A DNA stretch of 64,000 nucleotides from an uncultured Spirochaetota bacterium. GTDB taxonomy: Bacteria; Spirochaetota; Spirochaetia; SZUA-6; Fen-1364. Positions 1 through 64,000 of this stretch are shown piece by piece (the stretch's first letter is position 1; every line of letters begins with the position of its first letter). The notes under the pieces were generated by a model. The model was not told the origin of the DNA, did no database searches, and saw only the letters and a program-made list of their open reading frames with translations. The translations under genes were made by a program, and so were the position numbers. The stretch lies in the NCBI GenBank assembly GCA_963820525.1, contig CAWGAA010000001.1, positions 1,024,001-1,088,000 on the forward strand. The letters run 5' to 3'.

Positions 1-1
1 C

Positions 2-70
2 GATTGGAACCTTGAGCCGCTGAATGCCGACAGTCCGAGTATTATCGTGGTGTGCCGCAAGCGAGAGTGA
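2..70 (+). CDS. 3' end of a gene cut by the window edge, possibly a class I SAM-dependent methyltransferase
   Basis: Frame 2 reads DWNLEPLNADSPSIIVVCRKRE*, which resembles the GDW...SP.IIVVARK C-terminus of class I methyltransferases. Only 22 aa are visible. Confidence 0.4.
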   Translation, partial: DWNLEPLNADSPSIIVVCRKRE

Positions 71-107
71 GCACAATAGGCTCGTGGAATCGGATAAAAT
101 AAAAAAA

Positions 108-222
<115 letters not shown>

Positions 223-367
223 AATAATAGACAGAGATGGGTGAAGGATTGTTTTGCGCTGTCGCGCTGAAAGCGCGCAGCTGGCATGACCCTCTCGGCG
301 TTTGCTCGCGCAAACGCATTGCCCGTGTCGCGCTTCGCGCCGACGCGGGCGGGAATACTCAAAAATA

Positions 368-3381
<3,014 letters not shown>

Positions 3382-3816
3382 TATTTTCAAGTATTCCATC
3401 TCGTGCGCGTCGGCCGAAGCGCGGTATTCCGCGCGGAGGCGACACGCACACGCGGGCTCTGCCCGCGCGTAACCGCGTCAGCGACTTGCGCAGCAAGTCG
3501 CGAGAGCGGTCTCCTGCGCGCGCCCCCTCACGGAGCCGCGCAAGTTCCAAGCCACGCCGCCTATGCCGAGACGTCGTGACTCTCTAGCAGCACGCTCAGG
3601 CCAACCGGTAATCCGTTGGCGTCGCCGCAGGGCGGTATTTCCGCCCAAGGGACACCAACTTGCCTGGCGCGCCGCCGCGGCTCCGGCCCTTGGGCCGACG
3701 CCGCTGTTGTGGTGTCGCCTGCGTGCGGAAATACCGCACTCCGGCCGACCCCACAGTACTGCTTCCCCGTCTCTCAGGCCAACGGTTCCACAGTATCCTT
3801 CACCCTTCCCTAATGT

Positions 3817-3829
3817 GTGTCAAAGAGCA
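3817..3829 (-). promoter_or_regulatory. boxA antitermination site in the 16S-23S spacer
   Basis: TGCTCTTTGACAC on the minus strand, downstream of tRNA-Ile; matches the boxA consensus TGCTCTTTAACA. Confidence 0.75.
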
Positions 3830-3898
3830 TTTTTGTTATTTGCGACGCCTTTTCCAGTCGCACGCTTCCTGCTCCCAGAATCTTCGAGACGCCGCTCG

Positions 3899-3972
<74 letters not shown>

Positions 3973-4182
3973 ATACACCATGTAGCGCGCCGGGCCTCTC
4001 CGGAAGAGCCCCCGGCGTGTATATAAGGAAAGGGAAGGGAGATGGAGGAACGGGTCGCCGCGCACTCGCTTTCGTTGCGCGCGGGTTTGCGCAAACGCTC
4101 TCGGCGTTTCGGCCCTTGCGGGCCTCCAACGCCTGCCGCGTTCGCGCTTCCGCAAAATGGCTTCCGCCATTTCGCTAGATCT

Positions 4183-5738
<1,556 letters not shown>

Positions 5739-5930
5739 ATAAGGGCTGCCCTTGCGGGCAGCTTTTATTATCGATGCAGAGCCGCTCTCGCGGGTTTCCC
5801 CATGGAAACCGCGGGATTGACTTCGAAGCTCGCTCACCGCCACCGCTGACGTGCGGACGGCTCGCTCGCTTCTCGCAGTGCCCTCAGGCACCACGTTGAC
5901 CCGTTCTCTCTTCTCTCCCCTTCCCTATTC

Positions 5931-5971
5931 CTGTCAAAGATCCGTAGCAATTCCCCCGCAGGGGGAATTGC
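5931..5971 (-). promoter_or_regulatory. rrn leader boxB-like hairpin plus boxA-like site
   Basis: Hairpin GCAATTCCCC-loop-GGGGAATTGC directly followed on the minus strand by GGATCTTTGACAG. Confidence 0.55.
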
Positions 5972-6181
5972 GAAGCGCGTCAGCGGTTTGCATAACAAAC
6001 CGCGGGAGCGCAGCACCGTGGCTCTCCACGGCGGGCCCAACATCCGTTTCTCGCAACCGGCGCCGGACCTTGGCTGCCCCCCCAAAGCCCCTTTCGGTGC
6101 CCTTGACGCGCCAATCTCAAGGACGGCTCTCCCCCCCTCTGAAACTGCCAGGGGATCGCGCACCCTTGAGGCAAGGACCGT

Positions 6182-6210
6182 TTTATATACCCAATTCGAA
6201 AAGGTGTCAA
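6182..6210 (-). promoter_or_regulatory. sigma70-type rRNA operon promoter
   Basis: TTGACA-N17-TATAAA on the minus strand, upstream of the 16S. Confidence 0.7.
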
Positions 6211-6246
6211 CAGGCAAAGGGAAAAAGCCTTTTAAAATACCTCGCC

Positions 6247-6275
6247 TTGACTCGCCCGCCGCCGCTCACTACTAT
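6247..6275 (+). promoter_or_regulatory. sigma70-type promoter of the ahcY operon
   Basis: TTGACT-N17-TACTAT, divergent from the rrn promoter. Confidence 0.65.
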
Positions 6276-6334
6276 CAAGCTCGGCGCCCGGAGCCCGAGG
6301 AGGGCGGCACGCACAGCCTTTCAAAGGAGCGGAC

Positions 6335-7591
6335 ATGGCCAACAGCAAGATCAAGGACATCGGCCTGGCGGAAGCCGGCAGGCTTCGAATCGCATGGGCG
6401 GAGTCCCGCATGCCCGTCCTTCTGGCACTTCGGGAAAAGCACGCAAAGGCGAAGTCCCTGAAGGGAATGCGCGTGGCCGGCTGCCTCCACGTCACCAAGG
6501 AGACTGCCGTTCTCGTGAAGACCCTGGTTGCCGCGGGAGCCGAGATCTCCTGGTCCGGGTGTAACCCCCTTTCGACGCAGGATGACGTGGCCGCCGCACT
6601 GGCCGCCGACGATCTGTCAATGTACGCCTGGCACGGACAGAGCCGCGAAGACTTCTACTGGTGCATCGACAAAACCCTGGAGCTGAAGCCGACCCTCACC
6701 CTGGATGATGGGGCAGACCTCATCTTCCGCGTCCACAGCCAGAAAACGGACCTGGCACCCGGCATTCTCGGCGGCACGGAGGAGACCACCACGGGGGTTC
6801 ATCGCCTGCGTGCAATGGGGGAGGCGCGGAAGCTTCTCTACCCCATCGTCGCGGTGAACGACGCCGAAACCAAGCGGGATTTCGACAACGTTTACGGCAC
6901 CGGCCAATCCTCCATTGACGGGATCCTCAGGGCCACCTCCATCCTTCTTGCCGGCAAGACCTTCGTTGTGGCGGGCTATGGGCACTGCGGCAGGGGCGTG
7001 GCCGCTAGGGCCAGGGGAATGGGCGCCCAGGTCGTTGTCACCGAGGTGGATCCCATCCAGGCGCTGCGAGCCTCGATGGACGGCTTCCCCGTCATGCCGA
7101 TGGACGATGCCGCGGGGATGGGAGACATCTTCATCACCGCAACGGGGGTGAAGGACGTCATCGTGAAGAGACACTTCCAGAAAATGAAGGACGGGGCCGT
7201 GATCTGCAACACGGGCCACTACGACTGCGAGATCAAGATTCCGGATCTCGCCTCGCTGGCGGGAAAGGTGACGGAGATCCGCGCCAACAACGAGGAATAC
7301 ACCATGAAGGACGGCCGCCGGATCTACCTCCTTGCCAAGGGAAGGCTCGTCAACCTCGCCGCCGCCGAAGGCCACCCCTCCGAGGTCATGGACATGTCAT
7401 TCGCAAACCAGTTCCTCTCGCTCATCAGGCTCGCTCGCGAGGGCAAGACCATGGAGAAGAGGGTCTACACGATAGACAAGTCCCAGGACCACGAGATCGC
7501 GCAGGTGAAGCTCTCCACGATGGGCAGGAGCATCGACACCCTCACCCCGGAGCAGGTGGCGTACCTCTCCGACTTCGCGAGCGGTACATGA
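6335..7591 (+). CDS. ahcY: adenosylhomocysteinase
   Basis: Motifs GCLHVTKETA, CNPLSTQD, GGTEETTTG, FDNVYGTGQS, GRLVNLAAAEGHP; SD AAGGAG. Confidence 0.97.
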   Translation: MANSKIKDIGLAEAGRLRIAWAESRMPVLLALREKHAKAKSLKGMRVAGCLHVTKETAVLVKTLVAAGAEISWSGCNPLSTQDDVAAALAADDLSMYAWHGQSREDFYWCIDKTLELKPTLTLDDGADLIFRVHSQKTDLAPGILGGTEETTTGVHRLRAMGEARKLLYPIVAVNDAETKRDFDNVYGTGQSSIDGILRATSILLAGKTFVVAGYGHCGRGVAARARGMGAQVVVTEVDPIQALRASMDGFPVMPMDDAAGMGDIFITATGVKDVIVKRHFQKMKDGAVICNTGHYDCEIKIPDLASLAGKVTEIRANNEEYTMKDGRRIYLLAKGRLVNLAAAEGHPSEVMDMSFANQFLSLIRLAREGKTMEKRVYTIDKSQDHEIAQVKLSTMGRSIDTLTPEQVAYLSDFASGT

Positions 7592-7827
7592 GCGCCTACA
7601 TCGCCTGCCGAACGTGCGGAAAATACTCGGAGGCGGGAGAGACGGGCGGCCGCCGTCACTGCTCCAAGGAGTGCACGCTGGGGTACGGCGCATGCGTCAC
7701 CTGCGGCACCTATTTCCGCAAGGGGCAGGGATTCGACGACGAACACTGCAGCAAGGCCTGCACCGTGAAATACGTGATCCTTCGAAAATACGGGCCCCAA
7801 CCCGTGACAATCGTAGCAGAGGTGTAA
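7588..7827 (+). CDS. small protein with duplicated CxxC...HCSKxC metal-binding motif (TRASH-like)
   Basis: ATGA overlap with ahcY and a 7-nt gap to adk; two repeats, CRTCG..HCSKEC and CVTCG..HCSKAC. Confidence 0.7.
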   Translation: MSAYIACRTCGKYSEAGETGGRRHCSKECTLGYGACVTCGTYFRKGQGFDDEHCSKACTVKYVILRKYGPQPVTIVAEV

Positions 7828-7834
7828 ACGAATC

Positions 7835-8470
7835 ATGAAACTCATCTTTCTCGGCCCCCCGGGGGCGGGCAAGGGAACCCTCGCCGGGCTCGTCAGCAAG
7901 GAGCTCGGCATTCCTCAGATCTCCACGGGAGACATCTTCCGCGACGCGATAAAGCGCGAAACGGAGCTGGGCAAGAAGGTGAAGGAGATCGTCAGCCGCG
8001 GAGACCTGGTGCCCGACGAGCTCACCGTGAGCCTGGTCAAGGAGAGGCTCGCCCAGCCCGACGCGGCAAAGGGGTACATCCTCGATGGATTCCCCCGGAC
8101 CATTCCCCAGGCGGAAGCGCTGGAAGCCTTCGAAGCGCTCGACTCGGCGATCAATTTCCGCATCAGCGACCGCGAGGTGATCAAGAGGCTTTCGGGACGG
8201 CGGGTGTGCAAGAACTGCGGCGCCATCTACAACGTGGACAACATGCCGCCGAAGAAGGAAGGCGTCTGCGACGCGTGCGGCGGTCCCCTCTATACGCGGC
8301 CCGACGACACCGTCGAATCGATCACGAACCGGCTCGAGGTTTACAAGAAACAGACCGAGCCCCTGATCCATTTCTACGAGAAAAGAAGGCTCCTGCGCAA
8401 CGTCAACTCGGACAAGACGCCCCAGGACACGCTGGAGCAGCTTCGAAAGGTGCTGGGAAAGGTTTCCTAA
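7835..8470 (+). CDS. adk: adenylate kinase (Zn-lid type)
   Basis: GPPGAGKGT, STGDIFR, LDGFPRT, CxxC...CxxC lid, RPDD. Confidence 0.97.
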   Translation: MKLIFLGPPGAGKGTLAGLVSKELGIPQISTGDIFRDAIKRETELGKKVKEIVSRGDLVPDELTVSLVKERLAQPDAAKGYILDGFPRTIPQAEALEAFEALDSAINFRISDREVIKRLSGRRVCKNCGAIYNVDNMPPKKEGVCDACGGPLYTRPDDTVESITNRLEVYKKQTEPLIHFYEKRRLLRNVNSDKTPQDTLEQLRKVLGKVS

Positions 8471-8547
8471 AGCCGATCGCGGCCGGCACCCGGCGGATGC
8501 GCCGCCGGTGTTGCATCGCCGGACGTTGTTCGATTGGGAAGCGGCGG

Positions 8548-9543
8548 CTACTTCGTCGGTGACTGCGGCGGAGTGCCGCCTTTTTCGTCCTTGGCGGGAG
8601 GCTCGCCGCCGCCCTTTTCATCCTTGGCCGCCGGCTCCGTCTGCGGCAGCATGTTCCTTGCCTTGAGAGCGGCTTCCACGTCGCTTCTCTTCTGCAGCTG
8701 CGACGAATCCAGCAGGACCTTGACGGCATCCATGTCATGAAAGCCCAGCTCCAGGGCCTGCTTGAGCGCGCTCAACCCCTTGTCGGGGTCCTCGATCACC
8801 GTGAGGAGGAGCCGCGCCTTGCCGAACCACGCCCTTGGCTCCTTGGCGTCCAGCGTGACCACCTTGTCGTAAGCGTCAAGCGCCTGTGAATACTTCTCGA
8901 GCCGCTCGAAGCAATCGGCCCTGAGAAGCTGCGCGTCAGCCTGGTCCGGCTTCTTTTCCAATAGGCGGTCCAGGTTTTCAAGGGCCTTCTGAGGCTCGTC
9001 GAGCTGGAGAAGGAGCGAGGCCGCGCCATACAGGCCATCCGCGTCGTCGGGGGCCAGCGTGAGGAGCTTCTGAAGACGCTCCAGGGCCTCCGGCTTGCGG
9101 TCCAGCTTCCACAGCACGAGGGCGCCATTGTACAAGGCGTCCTGGTTCTCCGGGGAAAGCTGGATGATCTTGTCGTACATCGCCAGGGAATCGGCATCCT
9201 TGCCCTCGATGTGGAGCGCCCATCCCAGGGCGGCCATCACCGTCACGTTCTGGGGGTCATCGGAGAGCAGCCGGGCGAGCACCTCCCTGGCCTCGCTGGT
9301 ATTCTGCGTGCGGATGAGGGCGAGGGCGAGGTTGTAGCGGGCCTGAACGTTGGAGGGGTCCAGGCGTACGGCGTCCCTGTAGTATAGCGCCGCCTTGTCG
9401 AATTGCCCCAGGCCCGCGTACGCGTTTCCCACGTTGTAGTATTCGGCTGCCACGTCCTGGTTTCGCGTCGTCGTGGCACAGCCGGCGAGAACCGCCGTCA
9501 CGGCCAGAAGCGCCCCGAAGGCGGCGACGCCCGCTCGAATCAT
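8548..9543 (-). CDS. TPR-repeat lipoprotein
   Basis: Lipobox VLAGC followed by many TPR-like repeats (YYNVGNAY, ARYNLALAL, AWFGKAR). Confidence 0.85.
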   Translation of the reverse strand: MIRAGVAAFGALLAVTAVLAGCATTTRNQDVAAEYYNVGNAYAGLGQFDKAALYYRDAVRLDPSNVQARYNLALALIRTQNTSEAREVLARLLSDDPQNVTVMAALGWALHIEGKDADSLAMYDKIIQLSPENQDALYNGALVLWKLDRKPEALERLQKLLTLAPDDADGLYGAASLLLQLDEPQKALENLDRLLEKKPDQADAQLLRADCFERLEKYSQALDAYDKVVTLDAKEPRAWFGKARLLLTVIEDPDKGLSALKQALELGFHDMDAVKVLLDSSQLQKRSDVEAALKARNMLPQTEPAAKDEKGGGEPPAKDEKGGTPPQSPTK

Positions 9544-9652
9544 GCGCCCACTATACCCTCAAAGGGCGGACAGGCACAACCCGAGGGCTCCCCCCGATTC
9601 CCTTGACGAGCACGGCGCCTGAGTCCTATACAGTAGTGACTAAAGGATCTCG

Positions 9653-10789
9653 GTGAATCGAAAAGCTGGTTCCGTGGGCATCGTGACGCCCCGCGATATG
9701 GTCATCTTCCAGCCTCCCGACTCCCTCCTGCTGGACAGCGGCAAGAGGCTCTCCCCCATCACGCTGCGCTACGAGACCTACGGAGAGCTCAACCGCGAGC
9801 AGAGCAATGCCATCCTCGTCTTCCACGCCTTTTCGGGAGATTCCCACGCCGCCGGCCTCTACTCTTCAGAAGACAAGGCGCCGGGCTGGTGGGACCCCAT
9901 GATCGGGCCCGGCAGGGCTTTCGACACCGAAAAGTACTTCGTCATATGCTCCAACGTGATCGGAGGCTGCCGGGGATCCACGGGACCGTCGTCCATCAAT
10001 CCCGAGACGGCAAAGCCCTACGGCCTCTCTTTCCCCGTCATCACGATACACGACATGGTGAAGGCCCAGGCGGCCCTGCTGGAGCGGCTCGAGATCCCTT
10101 CCCTCTACGCGGTGGCGGGGGGATCCATGGGCGGGATGCTGACGCTCGACATGTGCGTGAGCTACCCGCAGATGGTGAGGTCCGCGGTCGTGCTCGCCTC
10201 CACGGCGCGCCTCACGGCGCAGGGCATCGCCTTCGACGCGGTGGGCAGGAACGCGATCATGTCGGATCCCAACTGGATGGGCGGGGACTACTACGGCAAG
10301 GCGATCCCCTCCCAGGGGCTTGCGATCGCGCGGATGGTCGGGCACATCACCTATCTGTCCGAGGAGCACATGGGCGCCAAGTTCGGCAGGAAGCTGCGCG
10401 ACCGCGAGGCCTACGGTTTCGACTTCGCCAACGAGTTCGCCGTCGAGACATATCTCCAGTACAAGGGAGACGCCTTCGTCGAGCGCTTCGACGCAAACTC
10501 CTACCTCTATATCACCAAGGCCATGGACTATTTCGACCTGGGGGAGAGGCACGGAGGGCTCGTCAACGCCCTGGGAAAGATCCGGGCGAAGCTCCTCGTG
10601 GTTTCCTTCAGCTCGGACTGGCTCTACCCCTCCTACCAGTCGAAGGAGATCGTCTTCGGCCTCATGCAGAACGGGAAGGACGTCTCCTATGTCGAGCTCA
10701 ATGCCCCCTACGGCCACGATTCGTTCCTGATGGAGTCCGACAGACAGACCGGCATCATCAGCGCGTTCCTGAGGAACATCGATGCCTGA
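9653..10789 (+). CDS. metX: homoserine O-acetyltransferase
   Basis: HAFSGDSHAAG, GGCRGSTGP, GGSMGG, RFDANSY, YGHDSFL. Confidence 0.93.
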   Translation: MNRKAGSVGIVTPRDMVIFQPPDSLLLDSGKRLSPITLRYETYGELNREQSNAILVFHAFSGDSHAAGLYSSEDKAPGWWDPMIGPGRAFDTEKYFVICSNVIGGCRGSTGPSSINPETAKPYGLSFPVITIHDMVKAQAALLERLEIPSLYAVAGGSMGGMLTLDMCVSYPQMVRSAVVLASTARLTAQGIAFDAVGRNAIMSDPNWMGGDYYGKAIPSQGLAIARMVGHITYLSEEHMGAKFGRKLRDREAYGFDFANEFAVETYLQYKGDAFVERFDANSYLYITKAMDYFDLGERHGGLVNALGKIRAKLLVVSFSSDWLYPSYQSKEIVFGLMQNGKDVSYVELNAPYGHDSFLMESDRQTGIISAFLRNIDA

Positions 10790-11411
10790 GCACAGACGCC
10801 CCCACCTGAGCTACAACCGGATCGTGGAGCTGATCGAGCGCGGGCGCTCCGTCCTGGACCTCGGCTGCGGCGACGGAGAGCTCCTCCTGCGCCTGACGCG
10901 GGAGAAGGAGGCGCGGGGGCGCGGCGTGGACATCGAGGAGTCGATGGTGATGCAGTGCATCGCCAAGGGTCTGTCGGTCTTCCAGGGCAACCTCGACGAG
11001 GGGCTGAAGGACCTCGGCTCCGCCGTGTACGACTACGTGGTTCTCAACCAGACGCTGCAGGTGACGCGGCGGCCCACCCTCGTTGTCAGCGAGATGCTGC
11101 GGGTGGGCAGGAAGGCCATCGTGGCCTTCCCCAACTTCGGCAATTGGAGGCTGATCGGACAGCTTCTCTTCCGGGGAAGGATGCCGGTGACGGCGGACCT
11201 GCCCTACCAGTGGTACGACACCCCCAACATCCACCTGTGCACCCGAGGCGATTTCGTGGATTACTGCGCGCGAAACGGTATCAGGATCTTGAAGGAGATC
11301 AGGATCGGGGGCGGCTCGGGGATCCTTTCGCGGGCGGCCGTCTCCCTCATGCCCAACCTCTTCGCGACGGAAGTGATGTTCGTCCTCGAGGGAAAGCGGG
11401 GGGCTGAATAG
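10782..11411 (+). CDS. metW: methionine biosynthesis protein MetW
   Basis: VLDLGCGDG and LPYQWYDTPNIHLCT; overlaps the end of metX. Confidence 0.93.
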   Translation: MPEHRRPHLSYNRIVELIERGRSVLDLGCGDGELLLRLTREKEARGRGVDIEESMVMQCIAKGLSVFQGNLDEGLKDLGSAVYDYVVLNQTLQVTRRPTLVVSEMLRVGRKAIVAFPNFGNWRLIGQLLFRGRMPVTADLPYQWYDTPNIHLCTRGDFVDYCARNGIRILKEIRIGGGSGILSRAAVSLMPNLFATEVMFVLEGKRGAE

Positions 11412-11449
11412 CGCTCCCGGCGCGCCCGCCGGGAGCGGCCCTCCCCTGT

Positions 11450-11920
11450 TCAGTTCTCCGTGAGGATCTCCAGGTCGTAGCGATCCTGGGCCAGGGCCTT
11501 GTGCCGCTTCTCCTCCTCCGCCAGACCCTTGAAGAGGAACTTCAGCTCGTCTTCCACGGCGCGCGACTCAAGCGCCCTATAGAGCTGAAGAGATTTCTCC
11601 TCTTTCTGGATCACGAGAAGGAGAAAATCCTGGTAGCTCATATCGGGGCTGAAGCTCACCGGGACGGTGTAATCCGATATCCGGAGGTCCAAGGCGGGGG
11701 ACGCGGAGAACATCGCGGAAAGCGACGGGCGGGCGCGGAGCTCCCTGAGGCTCTGCTCGTGCCGGCCTTCCTGGTCCGACATCGTCAACAGGAGGGATCG
11801 AAGGCCCTGGCGGTCCGTGGCCGCCGCGTAGCCGTGGTAGAGCTCCCGGGCTTCCTTCTCCCTTGCGATGGCGAAATCGAGAATTGAAGCGACTGAATCG
11901 AGTCTTCCAGGGTCTTGCAT
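11450..11920 (-). CDS. rubrerythrin/ferritin-like diiron protein
   Basis: Two E...ExxH helix pairs (AIAREKEA...EGRH; IQKEEKS...EEKRH). Confidence 0.85.
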   Translation of the reverse strand: MQDPGRLDSVASILDFAIAREKEARELYHGYAAATDRQGLRSLLLTMSDQEGRHEQSLRELRARPSLSAMFSASPALDLRISDYTVPVSFSPDMSYQDFLLLVIQKEEKSLQLYRALESRAVEDELKFLFKGLAEEEKRHKALAQDRYDLEILTEN

Positions 11921-11941
11921 CCGCCCTCGTCCCTCCGGGTC

Positions 11942-12013
11942 ATCCTACCATGGCAGAGGACGACTTGTCAAAATCGGCTGTTCATTGACAGGCAGGCCGA
12001 TTCTTTATACCAT
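11942..12013. promoter_or_regulatory. back-to-back sigma70 promoters for the ferritin-like gene and the cyclase gene
   Basis: Minus strand TTGACA-N18-TAGGAT (11971-11942); plus strand TTGACA-N17-TACCAT (11985-12013). Confidence 0.6.
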
Positions 12014-12055
12014 TCAATGGAAAGTTCATGACGTGTGATATGAATACAATGGCAC

Positions 12056-15000
12056 ATGGCGCAGAAACAGGCAGCTAAAAAATCGACAACCTCCCTCCCC
12101 AAGGAAGGCAAGGTCACGGCCCTGTCCCTGCTGAAGAGCTTCTACGACGAGGAGGTCTTCAGGCTCCTCGTGAAGGAGTTCTACAACTCGGACATCGACG
12201 TGAGCGAGACGGCCATCAGGTCCTCGGGCTCCCTGGGCAACGAGGTGGCCATTCCGCATCTCTACCAGATGGTGGAGCGGGGAAAGAAGTCGCAGAGAAT
12301 CGCGGCCATCAGAGCCTTGAGCGCCATCCGCGCCCCTTCCTCCACGGGAATGCTCATCAAGTACTTCAACCACTTCCCCGAAGAAGACGTGCGCACCGAG
12401 ATCCTCACCGCAATCAACACCATCTCCTCCACGAGCCAGCAGGTTCAGGAGCTCAACCAGGCCGTTTTCGCCGACCCGAAGCAGAGCGAGTCCGTGAAGC
12501 GGATCGCCGTCATGGCCCTGGTGGATGCCGAAAGGTACTCTTTTCTCAAGGACACTCTTCCCCGCAGCTCCGTCAAGGTCCAGGAGGCGGCTTTCGACCA
12601 GATGCTCCAGTCCGGCTCCCAGGAGGTGCTGGATTTCATCGGGGAATCCCTGGCGCCGTCGGCCCTCGGCCGCTACCTCTGCGTCTACATCCTGAAGGCA
12701 AAGAACCCCCAGCAGAACTACATCCTGGAAAAGCTGCAAGGGGGGCGGAAGGAGGTCATCACCTCGTTCCTCCTCTCCCTGTCGCAGTTCCAGGGCAGGA
12801 TCCACTACCCCACCCGGGTGTTCCGCCTGCTTCTCATCTCCCCGTTCGTCGACACGGAGACCGAAGCGCTTGTCGGGGATTTCCTCAAGAAGATCGTGGC
12901 CGAGGTGAAGAGCACCTCGCCCCACCTCCTGAGCGAGTTCTCCGTGATCACCTCTGCCCACCTCGACACGGTGTTCTCCAAGGTCAGAAAGAACTACATC
13001 TCCCTCAAGGGCATCACCAACAAGGAGGTCCTCCTCGCCACGGTCCTGGCCTCACTTCTGGAGAAGTACGCCTCCCCGACCATGGTCGGGGACGTGCAGA
13101 GGTATTTCAAGGCTGAATACTCCGGGTTCACGCCGCCCGTCGCCCAGCTGAAATCGCTGCTCACGCGCGCCCCGAAAGAGGACCAGAACCGATTCGAGGC
13201 CTGCATTCCCCTATTCTCGCTGCCGGAGAAGAAGGAAAAGCTCCAGGTCTTCTCGATCATCACCCGGGTGGACGTCAACCGCCCCATCTACCTGCGGCGG
13301 CTCAACAGGCTGATCAGGGTGGCGGGGGCGCTGGAGATCAAGACCGCGTCAAAGAGAATTCAGGAGATCCTCGATTTCGCGCGCGGGGAGCGGATCCAGC
13401 ATCTCGAAGAAACCTCGATCGTCACCCTCTGCCAGCTCCTCACACGCTCCATCATCGAGCAGTCCAAGGAGTACTTCTCCCAGCCGAACAAGAACATACG
13501 CTCTCTCAACGGCTATATCCGCGGCTCGCGCTTCATACCCGCCAAGATCATGATCGGCCCCCTGGTGCACCTGCTCCTGCTGCCGACTTTGGCTCCTTCT
13601 TCCCGGGCCCTGATCGCCGATTCCCTTCTTTCCATGGATCTCTCCGGCGTGAAGAGGATCCTGCCGGCGCTCCTGAAGGCCCTGGACATGCCGGAGATCG
13701 ATTCCGAGCTCAAGCTCCAGATCGGGGAGGTCCTGAGCCGCTTCTCCGACTCTTCGATCGGCCATCAGCTCGTGGACATCACGGGGCACGCGGACCCCAT
13801 CGCGCGCAGGGTGGCCGTGCGGGTGCTGAAGGCGCTGGCGCGGAAGGGACAGGGAATCGCCTCGGATGTCCTCACCAACCGGCTCTACCTCCTCCTGGAT
13901 GACAAGGAGCAGAGCGTGAGGGTGGAAGCCCTCCTGGCGCTTCTCGACCTGAACGACGACTACGCCGTGCAGATCGTCGGAGACTACGTGCAGTCCGGAG
14001 ACGCCGAGATCGTGGCCCAGGTTCTTGCCAACATCGGCAAATCGCTCTCCCGCGAGACCTTCGCCCTGATCATGGACGCGCTGGCCATGGACAGCCTGCC
14101 CGTGCAGGAAGCCCTGAGGGGGCTCCTTCCCGAGCTGTGCCAGGGAAGCTTTGCCGAGGAGCTTCGCCAGATGCTCCTGGAATCTCTCACCGTCATCCCC
14201 GGCTCCGCCGGCGCGCCGAGCCGCGCCCCCGCCGTGGTCCATGCACCCCAGCCCGCGGCGGACAGCCTCCTGGGCCATGCCAAGCTCGAGTTCAAGTTCA
14301 AGCGGGAGAACACGCAGAGCCTGACCGTCTTTTTCATCGACATCGTCGGCTACACGGAGAAGTCGACAACGATCGACATGTCCTCCCTGTTGAAGCTGAT
14401 CAAGGTATTCGAGGAGATCGTCTCCTCCGCCGTCTCCGACAGCCGCGGCTCCATCGTAAAGAAGTGGGGAGACGGCATCCTGGCCGTTTTCAAACATCCT
14501 TTGAACGGAGCCCTCGCGGCGCTCTCCATTCAGCAGAGGATCTCGCAGTACAATTCGATGCGCGTGGAGCAGGAGAAGTTCCAGGCCCGCATCGGGCTGA
14601 GCACGGGCCTGGTGATCAAAAAAGACGGCGACATCTTCGGGGAGGTGGTCAACGTCGCCTCCCGCATGCAGTCAGCGGCAAGCCCGGGGGGCATCCTCCT
14701 CACCGAATCGACCTTCGAGGGGATCCGGGAGTACGTGCGGTGCATCGAGCTGGGAAAGATCCAGGTCAAGGGGATCAAGGAGGCGATCACCGCCTATTCT
14801 CCGGAAGAGGTGATCGTCGACATGAAGAAGATCCAGGGCTCCACCGCGGGAGCCGCCTCCAACGGGGCGTCCGCGGATACCAGCATGGAGAAGCTGCGGG
14901 AATCGATCTTTACTCCCGATTTCACGCTGCCGTCGTCAGCTGCCGGAAACCCGGAGGTGGCCGGCTTCATCAGGGAAGTGTTCTCCGACATCTCGCGCGC

Positions 15001-15103
15001 CGTGGAAGACATTGCCGGCGACTACCACGAGGAATACGTCTTCAAGCGCTACCTCCAGGACAAGTGGAACGAGCTCCTGAAGCGGATCTCCCCGGGGGCC
15101 TAG
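12056..15103 (+). CDS. HEAT-repeat protein with C-terminal class III adenylate cyclase domain
   Basis: HEAT-like motifs (RIAAIRALSAI, RRVAVRVLKAL, VRVEALLAL); cyclase motifs FFIDIVGYT, KKWGDG, RIGLSTG, DIFGEVVNVASR. Confidence 0.88.
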   Translation: MAQKQAAKKSTTSLPKEGKVTALSLLKSFYDEEVFRLLVKEFYNSDIDVSETAIRSSGSLGNEVAIPHLYQMVERGKKSQRIAAIRALSAIRAPSSTGMLIKYFNHFPEEDVRTEILTAINTISSTSQQVQELNQAVFADPKQSESVKRIAVMALVDAERYSFLKDTLPRSSVKVQEAAFDQMLQSGSQEVLDFIGESLAPSALGRYLCVYILKAKNPQQNYILEKLQGGRKEVITSFLLSLSQFQGRIHYPTRVFRLLLISPFVDTETEALVGDFLKKIVAEVKSTSPHLLSEFSVITSAHLDTVFSKVRKNYISLKGITNKEVLLATVLASLLEKYASPTMVGDVQRYFKAEYSGFTPPVAQLKSLLTRAPKEDQNRFEACIPLFSLPEKKEKLQVFSIITRVDVNRPIYLRRLNRLIRVAGALEIKTASKRIQEILDFARGERIQHLEETSIVTLCQLLTRSIIEQSKEYFSQPNKNIRSLNGYIRGSRFIPAKIMIGPLVHLLLLPTLAPSSRALIADSLLSMDLSGVKRILPALLKALDMPEIDSELKLQIGEVLSRFSDSSIGHQLVDITGHADPIARRVAVRVLKALARKGQGIASDVLTNRLYLLLDDKEQSVRVEALLALLDLNDDYAVQIVGDYVQSGDAEIVAQVLANIGKSLSRETFALIMDALAMDSLPVQEALRGLLPELCQGSFAEELRQMLLESLTVIPGSAGAPSRAPAVVHAPQPAADSLLGHAKLEFKFKRENTQSLTVFFIDIVGYTEKSTTIDMSSLLKLIKVFEEIVSSAVSDSRGSIVKKWGDGILAVFKHPLNGALAALSIQQRISQYNSMRVEQEKFQARIGLSTGLVIKKDGDIFGEVVNVASRMQSAASPGGILLTESTFEGIREYVRCIELGKIQVKGIKEAITAYSPEEVIVDMKKIQGSTAGAASNGASADTSMEKLRESIFTPDFTLPSSAAGNPEVAGFIREVFSDISRAVEDIAGDYHEEYVFKRYLQDKWNELLKRISPGA

Positions 15104-15440
15104 GAGCCGGCTCCCGCCATCCCTGGCTTCGCCGGCCTCCGTCCATCCATGGACTAGGGGGAAGCCCGCCGGCGAGCGCGCGCTCCAGCTCCCCCAGGCT
15201 TGGCTCCACGAGAATCGCACCGCCCACAACCACCGTTGGATGGCTCGCGGATCCTCCCGTCAGCCAGCGCAGCTGCTCCGCCGCCTCGGGCGCGTTCTCG
15301 AGGTCAACGTACTGATATCTAATGCCTTTGCCGGCGAGGAAGCGCCGGACGATCTGGGTTGCCGCGCACCACCCCGTGCCGTACACGATGACGGCGGGTT
15401 TGGCGGAAACATGCCGCGGCCGCTGGCCGGCGCCGCTCAT
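15042..15440 (-). CDS. glutaredoxin/mycoredoxin-like protein (CxxT active site); 3' end uncertain
   Basis: VIVYGTGWCAAT...YVDLE...HPTVVVGG...EPS. The tail overlaps the cyclase gene, so the real stop may be the TAG at 15156-15154. Confidence 0.75.
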   Translation of the reverse strand: MSGAGQRPRHVSAKPAVIVYGTGWCAATQIVRRFLAGKGIRYQYVDLENAPEAAEQLRWLTGGSASHPTVVVGGAILVEPSLGELERALAGGLPPSPWMDGGRRSQGWREPAPRPPGRSASGARSTCPGGSA

Positions 15441-15463
15441 GGCCGGCGCCGCTCATGGCCGGC
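15424..15463. repeat. 16-bp tandem repeat (2.5 copies)
   Basis: TGGCCGGCGCCGCTCA at 15424 and 15440, plus a partial copy at 15456. Confidence 0.85.
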
Positions 15464-15467
15464 CCCG

Positions 15468-16214
15468 CTACGCCTGGCGAGAGCCCGACGCCGGGGTGCC
15501 CTGCTTCAGCGCGTCGGCGGCGGAGAAGATCGCCTCGATATCGGGAACATGATGGATGTTGGGAGAGACGTGGCTGTAGCGGATGACGCCCCCGCCATCG
15601 ACGAGATAGAGGGCGCGTTCCGAAAACCCGTCCCGGCTTCGAAGGACGCGGTATTCCTGGGCCACCCTGCCCTTGGGATGGAAGTCGGCCAGGAGCGGGA
15701 AGCCGATCCCCCGCACGGCGGCCCATGCCCCGTGGCTGTAGACGCTGTCCACCGAGATTGCCAGCACCTGGATGCCGCGCTTCTGGAACTCGGCGAGCTC
15801 GGACTGGTAAAGGTCGAGCTGCACGCTGCAGCCGGGACTCCAGTCCAAGGGGTAGAACACCAGGAGCACGAGCTTTCCGCGGAAGTCTGAGAGGCGAACC
15901 TCCCGGCCGCCGGCGTCCGGCAGGGAGAAATCCGGCGCCCGCACTCCGACGGAAAGCCCCTGGCACTCCGCCGGTCCCTGCATGCCCGGCGCCTTCTTGT
16001 AGAGCCCGCGGATGTCTTCCAGGGAAAACCCAGCGGAAGGCGGCGTTGAAGGGGAGCGCTGCCGGCGGAGCGCCTCCTGGATCATTCCATGGAGCACCGA
16101 GACGGCCTCCCTCACTCCGGGATCCGGGAGCTTCTTCTCGAGTAAGAGGTAGCGGTTTTCGAGCTCGGCGAGACGGTCTTCCCGCGGCGCGCCTTCGGGA
16201 ACATCGGAACTCAT
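15468..16214 (-). CDS. peroxiredoxin (AhpC/TSA, AhpE-like) with N-terminal extension
   Basis: APDFSLPD, LVFYPLDWSPGC, AISVDS, LLADFHPKG, SERALYLVD. Confidence 0.85.
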   Translation of the reverse strand: MSSDVPEGAPREDRLAELENRYLLLEKKLPDPGVREAVSVLHGMIQEALRRQRSPSTPPSAGFSLEDIRGLYKKAPGMQGPAECQGLSVGVRAPDFSLPDAGGREVRLSDFRGKLVLLVFYPLDWSPGCSVQLDLYQSELAEFQKRGIQVLAISVDSVYSHGAWAAVRGIGFPLLADFHPKGRVAQEYRVLRSRDGFSERALYLVDGGGVIRYSHVSPNIHHVPDIEAIFSAADALKQGTPASGSRQA

Positions 16215-16278
16215 CAATGCAAAGTTCGCAAACCTGCGGCAGGTGCGTCAAGCGCGCCGCACAAGCGCGCCGCACCAT

Positions 16279-16307
16279 TTGACCTTTTTTTTGCCCGATG
16301 ATATAGT
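16279..16307 (+). promoter_or_regulatory. sigma70 promoter of the infC operon
   Basis: TTGACC-N17-TATAGT with an extended -10 TG. Confidence 0.7.
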
Positions 16308-16340
16308 CTAGTGCAAACCCAATCACGGGAAGGGGGTATA

Positions 16341-16871
16341 TTGGCCGAGAAAGAACTCAGGATCAACGAATACATTCGGGTCCGCGAAGTGCGCCTGGTT
16401 GACGCGGACGGGAATCAGAAGGGAATCGTAGCGACAATGCAGGCCCTTCAGATGGCGAGGGAAGCGGGACTCGATCTGGTCGAGGTGGCGCCGCAGGCTC
16501 AACCGCCGGTGTGCAAGCTCCTCGACTACGGCAAGTACAAGTTCGAGCTCGAGAAGAAAAACAGGGAATCGAGGAAACATCAGAAGCAGATCCGGATCAA
16601 GGAGATCCGGATGCAGCCGAAGATCGACGAGCACGACCTGGATTTCAAGACCCGCCACATTCGTGAGTTTCTCGACGAAGGCAACAAGGTCAAGGTGACC
16701 GTCCGGTTCCGGGGCAGGGAAATGGCCCATACGGAGCTGGGCAAGGAGGTCCTGGACAGGATCCTCCAGATGCTGCAAGACTCCTTCATCGTGGAAAAAC
16801 CGGCGCAGATGGAGGGTAGGACCATGTCCCTCCTGCTCAATCCGAAAGGCAGCAAGGCGAAGAAAGGATAA
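16341..16871 (+). CDS. infC: translation initiation factor IF-3 (non-ATG start, TTG or ATA at 16338)
   Basis: [36 protein letters not shown]. Confidence 0.96.
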
Positions 16872-16873
16872 CG

Positions 16874-17074
16874 ATGCCCAAGATCAAGACGAAAAAGAGC
16901 GCGGCGAAGCGCTATCATGTAACGGCGACGGGCAAGGTGAGGTACAAGAAGCAGGGACTCCGGCACATCCTCACGAAGAAGAACGCAAAGAGAAAGAGGC
17001 GGCTGAGGCTTTCCGCCACCCTCAGCCCCGTGGAATCCAAGCGGGTCAGAAAGCTTCTTCCCTACGCGAACTGA
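16874..17074 (+). CDS. rpmI: 50S ribosomal protein L35
   Basis: [14 protein letters not shown]...HILTKK; lies between infC and rplT. Confidence 0.96.
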
Positions 17075-17186
17075 AAGCTCCAGCGGAGCGCGGCGCGGGC
17101 CGTGGCGGATTGCCATGTGACGAGCGCTCGCTTCCGAGTGGTGCGGAGAACGACAACCACCGAAAGCACAAGGAGAGATTGAACAG

Positions 17187-17567
17187 ATGCCGAGATCGAA
17201 AAACGGAACGCGCAGGCGCGAGCGGCGCAGGAAGATTCTCAAGGCCGCCAAGGGGTACTGGGGCGGAAGAAGCAGGCTCTTCAAGACGGCCAAGGAGGCC
17301 GTGCTCAAGGGCCTTGTCAGCTCCTACCGCGACAGGAAGAGGCGCAGGGGCGAGTTCCGCAGGCTCTGGATCGCCAGGATCTCAGCCGCCTGCCGCGCTG
17401 AAGGGCTCACCTATGCCGCCTTCATCCATGGGCTCGGCCAGGCGGGCGTACGGATCAACAGGAAGGCCCTCTCCAACATGGCCATAGAAGATCCCATCGC
17501 CTTCAAGGCGCTGATCGCGAAAGCCAGGGAAAACCAGCTCGCGGGCGCCACCGCGGCGGCAAAATGA
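17187..17567 (+). CDS. rplT: 50S ribosomal protein L20
   Basis: AKGYWGGRS, YRDRK, FRRLWIARISAA, INRKALSNMA. Confidence 0.97.
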   Translation: MPRSKNGTRRRERRRKILKAAKGYWGGRSRLFKTAKEAVLKGLVSSYRDRKRRRGEFRRLWIARISAACRAEGLTYAAFIHGLGQAGVRINRKALSNMAIEDPIAFKALIAKARENQLAGATAAAK

Positions 17568-17968
17568 TCAGCCTCGAACAGATTCGGCTGCTTGAAGAAA
17601 AGATAACGCGAGCAATCGATCTGATTCGGGTCCTCAAGGAAGAAAACGCGACCCTCCGGAGAGGCCTCGATTCCGCCCAGCGGCGAATGAAGGAGCTGGA
17701 GGGTCTGGTCAGCGGTTTCAAGTCGGATCAGAAGGAGATCGAATCGGTCATCCTGCGGGCTCTCAAGAACCTCGATGATCTGGAAGAATCCACCGCGGCA
17801 GGCAGCGCCGCACCATCCGCCTCGGCGGCCGGCCCCACCCCTTCCCCCGCGGCAAGCGGGAAAAAAAACGCCCATGAACCGCAGCCCGATGCCGGCCCGG
17901 CCCTGGAAGCTCCGCCCGCCGGGGATCCCTCACTGAAACCTCCCAAGGGCGAGCTGGACATCTTCTAA
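17564..17968 (+). CDS. ZapB-like coiled-coil cell division protein
   Basis: LEQIRLLEEKITRAIDLIRVLKEEN coiled coil; directly upstream of the ZapA-like gene. Confidence 0.7.
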   Translation: MISLEQIRLLEEKITRAIDLIRVLKEENATLRRGLDSAQRRMKELEGLVSGFKSDQKEIESVILRALKNLDDLEESTAAGSAAPSASAAGPTPSPAASGKKNAHEPQPDAGPALEAPPAGDPSLKPPKGELDIF

Positions 17969-17979
17969 GCAGGCGTGCC

Positions 17980-18330
17980 ATGGAGAAACGGAAGCTCACG
18001 GTGGAGCTCCTGGGCACATCATTCGTCATTCAATCAGGGGACGATCCGAAGCACCTGGCCAGGGTGGCAGAGTATCTGCGCGCCAAGGTGGAAGAGGTCA
18101 AGGCCAGATACTCCTTCGCGGACCCTCTCACCGTGGCGCTTTTGGCGGCCCTCAACCTCGCCGACGAGCTTTTCAAGGAGCGGGCGGGACGCTCCCCGAT
18201 CCAGGGCGCGGAGCCCGAGAACGACGAGATCTCCGGAGTGGCTCAGCGATTGATCGACACGATCGACGAGGAGCTTCTCCGCCACACCCCTTACGGCGAA
18301 GACGACGGAGACCCTCCCCCCAGCGCCTGA
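17980..18330 (+). CDS. zapA: cell division protein ZapA
   Basis: VELLGTSF...VALLAALNLADEL. Confidence 0.85.
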   Translation: MEKRKLTVELLGTSFVIQSGDDPKHLARVAEYLRAKVEEVKARYSFADPLTVALLAALNLADELFKERAGRSPIQGAEPENDEISGVAQRLIDTIDEELLRHTPYGEDDGDPPPSA

Positions 18331-19274
18331 TAGTCGCATCCTTCGACACCGACGATTCCCGCGGCGAGCCTGTTGGCGATCCGTGCGCATTCCACCGCAT
18401 CCCGCCCCAAAAGAACGCCATGGAGGTAGCCGCCGGCAAAGGCATCCCCGGCCCCCGTCGTGTCCACGACCCTCACCGACTCTCCCGGCACCGGGATGAC
18501 CTCCTCCCCCCTGCCGACGTAGCAGCCGCGGGCTCCGACTTTCATGACCACGGTCTTGGCCAGCGGGGATGCCACGCTCATGCAGTCCTCGTCGCAGTCC
18601 GTGCCCGTGAGCAGGCCAAGCTCCTCGCGGTTGGCGAAGAGGATGTCCACGCACTGGGGAATGAAGGAGAGAAAAGCCTCGCGGTAGCGCAGGACCGCGT
18701 AGGGATCAGCCAGATCGAAGGAAATCATCATCCCCTTGCCGCAGGCGAATTCGACAGCCTTCTCCGCGGCCGCGCGCTGATTTTCCGTGTCCCACAGGTA
18801 ACCGGTGAGATGGAGGATGCGCGAGAGGGAGAGCTTTTCCAGATCGAGGTCCTGCGGCCCGAACTCCCGACACGCCCCCAGGAAGGTGTTCATCGTGCGT
18901 TCCCCGTCGGGGGTGACGAGGATGCAGGAGACCCCGGTGGCCCGCTGCTTCCTGGCAAGCGAAACGCTGACCCCCGCCGCCTCGATGCTCTTCGCGTAAG
19001 AGTCCCCGATGGGATCGCGCCCCACGGCTCCGTTGAAGACGGGCGGCGGGAGCTGCCGTGAGCCGTTCAACCACGCCAGGCCGCGGATCGTGTTCGCGCA
19101 GCTGCCGCCGGGAATCGTTCGCTCGGAGGAAAGCCCGGCGCGAAGGCGTTCCACCTCATCGTATTCCACCAGATTCATGGTCCCCGGCTTCTTTCCCAGC
19201 CGCGAGAGAAAGGTGAAATCGACATGCGAGATGATGTCCATGAGGGGATTTTCAACGCCGTAGACTGAAAACAC
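18291..19274 (-). CDS. PfkB-family kinase (adenosine kinase-like)
   Basis: GGSCAN, PDGERTMNTFLGA, ANREE, DTTGAGDAFAGG. Confidence 0.88.
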   Translation of the reverse strand: MFSVYGVENPLMDIISHVDFTFLSRLGKKPGTMNLVEYDEVERLRAGLSSERTIPGGSCANTIRGLAWLNGSRQLPPPVFNGAVGRDPIGDSYAKSIEAAGVSVSLARKQRATGVSCILVTPDGERTMNTFLGACREFGPQDLDLEKLSLSRILHLTGYLWDTENQRAAAEKAVEFACGKGMMISFDLADPYAVLRYREAFLSFIPQCVDILFANREELGLLTGTDCDEDCMSVASPLAKTVVMKVGARGCYVGRGEEVIPVPGESVRVVDTTGAGDAFAGGYLHGVLLGRDAVECARIANRLAAGIVGVEGCDYQALGGGSPSSSP

Positions 19275-19329
19275 CGTGCGCCTCCTCGCCGTCCGCCGCG
19301 AGCGGGAAAGCCCCGCCTACGGCCGTGAA

Positions 19330-19358
19330 TTGACAGCCGTATCCGCGGCCCGTATTAT
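19330..19358 (+). promoter_or_regulatory. sigma70 promoter
   Basis: TTGACA-N17-TATTAT upstream of the PilZ gene. Confidence 0.7.
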
Positions 19359-19388
19359 TGAGCGGTAGTGTAAGGGAACCACCGAGAG

Positions 19389-20309
19389 ATGTCCATCATC
19401 ACCAGCCAGCAGATCGCGCGGTACTTCGATTTGTACGGGAAGACGGAAGTCACCTTCAACAAGCAGGTGATCGACGCCACGGGACTGGTCCCCAACAATG
19501 TCTTCCTGAAGATCGCCGATCAGCAGTGGCCCTGCGTCGTCTACTCCAGCTCCATGGCGGGGGCCCGCGTCATTGCCGGCGTGAAGAGCGAATTCTTCGA
19601 GACCCTCCACCAGGCCAACAACCACGCGGCGCTGCGCTACTGCTTCAGGCTGCCGGAGAAAGCGGACCCGATCTTCTTCTTTGTGCCCAACAAGGTGATG
19701 GGCTACACCCAGTACAATCCGAAGAACCCCGACGTGCAGCTCATAGCGCTGGAGTTCACCCAGCGCCCGCCGGACGATCTCATCCAGGTGCTCGGGCTGC
19801 TCCTTGAGGCGAACGCGAACGCCCAGCGGAGGAAGGACGAGCGCATCATCCTGAACCCCGACAGCGTGAAAAAGCTCGGCCTGGAATCCAAGGAGAGCGT
19901 CCTGTACGTCGAGGGAGTGCCGCGCAAGTGCCTGGTGCGGGACCTCTCCTTCGGCGGGGCCAAGGTGTTCGTGACGGGAATAGCGAAATTCCTTGCCAAC
20001 AAGAAGGCCGCGCTCAAGCTGGCGCGGGGGGAATCCGCCGAGGAGATATCGATCCCCGGGGAGATCATGCGCGTGGAGAACGTTGAGGGCCGTAAGGACA
20101 TCGTGGTGCTCGCCATCCGCTTCGCGGATGACCCGCCGGTGAGCTACAAGCTCATGATCAACGGCTATCTCACGGCGATTCGAAAGGATCATTCCGCCGG
20201 GCCGCCCCCGGGAGCCTCCGGCCGCCCCCCGACGGCCCCGGCTGATTCCGCACACCCCGGGACCTCTCAATCCGCTCCCAAGGCGAACCCGAACTCAAGC
20301 ACGAGATGA
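19389..20309 (+). CDS. PlzA-like c-di-GMP receptor (N-terminal domain plus PilZ)
   Basis: RxxxR (RRKDER) and DLSFGG; the N-terminus (PCVVYSSSM) resembles spirochete PlzA. Confidence 0.8.
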   Translation: MSIITSQQIARYFDLYGKTEVTFNKQVIDATGLVPNNVFLKIADQQWPCVVYSSSMAGARVIAGVKSEFFETLHQANNHAALRYCFRLPEKADPIFFFVPNKVMGYTQYNPKNPDVQLIALEFTQRPPDDLIQVLGLLLEANANAQRRKDERIILNPDSVKKLGLESKESVLYVEGVPRKCLVRDLSFGGAKVFVTGIAKFLANKKAALKLARGESAEEISIPGEIMRVENVEGRKDIVVLAIRFADDPPVSYKLMINGYLTAIRKDHSAGPPPGASGRPPTAPADSAHPGTSQSAPKANPNSSTR

Positions 20310-21430
20310 CGGACGACACAAAGGCCCTGGAGAGGGTCGGATTCATTTCCATAGCACAGGCCAACCAGCGGAAGATCGGGGAGTTCGTCCTGGATCCCGA
20401 GATCCTTCTGCCCGTGGAGCTCCCGCCCGGCGTCGCCGCGTGGAACGTCGCGGACCACCTGAGCTGGGAGGCGATCGTCTCGGGAACCCTCAAGGTTCTG
20501 GCCTATGATCCGCAGAACGCGAACGCGGCGTATTACCGCACGTTCGTGCTCGCCGTCAAACCGGACATCAAGAGCGAGTTCACGCATCTGGGCATCACGA
20601 CGGTTCGAAACGGAGACGATGAGCTTGCCATCGAGATCTTCCGCTCCCTGGAGGGACTCTTCCCCGAGGACGCCCAGACCAAGATGAACCTCGCCCTGGT
20701 ATACGACGAGAAGGCCCGAAAATACGAGAGCCTGGAGAAGAACGACCTCATGGAGGAGTACCAGAACCTCGCCTTCGAGGCCTACAAGAGGGCGCTGGCG
20801 GCGGACCCCTCGGAGCCGGTGATCCACTACAACTTCGCGTTTTTCTACCTGCACCAGAGGTCTTTCGAGAAGACGCGGGAGCACCTGGCCGAGTTCCTCA
20901 AGTCGGCAGCGGACAGCAAGATGATCAGCGAGGCCCGGAGAATCATCAAGGAGATCGATTCCCAGGGACTGGTCGACGGCCTGTTCCAGAAGGCATACGA
21001 TTTCATCAGGATGGGAAAGGAAGAGGAGGGCATCGGCTTCATCCGCGAGTTCCTGGAAGCCCACCCCGAGGTCTCAAACGCATGGTTCCTCCTCGGATGG
21101 GGCTTGCGGCGTCTGGGCCGGTACGCCAAGGGCAAGGAGGCCTTCCTCACGGCCCTGGAATGCGGCCCCTCGCACCCGGACCTCCTCAACGAGCTGGCCA
21201 TCTGCCTCATGGAGCTCGGCGAGCTGGAGGAGGCGAGAAGGCGCCTGGAGGAGGCCCTCGGCCTGGAGCCGGAGAACACCAAGATCATCTCCAACCTGGG
21301 GATCGTCTCCCTGAAGCAGGACCGCGCTGAGGAAGCCCGCGGGTTCTTCCAGACCGTGCTGGAGATAGACCCGCAGGACCCCATCGCCCCCCGGTATCTC
21401 CAGATCATCGACCGGAAAAAACCTTCCTGA
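20306..21430 (+). CDS. TPR-repeat protein
   Basis: Several TPR-like motifs (AWFLLGWGLR, LLNELAICL, IISNLGIV); ATGA overlap with the upstream gene. Confidence 0.82.
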   Translation: MTDDTKALERVGFISIAQANQRKIGEFVLDPEILLPVELPPGVAAWNVADHLSWEAIVSGTLKVLAYDPQNANAAYYRTFVLAVKPDIKSEFTHLGITTVRNGDDELAIEIFRSLEGLFPEDAQTKMNLALVYDEKARKYESLEKNDLMEEYQNLAFEAYKRALAADPSEPVIHYNFAFFYLHQRSFEKTREHLAEFLKSAADSKMISEARRIIKEIDSQGLVDGLFQKAYDFIRMGKEEEGIGFIREFLEAHPEVSNAWFLLGWGLRRLGRYAKGKEAFLTALECGPSHPDLLNELAICLMELGELEEARRRLEEALGLEPENTKIISNLGIVSLKQDRAEEARGFFQTVLEIDPQDPIAPRYLQIIDRKKPS

Positions 21431-21610
21431 CCGCTCAATTTTAAACATCCCGCAGTCGAAAAAAGGACTAAGGGTAACTCCGGTTACCCCCCCGGGGAAC
21501 GCCCCCCGGCCGCGCTTGAGCCATTGACCGGCTGTACCGAAGGGCCGTTCGAGGGCAAAAACGGGCGGGAGGCATTGCAGGGGGATCCCGAAAGGGATCT
21601 CCCGAATCAT

Positions 21611-21652
21611 GGGCAAGGATGCCCGTGAAGATCGACTGTTGTTTCAAGGAGG
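21611..21652 (+). promoter_or_regulatory. putative CsrA sites in the flaB leader
   Basis: Hairpin GGGCA-AGGA-TGCCC plus CAAGGAGG overlapping the SD. Confidence 0.6.
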
Positions 21653-21658
21653 AAACAC

Positions 21659-22519
21659 ATGATCATCAATCACAACATGAGCGCAATGTTCGCGGAAAGG
21701 CAGCTGAAGGTGAACAACCTCGGCCTGGACAAGGACCTGGAAAAGCTGTCTTCCGGGCTGCGCATCACGCGGGCGGGAGACGACGCTTCCGGCTTGGCGG
21801 TCTCCGAGAAGATGAGGTCCCAGATCAGGGGCCTCCAGCAGGCCAGCAGGAACGCCGCCAACGGCATCTCCTTCATCCAGACCACGGAAGGATACCTGCA
21901 GGAGAGCGAAGACATCATCCAGAGGATGCGCGAGCTGGCGGTCCAGTCCGCCAACGGCATCTACACGGACGAGGACCGGATGCAGATCCAGGTCGAGGTC
22001 TCCCAGCTCGTCGACGAGGTTGACCGCATCGCCTCCCACGCACAGTTCAACGGCATGAACATGCTCACAGGCCGGTTCGCCCGCGCCACGGGAGAGAACG
22101 TGATCACGGCCTCCATGTGGCTGCAGGTGGGCGCCAACATGGACCAGAGGAAGAGGGTGTTCATCGGCACCATGACCGCCGACGGACTGGCGCTGCGCAA
22201 CGTCAGCAACAGGCAGATCCTGTCGATCTCCACCCCGGACCAGGCCAATAGGGCCATCGGAACGCTGGACTCGGCCCTCAAGATCGTGAACAAGCAGCGG
22301 GCGGACCTCGGCGCCTATCAGAACAGGCTGGAGTACATCGTGAAAGGCCTCGACGTCGGAGCGGAGAACCTGCAGGCGTCTGAGTCCCGGATCAGGGACG
22401 CCAACATGGCGGCCCAGATGGTGGAGTACACCAAGGACGCCATCCTCGTTCAGTCCGCCACGGCCATGCTGGCCCAGGCGAACCAGAAGCCGAGAACGGT
22501 CTTGCAACTTCTCCAGTAG
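21659..22519 (+). CDS. flaB: periplasmic flagellar filament core flagellin
   Basis: [41 protein letters not shown]; 286 aa. Confidence 0.97.
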
Positions 22520-22779
22520 ATCGTTACACTCTAGTTTGGGCGGGCGCGCCTCCCGGCGCGCCCCACGTTTCGACGCGCGTGATGCGCGCCGGCCGTTCTG
22601 CTCTTTGAAAACGAACCCTCCTTTGGTGTGTTGGTAAAAGGGGAATGCATGCTCCCGGCGGTCTTCGGTGGCCGGGATGCGCATTTCCTTGTTGAAAGGG
22701 GAAATGGGAACGGTGGGAAGGACGCGCGAATCCTTCCCGTGATCGAGAAACCCCGACAACACACAGGGCATGAAATGCC

Positions 22780-22813
22780 AGAGGCACGGAAGCCTCTACA
22801 GCAATTCAAGGAG
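22780..22813 (+). promoter_or_regulatory. putative CsrA sites in the second flaB leader
   Basis: Hairpin AGAGGC-ACGGAA-GCCTCT plus CAAGGAG at the SD. Confidence 0.55.
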
Positions 22814-22819
22814 GGTCAG

Positions 22820-23668
22820 ATGATAATAAACCACAACATGAGTGCTCTGTACGCGAACAGGATCCTGAAGTTCGACGTACTAAATGTGCAAGGCGACATC
22901 GAGAAGCTGTCCTCGGGGCAGCGGATCAACAAGGCGGGGGACGACGCGTCCGGCTTGGCCGTGTCTGAAAAGCTCCGCTCACAGATCCGCGGGCTCAATC
23001 AGGCCGAGCGAAACATCGAGAACGCGGTATCCTTCATCCAGACGACTGAAGGCTACCTGCAGGAGAGCCAGGATATCATGCACCGGATCCGCGAGCTGAG
23101 CGTACAGTCGGCGAACGGCGTCTACACGGATGAAGACCGGATGCAGATCCAGGTCGAAGTTTCCCAGCTGGTTGACGAAGTCAACCGGATCGCCTCCCAG
23201 GCGCAGTTCAACGGAATGAACATGCTCACCGGCGCGTTCGCAACGAACGGCACGCGCCAGATGTTCTTCCAGGTCGGGGCCAACATGGACCAGCGCAAGC
23301 AGGTCTTTATCGGCACCATGACCGCCCAAGCCTTGGGAATCCAGGGCGCGCAGGGAGGGCAGGGAACGATCTCCATCTCCACCCCGGACGCGGCCAACCA
23401 GGCCATCGGAAAACTGGACACAGCCCTGAGAGTGGTCTCCAAGCAGCGCGCCGATCTCGGCGCCTACCAGAACCGCTTCCAGATGGCGGCGAAGGGCGTT
23501 TCGGTGGCGGCAGAAAACCTGCAAGCCGCCGAGTCCCTGATCCGCGACGAAGACATGGCGACGGGGATGGTCCAGTATGTCAAGGATAACATCCTTGTTC
23601 AGGCCGGCACGGCCATGCTGGCCCAGGCCAACCTGCAGCCCCGGTCGGTGCTCCAGCTTCTCGGCTAG
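22820..23668 (+). CDS. flaB: flagellin, second paralog
   Basis: MIINHNMSA start with SD AAGGAG; flagellin N- and C-terminal motifs. Confidence 0.97.
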
Positions 23669-23742
23669 CGAAAGTGTACTCGTGAAAACACCGTTCCCAA
23701 AAACGAAGAGGTTACTGGACGTCACCTCTTCACTGAAGTGGA

Positions 23743-23782
23743 GATGGGAAAGGGAGGTCGCGCCCTCCCTCCCATCCTTTTT
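23743..23782 (+). terminator. intrinsic terminator after the second flaB
   Basis: GATGGGA..GGGAGG / CCTCCC-TCCCATC stem followed by TTTTT. Confidence 0.65.
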
Positions 23783-23933
23783 CGCGGGCAGCCGCCGGCC
23801 TGGCACGTGCTCCGCGCGGACCTCACGGGACGGACCTCGGCGAGCACGGTAACGGTTGCAGTCCTTGGGAGGGGAACCCTCGGGCGCATGGATGTGCCCG
23901 GGAGGCAAGGAATACTTTCCTGGAGGTAGAGCC

Positions 23934-24275
23934 ATGGGTCTTGAAATACCCTCAATCCTCAACTCGAACGGTCTGGCGGACATGGTGATGAAGGAACAGC
24001 ACCCCGTTTCAGACCGCCCGCAGCCACGCCCGCAATCCGCCCCTTCGGCGGAGCCGGCGGATCTGGAATCCCAACTCCGAGCCCTTGAAAAGACCTTCAT
24101 CGCCTTCAATCACCACGTGAAGCTCGCGGTCAATGAAGAGATCGACCAGGTCATCATCAAGGTGGTCGACGGCAAAACCGATAAGGTAATCAGGGAGATC
24201 CCCGCCGAGGAGATCCAGCATCTGATCGCCAAGATCAAGCAGACCATGGGGCTGCTGGTGGACGAAAAGATCTAA
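23934..24275 (+). CDS. flaG: flagellar protein FlaG
   Basis: IIKVVDGKTDKVIREIPAEE...GLLVDEKI; SD GGAGGT. Confidence 0.9.
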   Translation: MGLEIPSILNSNGLADMVMKEQHPVSDRPQPRPQSAPSAEPADLESQLRALEKTFIAFNHHVKLAVNEEIDQVIIKVVDGKTDKVIREIPAEEIQHLIAKIKQTMGLLVDEKI

Positions 24276-24311
24276 AGCCCGGGTCTTTGAGGGAGGGGAA
24301 CGGCACGACTC

Positions 24312-26331
24312 ATGTCTGACCTGATCATTCCGGGCATCTCGACCAATACGAACACGCAGAAGATCATCGATGCCCTGATGAATGCCGAGAGGCCCCCTCG
24401 AGCGCATGCAGAAGGAGCAGGCCCTCGACCAGCAGAAAAAGACGGCGTGGCAGGACGTCACGCGAAGGCTTTCCGGGCTGCGCGACAGCGCGCGCGCCCT
24501 CTTCAGCTTCCAGAACCCCTTCACCGAGAAGGTGGCGCAGTCCTCCGACGCGAACATCCTCACCGCCACCGCGAAGCGGGATGCCGTGGAGGAATCAAAA
24601 CGCATCACCGTGAAACAGGTGGCCACGGCGGACCGTTTTCTCTCCCAGTCCCTGCCCAAGGATTTCACCGTTCCGGCGGGGGAATACGTGTTCACCATCG
24701 GGGGCAAGGAGGTGCGGTTCACCTTCAAGGGGGGTTCCCTCAAGGAGTTCGCCGATGCGCTCATCCGGCGCGGCGGGGACCTTCTCACCGCCTCGGTGGT
24801 ATCCGATACGAAGAGCACGCAGGTGCTCCTCGTGGAAGCAAAAAAGACCGGCGCAAACAACCGCCTTGTTTTCAACGGAAAATCGGCCGATCTCGCCCTC
24901 AAGGCCGGCATCATCGAGCGCAGCGCCAACGCGGTGCGACAGCTCGCCCTGACCCAGAAAGGGATCACCGCCTGGGCCAAGGCGCTTACCCCCGACATGT
25001 ACGCCCTTCAAAACGGGACCCTGACCTTGAATCCGGGCTCGGAGATGCGCATCGCGGTGGATCCCTCCGTCCCGCTCAACGCCAACATGGTGCTGGAGCT
25101 TTCAGTGAAGACCGAGGCGCTGAAGGAGCCCGCGCCGGAGCAGCAGGCGCAGTATCCCGGCCCCGCCATTCCCGAGACGGGATCCGTCGAGTTCGAGGGA
25201 ATAACGGTTCAAAGCAGCAAGATGCGGGCGCCAACGCCCGAGATCGCTCCCGCCAAGCCCCCGGAGAAGGTGAGCGACATGCAGGTTCTCTTTATGGAGG
25301 GGGGCGGAAAGCTCATCCCCCTGCCGCAGATCACGGACTCTGCGGACTTCCAGAAGATCCAGATCCCCCTGGGCGAGCTTTCCTCCGCGCTCGATTGGAT
25401 AGACCTGCGCAACAGGAACACCTACCGAAAAGTCTCCATCAAGGACATCAGCCTCTACGACAAGACCCAGCGGGGGGAATATACCCCCAAGAATCCCCTT
25501 TCCCAGGCCGCGGACGCCGTCATATCGATGGACGGCATCGAGGTGAAGAGGGATTCGAACCAGATCGACGACCTCGTTCCCGGCGTGACGCTGAATCTCC
25601 ATGCAGCGGGCGCTTCCCCCGTGGAGATGAAGGTCGGGCGCGACGTGGAGGGGATCAAGAACGCCATTGTGGGCTTTATCGGCTCCTACGACCGCGTCAT
25701 CACGGACATGGACGTCCTCACGCGCAGAGACGAATCGGTCATCACCAACGCGGCGTTCCTGAGCGACGACGAAAAAAAGAAAGCGGCGGACAACCTCGGC
25801 CTGCTTTTCGGGGACCTCTCCCTCCAGCAGCTCAAGGATACCATGCAGCGTGTCATGATGAACGCCTACCCCACCTCCCGGGGAAGAGACCTCGCCATGC
25901 TGGCACAGATCGGCATCGCGACGGACGTGCGCAAGCCCGGCACATCAACCGGCGTGGACCTGTCGAAGCTGCGGGGATACCTGGAGCTGGACGAGCCGAA
26001 GTTCGACGACGCCATCCGGCAGAACGCCGAGGCCGTGAAGGAGCTGTTCGGAAACGACACCAACGGAGACCTGGTTGTGAATGCGGGGGTGGCCTACTCA
26101 CTGGATGCGCTCCTGCGCCCCTACGTGCAGACCGCGGGAATCTTTCCGGCCAAGGTGGCAAACCTCGACGCCGAGATAGCCCGGACCAAGCGTCAGATTA
26201 CAGACTACCAGCAGCACCTCAACCAATACCAGGCCCAGCTCAAGCAGAAGTACGCCGCGATGGAGGGGGCGGTTCAGCAGCTGGAAAAGAACTCCCAGCA
26301 GATCGACAACTTCAACAAGAGAAGCCAGTAA
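24312..26331 (+). CDS. fliD: flagellar cap protein FliD, frameshifted near 24391-24397
   Basis: N-terminal MSDLIIPGI..IIDALMNAER is in one frame and the rest (VKQVATAD, NQIDDLVPGVTLNL, KYAAME) is in the next. Confidence 0.88.
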
Positions 26332-26342
26332 GGAGACGGGAC

Positions 26343-27203
26343 GTGCTGTTGAAAATCAACGGAGAGAGCGTCGAGTTCACGCTGGAGAAGGAATCCGTCC
26401 TTTCGGAAGTGGTCAAGGGAGTCCAGGACTGGCTGGGCGGCTCCGGGTTTCTCATCACCGGCATCCGCATGGGCGAGCAGGACCTGTTCTCCCTGCCGCG
26501 CCCCCAATGGGAAGGCACGCCCATCTCCTCCATCCCCGAGCTGGACTTTCGCGTGCGCCACGCCGGAGAGGTGCGGCTGGAGCACTGGGTCACGGCGCGC
26601 GCCTGGCTGGGGGCGCTGGCCAAGGAAGTGACCTCGCCGGGGGGTTCCCTGGAGGAGCTCGCCGTCAACCTGCCTTCCACCCTCGAAAGCCTGAAGAAGA
26701 ACCCCTTCATGCCTTCGGGCTCGGACGCGATAGACCGGCTGGCGTCCCTGTTCATCGGGCAGACTCCGGATCAGGTCCGCGCATGGCCGGCGGAGCGCGG
26801 GCGGGAAACGGCGCGGGTCATCGAGGAGATCCGCGGGCAGCTGGGAAAGCGCATCGACGAGGCCACCCACCCCCGGGAGAGCCTGAAGAGCTACATCGCG
26901 GAGCTGCGGCTCCTTCACGGGCGGATATCGGACGTCTCGGTACTGCTGCAGACGGGCAAGGACAGGCAGGCGATGGAGACGGTGGTCGGATTCTCCGAGC
27001 TCGTGCAGAAGCTCCTCGACATCGTCCCCTACCTTCCCAAGGACGCGGAGCGGGAGAAGCTCTTCGCCGAGCTCAACCCCGTGCTTCGCGAGATCATCTC
27101 CGCCTTCGACGCCAGGGACTTCGTGCTGATCGGGGACCTCTTCGAGTACGAGGTGGCCCCCCGGATCGGGAAGCTCCTGCCCCTCTTGGAGAAATGCGCA
27201 TGA
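26343..27203 (+). CDS. conserved hypothetical protein downstream of fliD
   Basis: GTG start with SD AGGAG; C-terminal DFVLIGDLFEYEVAP motif typical of genes in flagellar loci. Confidence 0.72.
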   Translation: MLLKINGESVEFTLEKESVLSEVVKGVQDWLGGSGFLITGIRMGEQDLFSLPRPQWEGTPISSIPELDFRVRHAGEVRLEHWVTARAWLGALAKEVTSPGGSLEELAVNLPSTLESLKKNPFMPSGSDAIDRLASLFIGQTPDQVRAWPAERGRETARVIEEIRGQLGKRIDEATHPRESLKSYIAELRLLHGRISDVSVLLQTGKDRQAMETVVGFSELVQKLLDIVPYLPKDAEREKLFAELNPVLREIISAFDARDFVLIGDLFEYEVAPRIGKLLPLLEKCA

Positions 27204-28378
27204 TCCTCATGCAGGCGGGCTACAGCCTCCTGGCAAGCGAGAGCCCGCACGCCCTTCTGTACTTCGCCATCGGGATCGGCTCCCTGGTGATCCTGCTTTT
27301 CATCGGGGCGCTGGTCAACCGGAGGCGCATGCCAACCAGCCCGGATGAGCAGGCGAAATACTCCCACTTCGTGTTCCGCCGGACCGCGCGGTCCATGGGG
27401 CTTCCCAATTCCCACGCCGAAACCCTGGGCAAGCTCGTTCAGGCCTGCAAGCTCCGGCAGCCGTTCCTCGTGTTCTCAAGCTCGGGGCTTCTCGACGACG
27501 TGCTTCGAAAGGGCCTGTACTCCATCGAGAACTCGCGAAGCATCCCGGAGGAGGAAAAGGAGCGCAGGAAGTCCGTTCTCTTCGAGATAAAGCAGATCAT
27601 CGAGGCCAACGCCCGCAAGGGCACGACGTTGAAGACCACGCACTTTCTCAAGCCCGGCCAGGCCCTCACCCTCACCCTGGAGGGCGGCGGGCATTTCCCC
27701 AGCAAGCTCATCTCGAACATGAAGGATTTCCTCAGCGTGGCGGCCCCTCCCGAGGGCGCCGCAAGCAGCGCGCGGTGGATGCGCGGCACAAAGCTCTCCG
27801 TGTACTTCTGGCGGGAGAACGACGCGGGCTACTCGTTTCTCTCGAAGGTCCTCGGGTACGACACCGTGAGAGGCCAGCCCTGCGTCCTGATCCAGCACGG
27901 CAAGGCGCTCGCCCGGGAGCAGCGCCGCACGAGCAAGAGAAGGCAGATCCTGCGCGCCTGCTTCTACTATCCCATCCGGATAGCGGAGGCGGAAGGCGGC
28001 CGGAAGAATGAAAAGAAGGCCGTGGTGGAGAGCCACCTCAGGTCCCTGGGCACCGTCGTGGACCTGTCCGCCGGCGGATGCGCGATCCAGTCGCTCTCCC
28101 CCTTCGAGCCGGGCAAGCTGATCATGGTGGAGTTCGACATCGACAAGAAGGCTCCCATACGGGCCTTCGGCAAGGTGAAGAGGGTGCGCCGCTTGAAGGG
28201 GCGCGGCGGGATCATGCACATCATGTTCACCAGGGTCACCCGTCAGTACCTCAACCGGATCCGCTCCTTCGTCTACGACTTCAGCAAGCCGCCCGCTGGA
28301 TCGGTCTCCATGGAAGGAGCCCCGCAGCGGACCGCCTCGTCCTCCGCCCCGACCCTGCGGCCGCGTCCGCCGCGTTGA
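27200..28378 (+). CDS. membrane-anchored YcgR-like/PilZ protein
   Basis: N-terminal TM helix, QRRTSKRR and DLSAGG PilZ motifs; ATGA overlap. Confidence 0.8.
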   Translation: MILMQAGYSLLASESPHALLYFAIGIGSLVILLFIGALVNRRRMPTSPDEQAKYSHFVFRRTARSMGLPNSHAETLGKLVQACKLRQPFLVFSSSGLLDDVLRKGLYSIENSRSIPEEEKERRKSVLFEIKQIIEANARKGTTLKTTHFLKPGQALTLTLEGGGHFPSKLISNMKDFLSVAAPPEGAASSARWMRGTKLSVYFWRENDAGYSFLSKVLGYDTVRGQPCVLIQHGKALAREQRRTSKRRQILRACFYYPIRIAEAEGGRKNEKKAVVESHLRSLGTVVDLSAGGCAIQSLSPFEPGKLIMVEFDIDKKAPIRAFGKVKRVRRLKGRGGIMHIMFTRVTRQYLNRIRSFVYDFSKPPAGSVSMEGAPQRTASSSAPTLRPRPPR

Positions 28379-28425
28379 CCTCCCAGTCCGATTTCACTAC
28401 CCTTTCCCGCGTGGAAGCCCGCGGC

Positions 28426-28848
28426 GTGACACGGATTTTCAGCTCGAGCCCCGAAGAAACCATCGAGATAGGAAGGCGCATCGCGGGCCGACTCTCCGCG
28501 GGGTCCGTGGTGCTTCTCATCGGCCCGCTGGGGTCGGGCAAGACCACGCTCGCCAAGGGCATCGCGCTCGGCCTCGGCGTTCGGGAGCCGATCGTCAGCC
28601 CCACCTACACCATCGTCTCGGAGTACGCAGGGGATAAACCCCTTTACCATATCGATCTCTACCGCATCGAGGGCGCCGAGCAGACCGAGAACCTCGGCCT
28701 TGACGACATCCTCTGGGCCGGAGGAGTCTCCCTGGTGGAGTGGGGAGAGAAGCTCGCCATCGATTTCCCCCGGCCGCCCGTGCGGATCGCCCTCGCGATG
28801 AGCGGCGAGGGGGCGCGGACCATAACGGTGGAGGGGCTCGCCCTGTGA
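28426..28848 (+). CDS. tsaE: t6A biosynthesis ATPase TsaE
   Basis: GPLGSGKTT, SPTYTI, HIDLYR, VEW. The start may instead be the GTG at 28411. Confidence 0.92.
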   Translation: MTRIFSSSPEETIEIGRRIAGRLSAGSVVLLIGPLGSGKTTLAKGIALGLGVREPIVSPTYTIVSEYAGDKPLYHIDLYRIEGAEQTENLGLDDILWAGGVSLVEWGEKLAIDFPRPPVRIALAMSGEGARTITVEGLAL

Positions 28849-29521
28849 ACTCGCTCGCCATCGACACTTCAACCGAAGTACTGGGGCTGTGCGTGAGAAA
28901 GGGGGATGCGTTCGCCTCCCTGAGCCTGCGCCATGGGCTTCAGCACGCCCCCTCGCTCCTGCCGCTGATTGACAGGCTCCTGCGCGAGGTATCCTTCGCA
29001 GTCGCCGAGATCAACCTCATTATCTGCTCCACCGGTCCCGGCTCCTTTACGGGGATACGCATAGGCCTTGCAACGGCCAAGGGCATTTCCCTTGCCACGT
29101 CCTGCCCCGTGGCGGGCGTGTCCACCCTTGATGCATTCGCCTATCCCTACGGTTCGTTCGCCGGCGATGTGTATCCCGTCATCGACGCGCGCAAGGGCAA
29201 CTACTACACGGCCCTCTTCCAGGACGGAAGCCGGGCGAGCGAGTACCTCGACATCCCTCCCGGGGAGCTCCGCCGGCGGCTTTTGGCCGGCGGCCGCGGG
29301 CTCCTGGTGGGCCCGACGCCGGGGCAATCCGCGACAGGCTCTTCGAGGAGGGGGACCGGAAGGCCCGCGAAAAGGTGTCCTGCTCGGGGTTCATCGATCC
29401 GCGGGCGCTCCTTCAAATCGGAGAAGAGCGCTTTGCCAGGGAGGGGGCGGTCTCCGAGAGCCTCATCCCCCTCTACCTTCGCAAGAGCGAGGCGGAGATC
29501 TCCGCCGGGCGGAAACACTAG
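28845..29521 (+). CDS. tsaB: TsaB, frameshifted near 29312-29314
   Basis: LAIDTST, GPGSFTGIRIG, IDARKG; the C-terminal PLYLRKSEAE lies in another frame ending TAG at 29521. Confidence 0.88.
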
Positions 29522-29523
29522 GC

Positions 29524-30594
29524 ATGGACGAACAGGAAAGGGCCAACGGCGAGCCCGTCGAGATCGTGGAGGAAGAGACCCGGAGCGCCGCCGAGGAACC
29601 GGATCTCCTTTCCTCCGTGGAGTGCGGGCAGTGGCGGACGTCGGCCTTCAACGACCAGGTGCCCAGCCTCTTTCTGGACAAGAGACTGAAGATTCTCCTG
29701 GCAAACGACAGCTTCTGCAGGCTCTTCGGTTGCCGGTCCCAGCCCTCCGGGATTTATTTCACCCAGTTCTTCGCTCCGTTCTTCAACGAGAAGAAGAGCT
29801 CCGAGCTGTTCCGCGCCATCATCTCCAAGGAATCGGGGTACACCTGGAGCGGGCGCGTGGAGAGGATCGGCATGGATCAGCTCATGACAATCTCCAAGGT
29901 TTGGGTTGTCCCCATCCTCTCGCCGGCCTCCCCTACCCCGCGGGCATACGGCGTGTTCTGCCTCGACATGACGGTGGAGTACCGCCAGCTCTTGCAGGAT
30001 ACGTTCTCCAGCCTCCTGGGGGCGGCGCGCCTCAAGGACAACGACACGGGAAACCACATCGAGAGGGTGAACCGGTACGCCCGGACGCTCGCCGAGCACC
30101 TGCTCGGCCGCCCGCAGTGGCCCGAGGTTGACCGGCAGTTCGTGGAGAGCATCGGGCAGGTCTCCGCCCTGCATGACATCGGAAAGATCGGAACACCCGA
30201 CGATATCTTGAACAAGGCGGGGCCCCTGGAGGCGTGGGAGCGGACCGTGATGAAGCAGCATACCACCAACGGCTATATCATCCTCAGCACGTATCCCAAC
30301 CCGATAGCGCGTGACATCGCCCTGCGCCACCACGAGTGGTGGGACGGCACAGGGTATCCTTACGAGCTCGTCGGGGATCTCATCCCGCTTTCTGCCCGCC
30401 TCGTCGCCTTCGCCGACGTGTACGACGCGCTTCGGATGCCCCGATCGTACAAGGAAGCCTTCACGCACGAGAGGGCGGTGAAGACCATAGACGATGAGAA
30501 CGGATCGCACTTCGATCCTTCCCTCCTGGAGCCCTTCCACGCCGTGGCGGACGAGTTCGATCGGATCTTCAGCGAGCTGGGGGATTCTGCTTAG
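29524..30594 (+). CDS. PAS-like plus HD-GYP c-di-GMP phosphodiesterase
   Basis: [35 protein letters not shown]-terminal ANDSF PAS-like segment. Confidence 0.88.
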
Positions 30595-30865
30595 GAGGCG
30601 TTCCGCCGGAACCCTCCGGCTGCCCCTTCGGGGCGGATGCGGGAGACGAAAGCTCCTCCAGGTTGGGGAGGAGGTCCGGTTTGGCCCTGGCCGCTTCCAG
30701 GTTTTCCTGCTGGATCATCTGATACACCTCGCGGCGGTACACCTTGACCTGCCGCGGCGCGCTGATGCCGAGCTTGACCTGGTCTCCCTTGATGTCGACG
30801 ATGGATATCTCCACCTGGTCGCCGATCATGATGCTTTCGTTGATCTTTCGCGCCAGGATCAGCAT
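30569..30865 (-). CDS. csrA: carbon storage regulator CsrA
   Basis: [16 protein letters not shown]...[14 protein letters not shown]. Confidence 0.93.
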
Positions 30866-31311
30866 GTTCCCTGCCTTACGACCTTCATCTCTTCCAGGAT
30901 CAGGTGGCGGATACCCCACTTGGGGTTGTTGCTGATGCACTGGCGGCCGACGCGCGTCTTCCTGTTGATGACGAGGGGCCCCTGGAGGTTTGCCGTCATG
31001 CGCTTGGAATCCTCCGCGGGGATCGTGACGATGGCGAAGACCAGAAGGTCCTCCCGGGAGGCGATGCCGATCTCGGCGAGCTCCTCCGGGTTCACGTCGG
31101 GGGAGTAGTCGGGCCGGAAGATGATGGGCTCGATCAGGACAAAGGCGATCTCCACCCGGTCGAGTGACTGAAGCCAGTAGAAGGGCGGCTGGGCCGCGTC
31201 GAACAGGACGTAGTCTTTCAGGCCCTCGAAGCCGAGGATGCCGTCGGGAAAACTGATCTTCTGGCGGTCATCCACCTCGATCTCGCCATGGGCTTTTGTC
31301 AGGACTCTCAT
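30859..31311 (-). CDS. fliW: flagellar assembly factor FliW
   Basis: [26 protein letters not shown]. Confidence 0.93.
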
Positions 31312-31314
31312 CGC

Positions 31315-32562
31315 TTACCTCAGGAAATCCAGCAGTGTGGGAGAGAGCACGCGGGCCGCGGTGGCCAGCGCCGCCTCGTGGCCGTACTCGAGCATCTTGA
31401 GCTCTGTCACGGCCTGGGTGAGGTCCAGATCCCTCTCCCGGGAATCGAAGCTCACCAGTTGGGGCTTTTCCGTGTCCAGCCGTTTTCCCGCCGTCTCGAC
31501 CCGGTTGTCCTTGGAGCCGACCTCCGCGAGGGTCCCCGCCAGGCTGCCGATGGCCGAGTCGATGCCCTTCAGGCCGGCGGTCCCCACCTTGTCCGTGGAG
31601 CCCTCGAAGAGGGCGTCGCGAAGCTGCGTCACCATGTCGAATACGGAGCCGCCGAACACCCGGGCGCTGGGCGCGTAGTTCAGCGGCGAGCGCGGCGAGC
31701 CCCGGGCGAGGATGCCCAGATCCTGCAGCACGGTGCCCTCGTCCAGGTCCTCGGCCTGGATCTGATGGGGCCGGGTGGTTTCGATCACCAACCCGTTGGC
31801 CACGGGGTCCAGTCGCGCCCGCACCGGCGCGTTGGAGTCGTTGATCTTGGCAATGACGGCGCTCACCGTGTCTCCAGGTGAAAGGAGGATCTCGGTTCCA
31901 TCGATCCGGATCCTCGAAGCGGCCTGCACCTGGTAGCGCGAGGCGTCCACCGTGGAGTAGATCTGCTGCTGCTCGGCCCAGAAGGCGAAGTTGCCGGGCA
32001 GGTTGGCCGCCACCTCCTCGCCCTGGGAGACCTCGACCGTGTTGGATCCGCCGTCTCCGAGGTAATCCACGGAGACCACAACGTCCGCGCTCCCGCCGGG
32101 AACGCGGCCGGCCGCGGTGCGGAACGGCATCGTGGTGGACTCAAGCCCGGAGAAAAGGAAGTTGCCGCTCTGATCCCGGGCATTGCCGATGGTGAGAAGC
32201 TCTCCCAGAAGCTGATCCACCTCCTGACCGATGTAGCGCATCTGGGTGGCGTCGAGGGTCCCATTGGCCCCTTCAACGGCCAGCTCCCGGACCCTCTGCA
32301 GCACGTCCATCGCGTTTCGAAGGTGCCCCTCGGCGAAGGCGTAGCCGTCGCGAACGTCCCCGACGTTCACGAGGTACCTTTCGGCCCTCTGGATCTCGGA
32401 CTGAAAGCGCACCGAATGGCCGGCGGCCAGGGGATCGTCCCGCAGGTCCTTGATCCGGGTCTGTGCGGCCATCTTGTTCGTCATCTCATTGAGAGACCAC
32501 TCGCGAAGCCGCAGCCAGTACTGGCTGTCATTGTTGGGAAGCTGTGTGCTGATCCTCTTCAT
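31315..32562 (-). CDS. flgL: hook-associated protein FlgL
   Basis: LRDDPLAA, GNFLFSG, C-terminal TLLDFLR. Confidence 0.93.
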   Translation of the reverse strand: MKRISTQLPNNDSQYWLRLREWSLNEMTNKMAAQTRIKDLRDDPLAAGHSVRFQSEIQRAERYLVNVGDVRDGYAFAEGHLRNAMDVLQRVRELAVEGANGTLDATQMRYIGQEVDQLLGELLTIGNARDQSGNFLFSGLESTTMPFRTAAGRVPGGSADVVVSVDYLGDGGSNTVEVSQGEEVAANLPGNFAFWAEQQQIYSTVDASRYQVQAASRIRIDGTEILLSPGDTVSAVIAKINDSNAPVRARLDPVANGLVIETTRPHQIQAEDLDEGTVLQDLGILARGSPRSPLNYAPSARVFGGSVFDMVTQLRDALFEGSTDKVGTAGLKGIDSAIGSLAGTLAEVGSKDNRVETAGKRLDTEKPQLVSFDSRERDLDLTQAVTELKMLEYGHEAALATAARVLSPTLLDFLR

Positions 32563-32587
32563 ACCTCAATCCTTCGGGCACGGGCCC

Positions 32588-34468
32588 TTATACCGCCATC
32601 CTGTTGATGAGGATGTCGAGCATGTCGTCGAACGTGGTGATGAACCGGGCAACGGCGGCATAGCCGTGCTGATAGGTGATCATCTTGGAGATCTCTTCGT
32701 CCATGTTCACACCCGAGATGGACTCCCGGGTGTCGGTGAGGTTCTTCATCACGAGCTTCACCGTGTCCATGGTCTTCTCGGCCTCTTCACCGCGAAGCCC
32801 GATGTCGGTGACGCGGTCCGCGAACCAGCCGTCGAAGGTGGAGCTTGCGCCGATGGTTACCGGCTTGGTGCGAAGCTGGGCGATGGCGAGCGCCGTCGAC
32901 CCGTCTCCGGGCCCCTGGGTCTTCCCGCCCACTCCCGAGGCCGCGGCGATGAGCCCCGGGTCCTGGGCGAGCCTCCGGTTCACCTCGATCCACCCCGCCG
33001 GGTGCGCGAGAGGCGCCACCGCATACGCGGCGCCCTGTGCGGCGGCCAGAGAGTTCACGGCGTCCGCCTGCGCCCAGGTGTAGGCCCCCGCGGGTCCCGG
33101 CGCCCTGAGGATGCCCGCGTACCCCACCAGGAACTGGCCGGAGTCCTCGAGGCCGCGGATGACAAAGTCGGGGTTCCTCGGATCGGCCGACGGCGCTCCC
33201 TTCAGGGTGAGCTTGCCCTCGAAATTGAGCCTCGCCACCACCTCCGAGCCGGAAAGGTTGATCCGGTTGACGAGGTCCGAAACCGTGTCGGTGGGGAAGT
33301 ATTGTATCGCGACGGATCCCTCCCGCGCGGGAAGGGTGAGCGTGCCGGAAAGGCCTATCTGCGTCTCGGGCTGGAGCGTGTTGGCTCCCGTGACCCGGAA
33401 GACGTAGGTGGTATCGAAGGTGCCGGTGCCTTTGGAATCGTAGTTGCCCTGGGCGTTCAGCACAAAGGGATACTCCGTGAAAAACTCGTTTCCGGTCTCC
33501 CCGTTCAGGGCATAGCCGGAGCGGTGGACCTCGTTCACCAGGTCTATGAAGTTCACCGTCATGAGGTCGAGCTTCTGGATCTCGCCGCGGGCATCGCCGT
33601 CCCTGAGCTGGAGAAGCGAAGCGAGCTTCCCTCCGCGGAAGACGGCGTCTTCCCTGGTGTCGGGCCAGATCACGCGGGAGTACCCCTCGTTGGCCCTGTC
33701 CGGCGTAACGTCGAGCTCCTCGTGGTGCTTTCCCTGCACCAGGTGGACGCCGCCGGAGGAGATGACGTACTCGTCGGGATCGCGGTCGCTCACGGTAATG
33801 TCCACGAGGGAGGAAAGGTTTCCCACCAGGAGGTCCCTCCTGTCCAGGAGGTCGTTGGGGTTGTCACCCATGGCCTGGACCTTGGAGATCTCATTGTCGA
33901 GGTCCGCGATCTGCCGGGCGAGCTCGTTCACCTGTTTCACGGTGCCCTGGACGTCGCCCTCGATCATGTCGCGGACTTCCTTCAGGCGTCTGAAGTTGGC
34001 GTGGATCCCGTCGATGAGCGCCTTGCCGCGCTCCAGCACCGCCCTGCGCGCCCCCGTTTCCGTGGGGTGCACGGAGAGCTCCTGCCACGACTCCCAGAAC
34101 TTGTCCATGAGGGTCCGCACCGACGTGTCGGCGGGCTCATTGTAGATCTGCTCCAGCATGAGGATGTACTTGTCCCGGGTGTCCCAATAGCCCTGGACAT
34201 TGCCCTCGCCCACGATCCTGCCTTCCAGCAGCGTATCGCGAATCCGTTCGATGCGGGCCACCTCCACTCCCTGGCCGATCTGTCCGGGGGTGTTCTCCCT
34301 GTTGAGCTCGGGGGCGTACAGGGGCGGGCTCGCGTTCAGCTCGACGCGCTGCCTGCTGTAGCCCTCAACGGCGGCATTGCTCATGTTGTGGCCCACGGTC
34401 TGGAGGGCCACCGTATGGGCGATGATTCCTCTCTTGCCCAGCTCTATGGGGGCGAAAGTCGACTGCAC
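32588..34468 (-). CDS. flgK: hook-associated protein FlgK
   Basis: GHNMSNA..EGYSRQRV, PNDLLDRRD, ISGVNMDEE. Confidence 0.95.
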   Translation of the reverse strand: MQSTFAPIELGKRGIIAHTVALQTVGHNMSNAAVEGYSRQRVELNASPPLYAPELNRENTPGQIGQGVEVARIERIRDTLLEGRIVGEGNVQGYWDTRDKYILMLEQIYNEPADTSVRTLMDKFWESWQELSVHPTETGARRAVLERGKALIDGIHANFRRLKEVRDMIEGDVQGTVKQVNELARQIADLDNEISKVQAMGDNPNDLLDRRDLLVGNLSSLVDITVSDRDPDEYVISSGGVHLVQGKHHEELDVTPDRANEGYSRVIWPDTREDAVFRGGKLASLLQLRDGDARGEIQKLDLMTVNFIDLVNEVHRSGYALNGETGNEFFTEYPFVLNAQGNYDSKGTGTFDTTYVFRVTGANTLQPETQIGLSGTLTLPAREGSVAIQYFPTDTVSDLVNRINLSGSEVVARLNFEGKLTLKGAPSADPRNPDFVIRGLEDSGQFLVGYAGILRAPGPAGAYTWAQADAVNSLAAAQGAAYAVAPLAHPAGWIEVNRRLAQDPGLIAAASGVGGKTQGPGDGSTALAIAQLRTKPVTIGASSTFDGWFADRVTDIGLRGEEAEKTMDTVKLVMKNLTDTRESISGVNMDEEISKMITYQHGYAAVARFITTFDDMLDILINRMAV

Positions 34469-34480
34469 CGAAAACCTCCT

Positions 34481-35011
34481 TTATAGCTCCCGGTCTATCA
34501 GAAGGGAGCCGACGGCCTGCGTGGGAGTGCCATGGCGGGTATAGATCTTGCCCCGTCGATGGGGGAAGATTCCTTCGAGGACGCGGTTCAAGGTATCGCC
34601 CATAGTCTCCGTAGAATAGCGAAGCCGTCCGGTAGCGCTTCTGAGGCGGAAGATGGAGGACCGAAGCCCGCGCCAGCTCTCGTCCAGGGCGCTCCTCTCC
34701 TCGGCTCCAATGCGGGAAAGCACGGCCGCGAAGGGCTCTTCCGAGGGCGCGCCGACGGCGCTCTTCAGTGAAGCGAAGGCGGCGTCGCGCACATGGTCCG
34801 CGGCCTCGATCTCGCGGGCCGAGCTCTCGAACCCCTGGGCGATTGTGAGGCTTTCGGTCCACTTCTTGGCCTGGAAAGACTCCCCGAGCCTGTCCATCTG
34901 CGTGCACAGGCGGGTAAACAGCTCCGCCTCCCGGTCCATTCCCTTGCGCAGCTCGAGGACGGGAGCGCGGCCGCCATCCGGCGATTCCAGAGCGGTATTC
35001 TGCTCATCCAT
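34481..35011 (-). CDS. FlgN-like export chaperone
   Basis: Helical ORF directly upstream of flgK with a C-terminal Y..G motif; SD GAGG. Confidence 0.65.
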   Translation of the reverse strand: MDEQNTALESPDGGRAPVLELRKGMDREAELFTRLCTQMDRLGESFQAKKWTESLTIAQGFESSAREIEAADHVRDAAFASLKSAVGAPSEEPFAAVLSRIGAEERSALDESWRGLRSSIFRLRSATGRLRYSTETMGDTLNRVLEGIFPHRRGKIYTRHGTPTQAVGSLLIDREL

Positions 35012-35033
35012 TGGTTTTTCCTCTCTCCCTTCA

Positions 35034-35060
35034 ATGTCGGAAGAACTTTCCTTCCCATGA
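35034..35060 (-). promoter_or_regulatory. possible sigma28 promoter
   Basis: TCAT-N15-TCCGACAT upstream of flgN-flgK; partial match to TAAA-N15-GCCGATAA. Confidence 0.4.
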
Positions 35061-35098
35061 GCGCGGGATTTTGCTATGTTAGCTGACTGGAGGAGAGG

Positions 35099-36034
35099 AT
35101 GAAGACGGATCGCGACCTCATTATCGTGGGCGCGGGTGCCGCGGGCCTGAGCGCCGCGCAGTACGGCGCGCGGGGGAACCTCACAACGCTGCTTTTGGAG
35201 GAGCTCGCCTCGGGCGGCCAGGCCCTCATCATCGACACCCTGGAAAACTACCCCGGCTTCCCGGACCCGGTGAACGGCTTCGACTTCAGCCAGAAGATGG
35301 AGAGCCAGGCCGTCAAGTTCGGCGCCGAGATCATGAACGCCACCGCCTCTTTCGTGCGAAAGGAGGGGGGGATCTTCGTCGTGGAGACCGACCGCGGGCC
35401 GATGACGAGCCTCGCCGTCATCCTTGCCACGGGAGCCAGGCACAGGCACCTCGGCGTGCCCGGAGAGGACGCATTCGCGGGAAAGGGCGTCTCGTACTGC
35501 GCCACCTGCGACGGCCCCTTCTTCCGCGGCAAGAGGATGCTCGTGGTGGGCGGAGGGGATGCGGCCTGCGACGAGTCGATGTACCTGTCCAACCTGGCAA
35601 GCTCCGTCATCATGATCCACAGGCGGGACCGGTTCCGCGCACAGAGGTCCCTTGCCGAGAGGGTGCTCAAGAACCCGAAAATCGAGGTGCGCTTCAACTC
35701 GGAGCTCAAGGAGATAACGGGCGACGGCGCGGTCCGATCCGTCAACATCCTCGACAACAAGGAGGGCAGGCGCTACACGGAGAACGTCTCCGCGGTCTTC
35801 GTCTTCATCGGCTCCATCCCCCAGACTGGGGTGGTGACCGGCGTCGAGTTGGACGAAGGGGGCTACATCCAGACCGACCAGAGGATGCAGACGTCGATCC
35901 CCGGGCTCTTCGCCGTGGGCGACGTCCGATCCACCCCTTTCCGCCAGCTCGTCGTTGCAGCCGGAGAGGGCGCCATCGCGGCCCACTGCGCCGGGCAGTA
36001 CATCGACGAGATCAGGGGAGAGGCGTACACGTGA
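35099..36034 (+). CDS. trxB: thioredoxin reductase
   Basis: GAGAAG, ENYPGF, SYCATCDG, GGGDAA, HRRD. Confidence 0.95.
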   Translation: MKTDRDLIIVGAGAAGLSAAQYGARGNLTTLLLEELASGGQALIIDTLENYPGFPDPVNGFDFSQKMESQAVKFGAEIMNATASFVRKEGGIFVVETDRGPMTSLAVILATGARHRHLGVPGEDAFAGKGVSYCATCDGPFFRGKRMLVVGGGDAACDESMYLSNLASSVIMIHRRDRFRAQRSLAERVLKNPKIEVRFNSELKEITGDGAVRSVNILDNKEGRRYTENVSAVFVFIGSIPQTGVVTGVELDEGGYIQTDQRMQTSIPGLFAVGDVRSTPFRQLVVAAGEGAIAAHCAGQYIDEIRGEAYT

Positions 36035-36855
36035 GCTTCCGCCTCCTCATCCATCCCAAAATGGAGGGCAGGCTCGCCATGGCGGTCGACGAGGCGCTGA
36101 TCGAAGCCGTGGGAGCCGCCCGGAGCGGCCCCGTGGCCCGCCTCTACGGATTCTCTCCTGCCACCCTCTCGCTCGGGAGGTTCCAGCCGGTTTCAGGGCG
36201 CATCGATCGCGACCTTTTGGAGAGGGAAGGCGTTGTTCTGGTGCGAAGGCCTACGGGGGGCCACGCGGTGCTTCACGACGATGAGCTCACCTACTCCATC
36301 ATCCTTTCCAAGGAAGAGGCGGAGCGCAGGCTGGGCTCCTTCCGCAAACGGGCGGTTTACGAGTTCGTGGCAGGGCTTTTGTTGAAGGGCCTGGAGAACC
36401 TCGGGATCAAGGCGACGATGAATGAAACCAGGAGAGGGGACATCAGAAACCCCGACTGCTTCGCCACCGCCGGAGAGTACGAGATATCCACAATGGAGGG
36501 AAAAAAGCTCATCGGGAGCGCCCAGATGACGACCCGCCATGCGATACTCCAGCAAGGGTCGATCCCAATCGCCAACCCCCTGGGACAGGTGACCCGCTAC
36601 ATCTCAGGCGATGCCCCGGGCAGCGGGCAGAGCTCCGGGCAAGGCTCGGGGCCGAGCGATCCCCGCCCCGCTTCCTCGCTCAGCGAGGAGGCAGGCCGAG
36701 CGGTCGGCTTCGAGGAAGCGCGTGACGCCTTTGCCAAAGCCTTCCGGGAAAGCCTCGGGGCCGTCGACTCGACGCTGGCCCCGGAGGAGAAGGAAGCAGC
36801 CTGGAAAATCCTCGGCGAAAAGTACGCAAACGACTCATGGACACTAAAGCATTGA
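36031..36855 (+). CDS. lipoate-protein ligase / LipM-like octanoyltransferase
   Basis: MAVDEAL, RRPTGGHAVLH, KLIGSAQ. Confidence 0.85.
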   Translation: MSFRLLIHPKMEGRLAMAVDEALIEAVGAARSGPVARLYGFSPATLSLGRFQPVSGRIDRDLLEREGVVLVRRPTGGHAVLHDDELTYSIILSKEEAERRLGSFRKRAVYEFVAGLLLKGLENLGIKATMNETRRGDIRNPDCFATAGEYEISTMEGKKLIGSAQMTTRHAILQQGSIPIANPLGQVTRYISGDAPGSGQSSGQGSGPSDPRPASSLSEEAGRAVGFEEARDAFAKAFRESLGAVDSTLAPEEKEAAWKILGEKYANDSWTLKH

Positions 36856-38669
36856 GCCTCGTGCTGTGCGTCCTGCTCCTTCTCATGGGAGGGCCTTCGC
36901 TTGGAGCCGAGGGAGGCGGGCCCGAGGACGCTGGGAGAGCCAGGGGAACGGCCCACGGCGCCGGCTTCTGGGACGCCGTAGGTGGAGCTACCGCGGACAA
37001 GGCTGCCGCGAACCAAAGCGGCGCAGCGGCGCAGGCCGACAGGATCGTCTCCTCGATGTCCGATGCCGACCTCCTCGGCCAGACGCTCATGTTCGGCTAC
37101 ATCGGAACCGATCCTTCACCCGCCATCATCGACTGGATCCGCGACCGGCATATCGGAGGGGTGAAGATCTTCACCCGCAACGTGGCGGACCTTCCGGGCC
37201 TGGCGCGGGGGGTGGCCCGAATGCAGAGCTTTTCCCAGGCAGGGGGCGCGCGCATACCGCTCTTCATCGCCACGGACCAGGAAGGCGGGTGGGTCCGCCA
37301 CATAAAGCTCCAGACATCAGTGTCTCCCGGAAACCTCGCCCTGGGCGCTTCGCGGCTTCCCCGCGACGCGTACCTCACCGGCGAATATTTGGGCAAGGAG
37401 CTTTTCGCCCTGGGCATCAACATGGACTTCGCTCCCACGGTGGATGTCTATGCGAATCCCCAGGCGAGCGTGATCGGGCCGCGCTCCTTCGGCTCTGACC
37501 CCGAGGAGACGGCCCTCCTGGCGGCCGCGTACGTGCGCGGGATGCGCAGCGCCGGCGTTCTCTGTACGGCCAAGCACTTCCCCGGCCACGGTTCGGCGGA
37601 CAAGGACTCCCACGGGCACGTTTCAGTTGTGAATGCCGACATGGACACGCTGCGCTCCCGCGACCTGGTGCCCTACCGCATCCTGGCCAAGGAAGAGGTG
37701 CCCGCGATCATGAGCGCCCACATCGCATTCCCCTCGATCCTGGGGGACCTCACGCCATCCTCCCTTTCTCCGTATTTCCTGCGCACCATTCTCAGGGACG
37801 AGATCGGATTCCGCGGAATCGTCATCACGGATGATATGGAAATGGAGGGGGTGCTGAACGGCGGGTTGGATGCCCCCACGGCATGCCGCCTGGCCCTGGA
37901 AGCCGGCAATGACATGGTGCTGATCTCGCATTCCCCGCCCACGCAGACGCGGGCCTGGGATTACCTTTTGTCGGCCATGCGCGCAAGGCCCGGTTTCCGC
38001 TCCACGGTGAAAGCCTCTGCTCGGCGGATAATTGAAACGAAGCTGAGATACTTCAGGCCGGGCGGGGGTGCGTCTGCGCTCATGGGGGCGCCCGCTGCGG
38101 CGGCCCCGGCCCCCGGAAAGGCCGAAGCCCACTCCTCCATGCTTGATGGCCTCGCCGCCGCAATTCCAGCCCCCGGCGCATCCGAGTTCTTCTTCCAGAG
38201 CTCCTGCCGAAGCGTCAGCCTGGTAGCGGGCCGGCTGGTCCCCCTTCGCCCCACTTCCCGCGAGAAGGTCCTCCTCTGCGGACAATTCGAGGAGTTCATC
38301 GCGGAAGGAAAGGCGCGCTATCCGAAAGCGGATACTCTGCTCTACCCATTCAATCCATTCTACGCTCCCCGAGCCGATGACCTGACGCGGATACCGGGCC
38401 GCTGCGGCGAATACGACACCGTGATATTCTGCCTGGCGAACTTCAACAGCCTCGAGATATTGAAAAAGATGAGGGGCATGGCAAGGAAGCTCGTCGTGAT
38501 CTCGGCGCTCACTCCGGTCTATCTCTCCGAGGTCCCGTGGGTGCAGACGGCGGTCGCGGTGTACGGAAGCGGCAGGGACTCCTTCCGGGCCGGGTTCGCG
38601 GTGCTGGCCGGGGACTACGCTCCCACCACGGCGGTGCCCGTGAAGTTCGAGGCAGCCGCAAAGAAATGA
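36837..38669 (+). CDS. secreted GH3 beta-N-acetylhexosaminidase (NagZ-like)
   Basis: Signal peptide, DQEGG, KHFPGHG, DSH, ITDDMEM. Confidence 0.88.
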   Translation: MDTKALSLVLCVLLLLMGGPSLGAEGGGPEDAGRARGTAHGAGFWDAVGGATADKAAANQSGAAAQADRIVSSMSDADLLGQTLMFGYIGTDPSPAIIDWIRDRHIGGVKIFTRNVADLPGLARGVARMQSFSQAGGARIPLFIATDQEGGWVRHIKLQTSVSPGNLALGASRLPRDAYLTGEYLGKELFALGINMDFAPTVDVYANPQASVIGPRSFGSDPEETALLAAAYVRGMRSAGVLCTAKHFPGHGSADKDSHGHVSVVNADMDTLRSRDLVPYRILAKEEVPAIMSAHIAFPSILGDLTPSSLSPYFLRTILRDEIGFRGIVITDDMEMEGVLNGGLDAPTACRLALEAGNDMVLISHSPPTQTRAWDYLLSAMRARPGFRSTVKASARRIIETKLRYFRPGGGASALMGAPAAAAPAPGKAEAHSSMLDGLAAAIPAPGASEFFFQSSCRSVSLVAGRLVPLRPTSREKVLLCGQFEEFIAEGKARYPKADTLLYPFNPFYAPRADDLTRIPGRCGEYDTVIFCLANFNSLEILKKMRGMARKLVVISALTPVYLSEVPWVQTAVAVYGSGRDSFRAGFAVLAGDYAPTTAVPVKFEAAAKK

Positions 38670-39493
38670 GCTGGAGGCCCGCGCTTCGAAGGGACATCAC
38701 CGGCGTGCTCGCGCTGGTGCTCCACGAGGAGCCGCTGTGCGTCTCCTTCACGGCGCGCCTCAAGGAACAGGCCAAGGGGTGCACGCTCTTCGTGAACGCC
38801 GAAGAAGATGGAGAGGTTCGCGAATGCGTTCTGTTCTCCTCCTATGGCCTTCTCCTTCCCGTTCTTCCCGGCTCCCATGAGGGGGAAGGCCTTGCAAAGA
38901 TACTTCGCGGGCTTCGGCCCGCGGTCCACTCGATCATGGGAATCGGCTCATGGGTGCAGAAGGCCGAGGCGCTCATCCCCGTGGATCCGACGACAAAGGT
39001 CGATTACCATCTCATGACGCTCTCCCGGAGGGATTACACCCCCCGCCGCTTCCCGATGCAGGGTTTGCGGGCCGTCAAGGCAACCGTTACCGACGCCGAA
39101 GCCCTCTTCCCGCTGCAGCGAAGCTACGAGCAGGAGGAGGTCGTTATAAACCCCTTCCTCTTCAACGATGCGCAGTGCATGCGTCTTTTAAAAAAGAGCC
39201 TGCGCGAAGAGCTCATCTACTTTGTCGAAAAGGGGGGCAAGCCCGTGGCAAAAGCGGGCACAAATGCCCGCGGCTTCGCCGTGGATCAGATCGGCGGTGT
39301 CTTCACCGTTGTCGAGGAGAGGGGAAAGGGATACGCCACGACCGTCATGGAGACGCTCCTGGACGCGATCTTCATGGAGAAGGAGGGCGCCTGCCTGTTC
39401 GTGAAGAAGCACAACAATACAGCCATATCCCTCTATGAGCGCCTCGGCTTCCAGACCGTCAGCGACTACGTGATAAGTTACTACGGGTTGTAG
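38666..39493 (+). CDS. GNAT acetyltransferase
   Basis: IGGVFT..EERGKGYA and N..AISLYERLGF; ATGA overlap. Confidence 0.85.
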   Translation: MSWRPALRRDITGVLALVLHEEPLCVSFTARLKEQAKGCTLFVNAEEDGEVRECVLFSSYGLLLPVLPGSHEGEGLAKILRGLRPAVHSIMGIGSWVQKAEALIPVDPTTKVDYHLMTLSRRDYTPRRFPMQGLRAVKATVTDAEALFPLQRSYEQEEVVINPFLFNDAQCMRLLKKSLREELIYFVEKGGKPVAKAGTNARGFAVDQIGGVFTVVEERGKGYATTVMETLLDAIFMEKEGACLFVKKHNNTAISLYERLGFQTVSDYVISYYGL

Positions 39494-39662
39494 CGCCGCC
39501 AGGCGTCCTGACCCGTAGCACCGGAGGCGAAGCCGGAGGTTCGCAGGGTTGTAGCGCCGCCAGGCGTCCTGACCCGTAGCACCGGAGGCGAAGCCGGAGG
39601 TTCGCAGGGCTCCAGCGCCGCCAGGCGCGCCGACCTATAGCGCTGGAGGTATTATGGGTTGT
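39485..39662. repeat. 61-bp tandem repeat (2 exact copies plus degenerate copies)
   Basis: 39485-39545 is identical to 39546-39606; a diverged copy starts at 39607 and the unit start GGGTTGTA recurs near 39656. Confidence 0.9.
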
Positions 39663-39676
39663 ACAGCGGCCTCGGC

Positions 39677-40789
39677 TCATCGGGGCCGCATCATCTTCTT
39701 CTCGAGCCGCTCTCTGCGCCTGCGGATCTCGCTCCTGGCGCGCCCGTCCAGCGGCAGCCCCCAGGACAGAAGCACCTCGACAACCTCGAGAGCCCGACCC
39801 GGATCCCGCGCCCTGTGCTCGTGGTACTTGGCCAGCTCCAGCGCGGCGAAGAGGCTGCGTCCCGAATCCACCATGGCAGCCCACACTTCGACGGCCTTCT
39901 CCCACTGGCCGCGGCGCTTGTACGCAAGGCTCAGGGGAACGCCCGTGTCGAGCTTTCCCTGGAGGAAGGCTTCAGCGAGTATGGTCAGCCCTGTCTCGCT
40001 CTCCCTGTCTATGAGGAGGGTGCCCAGGGCGCGCTCGTCCACGGGCGAGCTTTCCAGGTCTCCGGCAAGCAGACCGCCGAAGGAATCCCAGATGCGGGCG
40101 AGTGAGGTCACGTCGGTGAGATTATGCTCGAAGACCAGGGGGAGGAGGCCGGGAGCGCCCGAGCGGAGGAACTCGATGTAGGTCATGGGGATCTCTTCGC
40201 TTGCGATATCCACCTCGCGCGTGATCCCCAGGATGCGGCTCTCCACCGTTCGCAGGGTGCAGTCCCCCGTCAGGGGCCTCCACAGCCTGCGGGCGAGGTG
40301 CAGGAGATCGATCTGGTGGCCGAGAGCAAACTCCATCCTGTTCATGATGAATCGGCTGGCGAGCATCCGGCTGTCGAATGCCTTGCCGTTGTACGAGACG
40401 AACGCGCTGTATCGCGAGAACCTCTCCCGCACCGCCTCGAGGAACTCGGGCTCCCCGGGGAAATCGCTCAAGAAGAGCTGCTCGACGACGAGGTCGCCGC
40501 CCTCGCACCAGGCCGAGCCCATCAGGAATATCACGCTTCCCGCACCGCCTGAAAGGCCCGTTGTCTCGGTGTCGAAGAAGAGAAGCTCCTCGGGATCGCG
40601 GGCTTCAGGCGCGACCTGGCGCGGCCAGGGATGGACGGCGGCGCCGCGGAAACGGATCCGCCGGGAAAGCAGGAAGTCGCCCACCCTCTCCCATCCGGGA
40701 AAGGGATGATCCTGCCGCTCTATCTCCTGCTTCGGCCCCCGGGACTTCAGGTAGGAGATCCGCTTGGAGATGCGGGAATCTTCAGGCAT
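39677..40789 (-). CDS. YprB/MrfB-like RNase H-fold DEDD exonuclease with C-terminal TPR-like region
   Basis: FFDTETTGL, YNGKAFD, DLLH, HNLTDV; overlaps the helicase stop. Confidence 0.85.
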   Translation of the reverse strand: MPEDSRISKRISYLKSRGPKQEIERQDHPFPGWERVGDFLLSRRIRFRGAAVHPWPRQVAPEARDPEELLFFDTETTGLSGGAGSVIFLMGSAWCEGGDLVVEQLFLSDFPGEPEFLEAVRERFSRYSAFVSYNGKAFDSRMLASRFIMNRMEFALGHQIDLLHLARRLWRPLTGDCTLRTVESRILGITREVDIASEEIPMTYIEFLRSGAPGLLPLVFEHNLTDVTSLARIWDSFGGLLAGDLESSPVDERALGTLLIDRESETGLTILAEAFLQGKLDTGVPLSLAYKRRGQWEKAVEVWAAMVDSGRSLFAALELAKYHEHRARDPGRALEVVEVLLSWGLPLDGRARSEIRRRRERLEKKMMRPR

Positions 40790-43172
40790 CGTCGCGCACG
40801 GCGGAAAGCCAGGCCGCGAGGAACGAGCGGACCGCCTCCTTGCGGTTGAAAGCACTGGGGGCGAGGGGCGCAGCGGGCATGGGACCCGGCCGTACAGCGG
40901 GCGCAGGCTGAACGGGCACTGGGCCGGCCCCAGGCTCAGGTCGGGGCGCATCCTCCTCGGGAGGCCCGATGCAGGAGGGGCAGCCGCCCGCGCAGGCGCA
41001 CTGTTCCACAACCTCAAGGGCGCCGTGCAGGATCCGGACCATCGCCCTGAGGAATCCCTCGGAGAGGCCGATTCCTCCCGGGTACTGGTCGTAAACATAG
41101 AGGCAGGGGCAATCGAAGTGCGGGTCCCTGACCCTCTCGGATACTCCCAGATCTGCCGAGTCGCAGAGCAGAAACACGGGGGCCACCGTCTTTGCGAGGT
41201 TTCCCAGCCTTCGCATCACGCTTCCCTTGCTCTCCTCGGGCAGTGAAGCGAAGAGGCGCCCCGCCACGCTCGACTGGTCGAACAACAGGACCGCGGAGCG
41301 GGTGTGCATTTCATCGGCGGGGAGCGTGATATCCCCGTAGCCGATGTTCTCGTGGGTGTGGTATTTCAGCTTCTTGAACTTCGTGGCCTGGGTGCGGACC
41401 AGGATGTCGCCCAGAACGGTGCGCGCACCGGCTATAGTCTTGTCCTCGTCCTGATGGAGCACCTTTATGTCGGTCTTCACGATGGAGTCGGTGTAGTAGT
41501 CCGTGTCCGCTGACTCGACGAAGCACCTCCTGTTCTCCAGGTCCAGCTTTCTCACCACGAACTGGTCTCCCAGGTGGATGTAGATTGCGTTGTCGAAGAT
41601 GAGAAGCTTGGCCGACGGCATGTCCATCTCCCCGATCACCTCGTTCCTGCCCTTGGTAGTGTCCACGATGACCACGTTCTCCGGCGTCGAGGTGCGAAGG
41701 CTCACGTTCTCCGCCGGGTAGGATCTGTCCGCCCAGTACCACTTGCTTCCCGCGTGCCGGATCACCCCCTGCTCCGCGAGGAATTGGAGGAGATCCGCCG
41801 AGCCCTCTCCGAACTGCTCTCCATCCTCGAAGGGCAGCTCGAACACGGCGCATTTGAGCTGATCCGTCTGGATGAAGAGGTTTCCCGGGTCGATGTGGCC
41901 GGACTCGGGAGAGCGGGAAAAGAAGTACTCGGGATGCCGGATGATGAACTGGTCCGTGGGCGAGGATGAGGCGACAAGGATGGAAAGCGACACGGTGTTG
42001 CGCCTGCCCGCCCGTCCGGCCTGCTGCCAGGAGGAAGCGATGCTGCCGGGGAAGCCGGCGAGCACGGAGGCATCGAGGCCTCCGATGTCGATCCCCAGCT
42101 CCAGGGCATTCGTGGAGACCACTCCCTGGATCGTGCCGTCCCGCAGGCCCTTTTCTATCGCCCGGCGCTCGTTGGGAAGGTAGCCGCCCCGATAGGACTC
42201 GACGCGGATTCCATTGTTGTCCGTGTAGAAGTTCTTCAAGGAGTCCCGGATGTATTGGGCGATAAGCTCGGTTCGCACGCGGGAGCGGGCGAACACGATG
42301 GTCTTCACCCCCGCCTTGAGGAGCCGAGATGCTATGAGCTGGCTTTCAAGCACCACTCCGCGCCGGATGCCCTGCACCGCGTCCACGAGGGGCGGATTGT
42401 ACAGGACGAAGTGCCTCTCCCCGGAAGGAGACCCGTTGTCGTCGACGAGCTCGACCTCCTGCTCCAGTATCTTTGCCGCAAGCTCATGGGGGTTTCCGAT
42501 GGTCGCCGAGCAGCAGATGAACACGGGCCGGGTGCCGTAGAAGGCGGCGATCCGCTTCAGCCGCCGGATCACGTTGGTCATGTGCGAGCCGAAAACCCCG
42601 CGGTAGGAGTGCATCTCGTCGATGACCACGAACCGGAGGTTGGAGAGGACCTTGATCCACTTGGGGTGGTTGGGAAGGATCCCCGTGTGGAGCATGTCGG
42701 GGTTGGTGATGATGATCCTCCCTTCCTCCCGCGCCGAGATGCGGATGGAGCTGGGGGTGTCCCCGTCATAGGTGAAAACCTTTACAGGGATCTCCCCGCC
42801 CAGCACCACCTCGTTCAGCTCGGCCTGCTGGTCCTGCGAGAGGGCTTTGGTGGGGAAGAGATAGAGGGCTTTCGCCTCGGGGCTTTCCAGGAGGGTCTGA
42901 AGCACGGGAAGGTTGTAGGCGAGGGTCTTGCCGGAGGCCGTGGGGCTGACCAGCACCACGCTTTTTCCCGAGCGCACCGCCTGGAAGGTGACGGCCTGGT
43001 GGCTGTAGATCCTGTCGATCCCCCGGGCGTGGAGCGCTTCTCGGATCCTGCCGTCCACTTCCGCGGGGATGTCTACGTATTTCCCTTCCCGCGGCGGCAA
43101 GACCTCCCAATGGGTAACCCTCCGCGAGAAAGCCGGGTCCGATCTCAAGGACTCAAGAATCTTTCCAAGCAT
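40782..43172 (-). CDS. DEAD/DEAH helicase with DUF1998 (YprA/MrfA-like)
   Basis: PTASGKT, DEMH, SATIGNP, LELGIDIG, QQAGRAGR; C-terminal C..C...GCPSC. Confidence 0.92.
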   Translation of the reverse strand: MLGKILESLRSDPAFSRRVTHWEVLPPREGKYVDIPAEVDGRIREALHARGIDRIYSHQAVTFQAVRSGKSVVLVSPTASGKTLAYNLPVLQTLLESPEAKALYLFPTKALSQDQQAELNEVVLGGEIPVKVFTYDGDTPSSIRISAREEGRIIITNPDMLHTGILPNHPKWIKVLSNLRFVVIDEMHSYRGVFGSHMTNVIRRLKRIAAFYGTRPVFICCSATIGNPHELAAKILEQEVELVDDNGSPSGERHFVLYNPPLVDAVQGIRRGVVLESQLIASRLLKAGVKTIVFARSRVRTELIAQYIRDSLKNFYTDNNGIRVESYRGGYLPNERRAIEKGLRDGTIQGVVSTNALELGIDIGGLDASVLAGFPGSIASSWQQAGRAGRRNTVSLSILVASSSPTDQFIIRHPEYFFSRSPESGHIDPGNLFIQTDQLKCAVFELPFEDGEQFGEGSADLLQFLAEQGVIRHAGSKWYWADRSYPAENVSLRTSTPENVVIVDTTKGRNEVIGEMDMPSAKLLIFDNAIYIHLGDQFVVRKLDLENRRCFVESADTDYYTDSIVKTDIKVLHQDEDKTIAGARTVLGDILVRTQATKFKKLKYHTHENIGYGDITLPADEMHTRSAVLLFDQSSVAGRLFASLPEESKGSVMRRLGNLAKTVAPVFLLCDSADLGVSERVRDPHFDCPCLYVYDQYPGGIGLSEGFLRAMVRILHGALEVVEQCACAGGCPSCIGPPEEDAPRPEPGAGPVPVQPAPAVRPGPMPAAPLAPSAFNRKEAVRSFLAAWLSAVRDDA

Positions 43173-43356
43173 CCCCTCCCCCCGTCGGCAATTCTATCAT
43201 GGCCGGCATGGAAGAAAAAGAGACGCAGAGGGGGGAAAGGTGAGACGGAGGCGGGGCCTGGCCGGGAAGTCGTTCGCCGCCCGATACCGCCAAAAGTTCT
43301 GATATGGTCCTTGACCGGGGGCTCGTCTGGCTATTAGAATTCGATGTGAGACGGCC

Positions 43357-44637
43357 GTGGAAAAAATCACTTCCATTATCCTGGGCGGAGGGAGAGGATC
43401 GCGCCTGTACCCCTTGACGGCCAAGCGCGCAAAGCCCGCCGTTCCGTTCGGAGGCAAGTACAGGCTCGTCGACATTCCCATCTCCAACTGCCTGAACGCG
43501 GGACTCCGCCAGATCTACATCCTGACCCAGTTCAACTCCGCCTCGCTGCACACCCACATTTCCAGCACCTACAGGTTCGATACCTTCAGCAAGGGGTTTG
43601 TCGAGATCCTGGCCGCCGAGCAGACCTTCGAATCCAGCGACTGGTACCTGGGAACGGCCGATGCGGTGCGCAAGAACTTCTACCATTTCGAGGACCAGGC
43701 TCCCACCCACTACCTTATTCTCTCGGGAGACCAGCTCTACCGCATGGATCTCATCGAGATGCTCAATCGCCACGTGGCCGGCGGCTCGGACGTCACCATC
43801 GCGGCCGTCGCCATTCCACGGTCAAAGGCGAGCGGCCTGGGAATCCTGGCCGTAGATTCCGCCTATAAGATCCTCAAGTTCGTCGAGAAGCCGGATGAGA
43901 GCGACGACATCTCGGACATGAAGGTCCCCCAAAAGATCATCGAGCAGGAGGAGCTTGAAATCGGGGGGGACGTCTACCTCGCCTCCATGGGCATCTACGT
44001 TTTTTCAACCGCGGCCCTCAAAAAGGCCCTGGACAACACCTACACGGATTTCGGCGCCGAGATCATCCCCGCCTCCATAGAGCAGCTCAAGGTATCGGCA
44101 TACGTTTTCGACGGATACTGGGAGGACGTGGGAACAATCAAGAGCTTCTACCAGGCGAACCTCAACCTGGCATCGATCAATCCCGACTTCAGCCTCTACG
44201 AGGAGAACACCCCGATCTTCACCAACCGCAGGGACCTCCCGCCGTCCAAGATCAACTACAGCACGATCTCGCAGTCCCTCGCGGCCGAGGGATCGATCAT
44301 CACCAACGCCAACATCTCGAACTCCATCGTCGGCATCCGCACCCTCATCGAAAGCGGGGCGAACCTCGACGGCGTGGTATGCATGGGCGCCGACTACTAC
44401 GAGACCCCTGAGGAGAAGGAAATAAACAAATCCTCGGGCATCCCCAACCTGGGGATCGGCAGGTCCTCCATCATCAAGCATGCCATCATCGACAAGAACG
44501 CGCGCATCGGTGACAACTGCAGAATCGGAATCGACCCGGTCCCCCGCCCCGACGGCGACTACGAGCACTACTCGATCAGGGATGGGATCATCGTGATCCC
44601 CAAGGGGGAGGTGCTGTATCCCGGGACGGTGATCTGA
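43357..44637 (+). CDS. glgC: glucose-1-phosphate adenylyltransferase
   Basis: GGGRGSRLYPLT..RAKPAVP, GTADAV, FVEKP, ASMGIY. Confidence 0.96.
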   Translation: MEKITSIILGGGRGSRLYPLTAKRAKPAVPFGGKYRLVDIPISNCLNAGLRQIYILTQFNSASLHTHISSTYRFDTFSKGFVEILAAEQTFESSDWYLGTADAVRKNFYHFEDQAPTHYLILSGDQLYRMDLIEMLNRHVAGGSDVTIAAVAIPRSKASGLGILAVDSAYKILKFVEKPDESDDISDMKVPQKIIEQEELEIGGDVYLASMGIYVFSTAALKKALDNTYTDFGAEIIPASIEQLKVSAYVFDGYWEDVGTIKSFYQANLNLASINPDFSLYEENTPIFTNRRDLPPSKINYSTISQSLAAEGSIITNANISNSIVGIRTLIESGANLDGVVCMGADYYETPEEKEINKSSGIPNLGIGRSSIIKHAIIDKNARIGDNCRIGIDPVPRPDGDYEHYSIRDGIIVIPKGEVLYPGTVI

Positions 44638-44708
44638 CCCGCCGGGGCATGCTTCGGGACCTGGCCCGGCTGCCGCAAGACTTCATCGAGCACCGAAGGA
44701 GAAAGACC

Positions 44709-45623
44709 ATGAAAGACGGCCAGATGGCCAGGTTCGTACTGTGCTTCTTTCTTTTCAGCGCATGCTCTGCTTTCCCCCAGAGCGGAGCCCGGCTTTTCGA
44801 CTACAACGCTGTCGTTCCTTTCAACATCAAGGAAATCTCCGTCATTGACAAGGATGGAATCGCCATTCATGACATCCGCTACGACGCCCAGGACCGGAAC
44901 TATCCCGCGGGCGCCAACGGATTGATTTCGGCCTACCGCCTTGTCCCGCCCGGCGGGGGACCATTCGCCGGCATCGTATTCGTCCATTGGCTGGGGAGCA
45001 CCAACGCCAACAGGGACGAGTTCTTGAAGGAAGCCTCGGCGCTGGCAAAAAAGGGGGCCGAGTGTCTTCTGGTGCAGGGCTACTTTCCCTGGTCGGCTTC
45101 GCCCAAGGACTCTGAGTACGACCGGCGCCAGGTCATTCACCAGACCATCGAGTTTCGAAGGGCTTTGGACCTTCTTCTCTCCCAACCGGAGGTGGATCAA
45201 AAGCGAATAGCCTATGTCGGCCACGACTACGGCGCGCTCTATGGGGGAGTGCTCTCCGGGGTCGAAAAACGGGTGAAGGCCTTCGTTCTCACGGCGGGCA
45301 TGGGGGATTTCAGCACGTGGTTCCTCAAGTTCTGGCTTGGCGGGATGCAGGAAAAAGACCGGGAAACATACACGCTGGCCATGTCATCCGTGGACCCCAT
45401 AGGATACGTGAGCAATGCAAGCCCGGCGGCTCTCTTCTTTCAGTTCGCGACAATAGACCGATTCATCCTCAAGGACACGGCTCTGAAGTTTTACCAGGCG
45501 GCGAGCGAGCCCAAGTCTGTTGCATGGTACGATACCACGCACTCGTTCGATTACGCGCAGGCAACGGTGGATCGCGACCGATGGCTGGAAAATCAGCTCG
45601 AGCTGAAGGGGGGCGGCGGCTGA
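44709..45623 (+). CDS. secreted alpha/beta hydrolase
   Basis: Signal peptide; VDQKRIAYVGHDYG nucleophile elbow; distal D (IDRF) and H (TTHS). Confidence 0.75.
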   Translation: MKDGQMARFVLCFFLFSACSAFPQSGARLFDYNAVVPFNIKEISVIDKDGIAIHDIRYDAQDRNYPAGANGLISAYRLVPPGGGPFAGIVFVHWLGSTNANRDEFLKEASALAKKGAECLLVQGYFPWSASPKDSEYDRRQVIHQTIEFRRALDLLLSQPEVDQKRIAYVGHDYGALYGGVLSGVEKRVKAFVLTAGMGDFSTWFLKFWLGGMQEKDRETYTLAMSSVDPIGYVSNASPAALFFQFATIDRFILKDTALKFYQAASEPKSVAWYDTTHSFDYAQATVDRDRWLENQLELKGGGG

Positions 45624-45668
45624 AGAACGCCGCGGCCCACTGCGGCCTCCCGCCGCGCTTGGCTGGCC

Positions 45669-48600
45669 TCAATTCACCAGCATCGACAGCCTCTCCTTGA
45701 GGAACTCGGCCTTCTCCGAAAGCCCTATCGAGCCGGTCTTCAGCATGAGGCAGGCGGGATGGTCGGGATCGAGGTACGCGCGGCCGGCGCTCTCGCCCAC
45801 CAGCCGCACCACGCGATCTGTCGACACCCTGGACAGGCGGGAGAACTCCACGGCGATGGAGCCGTTCTTCTCCTTGAGAGAGGTGATGAAGAGCTTCCTG
45901 CAGATCACGCGCATCTCTGCCAGGGAGAGCACGCTGTGCACCTCCGGCGGGATGGGGCCGAAGCGGTCCTCGATCTCGCGGTAGACGCGGTCGAACTCCT
46001 CCTCCGTGGTGACCGCGGCGATCTTCTTGTAAACCTCCATCTTTTCCATCGGCTCCGGGATGTAGGAGTCCGGGATGAAGCCGGAGTACTCCAGCTCCAT
46101 ATACACCTCGGGGGCCTCCTCCCTCTCCTTTCCGGAAAGCTCCGCGATGGCTTCGTCGAGGAGCTTCAGGTACAGGTCGAATCCCACGGAAAGGATCTGG
46201 CCGTGCTGCTCGCGGCCCAGGATGTTTCCGGCGCCGCGGATCTCCAGGTCCTTCAAGGCGATCTTGAACCCGGAGCCCAGCTCCGTGTGGTCGGAGATTA
46301 TCCTGAGGCGCTTCATGGCGATCTCCGAGAGCGCCCGCCGATTCGGGTAGAACAGGTACGCGTTAGCCGGAACCCCGGCCCGGCCCACCCTGCCCCTGAG
46401 CTGGTAGAGCTGGGCGATTCCCAGCATGTCGGCCCGGTCTATGATGATCGTGTTGACGTTGGGGATGTCGAGGCCGTTTTCGATGATGGTCGTGGACAGA
46501 AGAACCTGGGCCTCGTTGTGGATGAAGCGGTGCATCGATTCCTCCAGCTCCTCCTCATCCAGCTGCCCATGACCCACAACGACCGAGACCTCCGGCACGA
46601 GCCTTCGAAGAAAGAGCTGGATCTCCTCAATGGTCTCGATCCTGTTGTGGAGGTAGAACACCTGCCCTCCCCGCGTGACCTCCTCCCGGATGGCGCGTGC
46701 CACGAGCTCCTCGCTGAACTCCATGACGTAGGTCTCTATGGGGAGCCTGTTCTGCGGCGGGGTGTTGAGCACCGACATGTCGCGGATCTTCATCAGCGAC
46801 ATGTTGAGCGTCCGCGGGATGGGAGTGGCGGTGAGGGTGAGGCAGTCAACCGAGGTCTTCATCTGCTTCAGCCTCTCCTTGTGCTTCACCCCGAAGCGCT
46901 GCTCCTCGTCCACGATGAGAAGCCCCATGTTCTTGAAGCGCACGTCCTTCTGGATGAGACGGTGGGTGCCGATGGCGATATCGATCTCCCCCTCGGCCAG
47001 GCCCTTGAGCGCGGAGGCGATCTCGCGCTGCGAGCGGAAGCGGGAGAGCATGGAGATCTTCACGGGGAAGCGGCTGAATCGATCCATGAAGGTGTCGAAG
47101 TGCTGCTCAACGAGGATGGTGGTGGGCGCAAGAAGCGCAACCTGCTTTCCGCCCATCACGGCCTTGAAGGCGGCGCGAAGGGCTATCTCGGTCTTGCCGT
47201 AGCCCACGTCTCCGCAGATCAGGCGGTCCATGACCGTGGGGGACTCCATGTCGCGCTTCACGTCGTCTATGCAGGTGAGCTGATCCTCGGTCTCCTGGAA
47301 GGGGAAGGCGGCCTCGAACTCGCTCTGCCAGTCCGTGTCCGGGGGGAAGGCGAAGCCCTGATCCGTCTTGCGCTTGGAGTACAGCTCCAGAAGGCCCTGG
47401 GCCAGGTCTTCGACGGCATGCCGCGCCCGCTCCTTGCGCTTCTGCCAGGCCTTCCCCCCGATAATGTCCAGCTTGGGTTTCCTGCCCTCCTGGCCGATGT
47501 AGCGCTGGATCAGGTTCACCTGCTCGAGGGGGATGAAAAGCTTTTCCGTCTCGGCGTACTCGAGGCGGATGTAGTCCCGCTCGTTTCCCGCGGCGGAGAT
47601 CCTCTCTATGCCGAGGAAGATCCCGATGCCGTAGTTGACGTGCACAACGTAGTCCCCGGGCTCGAGCTCGACAAAGCTTTCGATCGCGGTGCTCTTGGCC
47701 GTTGCTACGGATCGGGGGATGTGGCGCTTCCTGCCGAAGATCTCCGTTTCCTGGATGACCATGATCTTCTTGTCAGGAAGGGTGAAGCCGGCGGAAATGC
47801 TCTGGGGAAGGATTTCGACGTCGAGATCCTTGAGGATGTGGCGGAGCCTGTCCGCCTGAACGTCATAGACGGCGAAGACGAAGATCTTGTAGCCGCTCTC
47901 CAGCGCCGCGGTCACCTCTTCGCGGAGAAAGGTGAAGTTGCCGAAAAAAGAGCGCGGGCCGTCACAGGGGAGCGTGATGAAAAGCTCGGCGGGGGCGACG
48001 CCGCGCTCCGCGGGGCCGCTGCCTGCCTTGCCGCCCGCCGGCGGGGTTTCCGCCGGACGCGCAAGGGAGGGAAAGTCGACGCGACGCGCCGGCTTGGCGG
48101 CCAATGCGCCGAAGTCGAGGAGGATTTTCTGGGGCCCCGGCACCACGAGCTTCCGGGCCCTGGCGCGGCGGAAAAGCTCCAGGTACTCCTTTCGAAGCGC
48201 GTCGCCGCCCTGCTCCAGCCTCTCCTCATCCGCGAAAAACGCCGTGGAGCCGGGGCCCATGTAGTCGAGAAGCGAATACGAGCGCTGGGAGCACAACGGA
48301 TAGAAGATCTCCACCCCGTCCATCTCCGGGTCTTCCCTGATCCGCGAGAGAAGCTCTTCCGTCTCCCTTGGCTCGAAGCCCTGGGAGAGCAGGCCTGCGG
48401 AGAGCGTGCGCAGGGTCTCCTCCGCGAAGATGAGCTCGCGGCACGGGGTGACGTCGATCCTGGGCAGGCTCCCCGTGGAAGACTGGTCCAGGGTGTTGAA
48501 GCTTCTGATATCCATGACCTTTTCGAAATCAAGAGTCACGCGCACCGCCTGCTCGCTTCCCGGGATGAAAACGTCCACAACCTCGCCCCGCACGGCGAAC

Positions 48601-49133
48601 TCACCGCCCATGCTCACCACGGGAACCCGCAGGTACCCCAGGCCGGCCAGGCGTGCCGCCGTCTCCTGCGTGTCCAGACGCTGGCCCCGGGAGATGGAGC
48701 AGGTCTGGGCAGAGAGGAGTGCAGGGTCGGGAAGCGGGGTGAGAAAAGCCCTCAGGGAGGCTATCACCAGCAGGGGCTCGCCCGCCATGAGCCGCGAGAG
48801 GACCCGCACGCGGTCCCCAAAAATGGAGGCGCGGGGATTTGCACCCTCGTAGGGAGCGGTCCCCCACCAGGGAAACACAACGGGGGATGAGCCTTCGGCG
48901 AGCGTGGAGAAGTCCTGGAAAAGGCCTTCGGCCTCGCGCTCCGTGGAGACCACGGCCAGTGAGGCAGCCGCCTTCCGTCGGGCAAGGTCGCTCAGTACTA
49001 TAGAAAGATATCCGCCTTTGGGCCCCAGGATCCGCAGGGACAGCTCCTCGCCCTTGAAAGCGGCGAGCGCCTGGCGGTAGGGGGGTGAGTATTCCAGGGC
49101 GCGCTCTATTTCTTTTCGGAACAAGTTTCGCAT
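45669..49133 (-). CDS. mfd: transcription-repair coupling factor
   Basis: GDVGYGKT, DEEQRFGV, TATPIPRT, QLRGRVGR, DLEIRGAG. Confidence 0.97.
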   Translation of the reverse strand: MRNLFRKEIERALEYSPPYRQALAAFKGEELSLRILGPKGGYLSIVLSDLARRKAAASLAVVSTEREAEGLFQDFSTLAEGSSPVVFPWWGTAPYEGANPRASIFGDRVRVLSRLMAGEPLLVIASLRAFLTPLPDPALLSAQTCSISRGQRLDTQETAARLAGLGYLRVPVVSMGGEFAVRGEVVDVFIPGSEQAVRVTLDFEKVMDIRSFNTLDQSSTGSLPRIDVTPCRELIFAEETLRTLSAGLLSQGFEPRETEELLSRIREDPEMDGVEIFYPLCSQRSYSLLDYMGPGSTAFFADEERLEQGGDALRKEYLELFRRARARKLVVPGPQKILLDFGALAAKPARRVDFPSLARPAETPPAGGKAGSGPAERGVAPAELFITLPCDGPRSFFGNFTFLREEVTAALESGYKIFVFAVYDVQADRLRHILKDLDVEILPQSISAGFTLPDKKIMVIQETEIFGRKRHIPRSVATAKSTAIESFVELEPGDYVVHVNYGIGIFLGIERISAAGNERDYIRLEYAETEKLFIPLEQVNLIQRYIGQEGRKPKLDIIGGKAWQKRKERARHAVEDLAQGLLELYSKRKTDQGFAFPPDTDWQSEFEAAFPFQETEDQLTCIDDVKRDMESPTVMDRLICGDVGYGKTEIALRAAFKAVMGGKQVALLAPTTILVEQHFDTFMDRFSRFPVKISMLSRFRSQREIASALKGLAEGEIDIAIGTHRLIQKDVRFKNMGLLIVDEEQRFGVKHKERLKQMKTSVDCLTLTATPIPRTLNMSLMKIRDMSVLNTPPQNRLPIETYVMEFSEELVARAIREEVTRGGQVFYLHNRIETIEEIQLFLRRLVPEVSVVVGHGQLDEEELEESMHRFIHNEAQVLLSTTIIENGLDIPNVNTIIIDRADMLGIAQLYQLRGRVGRAGVPANAYLFYPNRRALSEIAMKRLRIISDHTELGSGFKIALKDLEIRGAGNILGREQHGQILSVGFDLYLKLLDEAIAELSGKEREEAPEVYMELEYSGFIPDSYIPEPMEKMEVYKKIAAVTTEEEFDRVYREIEDRFGPIPPEVHSVLSLAEMRVICRKLFITSLKEKNGSIAVEFSRLSRVSTDRVVRLVGESAGRAYLDPDHPACLMLKTGSIGLSEKAEFLKERLSMLVN

Positions 49134-49169
49134 GGAATCTACCGAATATAGTAAGCGGGAGAGTACGTC

Positions 49170-50114
49170 GTGAGAAAAGCTATCGCCATCCTCGCGCTCT
49201 GCGTGTGCCTATTTCCCATCTCCGCCGCGAGCGCTCAGGACCAAGCCGAGTTCACCATCCGCTTCTTTGACAAGAAGGTCTACTTCGTGGGAGACCAGAT
49301 CATGGCGGAGGCGGTAATCACAAACACCACCGCCCAGACCCTCACCTTCGAAGTCGCGGACAACCGGGTCTTCAGCCTCGACTTCGACGTTCGCACCGCG
49401 ACGAACCTGGCCCTGGATCACGCGGCAGACTTTATCACGGCGCGAAACTCGGATCAACCCGTATTCTTCCGCGAGGTGAGCCTGCAGCCGGGAGAGAAGT
49501 ACTCCATCGTCGTGGACATGACCAAGTACGCAGCCGTGGCCGACGCGGGGCTCTACGTGGTGCAGGGGCGGTTCTACCCCCAGCTGTGGCGCGGGAAGGA
49601 CTCCCATTCCTTCACCTCCAACAGGCTCACCCTCGACGTGAAGCCTCCCGTCGTCACCCAGGAGGAGCGGGCGGTTGTCGAAGCCCAGACCGGGGCGCTC
49701 ATCACCCGCCAGGCGCTCCCCCCGGACCAGGTGGTTTCCTATACCATCCAGGCGCGGCAGAAGAGCCAATGGGACAAGTTCTTCCTCTATCTGGACTTGG
49801 AGAGCCTTTTGCGCAAGAACCCGGACAAGGACAGGATCTGGCGGCGCTCCAGCCAGCAGGCGCAGGCCGCCATGCTGGGCCAGTTCCGGCAGCAGCTCAT
49901 GTCGTCCAGGATCGAGCAGGACATCATCATCATCCCTACCTCCTTCTCCATCCAGAAGACCACATATTCGGCCACGGACGGCACCGTCCAGGTTATGGAG
50001 CGCTTCCAATATGCCGACTACGCCGAGATCAAGCAGTATACCTACTACTTGAAAAAGCAGGACCAGTACTGGATAATCACTGATTACGAGATCAAAAACC
50101 TCGGAACGCAATAG
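49170..50114 (+). CDS. secreted hypothetical protein
   Basis: Signal peptide, host-like codon usage, SD GGGAG; abuts the next gene. Confidence 0.75.
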   Translation: MRKAIAILALCVCLFPISAASAQDQAEFTIRFFDKKVYFVGDQIMAEAVITNTTAQTLTFEVADNRVFSLDFDVRTATNLALDHAADFITARNSDQPVFFREVSLQPGEKYSIVVDMTKYAAVADAGLYVVQGRFYPQLWRGKDSHSFTSNRLTLDVKPPVVTQEERAVVEAQTGALITRQALPPDQVVSYTIQARQKSQWDKFFLYLDLESLLRKNPDKDRIWRRSSQQAQAAMLGQFRQQLMSSRIEQDIIIIPTSFSIQKTTYSATDGTVQVMERFQYADYAEIKQYTYYLKKQDQYWIITDYEIKNLGTQ

Positions 50115-50867
50115 ATGAAGATGCTCCTCGTCGCGGCCCGGGACCAGTTCGTCGGAGTCCTGAGCTACCATCTCAAACCTCTCGGTTTCGAGCTCGAACG
50201 CATGGGAGACCCCGTGCGCGCAATGGAAGCGATCGAGGAGATCGATCCCCAGGCCATCCTCTTCCACGCCGGCGACTTCCCCCGCCACTGGAAGGCCCTT
50301 CTGAAGCTGGTCCGGGAAAGGAAGAACAAGGAGGAGCTGATTTTCCTGCTCATCGCTCCGCACGACTTCGACCTGGACGAGGCGGCGAAGGCCGCGCACC
50401 TGGGAATCAACGGGATCATTGGGGAAGATCTTTCAGACAAGCAGGAGCTGTATCGCCTGGAGGAGCTGGTCAGGCGGTACCGATCGGTACGCGAGAAACG
50501 AAACTTCGCCCGCCTGATACCCACACAGGACGACTCGCTGGGCTTCGCCTTCACCCATCCCCGCCGCCTCTCCCTGGTGCTGGGAAAAATCAGGGAGATT
50601 TCCATCCAGGGCGCCAGCTTCTACCCCTCGGAAGCTTCCGTGGTATCCGATCTTACGGTCGGCCATGAGATCAGAAACTGCTCCCTGAAGGTGGGCGACG
50701 AGATCATCTCCGTCACCTGCCGCCTGACAAGAAACCGCGAAGAGCTGGGCTTCCAGTTCCTCTCCTTCGAGGAAGGCGGGCATCACAAACTTTTGCGGTA
50801 CATCCAGCAGCGCCCCGATCGGGCCCTGAAGAGCGCCCTGGCGGCGCAAGGCGGCTCGGAGATCTGA
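50115..50867 (+). CDS. receiver-like domain plus degenerate PilZ protein
   Basis: N-terminal CheY-like alpha/beta pattern; KRNFAR (RxxxR) and EISIQG. Confidence 0.65.
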   Translation: MKMLLVAARDQFVGVLSYHLKPLGFELERMGDPVRAMEAIEEIDPQAILFHAGDFPRHWKALLKLVRERKNKEELIFLLIAPHDFDLDEAAKAAHLGINGIIGEDLSDKQELYRLEELVRRYRSVREKRNFARLIPTQDDSLGFAFTHPRRLSLVLGKIREISIQGASFYPSEASVVSDLTVGHEIRNCSLKVGDEIISVTCRLTRNREELGFQFLSFEEGGHHKLLRYIQQRPDRALKSALAAQGGSEI

Positions 50868-50928
50868 TTGGGTTCAGCCCGCCGCGGGCCGGGACCCCAG
50901 TCGCACGGGCGCCGGGGACTGAACCGCC

Positions 50929-52773
50929 CTAGGACACCAAGGGCAGCGCGGGCTTCGATCCTTTTCCGTCCACCAGCTTCAGGAACTCTTCCCGCTCCAC
51001 AACTTCTTTTTCCAACAGCAGGGTCGCAAGGGCCTCCACCACCTGCCGTTTCTCCTGGATGATGCCGCGCGCCTTGTCGTGGGCCTCCCCCAGGATCCGG
51101 CGCACTTCATCGTCTATTTCGGAGGCGATGCGCTCCGAGTACTCCTTCTCCGTGGGGAACCACGAGTCGCCCTTGAGGAAGGGGTTGTGGGGCCGCTCGT
51201 AGGAAGAGAGCCCCATCTTGCTGCTCATTCCATATTCTTTCACCATGGCCCGGGCGATGTCCGTGGCCTTGAAAAGGTCGTTCTGCGCGCCGGTTGAGAC
51301 GTCGTTGAAGAAGATCTCCTCCGCGGCCCTCCCTCCCAGGAGGGATGCAAGCTTTGCTTCCAGCTCGTTCTTGGTGACGAGATAGCGGTCCTCGGTGGGA
51401 AGCTGGATGGTGTAGCCCAGGGCTGCGATCCCGCGCGGTACGATGGAGATCTTCTGCACCATGTCGTAGCTGCCCGTGTACTGGGTCACGATGGCATGCC
51501 CCGCTTCGTGGAACGCGACGATCTTCTTCTCCGCCGGGCTTATCAGCCTCTTCTTCTTCTCGAGGCCCGCGATCATCCGATCGATGGCCTCGCTGAACTC
51601 GGCCATGGTGACTTCCGTCTTGGAGTGGCGGGCCGCAAGCAGCGCCGCCTCGTTGACGATATTGGCAAGGTCTGCCCCCACCATTCCCGGGGTGCGCTGC
51701 GCGATCACCCTCAGGTTCACGTTGGGACTGAGCTTCACCCCTTTCGCGTGGATCATCAGGATGGCTTCCCTGCCGTTCAAGTCCGGCCTGTCCACCAGCA
51801 CCTGGCGGTCGAACCTTCCGGGCCGAAGGAGCGCCGGGTCGAGGATCTCGGGCCTGTTGGTGGCGCCCATGATGATGACGCCCTTTCTGGTGTCGAACCC
51901 GTCCATCTCGGTGAGAAGCTGGTTCAAGGTCTGTTCCCTCTCGTCGTAGCCGCCCATGGGGTTGTAGCCGCGGGCCTTGCCCAGCGCGTCAAGCTCGTCG
52001 ATGAAGATGATGCAGGGCGCCTTTCCCGACGCCTGGCCGAAGAGGTCGCGCACCCGCGCGGCGCCCACTCCGACGAACATCTCCACGAACTCGGAGCCCG
52101 AGATGCTGAAGAAGGGCACGCCCGCTTCTCCCGCCACGGCCTTGGCGAGGAGAGTCTTCCCCGTTCCTGGAGCGCCCACCAGGAGAATGCCGCGGGGGAT
52201 CCTCCCTCCCAGGAGCTCGAAGCGCCGGGGGGTCTTGAGGAAGTCCACCACCTCCTGAAGCTCCTCCTTGGCCTCCTCGATGCCGGCCACGTCCGCGAAG
52301 GTGATCCGCTTGGCCCCCTGGTCCGCCACCAGCTTGGCCTTGCTCTGACCGAAGGAAAGCACGCCCTGGCCCCCCGATCCCATTCTGTACATGAAGAAAT
52401 TCCACAGGGCGAACATGAGAACGATGGGCAGGACCCAGGACAGAATGTTGGCAAGCCAGTTGTTCTGCGTCTTGCCCGTGAACTTCACGTCATGAGATTG
52501 AAGGAAGGTGGTGAGGTTGGGATCGTCGACGCGCACGGCGTGAAAATCCATGGGCTGGCCGTTGGGGCCTTTCATCACCCCCTGGATGTCGGTGGGCGAG
52601 ATCACCACGGACTGCACCTTCCCATCGGTGGCCGCCTTGATGAAATCGCTGTAGGCGATATCCGTGACGGCGAAGCCCCCCTGCATGAAGTACTGGAGGG
52701 CGAGGATCATCAGCAGCCCGATCACCACGTACCCGATGGAAAACTGCGTCTTTTTGTGCTGTTCCGGGTTCAT
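50929..52773 (-). CDS. ftsH: ATP-dependent zinc metalloprotease FtsH
   Basis: Two TM helices, [26 protein letters not shown]. Confidence 0.96.
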
Positions 52774-53069
52774 TTCCTTTTCACCTCTTTGATGGCTTTC
52801 CGCAGTCGCTCCCAGGGGTCCGCCGGAATATGACTGAAGCGACACCCCGGTGCGTGGATCGAGCGGGCGCGGTATACACCTTCCGCCAGGTCCTCCCTGT
52901 GCACCGGCACAAGCCCCATGCGGGAGAGCTGCGCGAGAAGCGTGAGCCGGCGGCTGGGCAGGTTCCAGCAGGCGGGGCAGACCCCGATCGTCGCCAGGTC
53001 TCCCGTGCGCTTGCCGCGCACGCGGACAAAGGCGCGCCCTTCCAGCACCGCCTTCTTCCTCACGTTCAC
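52770..53069 (-). CDS. small basic hypothetical protein with CPAC and H...C, coupled to ftsH
   Basis: GTG start with SD GGGAG; its stop overlaps the ftsH ATG (ATGA). Confidence 0.55.
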   Translation of the reverse strand: MNVRKKAVLEGRAFVRVRGKRTGDLATIGVCPACWNLPSRRLTLLAQLSRMGLVPVHREDLAEGVYRARSIHAPGCRFSHIPADPWERLRKAIKEVKRK

Positions 53070-53223
53070 GTAAGTCGATTCTCCCGACTTCAATTTAATG
53101 TCTGTGCAGGTCGAAAACAAGCGACGGAAACGCGTGCTGTCGGAGGCCCCCGGCGTGCCCGACGCTTTCTTGACACTCCCACTCGCGCTCGCCTATACAA
53201 TGGGGACTCTCGAGGAGGCATGA

Positions 53224-54216
53224 GTGAAGGTTCTTTTCACGGGTATTCAACCCACCGGCGATATCCACATCGGAAACTTCTTCGGCGCAATCAGGAACTG
53301 GGTGGACATCCAGGCGCGGTACCGATCCTACATCTCCATCGTGGACCTTCACGCCGTCACGATTCCCTATGAGGCGGCCGAGATGCCCGCCCGGGTCTCC
53401 GAGCTGGCCATGACGCTTTACGCATGCGGCATCGACATGGAAAAGACCACCCTCTTCGTGCAGTCCGAGGTGCCGGGCCACGCGGACCTCACGTGGCTGT
53501 TCAACTCGATCACCCCGCTGGGAGAGCTGGAGAGGATGACCCAGTTCAAGGACAAGGCCGCCCAGTTCAGGAAGACCGTGAACGTGGGGCTCCTCGACTA
53601 CCCCGTGCTCCAGGCCGCCGACATCCTCATCTACAAGGGCGAGGTGGTCCCCGTGGGCGAGGACCAGGTCCAGCACGTGGAGTTCACCCGGGAGGTGGCG
53701 CGGCACTTCAACTCGCGCTACGGCGACACGTTCCCCGAGTGCGAGGCGCTCCTCGCCTCCTCCCCCCGGATCGTGGGGCTGGACGGCGAGTCCAAGATGA
53801 GCAAGAGCAAGGGAAACACGATCGGCATCCTGGAGACCCCCGAGGAGATCTGGGCAAAAATCGCACCGGCAAAAACCGACCCGGCGCGGATGCGCAGGAG
53901 CGATCCCGGGCATCCCGACCGGTGCAACATATTCTCCTATCATGGGCTTGTCACCCCGAGCGCCCAGCGGGAGGAGATCTCCGCCGGGTGCACGTCCGCG
54001 GGGATCGGCTGCATCGACTGCAAGAAGATGCTGCATGCGAACCTCATGAAGGTCCTGGACCCCATCCGCGAGCGTCACAGCGAGCTTGCCGGCGGCCGAA
54101 GGGCCGAGGTGAGCGATCGGCTGGAGGCAAACGCGGAGGCGTGCAGAAAGGTGGCGGCCCAGACCATCCTCGAGGTGAAAGGGAAAATGGGGTTGAAGAA
54201 AGTATGGAAAATCTAG
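53224..54216 (+). CDS. trpS: tryptophan--tRNA ligase
   Basis: GIQPTG, HIGN, GEDQ, KMSKS. Confidence 0.96.
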   Translation: MKVLFTGIQPTGDIHIGNFFGAIRNWVDIQARYRSYISIVDLHAVTIPYEAAEMPARVSELAMTLYACGIDMEKTTLFVQSEVPGHADLTWLFNSITPLGELERMTQFKDKAAQFRKTVNVGLLDYPVLQAADILIYKGEVVPVGEDQVQHVEFTREVARHFNSRYGDTFPECEALLASSPRIVGLDGESKMSKSKGNTIGILETPEEIWAKIAPAKTDPARMRRSDPGHPDRCNIFSYHGLVTPSAQREEISAGCTSAGIGCIDCKKMLHANLMKVLDPIRERHSELAGGRRAEVSDRLEANAEACRKVAAQTILEVKGKMGLKKVWKI

Positions 54217-55541
54217 AGCCCGATCTGAAGGACCTGCGCGTCGAAAGCCTGGGAGAGCCCTCTCTCCCCTCCCCCCTTGGACTGAGCACCGTCTATGGGG
54301 ACGACACGGCGAACTACGTTGATGACAGCCAATCCGTCCTGATGCTTCAGGACAGGGACGAGGTGGTGGCCCGGGTCAAGCAGGGGAAGCCTCTCCCCGC
54401 CTTCGAGCGGGCCGGACCGAGGCAGAAGATCTACTTCGATTCGGCGAAAACCCGCGCCGCGATCGTCACCTGCGGGGGGTTGTGCCCGGGAATCAACAAC
54501 GTCATCCGCACGCTGGTGATGGAGCTGTTCTACCGCTACGGCGTGAAAACAGTTTTCGGCATCAGGTACGGATTCCGCGGGTTCATCCCCCGCTATGGGT
54601 ATGAGCCGATGGAGCTCACCCCGGAGACGGTCCGCGACATCCACGAAAAGGGGGGGAGCATTCTCGCCTCCTCGCGCGGGGCGCAGGACGCCGGGGAGAT
54701 CGTCAATGCCCTGACGCGGATGAAGGTTTCTCTCCTTTTCGTGATCGGCGGGGATGGAACCCTTCGGGGAGCCAATGCCGTTGTCAAAACGATACGGGAG
54801 CGGAACCTCTCCATCGCCGTCATTGGCGTCCCCAAGACGGTTGACAATGACATCTCGTTCGTGGAGAAGACCTTCGGACTGGAAACCGCCTTCTCGGTGG
54901 CGGGTGAGGCGATCCGAAGCGCCCACACGGAGGCCATCGGGGCTCCGAACGGAATCGGGATCGTCAAGGTGATGGGCAGGGGATCGGGGTTCATCGCGGC
55001 CAACGCCGCGCTCGCGCTGAACGAAGTGAACTTCGTGCTCATCCCGGAAGTTCCCTTCGCCCTGGAGGGACCCCGCGGGCTCTTTTCCTGCCTGGAGGAG
55101 CGCCTGCGCAGGAGAGGTCACGCCGTGATAATCGTGGCCGAGGGAGCCGGACAGGAATATGTGACCGACCCTTCGGGAAAGAAGGACGAATCGGGAAACC
55201 TCGTCCTGGGAGACATCGGCATTTTCCTCAAGGACGCGATCAAGCGTTACTTCAGGGAGCACACCGACATCTACGTGAACATCAAGTACATCGACCCCAG
55301 CTACCTGGTGCGCTCCGTGCCCGCCAACTCCAACGATTCGATCTTCTGCATGCAGCTTGCGCAGAACGCCGTGCATGCCGGGATGGCGGGAAAGACCGCC
55401 ACGATCATCGGCCTGTGGCACGGCCAGTTCACCCACGTGCCCATCCAGCTTGCAGCCTCACGAAGGAAGTATCTCTCTCCCGAGGATCCCCTCTGGCTGT
55501 CGGTCATTGAGAGCACGGGCCAACCCGCCCGCATAGGGTAG
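54204..55541 (+). CDS. pfkA: ATP-dependent 6-phosphofructokinase (group X type)
   Basis: GGLCPG, GGDG, PKTVDND, MGR, YIDPSY. Confidence 0.9.
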   Translation: MENLEPDLKDLRVESLGEPSLPSPLGLSTVYGDDTANYVDDSQSVLMLQDRDEVVARVKQGKPLPAFERAGPRQKIYFDSAKTRAAIVTCGGLCPGINNVIRTLVMELFYRYGVKTVFGIRYGFRGFIPRYGYEPMELTPETVRDIHEKGGSILASSRGAQDAGEIVNALTRMKVSLLFVIGGDGTLRGANAVVKTIRERNLSIAVIGVPKTVDNDISFVEKTFGLETAFSVAGEAIRSAHTEAIGAPNGIGIVKVMGRGSGFIAANAALALNEVNFVLIPEVPFALEGPRGLFSCLEERLRRRGHAVIIVAEGAGQEYVTDPSGKKDESGNLVLGDIGIFLKDAIKRYFREHTDIYVNIKYIDPSYLVRSVPANSNDSIFCMQLAQNAVHAGMAGKTATIIGLWHGQFTHVPIQLAASRRKYLSPEDPLWLSVIESTGQPARIG

Positions 55542-55558
55542 CAGGCCCTGGGGCTCTT

Positions 55559-56635
55559 CTACCTCACCGAGAACTTGTGCACCGTGGTCGAGGAGTACCT
55601 GTGGCCGGGGGCCAGAACCACCGATGGGAAGGCCGGCTTGTTCGGCGAATCGGGGAAGTGCTGGGTCTCCAGGCACAGCGCGCTTCTCCTGCCGTAGGAC
55701 CTGCCGCTCTTGCCCTCGATGGTCCCATCCAGGAAGTTTCCGGTGTAGAACTGGACTCCCGGCTCCGTGGTGAGAACCTCCATGAACCTCCCGGACACAG
55801 GCTCGTGAACGGTGGCGGCCGTGGCGAGCCCTTCCGGCTTCTGACGGTTGATCACCCAGTTATGATCGTATCCGCCGCCGAGCTTGAGCTGTTCGAAGTC
55901 GGCTCCGATCCGCTCACCCACGGCGTGCGGCTTGGTGAAGTCCATGGGGGTGCCGGCAACCGGCGCAAGCTCTCCCGTCGGGATCAATCCCGCGGCAACG
56001 GGCGTGTAGCGGTTTGCATTGATCGTGACCACGTGGCCCAGGATGTCTCCGTTCCCCTCCCCGGCGAGGTTCCAATAGGCGTGATTGGTGAGATTCACGA
56101 TGGTGGTCCTGTCCGTGACCGCCGCGTATTCCATGGAAAGCTGGTTTCCCGTGTCCAGCCAGTACGTGACGGTCACATCCAGGGTTCCCGGAAAGCCTTC
56201 CTCTCCGTCTCCGCTCCTGTAGGCAAGCTCGACGCCGGCCGCTCCGGGCTTCCGCACTTCGCGAGCAAGCCAGACCGCCTTGTCGAAGCCCTTTTTGCCT
56301 CCGTGGAGACAGTTGGCCCCATCATTGGCCGCCAGGCGGTATTCCTTTCCCTCCAGCGTGAAGCGGGCCCCGCCGATACGGTTCGCGTAGCGTCCCACGA
56401 TGCAGCCGAAGAATGGGCTCGCCGTGAGATAGCCCCCCAGCGTCTCATGCCCCAGCACGACATCCGCGAACCGGCCCGACTTGTCGGGCACCAGAAGGGA
56501 AACGATGATTCCCCCGTAGGTGGCGATGGAGAGCGCCATTCCCTTGGGATTGGAAAGGCTGTACAACTCCACGCTCTTGCCGCCCACCGTGCCGAACGGC
56601 TTCTTCGAGATAGTGACTTCCGCTTTTGCCTTCAT
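55559..56635 (-). CDS. galM: aldose 1-epimerase
   Basis: GRYANRI, LHGG, NLTNHAY, YDHN, CLETQHFPD. Confidence 0.93.
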   Translation of the reverse strand: MKAKAEVTISKKPFGTVGGKSVELYSLSNPKGMALSIATYGGIIVSLLVPDKSGRFADVVLGHETLGGYLTASPFFGCIVGRYANRIGGARFTLEGKEYRLAANDGANCLHGGKKGFDKAVWLAREVRKPGAAGVELAYRSGDGEEGFPGTLDVTVTYWLDTGNQLSMEYAAVTDRTTIVNLTNHAYWNLAGEGNGDILGHVVTINANRYTPVAAGLIPTGELAPVAGTPMDFTKPHAVGERIGADFEQLKLGGGYDHNWVINRQKPEGLATAATVHEPVSGRFMEVLTTEPGVQFYTGNFLDGTIEGKSGRSYGRRSALCLETQHFPDSPNKPAFPSVVLAPGHRYSSTTVHKFSVR

Positions 56636-56684
56636 AGCTTGAGAGTATGATTGCCCGCCAGCGGAGTTGTCAACGTGGCTCCGG

Positions 56685-57512
56685 CTATCGTATGAACCCT
56701 GCGATGTTAATCCGGAAAATCTTTCCAAACCTGTTGCTGGGGCCATAGAGAAAATCACTGTTCTGAGCAGTCTTTCCGAACCGAAGCATATCGATATAGG
56801 GATTCTTCTTTTCTCCAGTTTCCATCAGAATTTTCTCTTTTGCGTGTTTCGATAATAAATAGAATGATTCGTATTCAGGACCCTTTATGACAATGGTATC
56901 GCCTCGAATCTCGACGTATTCAGGGCAGTATTCAGCATCGCGGAAAACTGCTGTTAACTCTCCCCTGGTACCGTCTTTCTTCAGCGTGCACCGGATCAAC
57001 TGGCCGTTATTATTCTCACAAAAATAGAGGTTTTGATAACCCGCATCAAATCTCATACCGATGATATTTTCAATTCCTTTGCCTGTTTCTTTTTCGCCAT
57101 CGATAAAAACCGATTTCTTCAAATCCGGCGTATATCTGAATATTTGACTGCCGCTTGATACGAACATGTTCCCTTTATCGTCGAAGACAATACCGCAGGC
57201 CCCATAGTTGCCAGGAAATGCTTCCGGTCCGAAGATCAAATCGAAAATATAGAGGTTGGCCGTTTCCGGTGTTCCGAGCTCTTCAACCACTGCGAATTGG
57301 CTTGCCTTGCCGTCCTGCGTTATTTTAAGCACGGAAAAACCGGATTTGATGACATACATGTTGCCTTGCTCATCCATCACGATCCCATGAAGGGAACCCT
57401 CTAATTCGGCAAAAACTTCTGCTTTGACAGTAGTTTCAGCGTACGCCGCGAGAGATACTACAAACATCAAGAGAAGCTCTAAAACAAAGCTTTTTTTAAA
57501 CAACCTGTTCAT
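56685..57512 (-). CDS. AT-rich secreted beta-propeller protein (SMP-30/gluconolactonase-like)
   Basis: SD GGAGG, signal peptide, repeated GIVxDxxGNxYV blades. Confidence 0.65.
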   Translation of the reverse strand: MNRLFKKSFVLELLLMFVVSLAAYAETTVKAEVFAELEGSLHGIVMDEQGNMYVIKSGFSVLKITQDGKASQFAVVEELGTPETANLYIFDLIFGPEAFPGNYGACGIVFDDKGNMFVSSGSQIFRYTPDLKKSVFIDGEKETGKGIENIIGMRFDAGYQNLYFCENNNGQLIRCTLKKDGTRGELTAVFRDAEYCPEYVEIRGDTIVIKGPEYESFYLLSKHAKEKILMETGEKKNPYIDMLRFGKTAQNSDFLYGPSNRFGKIFRINIAGFIR

Positions 57513-57615
57513 AACAACCTCCACAATAAAAAGTTTCTCTCTGAAAACTTCTGCCAGGTGCAGCCTGTCGCACGGCAGTCGTTGCATTATTCGAAACTGC
57601 CGGCTTGTTTTCACC

Positions 57616-57644
57616 TTGACGCGCGCGCGGAGGCGTGCTAAACT
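57616..57644 (+). promoter_or_regulatory. sigma70 promoter of metK
   Basis: TTGACG-N17-TAAACT with an extended -10 TG. Confidence 0.75.
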
Positions 57645-57661
57645 CTTTTTTGGACCGGTGG

Positions 57662-57717
57662 TCCCGTGGATCGATTTGCGGTGTATTGCAACCACGAAAA
57701 AAAAAGCTAAAAAACCA
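57662..57717 (+). ncRNA. SAM-II-like riboswitch aptamer
   Basis: TCCCGTGG..GATTTG....TTGCA.CCACG...GCTAAA: P1 CGTGG/CCACG with SAM-II hallmark motifs, located in the metK 5' UTR. Confidence 0.65.
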
Positions 57718-57785
57718 GGAACAAATCCCTTTCGGATTCCCACCTGAGTTTTTTAAGCCCTGCACCTCTAAAGGAGGTTTCACCC

Positions 57786-58947
57786 TTGACTTCAAGAGAC
57801 GAGTTTGTATTCACGTCAGAAAGCGTCGGTGAGGGGCACCCGGATAAAATCTGCGACCAGATATCCGATGCCGTGCTGGACGAGGCGCTGCGCCAGGACA
57901 AGAACTCTCGCGTTGCCTGCGAGGCTTTCACCACGACGGGGCTGGTCCTCGTGGGCGGAGAGATCACGACTTCCGGCTACATAGACCTGCAGCAGGTTGT
58001 GCGCGGAGTCTTGAAATCCATCGGCTACGACGATCCGTCCTACGGCATCGACTACCAATCCTGCTCCGTGATATCCACAATCCAGAAGCAGTCTCCCGAC
58101 ATCGCCCAGGGGGTGAACGGAACCGGCCTGCACCACGAGATGGGCGCGGGAGACCAGGGCATGATGTTCGGCTACGCCTGCGACGAGACGCCCAGCCTGA
58201 TGCCGGCGCCCATCACCCTGGCGCACCAGATCATGCTCACGGCATCCCGGGTGAGGAAGAGCGGCGAGCTTACCTTCCTCAGGCCTGACGGCAAATGCCA
58301 GGTTTCCGTGAAGTACGTGAAGGGAAAGCCCCAGCGGGTGACAACCGTGGTGCTCTCCCACCAGCACTCGGAGGAAGTGAGCTACAAGGAGCTGCAGCAG
58401 GCGCTGATAGAAGAGGTCATAAAGAAGGCCATCCCCGCCGAGCTTCTGGACTCGCAGACCATCTACCACATCAATCCCACGGGAAGGTTCGTGATCGGCG
58501 GGCCCCACGGGGACACGGGGCTCACCGGGCGGAAGATCATCGTGGACACCTACGGCGGAATGGCGCGCCACGGCGGCGGCGCCTTCTCCGGCAAGGACCC
58601 GACAAAGGTGGACCGCTCCGCCTCCTACATGGCGCGCTACATTGCCAAGAACATCGTGGCGGCGGGCCTCTGCTCCAAGTGCGAGGTGCAGATCGCCTAC
58701 GCCATCGGCATCGCCAAACCGGTTTCTTTCTACGTCTCCACGTTCCAGACGGGAAAGGTCGCCCGACGAGAAGATCGAGAAGGCCGTGGAAGAGGTGTTC
58801 GACCTGACTCCCCGGGGAATCATCGACACCCTTGACCTTCTGAGGCCGATCTTCCGCGAGACCGCCTCATACGGCCATTTCGGCCGGGACGGGTTCAGCT
58901 GGGAGAAGACGGATAAGGTGGAAGCCATCAAGGCGAAGCTCCGCTGA
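57786..58947 (+). CDS. metK: S-adenosylmethionine synthetase, frameshifted near 58761-58764
   Basis: [25 protein letters not shown]; the C-terminal FDLTPRGII...YGHFGR...WEKTD lies in another frame. Confidence 0.93.
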
Positions 58948-59100
58948 TGAGGTCGCGGCGGGCGCAGGCTGCCTCATCGGCAGCCTTTTATTAAACGGCG
59001 AAACGTCGGCTGCATAATAAAATAAAGTCTCCCTGAATATGCCCTCCTGACGATGTATAGTTTAATGGTGCGTCTCGTGCCTCGCACCAAGGAGGTACAT

Positions 59101-61050
59101 ATGAACATGCAAAAGAGTTTCCTCTTAATCATAACGGCTGCACTGGTCCTGGTTCTTGGAAGCTGCATTGTCGGAAGCACGAGCGGTACCGTCACGTCAA
59201 ACGACATTGCGAACTTTCAGAAGATCTTCATGTCTTCCTACTTTGCCGAGCGCGGGGGGCAGCCCGGCGGCGCAAAAGCCCTGACGCCGTTCCTTCAGGT
59301 CTCTTGGAGAAGCGGCGCGCGCGCAACGATCCCCGTCAACCAGCTCACCGACAACTCCTTCACAAACCTGACCCCGAAGAGCCTGCCCAACTACCCCGAG
59401 CCTGGGCAGACCACGAGCTTCACCATCGTCATGCGCGACACCACAAACTACGTGTACGACATCACCGCGACGACCACCTACCCCGCCGGAGACGCCAGGT
59501 CCAGCTACGTGGAGGAGTACTACATCAAGGACATAACGCCGGGGAACTGGTCCACACCTGACGGCCTATGGACGGTGGACGATCCGGTGGTCAAGCTGGA
59601 TGCCGGCACGTGGGTGCAGGATCAGAAGTCTCGGGTAGCGCAGGTGCTAACCTTTGCCGACGGAACAGTGCGAAACGAAACCATCGTTTCATCGACAAAC
59701 AACTGGGGATCGGCCCCGACGAATCTGCCCAAGTTCGCTTCCTTTGACGTCAGCGGATCCCTCGACTTCGGGCAATTCTTCTACCCGACAACGGACACGG
59801 GCGCCCAGTTCTCGTCGGTCGTCGTTTACAGCGTCACGCCGTCAACCAATCCCGACTTCTGGTTCTGGCAGGGGGCCCAGGGGCAGAACGTCCTGGGGAT
59901 TCGCTACTACACCGAGTTCAAGGATACCGGAGCGGGCAAGTTCTACGCATACACCATCCTGTTCGAAAAGACCATTTCCACCCTGAGCACCCAGGCCGTA
60001 GCAACTCCACAGACGTGGCAGACCGTCTTTGTGGGCTCCCAGTTCGACACCCTGGCGGAGTCGGTGCTGCGGCAGCAGGTCACTTACAATCTTAGCGGGG
60101 ACAACCCGGATCTGAACACGGGCGTGAGGGTAACCAACATGCAGTCCAGGGTGGTGAACATCACGGGACAAAAGGATTTCTTCCTCCAGGAGCTGAACTC
60201 GGATTACGCCACGTTGAGCGGGTGGGACACGACCACAGTCTACACCCCCAGCGGCGATGCGGCTGAAATCCTGGCGGGAGATCCGAGCAAGTTCCTCTAT
60301 AGCCGGACCGCCACCGAGCCTTCAGGAGGACAGCCGCTCGCGGTGGCAAGCACATCCGGCCTCGGAGACCTGGCAAGCCTCTACACCGCCATCCAGGAAG
60401 GCGCCCTGGCTCAAAACACCGGCACGACCATCCCGGGTGCAATTCCCTCCACAACGCAGGATCTCTCGTTCAACGGCAACCAGGGGAGCACCCAGCCTTA
60501 CCAGGCAAGCTTTGACCTCTCCACCAAGGGAACGGTTGAGGCGTGGGTCTACATCAAGCAGCATACCGACACGGGGGGAATCGTGCACAAGGGCGTCGCG
60601 GCCGACTTCTCCGATGAGTGCTACTCGCTTCAGTTCTGGGGGAACCAGGGGCAGCTGGCGCTGGTGCTGGATCCCACAACGGCAACGGGGAGCGGCGGCT
60701 ACGACCTTTTGACAAGCACGATAAACCTGAACAAGAACAAGTGGTATTACCTTGTTGGCACATGGGACACCACGGCGGCAACTCCCTACATGCGCCTCTA
60801 CATCAATGGGGCATTGAACGCCAGCAAAAATCCCGCAGAGTGCGTTGCCCATGGCGGCGTGCGCACAAACAGCTCCGATCTTTTAATCGGCTCCCAGCTT
60901 CCGGTATTGTACAACGTTACCTACGGATATTTCGGCCTCAACGGCGCCATCAACGGGGTGCGCATTTCCAGCACTGCGACCGCCGCAGCCGACATTCTTA
61001 CCTTCTACAACACATACAAAGGCGATACCAAAGACTGGCCGCATCCCTGA
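59101..61050 (+). CDS. Thr-rich lipoprotein with C-terminal LamG/concanavalin A-like domain
   Basis: SD AGGAGGT, lipobox LGSC, TVEAWV..WYYLVGTWD..LYING..LLIG. Confidence 0.8.
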   Translation: MNMQKSFLLIITAALVLVLGSCIVGSTSGTVTSNDIANFQKIFMSSYFAERGGQPGGAKALTPFLQVSWRSGARATIPVNQLTDNSFTNLTPKSLPNYPEPGQTTSFTIVMRDTTNYVYDITATTTYPAGDARSSYVEEYYIKDITPGNWSTPDGLWTVDDPVVKLDAGTWVQDQKSRVAQVLTFADGTVRNETIVSSTNNWGSAPTNLPKFASFDVSGSLDFGQFFYPTTDTGAQFSSVVVYSVTPSTNPDFWFWQGAQGQNVLGIRYYTEFKDTGAGKFYAYTILFEKTISTLSTQAVATPQTWQTVFVGSQFDTLAESVLRQQVTYNLSGDNPDLNTGVRVTNMQSRVVNITGQKDFFLQELNSDYATLSGWDTTTVYTPSGDAAEILAGDPSKFLYSRTATEPSGGQPLAVASTSGLGDLASLYTAIQEGALAQNTGTTIPGAIPSTTQDLSFNGNQGSTQPYQASFDLSTKGTVEAWVYIKQHTDTGGIVHKGVAADFSDECYSLQFWGNQGQLALVLDPTTATGSGGYDLLTSTINLNKNKWYYLVGTWDTTAATPYMRLYINGALNASKNPAECVAHGGVRTNSSDLLIGSQLPVLYNVTYGYFGLNGAINGVRISSTATAAADILTFYNTYKGDTKDWPHP

Positions 61051-61072
61051 GAAGCGGAGCAGAAAGAGAATC

Positions 61073-61102
61073 AAGCCGCGGCCCTGTGCCGCGGCTTTTT
61101 TT
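61073..61102 (+). terminator. intrinsic terminator
   Basis: AAGCCGCGGC-cctgt-GCCGCGGCTT followed by a T-run. Confidence 0.85.
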
Positions 61103-61149
61103 CGGCAGGGTATACGCCCGTTTGCGGCCGCTTCATGCTGAGAAGCTCG

Positions 61150-61178
61150 TTGCGCCCCGGCCCGGCCGCGGATACAAT
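61150..61178 (+). promoter_or_regulatory. sigma70 promoter of amrS
   Basis: TTGCGC-N17-TACAAT, 10 nt before the ATG. Confidence 0.6.
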
Positions 61179-61188
61179 AATCACCGCC

Positions 61189-62181
61189 ATGGCCGGCAAA
61201 GCCCTTCACTTCCAAACGCGTCCTGACGGACGGGTGGCCTGCACCCTCTGTCCGAACGCCTGCATCATCGCCGAGGGAAAGCACGGAGTCTGCAGGGTCA
61301 GGTTCAACCGGGGCGGCAGCCTGGAGATTCCCTTTTATGGAAAGATCTCCTCCATCTCGGTGGACCCGATCGAAAAGAAGCCGCTCTACCACTTCCACCC
61401 CGGTGCCGGCATCCTCTCCGTAGGGTTCGTCGGCTGCTCGTTTCACTGCAAGTTCTGCCAGAATCACCGCATCTCCCAGACAACGGACGTGGAGACTCGA
61501 TCCATCTCCCCCCAGGAGCTGGTGCAGATAGCCAGGCGGGAAGGCTCTTTCGGCATCGCCTACACGTACTCGGAGCCGCTCATCCACTTCGAGTACATCA
61601 TGGACTGCTCGCGCCTGGCCAGGGAGAGCGGGATCAAGAACGTCCTCGTCTCAAACGGATACCTGCAAGAGGAGCCTGCCAGGGAGCTGATCCCCCTCAT
61701 CGATGCGGCAAACATCGACCTCAAGGCCAACGATCCCGCGTTCTACACCTCCGAGGTGGGAGGCGAGCTGGACGAGGTGAAGAGGTTCATCTCGCAGGCC
61801 GCAGGCCGCACGTGGCTGGAGGTCACCACCCTCGTGATTCCCACCAAGAACGACGATCCGGCGCAGATCGAGGAGATTGCCCGCTTCCTGGCATCCCTGG
61901 ACAAGGACATCCCCCTGCACCTCTCCTGCTACTACCCCACGTACAAGTACACGCTGCCGCCGACGCCTCCTGAAACGGTCCGCGCGCTGGCCGAGGTTGC
62001 CAGGCGCCACCTCTCCTTTGTGTACATCGGAAACGTCGGCTACGAGGAGACCAACACCTCCTGCCCCAAGTGCCAAAGCCTCCTGGTGCGCAGGCGCGGG
62101 TACGACGTCACGGTAGAAGGTATTTCAGACGGAGCCTGCTCGAGCTGCGGAGAGCCGGTGAGGATAGTCGGCCTCGCCTGA
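61189..62181 (+). CDS. amrS: AmmeMemoRadiSam system radical SAM enzyme
   Basis: CxxCPxxC N-terminus, DPIEKKPLYHF, CSFHCKFCQN, AYTYSEP, YIGN. Confidence 0.9.
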   Translation: MAGKALHFQTRPDGRVACTLCPNACIIAEGKHGVCRVRFNRGGSLEIPFYGKISSISVDPIEKKPLYHFHPGAGILSVGFVGCSFHCKFCQNHRISQTTDVETRSISPQELVQIARREGSFGIAYTYSEPLIHFEYIMDCSRLARESGIKNVLVSNGYLQEEPARELIPLIDAANIDLKANDPAFYTSEVGGELDEVKRFISQAAGRTWLEVTTLVIPTKNDDPAQIEEIARFLASLDKDIPLHLSCYYPTYKYTLPPTPPETVRALAEVARRHLSFVYIGNVGYEETNTSCPKCQSLLVRRRGYDVTVEGISDGACSSCGEPVRIVGLA

Positions 62182-62262
62182 CATTATTGACTATACTCGT
62201 ACTTGAAAGGCTTGACGTCCCGGCTTGCCCCGGACATCTCTGTTTTCAGAGGAGGGACTCGT

Positions 62263-62443
62263 TTGACAGTCATCACGGATGAGCAAATCCGATGGGACGA
62301 ACGTGACCGGTATCGGTATCTTCAACGCCTCCCCCGATGCCACGAAGGAGATCATGGACGGGGACCCCGGAGTGCAGGCGGGGATCTTCACCTACGAGAT
62401 TCACCCCTGCCGAGGCTTCCCCGGGAGCAGCCTTCCCAAGTGA
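62263..62443 (+). pseudogene. internally deleted YCII-related gene remnant
   Basis: SD GGAGG and TTG start MTVITDEQIR, joined out of frame to DGTNVTGIGIFNAS..IMDGDPGVQAGIFTYEIHPCRGFPG*. Confidence 0.6.
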
Positions 62444-62772
62444 GCGCGGGCGCCCCGCAGCAGGGCGTCTATTAGCCGGCGCCCAGCCGCCGGCCCCAAG
62501 AGAAAAATCCGGGCGTGCCCCGCCCGCGGGGGGGCCCGTTTCAAGCTCCAAGCCCCATTACAAACCGCCCGCGGGCGGGTCGCGTGCTCCGCTTCAAGTC
62601 CTCGGCGCAGATCACAAACGCAAACAGAGGCACCCTGCCCCAGCCGGCTGATAGCCAGCCTTATTCGGGCGCCTGCGGGCTTTCCGCTTCGCCCGCTCAC
62701 GCTGAGGAGCCCTCCTTTCGGCGGGCTTGTCTCGAGGCGTTGCGGGCGGGCCTTCGGGGACGAGCTTGGAAT

Positions 62773-62801
62773 TTGCCTTTTCAACAGTTTATTACTAAAC
62801 T
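62773..62801 (+). promoter_or_regulatory. promoter with overlapping palindromic operator
   Basis: TTGCCT-N17-TAAACT; palindrome AGTTTA-ttac-TAAACT at 62786-62801. Confidence 0.7.
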
Positions 62802-62807
62802 ATTCCT

Positions 62808-63254
62808 ATGAAAAGCGCTGGACGCGAATTACGGGACACGGCACGGCGTCCTGCCATCATGGCCTGGCTGCGCATGGCGCGGATTTATCAGAAGGTCAAC
62901 GCGGCCTCGGCCGCTCACTTCCGTTCCGCGGACCTGAGCGTCGGACAATTCGACGTCCTGGCTCATCTAGGGACCCATGAGGGAATTACCCAACAGGAAC
63001 TGGCGAAATCCCTGCTTGTGACAAAGGGAAATGTTTCCCAGCTTCTGGAACGGATGGAGAGTCGAAACCTTGTCACCCGGTGCCAGGAAGGCAGGACCAA
63101 GTGTCTGCGGCTTTCACCCACGGGACAGCGGCTCTACCGTTCCACGGTGCCGGCGCAAGAGTCATTGATTGACAGGCTGTTTTCTTCCCTGTCCCGGAGA
63201 GACCAGGAGACGCTGCATGTGCTCCTCCGGAGACTTGACAGGGGGATACGATAG
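62808..63254 (+). CDS. MarR-family regulator
   Basis: QFDVLAHL..ITQQELA..LLVTKGNVSQLLERME wHTH. Confidence 0.9.
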   Translation: MKSAGRELRDTARRPAIMAWLRMARIYQKVNAASAAHFRSADLSVGQFDVLAHLGTHEGITQQELAKSLLVTKGNVSQLLERMESRNLVTRCQEGRTKCLRLSPTGQRLYRSTVPAQESLIDRLFSSLSRRDQETLHVLLRRLDRGIR

Positions 63255-63298
63255 GCCCGCCTCAGGCGAGACTGCCTAAACACTGAAGGAGACGTGAG

Positions 63299-63958
63299 AT
63301 GATTCAGCAAAGATCCGCGAAGGATCTTGATTTCAAATATCGTTTCATCCCGGCGGATGCCGAAGGGCTGCCGACCCTGCTCCTCCTCCACGGGACGGGG
63401 GGAAACGAGAATGATCTGATAGATTTGGGGAGATTTCTTGCGCCAGGAGCGGCACTGCTCAGTCCGCGCGGCAAGGTGCTGGAAAACGGCATGCCGAGGT
63501 TCTTTCGCAGGTTCGAGCAAGGAGTCTTCGATCTGGAAGACCTGCGTCACAGAACCGAGGAGTTGGCGGGGTTCGTGGCTGCGGCCGCACAAGCATTCGG
63601 TCTCGATCCGTCGAAGGTGGCGGCGGTGGGATACTCCAACGGCGCCAACATCGCCGCCAGTCTTCTCCTGCTCAGGCCCCGCGTGTTGGCCGCGGCGATT
63701 CTTTTTCACGCCATGGTCCCGCTGGTGCCGGAGCCTCTCCCCGATCTCCGAGTGAAACCTGTGTTCCTGACCGCCGGCAGGCAGGATAGCATGATTCCCC
63801 CGTCGGAGACCGAGAGGCTGGCGAGCCTTTTGGAATCAGCGGGGGCTTCCCTCACCGTGGCCTGGCAGCCGGGAGGACACTCTCTCTCCCGTGGGGAGAT
63901 GGAGGCTGCGCGGGAGTGGCTTCGGAAGCTTGAAATAAAAGCGGGAAAAGTAAGTTGA
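63299..63958 (+). CDS. phospholipase/carboxylesterase (MhqD-like alpha/beta hydrolase)
   Basis: LLHGTGGNE, PRFFRR, GYSNGAN, D and GGH. Confidence 0.88.
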   Translation: MIQQRSAKDLDFKYRFIPADAEGLPTLLLLHGTGGNENDLIDLGRFLAPGAALLSPRGKVLENGMPRFFRRFEQGVFDLEDLRHRTEELAGFVAAAAQAFGLDPSKVAAVGYSNGANIAASLLLLRPRVLAAAILFHAMVPLVPEPLPDLRVKPVFLTAGRQDSMIPPSETERLASLLESAGASLTVAWQPGGHSLSRGEMEAAREWLRKLEIKAGKVS

Positions 63959-64000
63959 GATTCACATGGGATGGGATTCCCATTTTGGAGGTTTTCAATG

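Follow-up and report, generated by a model that had tools for sequence, protein, structure and literature searches.

SAM-II riboswitches have mostly been described as transcriptional devices. In the parts of the literature available to us, terminators lie between P2 and the open reading frame in many representatives (PMC1273637), the class is most often linked to terminators, with no explicit prediction of structures hiding the ribosome binding site (RBS; PMC2258182), and metX is presented as "a rare translational SAM-II" among mostly transcriptional elements (PMC6061858). SAM-II and SAM-V have also been filed under direct occlusion (PMC10907184), a view shared by the earlier note on this DNA, which held that SAM-II usually sequesters an adjacent Shine-Dalgarno sequence (SD) and regarded a distant expression platform as unusual. 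Because most SAM-II elements are described as transcriptional, a distant platform is in fact the usual arrangement, and the premise of the note does not fit these accounts. PMC9373788, the available part of which calls SAM-II output little studied, shows SAM-II acting by another mechanism, "translation at a distance", on a start codon 74 nt distant. The long-loop family, RF01726, was described from Bacteroidetes and marine samples (PMC2864571, available part).

Here we analysed the leader of a metK gene within a window of 64,000 nt, the whole stretch of DNA under study. Its elements are the following.

57616-57644, + strand: sigma-70-like promoter TTGACG-17-TAAACT, TG-extended (consensus score 9/12)
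57652-57664, + strand: P0, a predicted 5′ hairpin GGACC/GGTCC adjoining P1 (MFE fold)
57665-57716, + strand: putative SAM-II aptamer, an H-type pseudoknot (RF01726 and RF00521 matches, pairing in 20 leaders)
57665-57669 / 57692-57696, + strand: P1 stem CGTGG/CCACG (from the sequence)
57670-57679, + strand: L1 (from the aptamer layout)
57673-57677, + strand: GATTT motif (from the sequence)
57680-57689 and 57706-57716 (GCTAAAAAACC), + strand: P2 strands (from the aptamer layout)
57686-57690, + strand: TTGCA motif (from the sequence)
57697-57705, + strand: A9, assigned to loop L3 of the pseudoknot (A-run of the Rfam consensus)
57706-57758, + strand: predicted competing (anti-aptamer) helix, 57706-57719 with 57743-57758 (MFE fold, family comparison)
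57764-57778, + strand: predicted SD-sequestering hairpin ACCTCT/GGAGGT, with ACCTC at 57764-57768 and GAGGT at 57774-57778 (fold models)
57772-57778, + strand: SD AGGAGGT (from the sequence)
57786-58947, + strand: metK (SAM synthetase), TTG start at 57786 (TIGR01034, 533 bits; cut-off 309.4)

P1, GATTT, TTGCA, A9, the GCTAAA strand, the ACCTC/GAGGT hairpin and the TTG start all lie where the earlier note had placed them. The SD sits 7 nt 5′ of the TTG start and 56 nt downstream of the aptamer. A TTGAC in a comparable position precedes metK in all 15 same-family leaders with upstream DNA (a 16th ends at a contig end) and, since the sigma-70-like site ends at 57644, transcription probably starts near G57652. 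In the 20-leader alignment described below, 89.5% of the P0 cells are paired and one P0 pair shows a two-sided change in 6 sequences, with a covariation signal not above the shuffle control. In each of the two modelled states a small hairpin, CTTG-ACTT-CAAG at 57785-57796, masks the start codon. Upstream of the promoter lies a divergent ORF of lower GC content (56685-57509, - strand) with no NCBIfam match; the gene at this place differs in many relatives, and positions 57568-57582 are replaced by 71 other letters in three sequencing runs.

When a 701-nt segment was scanned against all Rfam families, RF01726 matched at 57660-57720 with 42.8 bits (E 8.9e-7; curated cut-off 44) and RF00521 with 22.6 bits (cut-off 36). 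The covariance-model check that had been proposed for this leader thus found the element, at scores below both cut-offs. The RF01726 match is the only one across the genome (E 1.5e-6), and its 5.05 Mb hold a single occurrence of a loose SAM-II core pattern, so that the element lies beyond chance; no SAM-I match was found in the genome. The Rfam model is matched over its full length, and the pocket nucleotides GAUUU, UUGC and GCUAAA, identical to the Rfam consensus, are invariant or nearly so in the 20-leader alignment. We take the P2 register, in which the UUGC-bearing strand pairs with the GCUAAA strand, to be that of PDB 2QWY. As in the SAM-II elements of RF01726 and RF00521, P1, GAUUUG, UUGCAA, an A-rich loop and GCUAAA follow one another in this order, a promoter lies a few bases 5′ of P1, and the element stands upstream of a SAM/methionine gene, here between the promoter and metK; what differs is the Spirochaetia host, the extra P0 hairpin and the absence of a strong terminator before the gene. 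MetK records 80-87% identical to this one are titled Spirochaetia, Spirochaetaceae or Spirochaetota, so the spirochete assignment holds and, together with the RF01726 and TIGR01034 matches, upholds the earlier reading of a SAM-II-type element ahead of metK in a spirochete. By each sequence test but a 1.2-bit shortfall to the Rfam cut-off, the leader is a canonical SAM-II aptamer. It very probably binds SAM and regulates metK, and predicted feedback repression of metK is the best explanation of its role. The riboswitch class is thus a known one; only the predicted relay of the signal to the ribosome looks family-specific in our models.

The pure A9 run had been read as standing where the strand pairing with GTATTG should be, and a structural variant of the aptamer, a decayed aptamer or a miscalled A-rich tract had been offered as explanations. 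The partner of GTATTG is GCTAAAAAACC, which is intact; A9 lies elsewhere, at the place where the RF01726 consensus also has an A-run. L3 is 9 nt long in this genome, as in most relatives, and among 123 leaders (distinct pattern matches with sufficient downstream DNA) its longest A-run measures 6-10 in 117 and 9 or more in 5. A contig of run X1 (57488-57803), which may be the source sample, bridges A9 without any difference, and a contig of X2, from another strain, bridges it unchanged; those of X3 and X4 cover it without difference, with a left flank of 22 letters only. Two points favour one or other of these explanations, namely the score of 42.8 bits, below the 44-bit cut-off, and the fact that among the 21 family-type leaders only this genome has a pure A9. 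Against them stand the reproduction of A9 in four runs, which refutes a miscall, the standard loop length, the invariant core described below, and the pure A-runs found immediately 5′ of GCTAAAA in leaders L081, L117 and L138; we consider decay, structural variation and miscalling, taken together, most improbable. A9 is, as far as the sequence tells, an ordinary A-rich loop L3, which by analogy would pack on P1. Indeed, in the SAM-V segment matching L3, conserved adenines face the P1 minor groove, in close superposition with SAM-II (PMC6061858, available part), and the P1-L3 interaction is named in the available part of PMC5352136.

The element is conserved in the family. RF01726 matched with E ≤ 0.05 in 22 of 40 relatives (9 above the cut-off), 18 of them among the 24 same-family genomes; the family-wide search including this genome gave 19 matches in 25, of which 8 were above the cut-off, at the same place. 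The match adjoins the orthologous metK in 18 of the 18 same-family genomes that have its 5′ end assembled; it is this conservation in relatives whose absence the earlier note had named as refuting. The six misses are explained by assemblies without this 5′ end, with no metK match (four), a paralog-level match only (one) or the 3′ part only (one). We aligned 20 leaders (this genome, the 18 family genomes and a look-alike, L105); with L174 they make up the 21 family-type leaders, which as relatives are non-independent samples. The P1 (5/5) and P2b (4/4) pairs are invariant in 20 of 20, and the P2a G-C pairs are kept in 19-20 of 20. Aptamer covariation was not above shuffles in this alignment (42-489 of 500) because the aptamer strand is fixed, so the covariation suggested as a check did not appear, and the paired positions are invariant instead. 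Outside the family, 3 of 13 metK leaders carry a SAM-II motif. The G039 match (31 bits) was dropped for want of the P1 pattern, and the G174 locus gave no Rfam match at E 0.001. The L105 record (596-748, - strand) is titled uncultured Bacteroidetes and has a family-type leader ahead of a MetK 81% identical to that of the window; possibly the contig has been mislabelled or misbinned, or the locus was transferred.

Between the aptamer and the SD lies a feature absent from the earlier note. In the MFE fold, a helix between 57706-57719 and 57743-57758 takes up the 3′ P2 strand, and in this prediction the competing helix and P2 are mutually exclusive. The helix is laid out as CCTG, one bulged base, G, T6 and AAGC, and encloses a small hairpin (57724-57738). 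All 21 family-type leaders have it, at -16.1 to -23.4 kcal/mol (-17.8 here); 94% of its cells are paired in the family alignment, and in the 20 leaders the CCTG and TTT columns never vary, next to a spacer that does. As the aptamer strand is fixed, no two-sided change occurs in it within the family. At the end of L3, a GTG is absent in four leaders, in three of which the matching CAC is absent too; this GTG/CAC extension is lost in our genome, and one strain is missing a base at 57748, within the helix. In the wider set, 43 of the 123 leaders form every pair of the 4+1+3 bulged core, against 75 of 2460 shuffles (3%). By listing, these 43 comprise 19 family-type, 3 other Spirochaetales, 20 Gemmatimonadota-type and 1 Tectomicrobia leaders. 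At pair 3 there are 22 A-U and 21 G-C, and at pair 6 there are 17 A-U, 4 G-U and 22 G-C, counts that are partly circular, the rows having been selected for pairing. The predicted competing helix is the real lineage-specific feature of this leader; when metagenomes were scanned with a pattern of the family platform, 1 locus came out.

The terminator-type Spirochaetales (L141, L152, L165) and Gemmatimonadota share with the family the 4+1+3 bulged helix that joins the aptamer 3′ end to a downstream strand and in which A-U and G-C replace each other at two positions. In the three Spirochaetales and most Gemmatimonadota-type rows this strand belongs to the 5′ arm of a strong terminator, so that the helix is the antiterminator of those lineages, whereas in the family it continues as a U-run pairing with the aptamer A6 and leads into the SD hairpin. 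By this analogy, the relay of the family plausibly derives from the antiterminator of its terminator-type relatives.

Does the family itself use a terminator? In a classical SAM-OFF arrangement, SAM binding would free a hairpin before T6. A T6 run does lie between aptamer and gene, and SAM-II is most often linked to terminators in the available part of PMC2258182. With P2 withheld, however, the hairpin left before the U-run reaches only 0.0 to -5.8 kcal/mol in family leaders, with 4-6 U in 8 nt, compared with -8.9 to -12.2 kcal/mol and 7-8 U in four terminator-type Spirochaetia controls. In this genome, once P2 is formed, 3 bp (AGG/CCT) and the inner hairpin remain, a remnant of -5.0 kcal/mol lying 3 nt before the U-run, so that SAM binding would remove part of the stem instead of freeing it. 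The terminator scan of the + strand listed nothing between aptamer and gene. In these models we see neither the strong hairpin and U-tail that SAM would free in a terminator-type SAM-II nor any matching SAM-induced terminator in this family, and we regard the SAM-OFF terminator as highly improbable.

The reverse logic can also be considered: the hairpin and T6 (57715-57754) would act as an intrinsic terminator or strong pause without SAM, weakened when the SAM-bound P2a holds CC 57715-57716, so that SAM would raise read-through, adding an inverted or incoherent layer of transcriptional control to a translational repression. The unbound-state hairpin indeed amounts to -8.7 kcal/mol directly 5′ of GTTTTTTA here and to -9.1 in L047, and an incoherent dual control has been reported for S. 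meliloti SAM-II (PMC9373788, available part). But this hairpin is not conserved as a terminator (-0.3 in L043), and the U-runs are shortened to 3-4 in L039, L042 and L044, where the aptamer pairing past the U-run is still kept. It is not among the hairpins listed by the terminator scan either, and a SAM-ON logic would make little sense for a SAM synthetase. We judge this second terminator improbable.

The two translational precedents also differ from what we find. The metX SAM-II (PDB 2QWY, direct SD occlusion) has the same pseudoknot core and a short P2a of 2-3 bp. The 3′ P2a strand is CC here (ACC 57714-57716), not the GG of an SD, and the SD, 56 nt past the aptamer, would be reachable only via strand exchange; the SD is thus not part of P2a, as it is in direct-occlusion SAM-II of the metX type or SAM-V. 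The Sinorhizobium meliloti metA SAM-II, in the available part of PMC9373788, likewise acts on a start codon some 70 nt distant, a hairpin and a U-run lying between. In that RNA the riboswitch itself contains the functional SD, and the terminator does not depend on SAM, whereas here a full SD precedes the start by 7 nt and the strand in between would compete with the aptamer.

We favour a translational relay. In most family members the 3′ end of the competing strand is also the 5′ arm of the hairpin that hides the SD, and this hairpin is kept with differing sequences (AGACACA/TGTGTCT in L037, GGCACGACCT/AGGTTGTGTC in L043). In 17 of 20 leaders, withholding the aptamer strands raises the cost of opening the RBS by more than 0.5 kcal/mol. 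If P1 is retained in both states, the coupling averages 3.27 kcal/mol over the 21 leaders, against 0.11 in linker shuffles, a control that abolishes both downstream elements together; it exceeds the shuffle mean in 20 of 21, and at most 1 of 30 shuffles is as high in 16 of 21. Three leaders entered these models with manually assigned start codons, and a locus that lacked a start codon was left out. The same RBS coupling is -2.0 to +0.6 kcal/mol in the four terminator-type leaders, and 1.7 and 4.4 kcal/mol in two leaders from other families that lack a terminator. In family leaders it takes 12.5-19.9 kcal/mol to free the aptamer, far more than the modelled P2 duplex yields (-2.4 to -4.2 kcal/mol, triples and ligand not counted), and any such switch must for this reason be kinetic.

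The choice would then be made during transcription. At low SAM, strand 57743-57758 would pair at the free AGG toehold 57717-57719, zip through GCTAAAAAACC and destroy P2; in most family members this would also take away the 5′ arm of the SD hairpin, leaving translation ON. At high SAM, the pseudoknot would be locked before the competing strand emerges, perhaps aided by a pause at T6, and the freed 3′ end of that strand would close the hairpin over SD and start codon, turning translation OFF, possibly followed by Rho-dependent termination. Strand-exchange relays to an SD hairpin are common in other riboswitch classes. For SAM-II we found no description of such a platform in the literature searched, and the available parts of PMC3326309 and PMC12667848 contain nothing on one. 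On the strength of the models, a translational OFF relay is likely the mechanism of the family. The best explanation overall, a canonical SAM-II aptamer with a cotranscriptional strand-exchange relay to the SD hairpin giving metK feedback, we consider somewhat likely.

The output in this very genome is more uncertain, because the predicted coupling is only 0.3 kcal/mol. The overlap between competing strand and SD hairpin has shrunk here to TTAAG/CTTGA across the start codon, either modelled state needs about 6.3 kcal/mol to open the SD hairpin, and the coupling (0.2-0.3 kcal/mol) is equalled by 6 of 30 shuffles. Other weakly coupled leaders are L049 (-0.5) and L039, L045 and L047 (<1 kcal/mol). 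These figures, together with the lost GTG/CAC extension and the deletion at 57748 in one strain, would suit an aptamer that binds SAM in front of a largely decayed relay, a constitutive SD hairpin tuning basal translation and SAM acting weakly or via RNA stability or Rho; SAM-II effects on mRNA stability have been shown (PMC9373788, available part). However, the competing helix is fully kept here, at -17.8 kcal/mol, and the closest-looking leader, L174, which has the same TTTTTTAAGC, shows a coupling of 6.4 kcal/mol. Moreover, the duplex between GGTGTA 57680-57685 in the P1 loop and the anti-SD TGCACC 57761-57766 is the strongest of the 21 leaders (-8.7 kcal/mol) and would offer a pseudoknot route beyond nested folding. 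We consider the decayed relay unlikely. Since the other 20 leaders reach only -1.8 to -7.9 kcal/mol, this contact is not a family feature. When forced in a nested fold, which cannot score a pseudoknot, it gave -37.5 instead of -42.7 kcal/mol, with P1 broken. Within the translational relay that we favour, the switch range may be small in this genome, or the extra GGTGTA/TGCACC contact may be used; as to a substantial translational switch here, the models leave us leaning slightly against it.

Tentatively, and a little short of thinking it probable, we propose on the same models that one uncultured Spirochaetia family has turned a transcriptional SAM-II translational. The bulged antiterminator helix, still in use in other Spirochaetales and Gemmatimonadota, would have been kept and the terminator 3′ arm lost, with the U-run strand invading the aptamer A6 and its end wired to the SD hairpin; this genome may use the further P1 loop/anti-SD pseudoknot. 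If true, a strand-exchange translational SAM-II platform has been caught beside its terminator-type relatives. Leaders that share aptamer and competing helix and end in either a terminator or an SD hairpin would make up a natural series, suited to studying how a platform changes mode.

The earlier note was right about the spirochete host; the rarity that it attached to this lineage did not survive, the same aptamer occurring in many other phyla. One exact SAM-II pattern was found in at least 119 stretches of GTDB genomes, with Gemmatimonadota, Fermentibacteria, Tectomicrobia, Nitrospirae, Ignavibacteria, Omnitrophota, Spirochaetia and others among the matches listed, many of them near the Rfam cut-off. 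In an Rfam test of 12 pattern loci, 7 were SAM-II at E ≤ 0.001, and 4 of these were above a cut-off. In 150 other genomes of the phylum none exceeded the RF01726 cut-off and four gave weak matches (26-30 bits); with about 33 candidates scored per genome, sensitivity was limited, and this reads as not found in those searched. We found no report of SAM-II in Gemmatimonadota or Nitrospirae, and none of a spirochete SAM-II in the available parts of the literature that mentions both SAM-II and spirochetes, outside Figure 5 and Table 1 of PMC5473149. On the pattern matches, the spread of SAM-II goes well past Proteobacteria and Bacteroidetes, the groups that the literature available to us names.

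The SAM-II aptamers L055-L173 (Gemmatimonadota, Fermentibacteria, Tectomicrobia, Nitrospirae and others), not all of which precede metK, have lineage-specific platforms. The Fermentibacteria leaders carry a CCTC strand complementary to the aptamer GAGG, followed by a terminator; several Entotheonella leaders have no terminator, and L038 and L050, metK leaders of other-family Spirochaetia, combine the aptamer with a third platform type, with no clear terminator.

Finally, metK shows an apparent frameshift near 58761, beyond which the second frame matches the C-terminus of a relative's 386-aa protein. As the contigs of X1, X3 and X4 have one letter fewer at this place, the frameshift is most likely an assembly error. 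A second metK-like gene (G000:C1:2897013-2897966, - strand), 58% identical and apparently within an operon, has no SAM-II core in the 330 nt upstream. Similar second copies are present in several family genomes.
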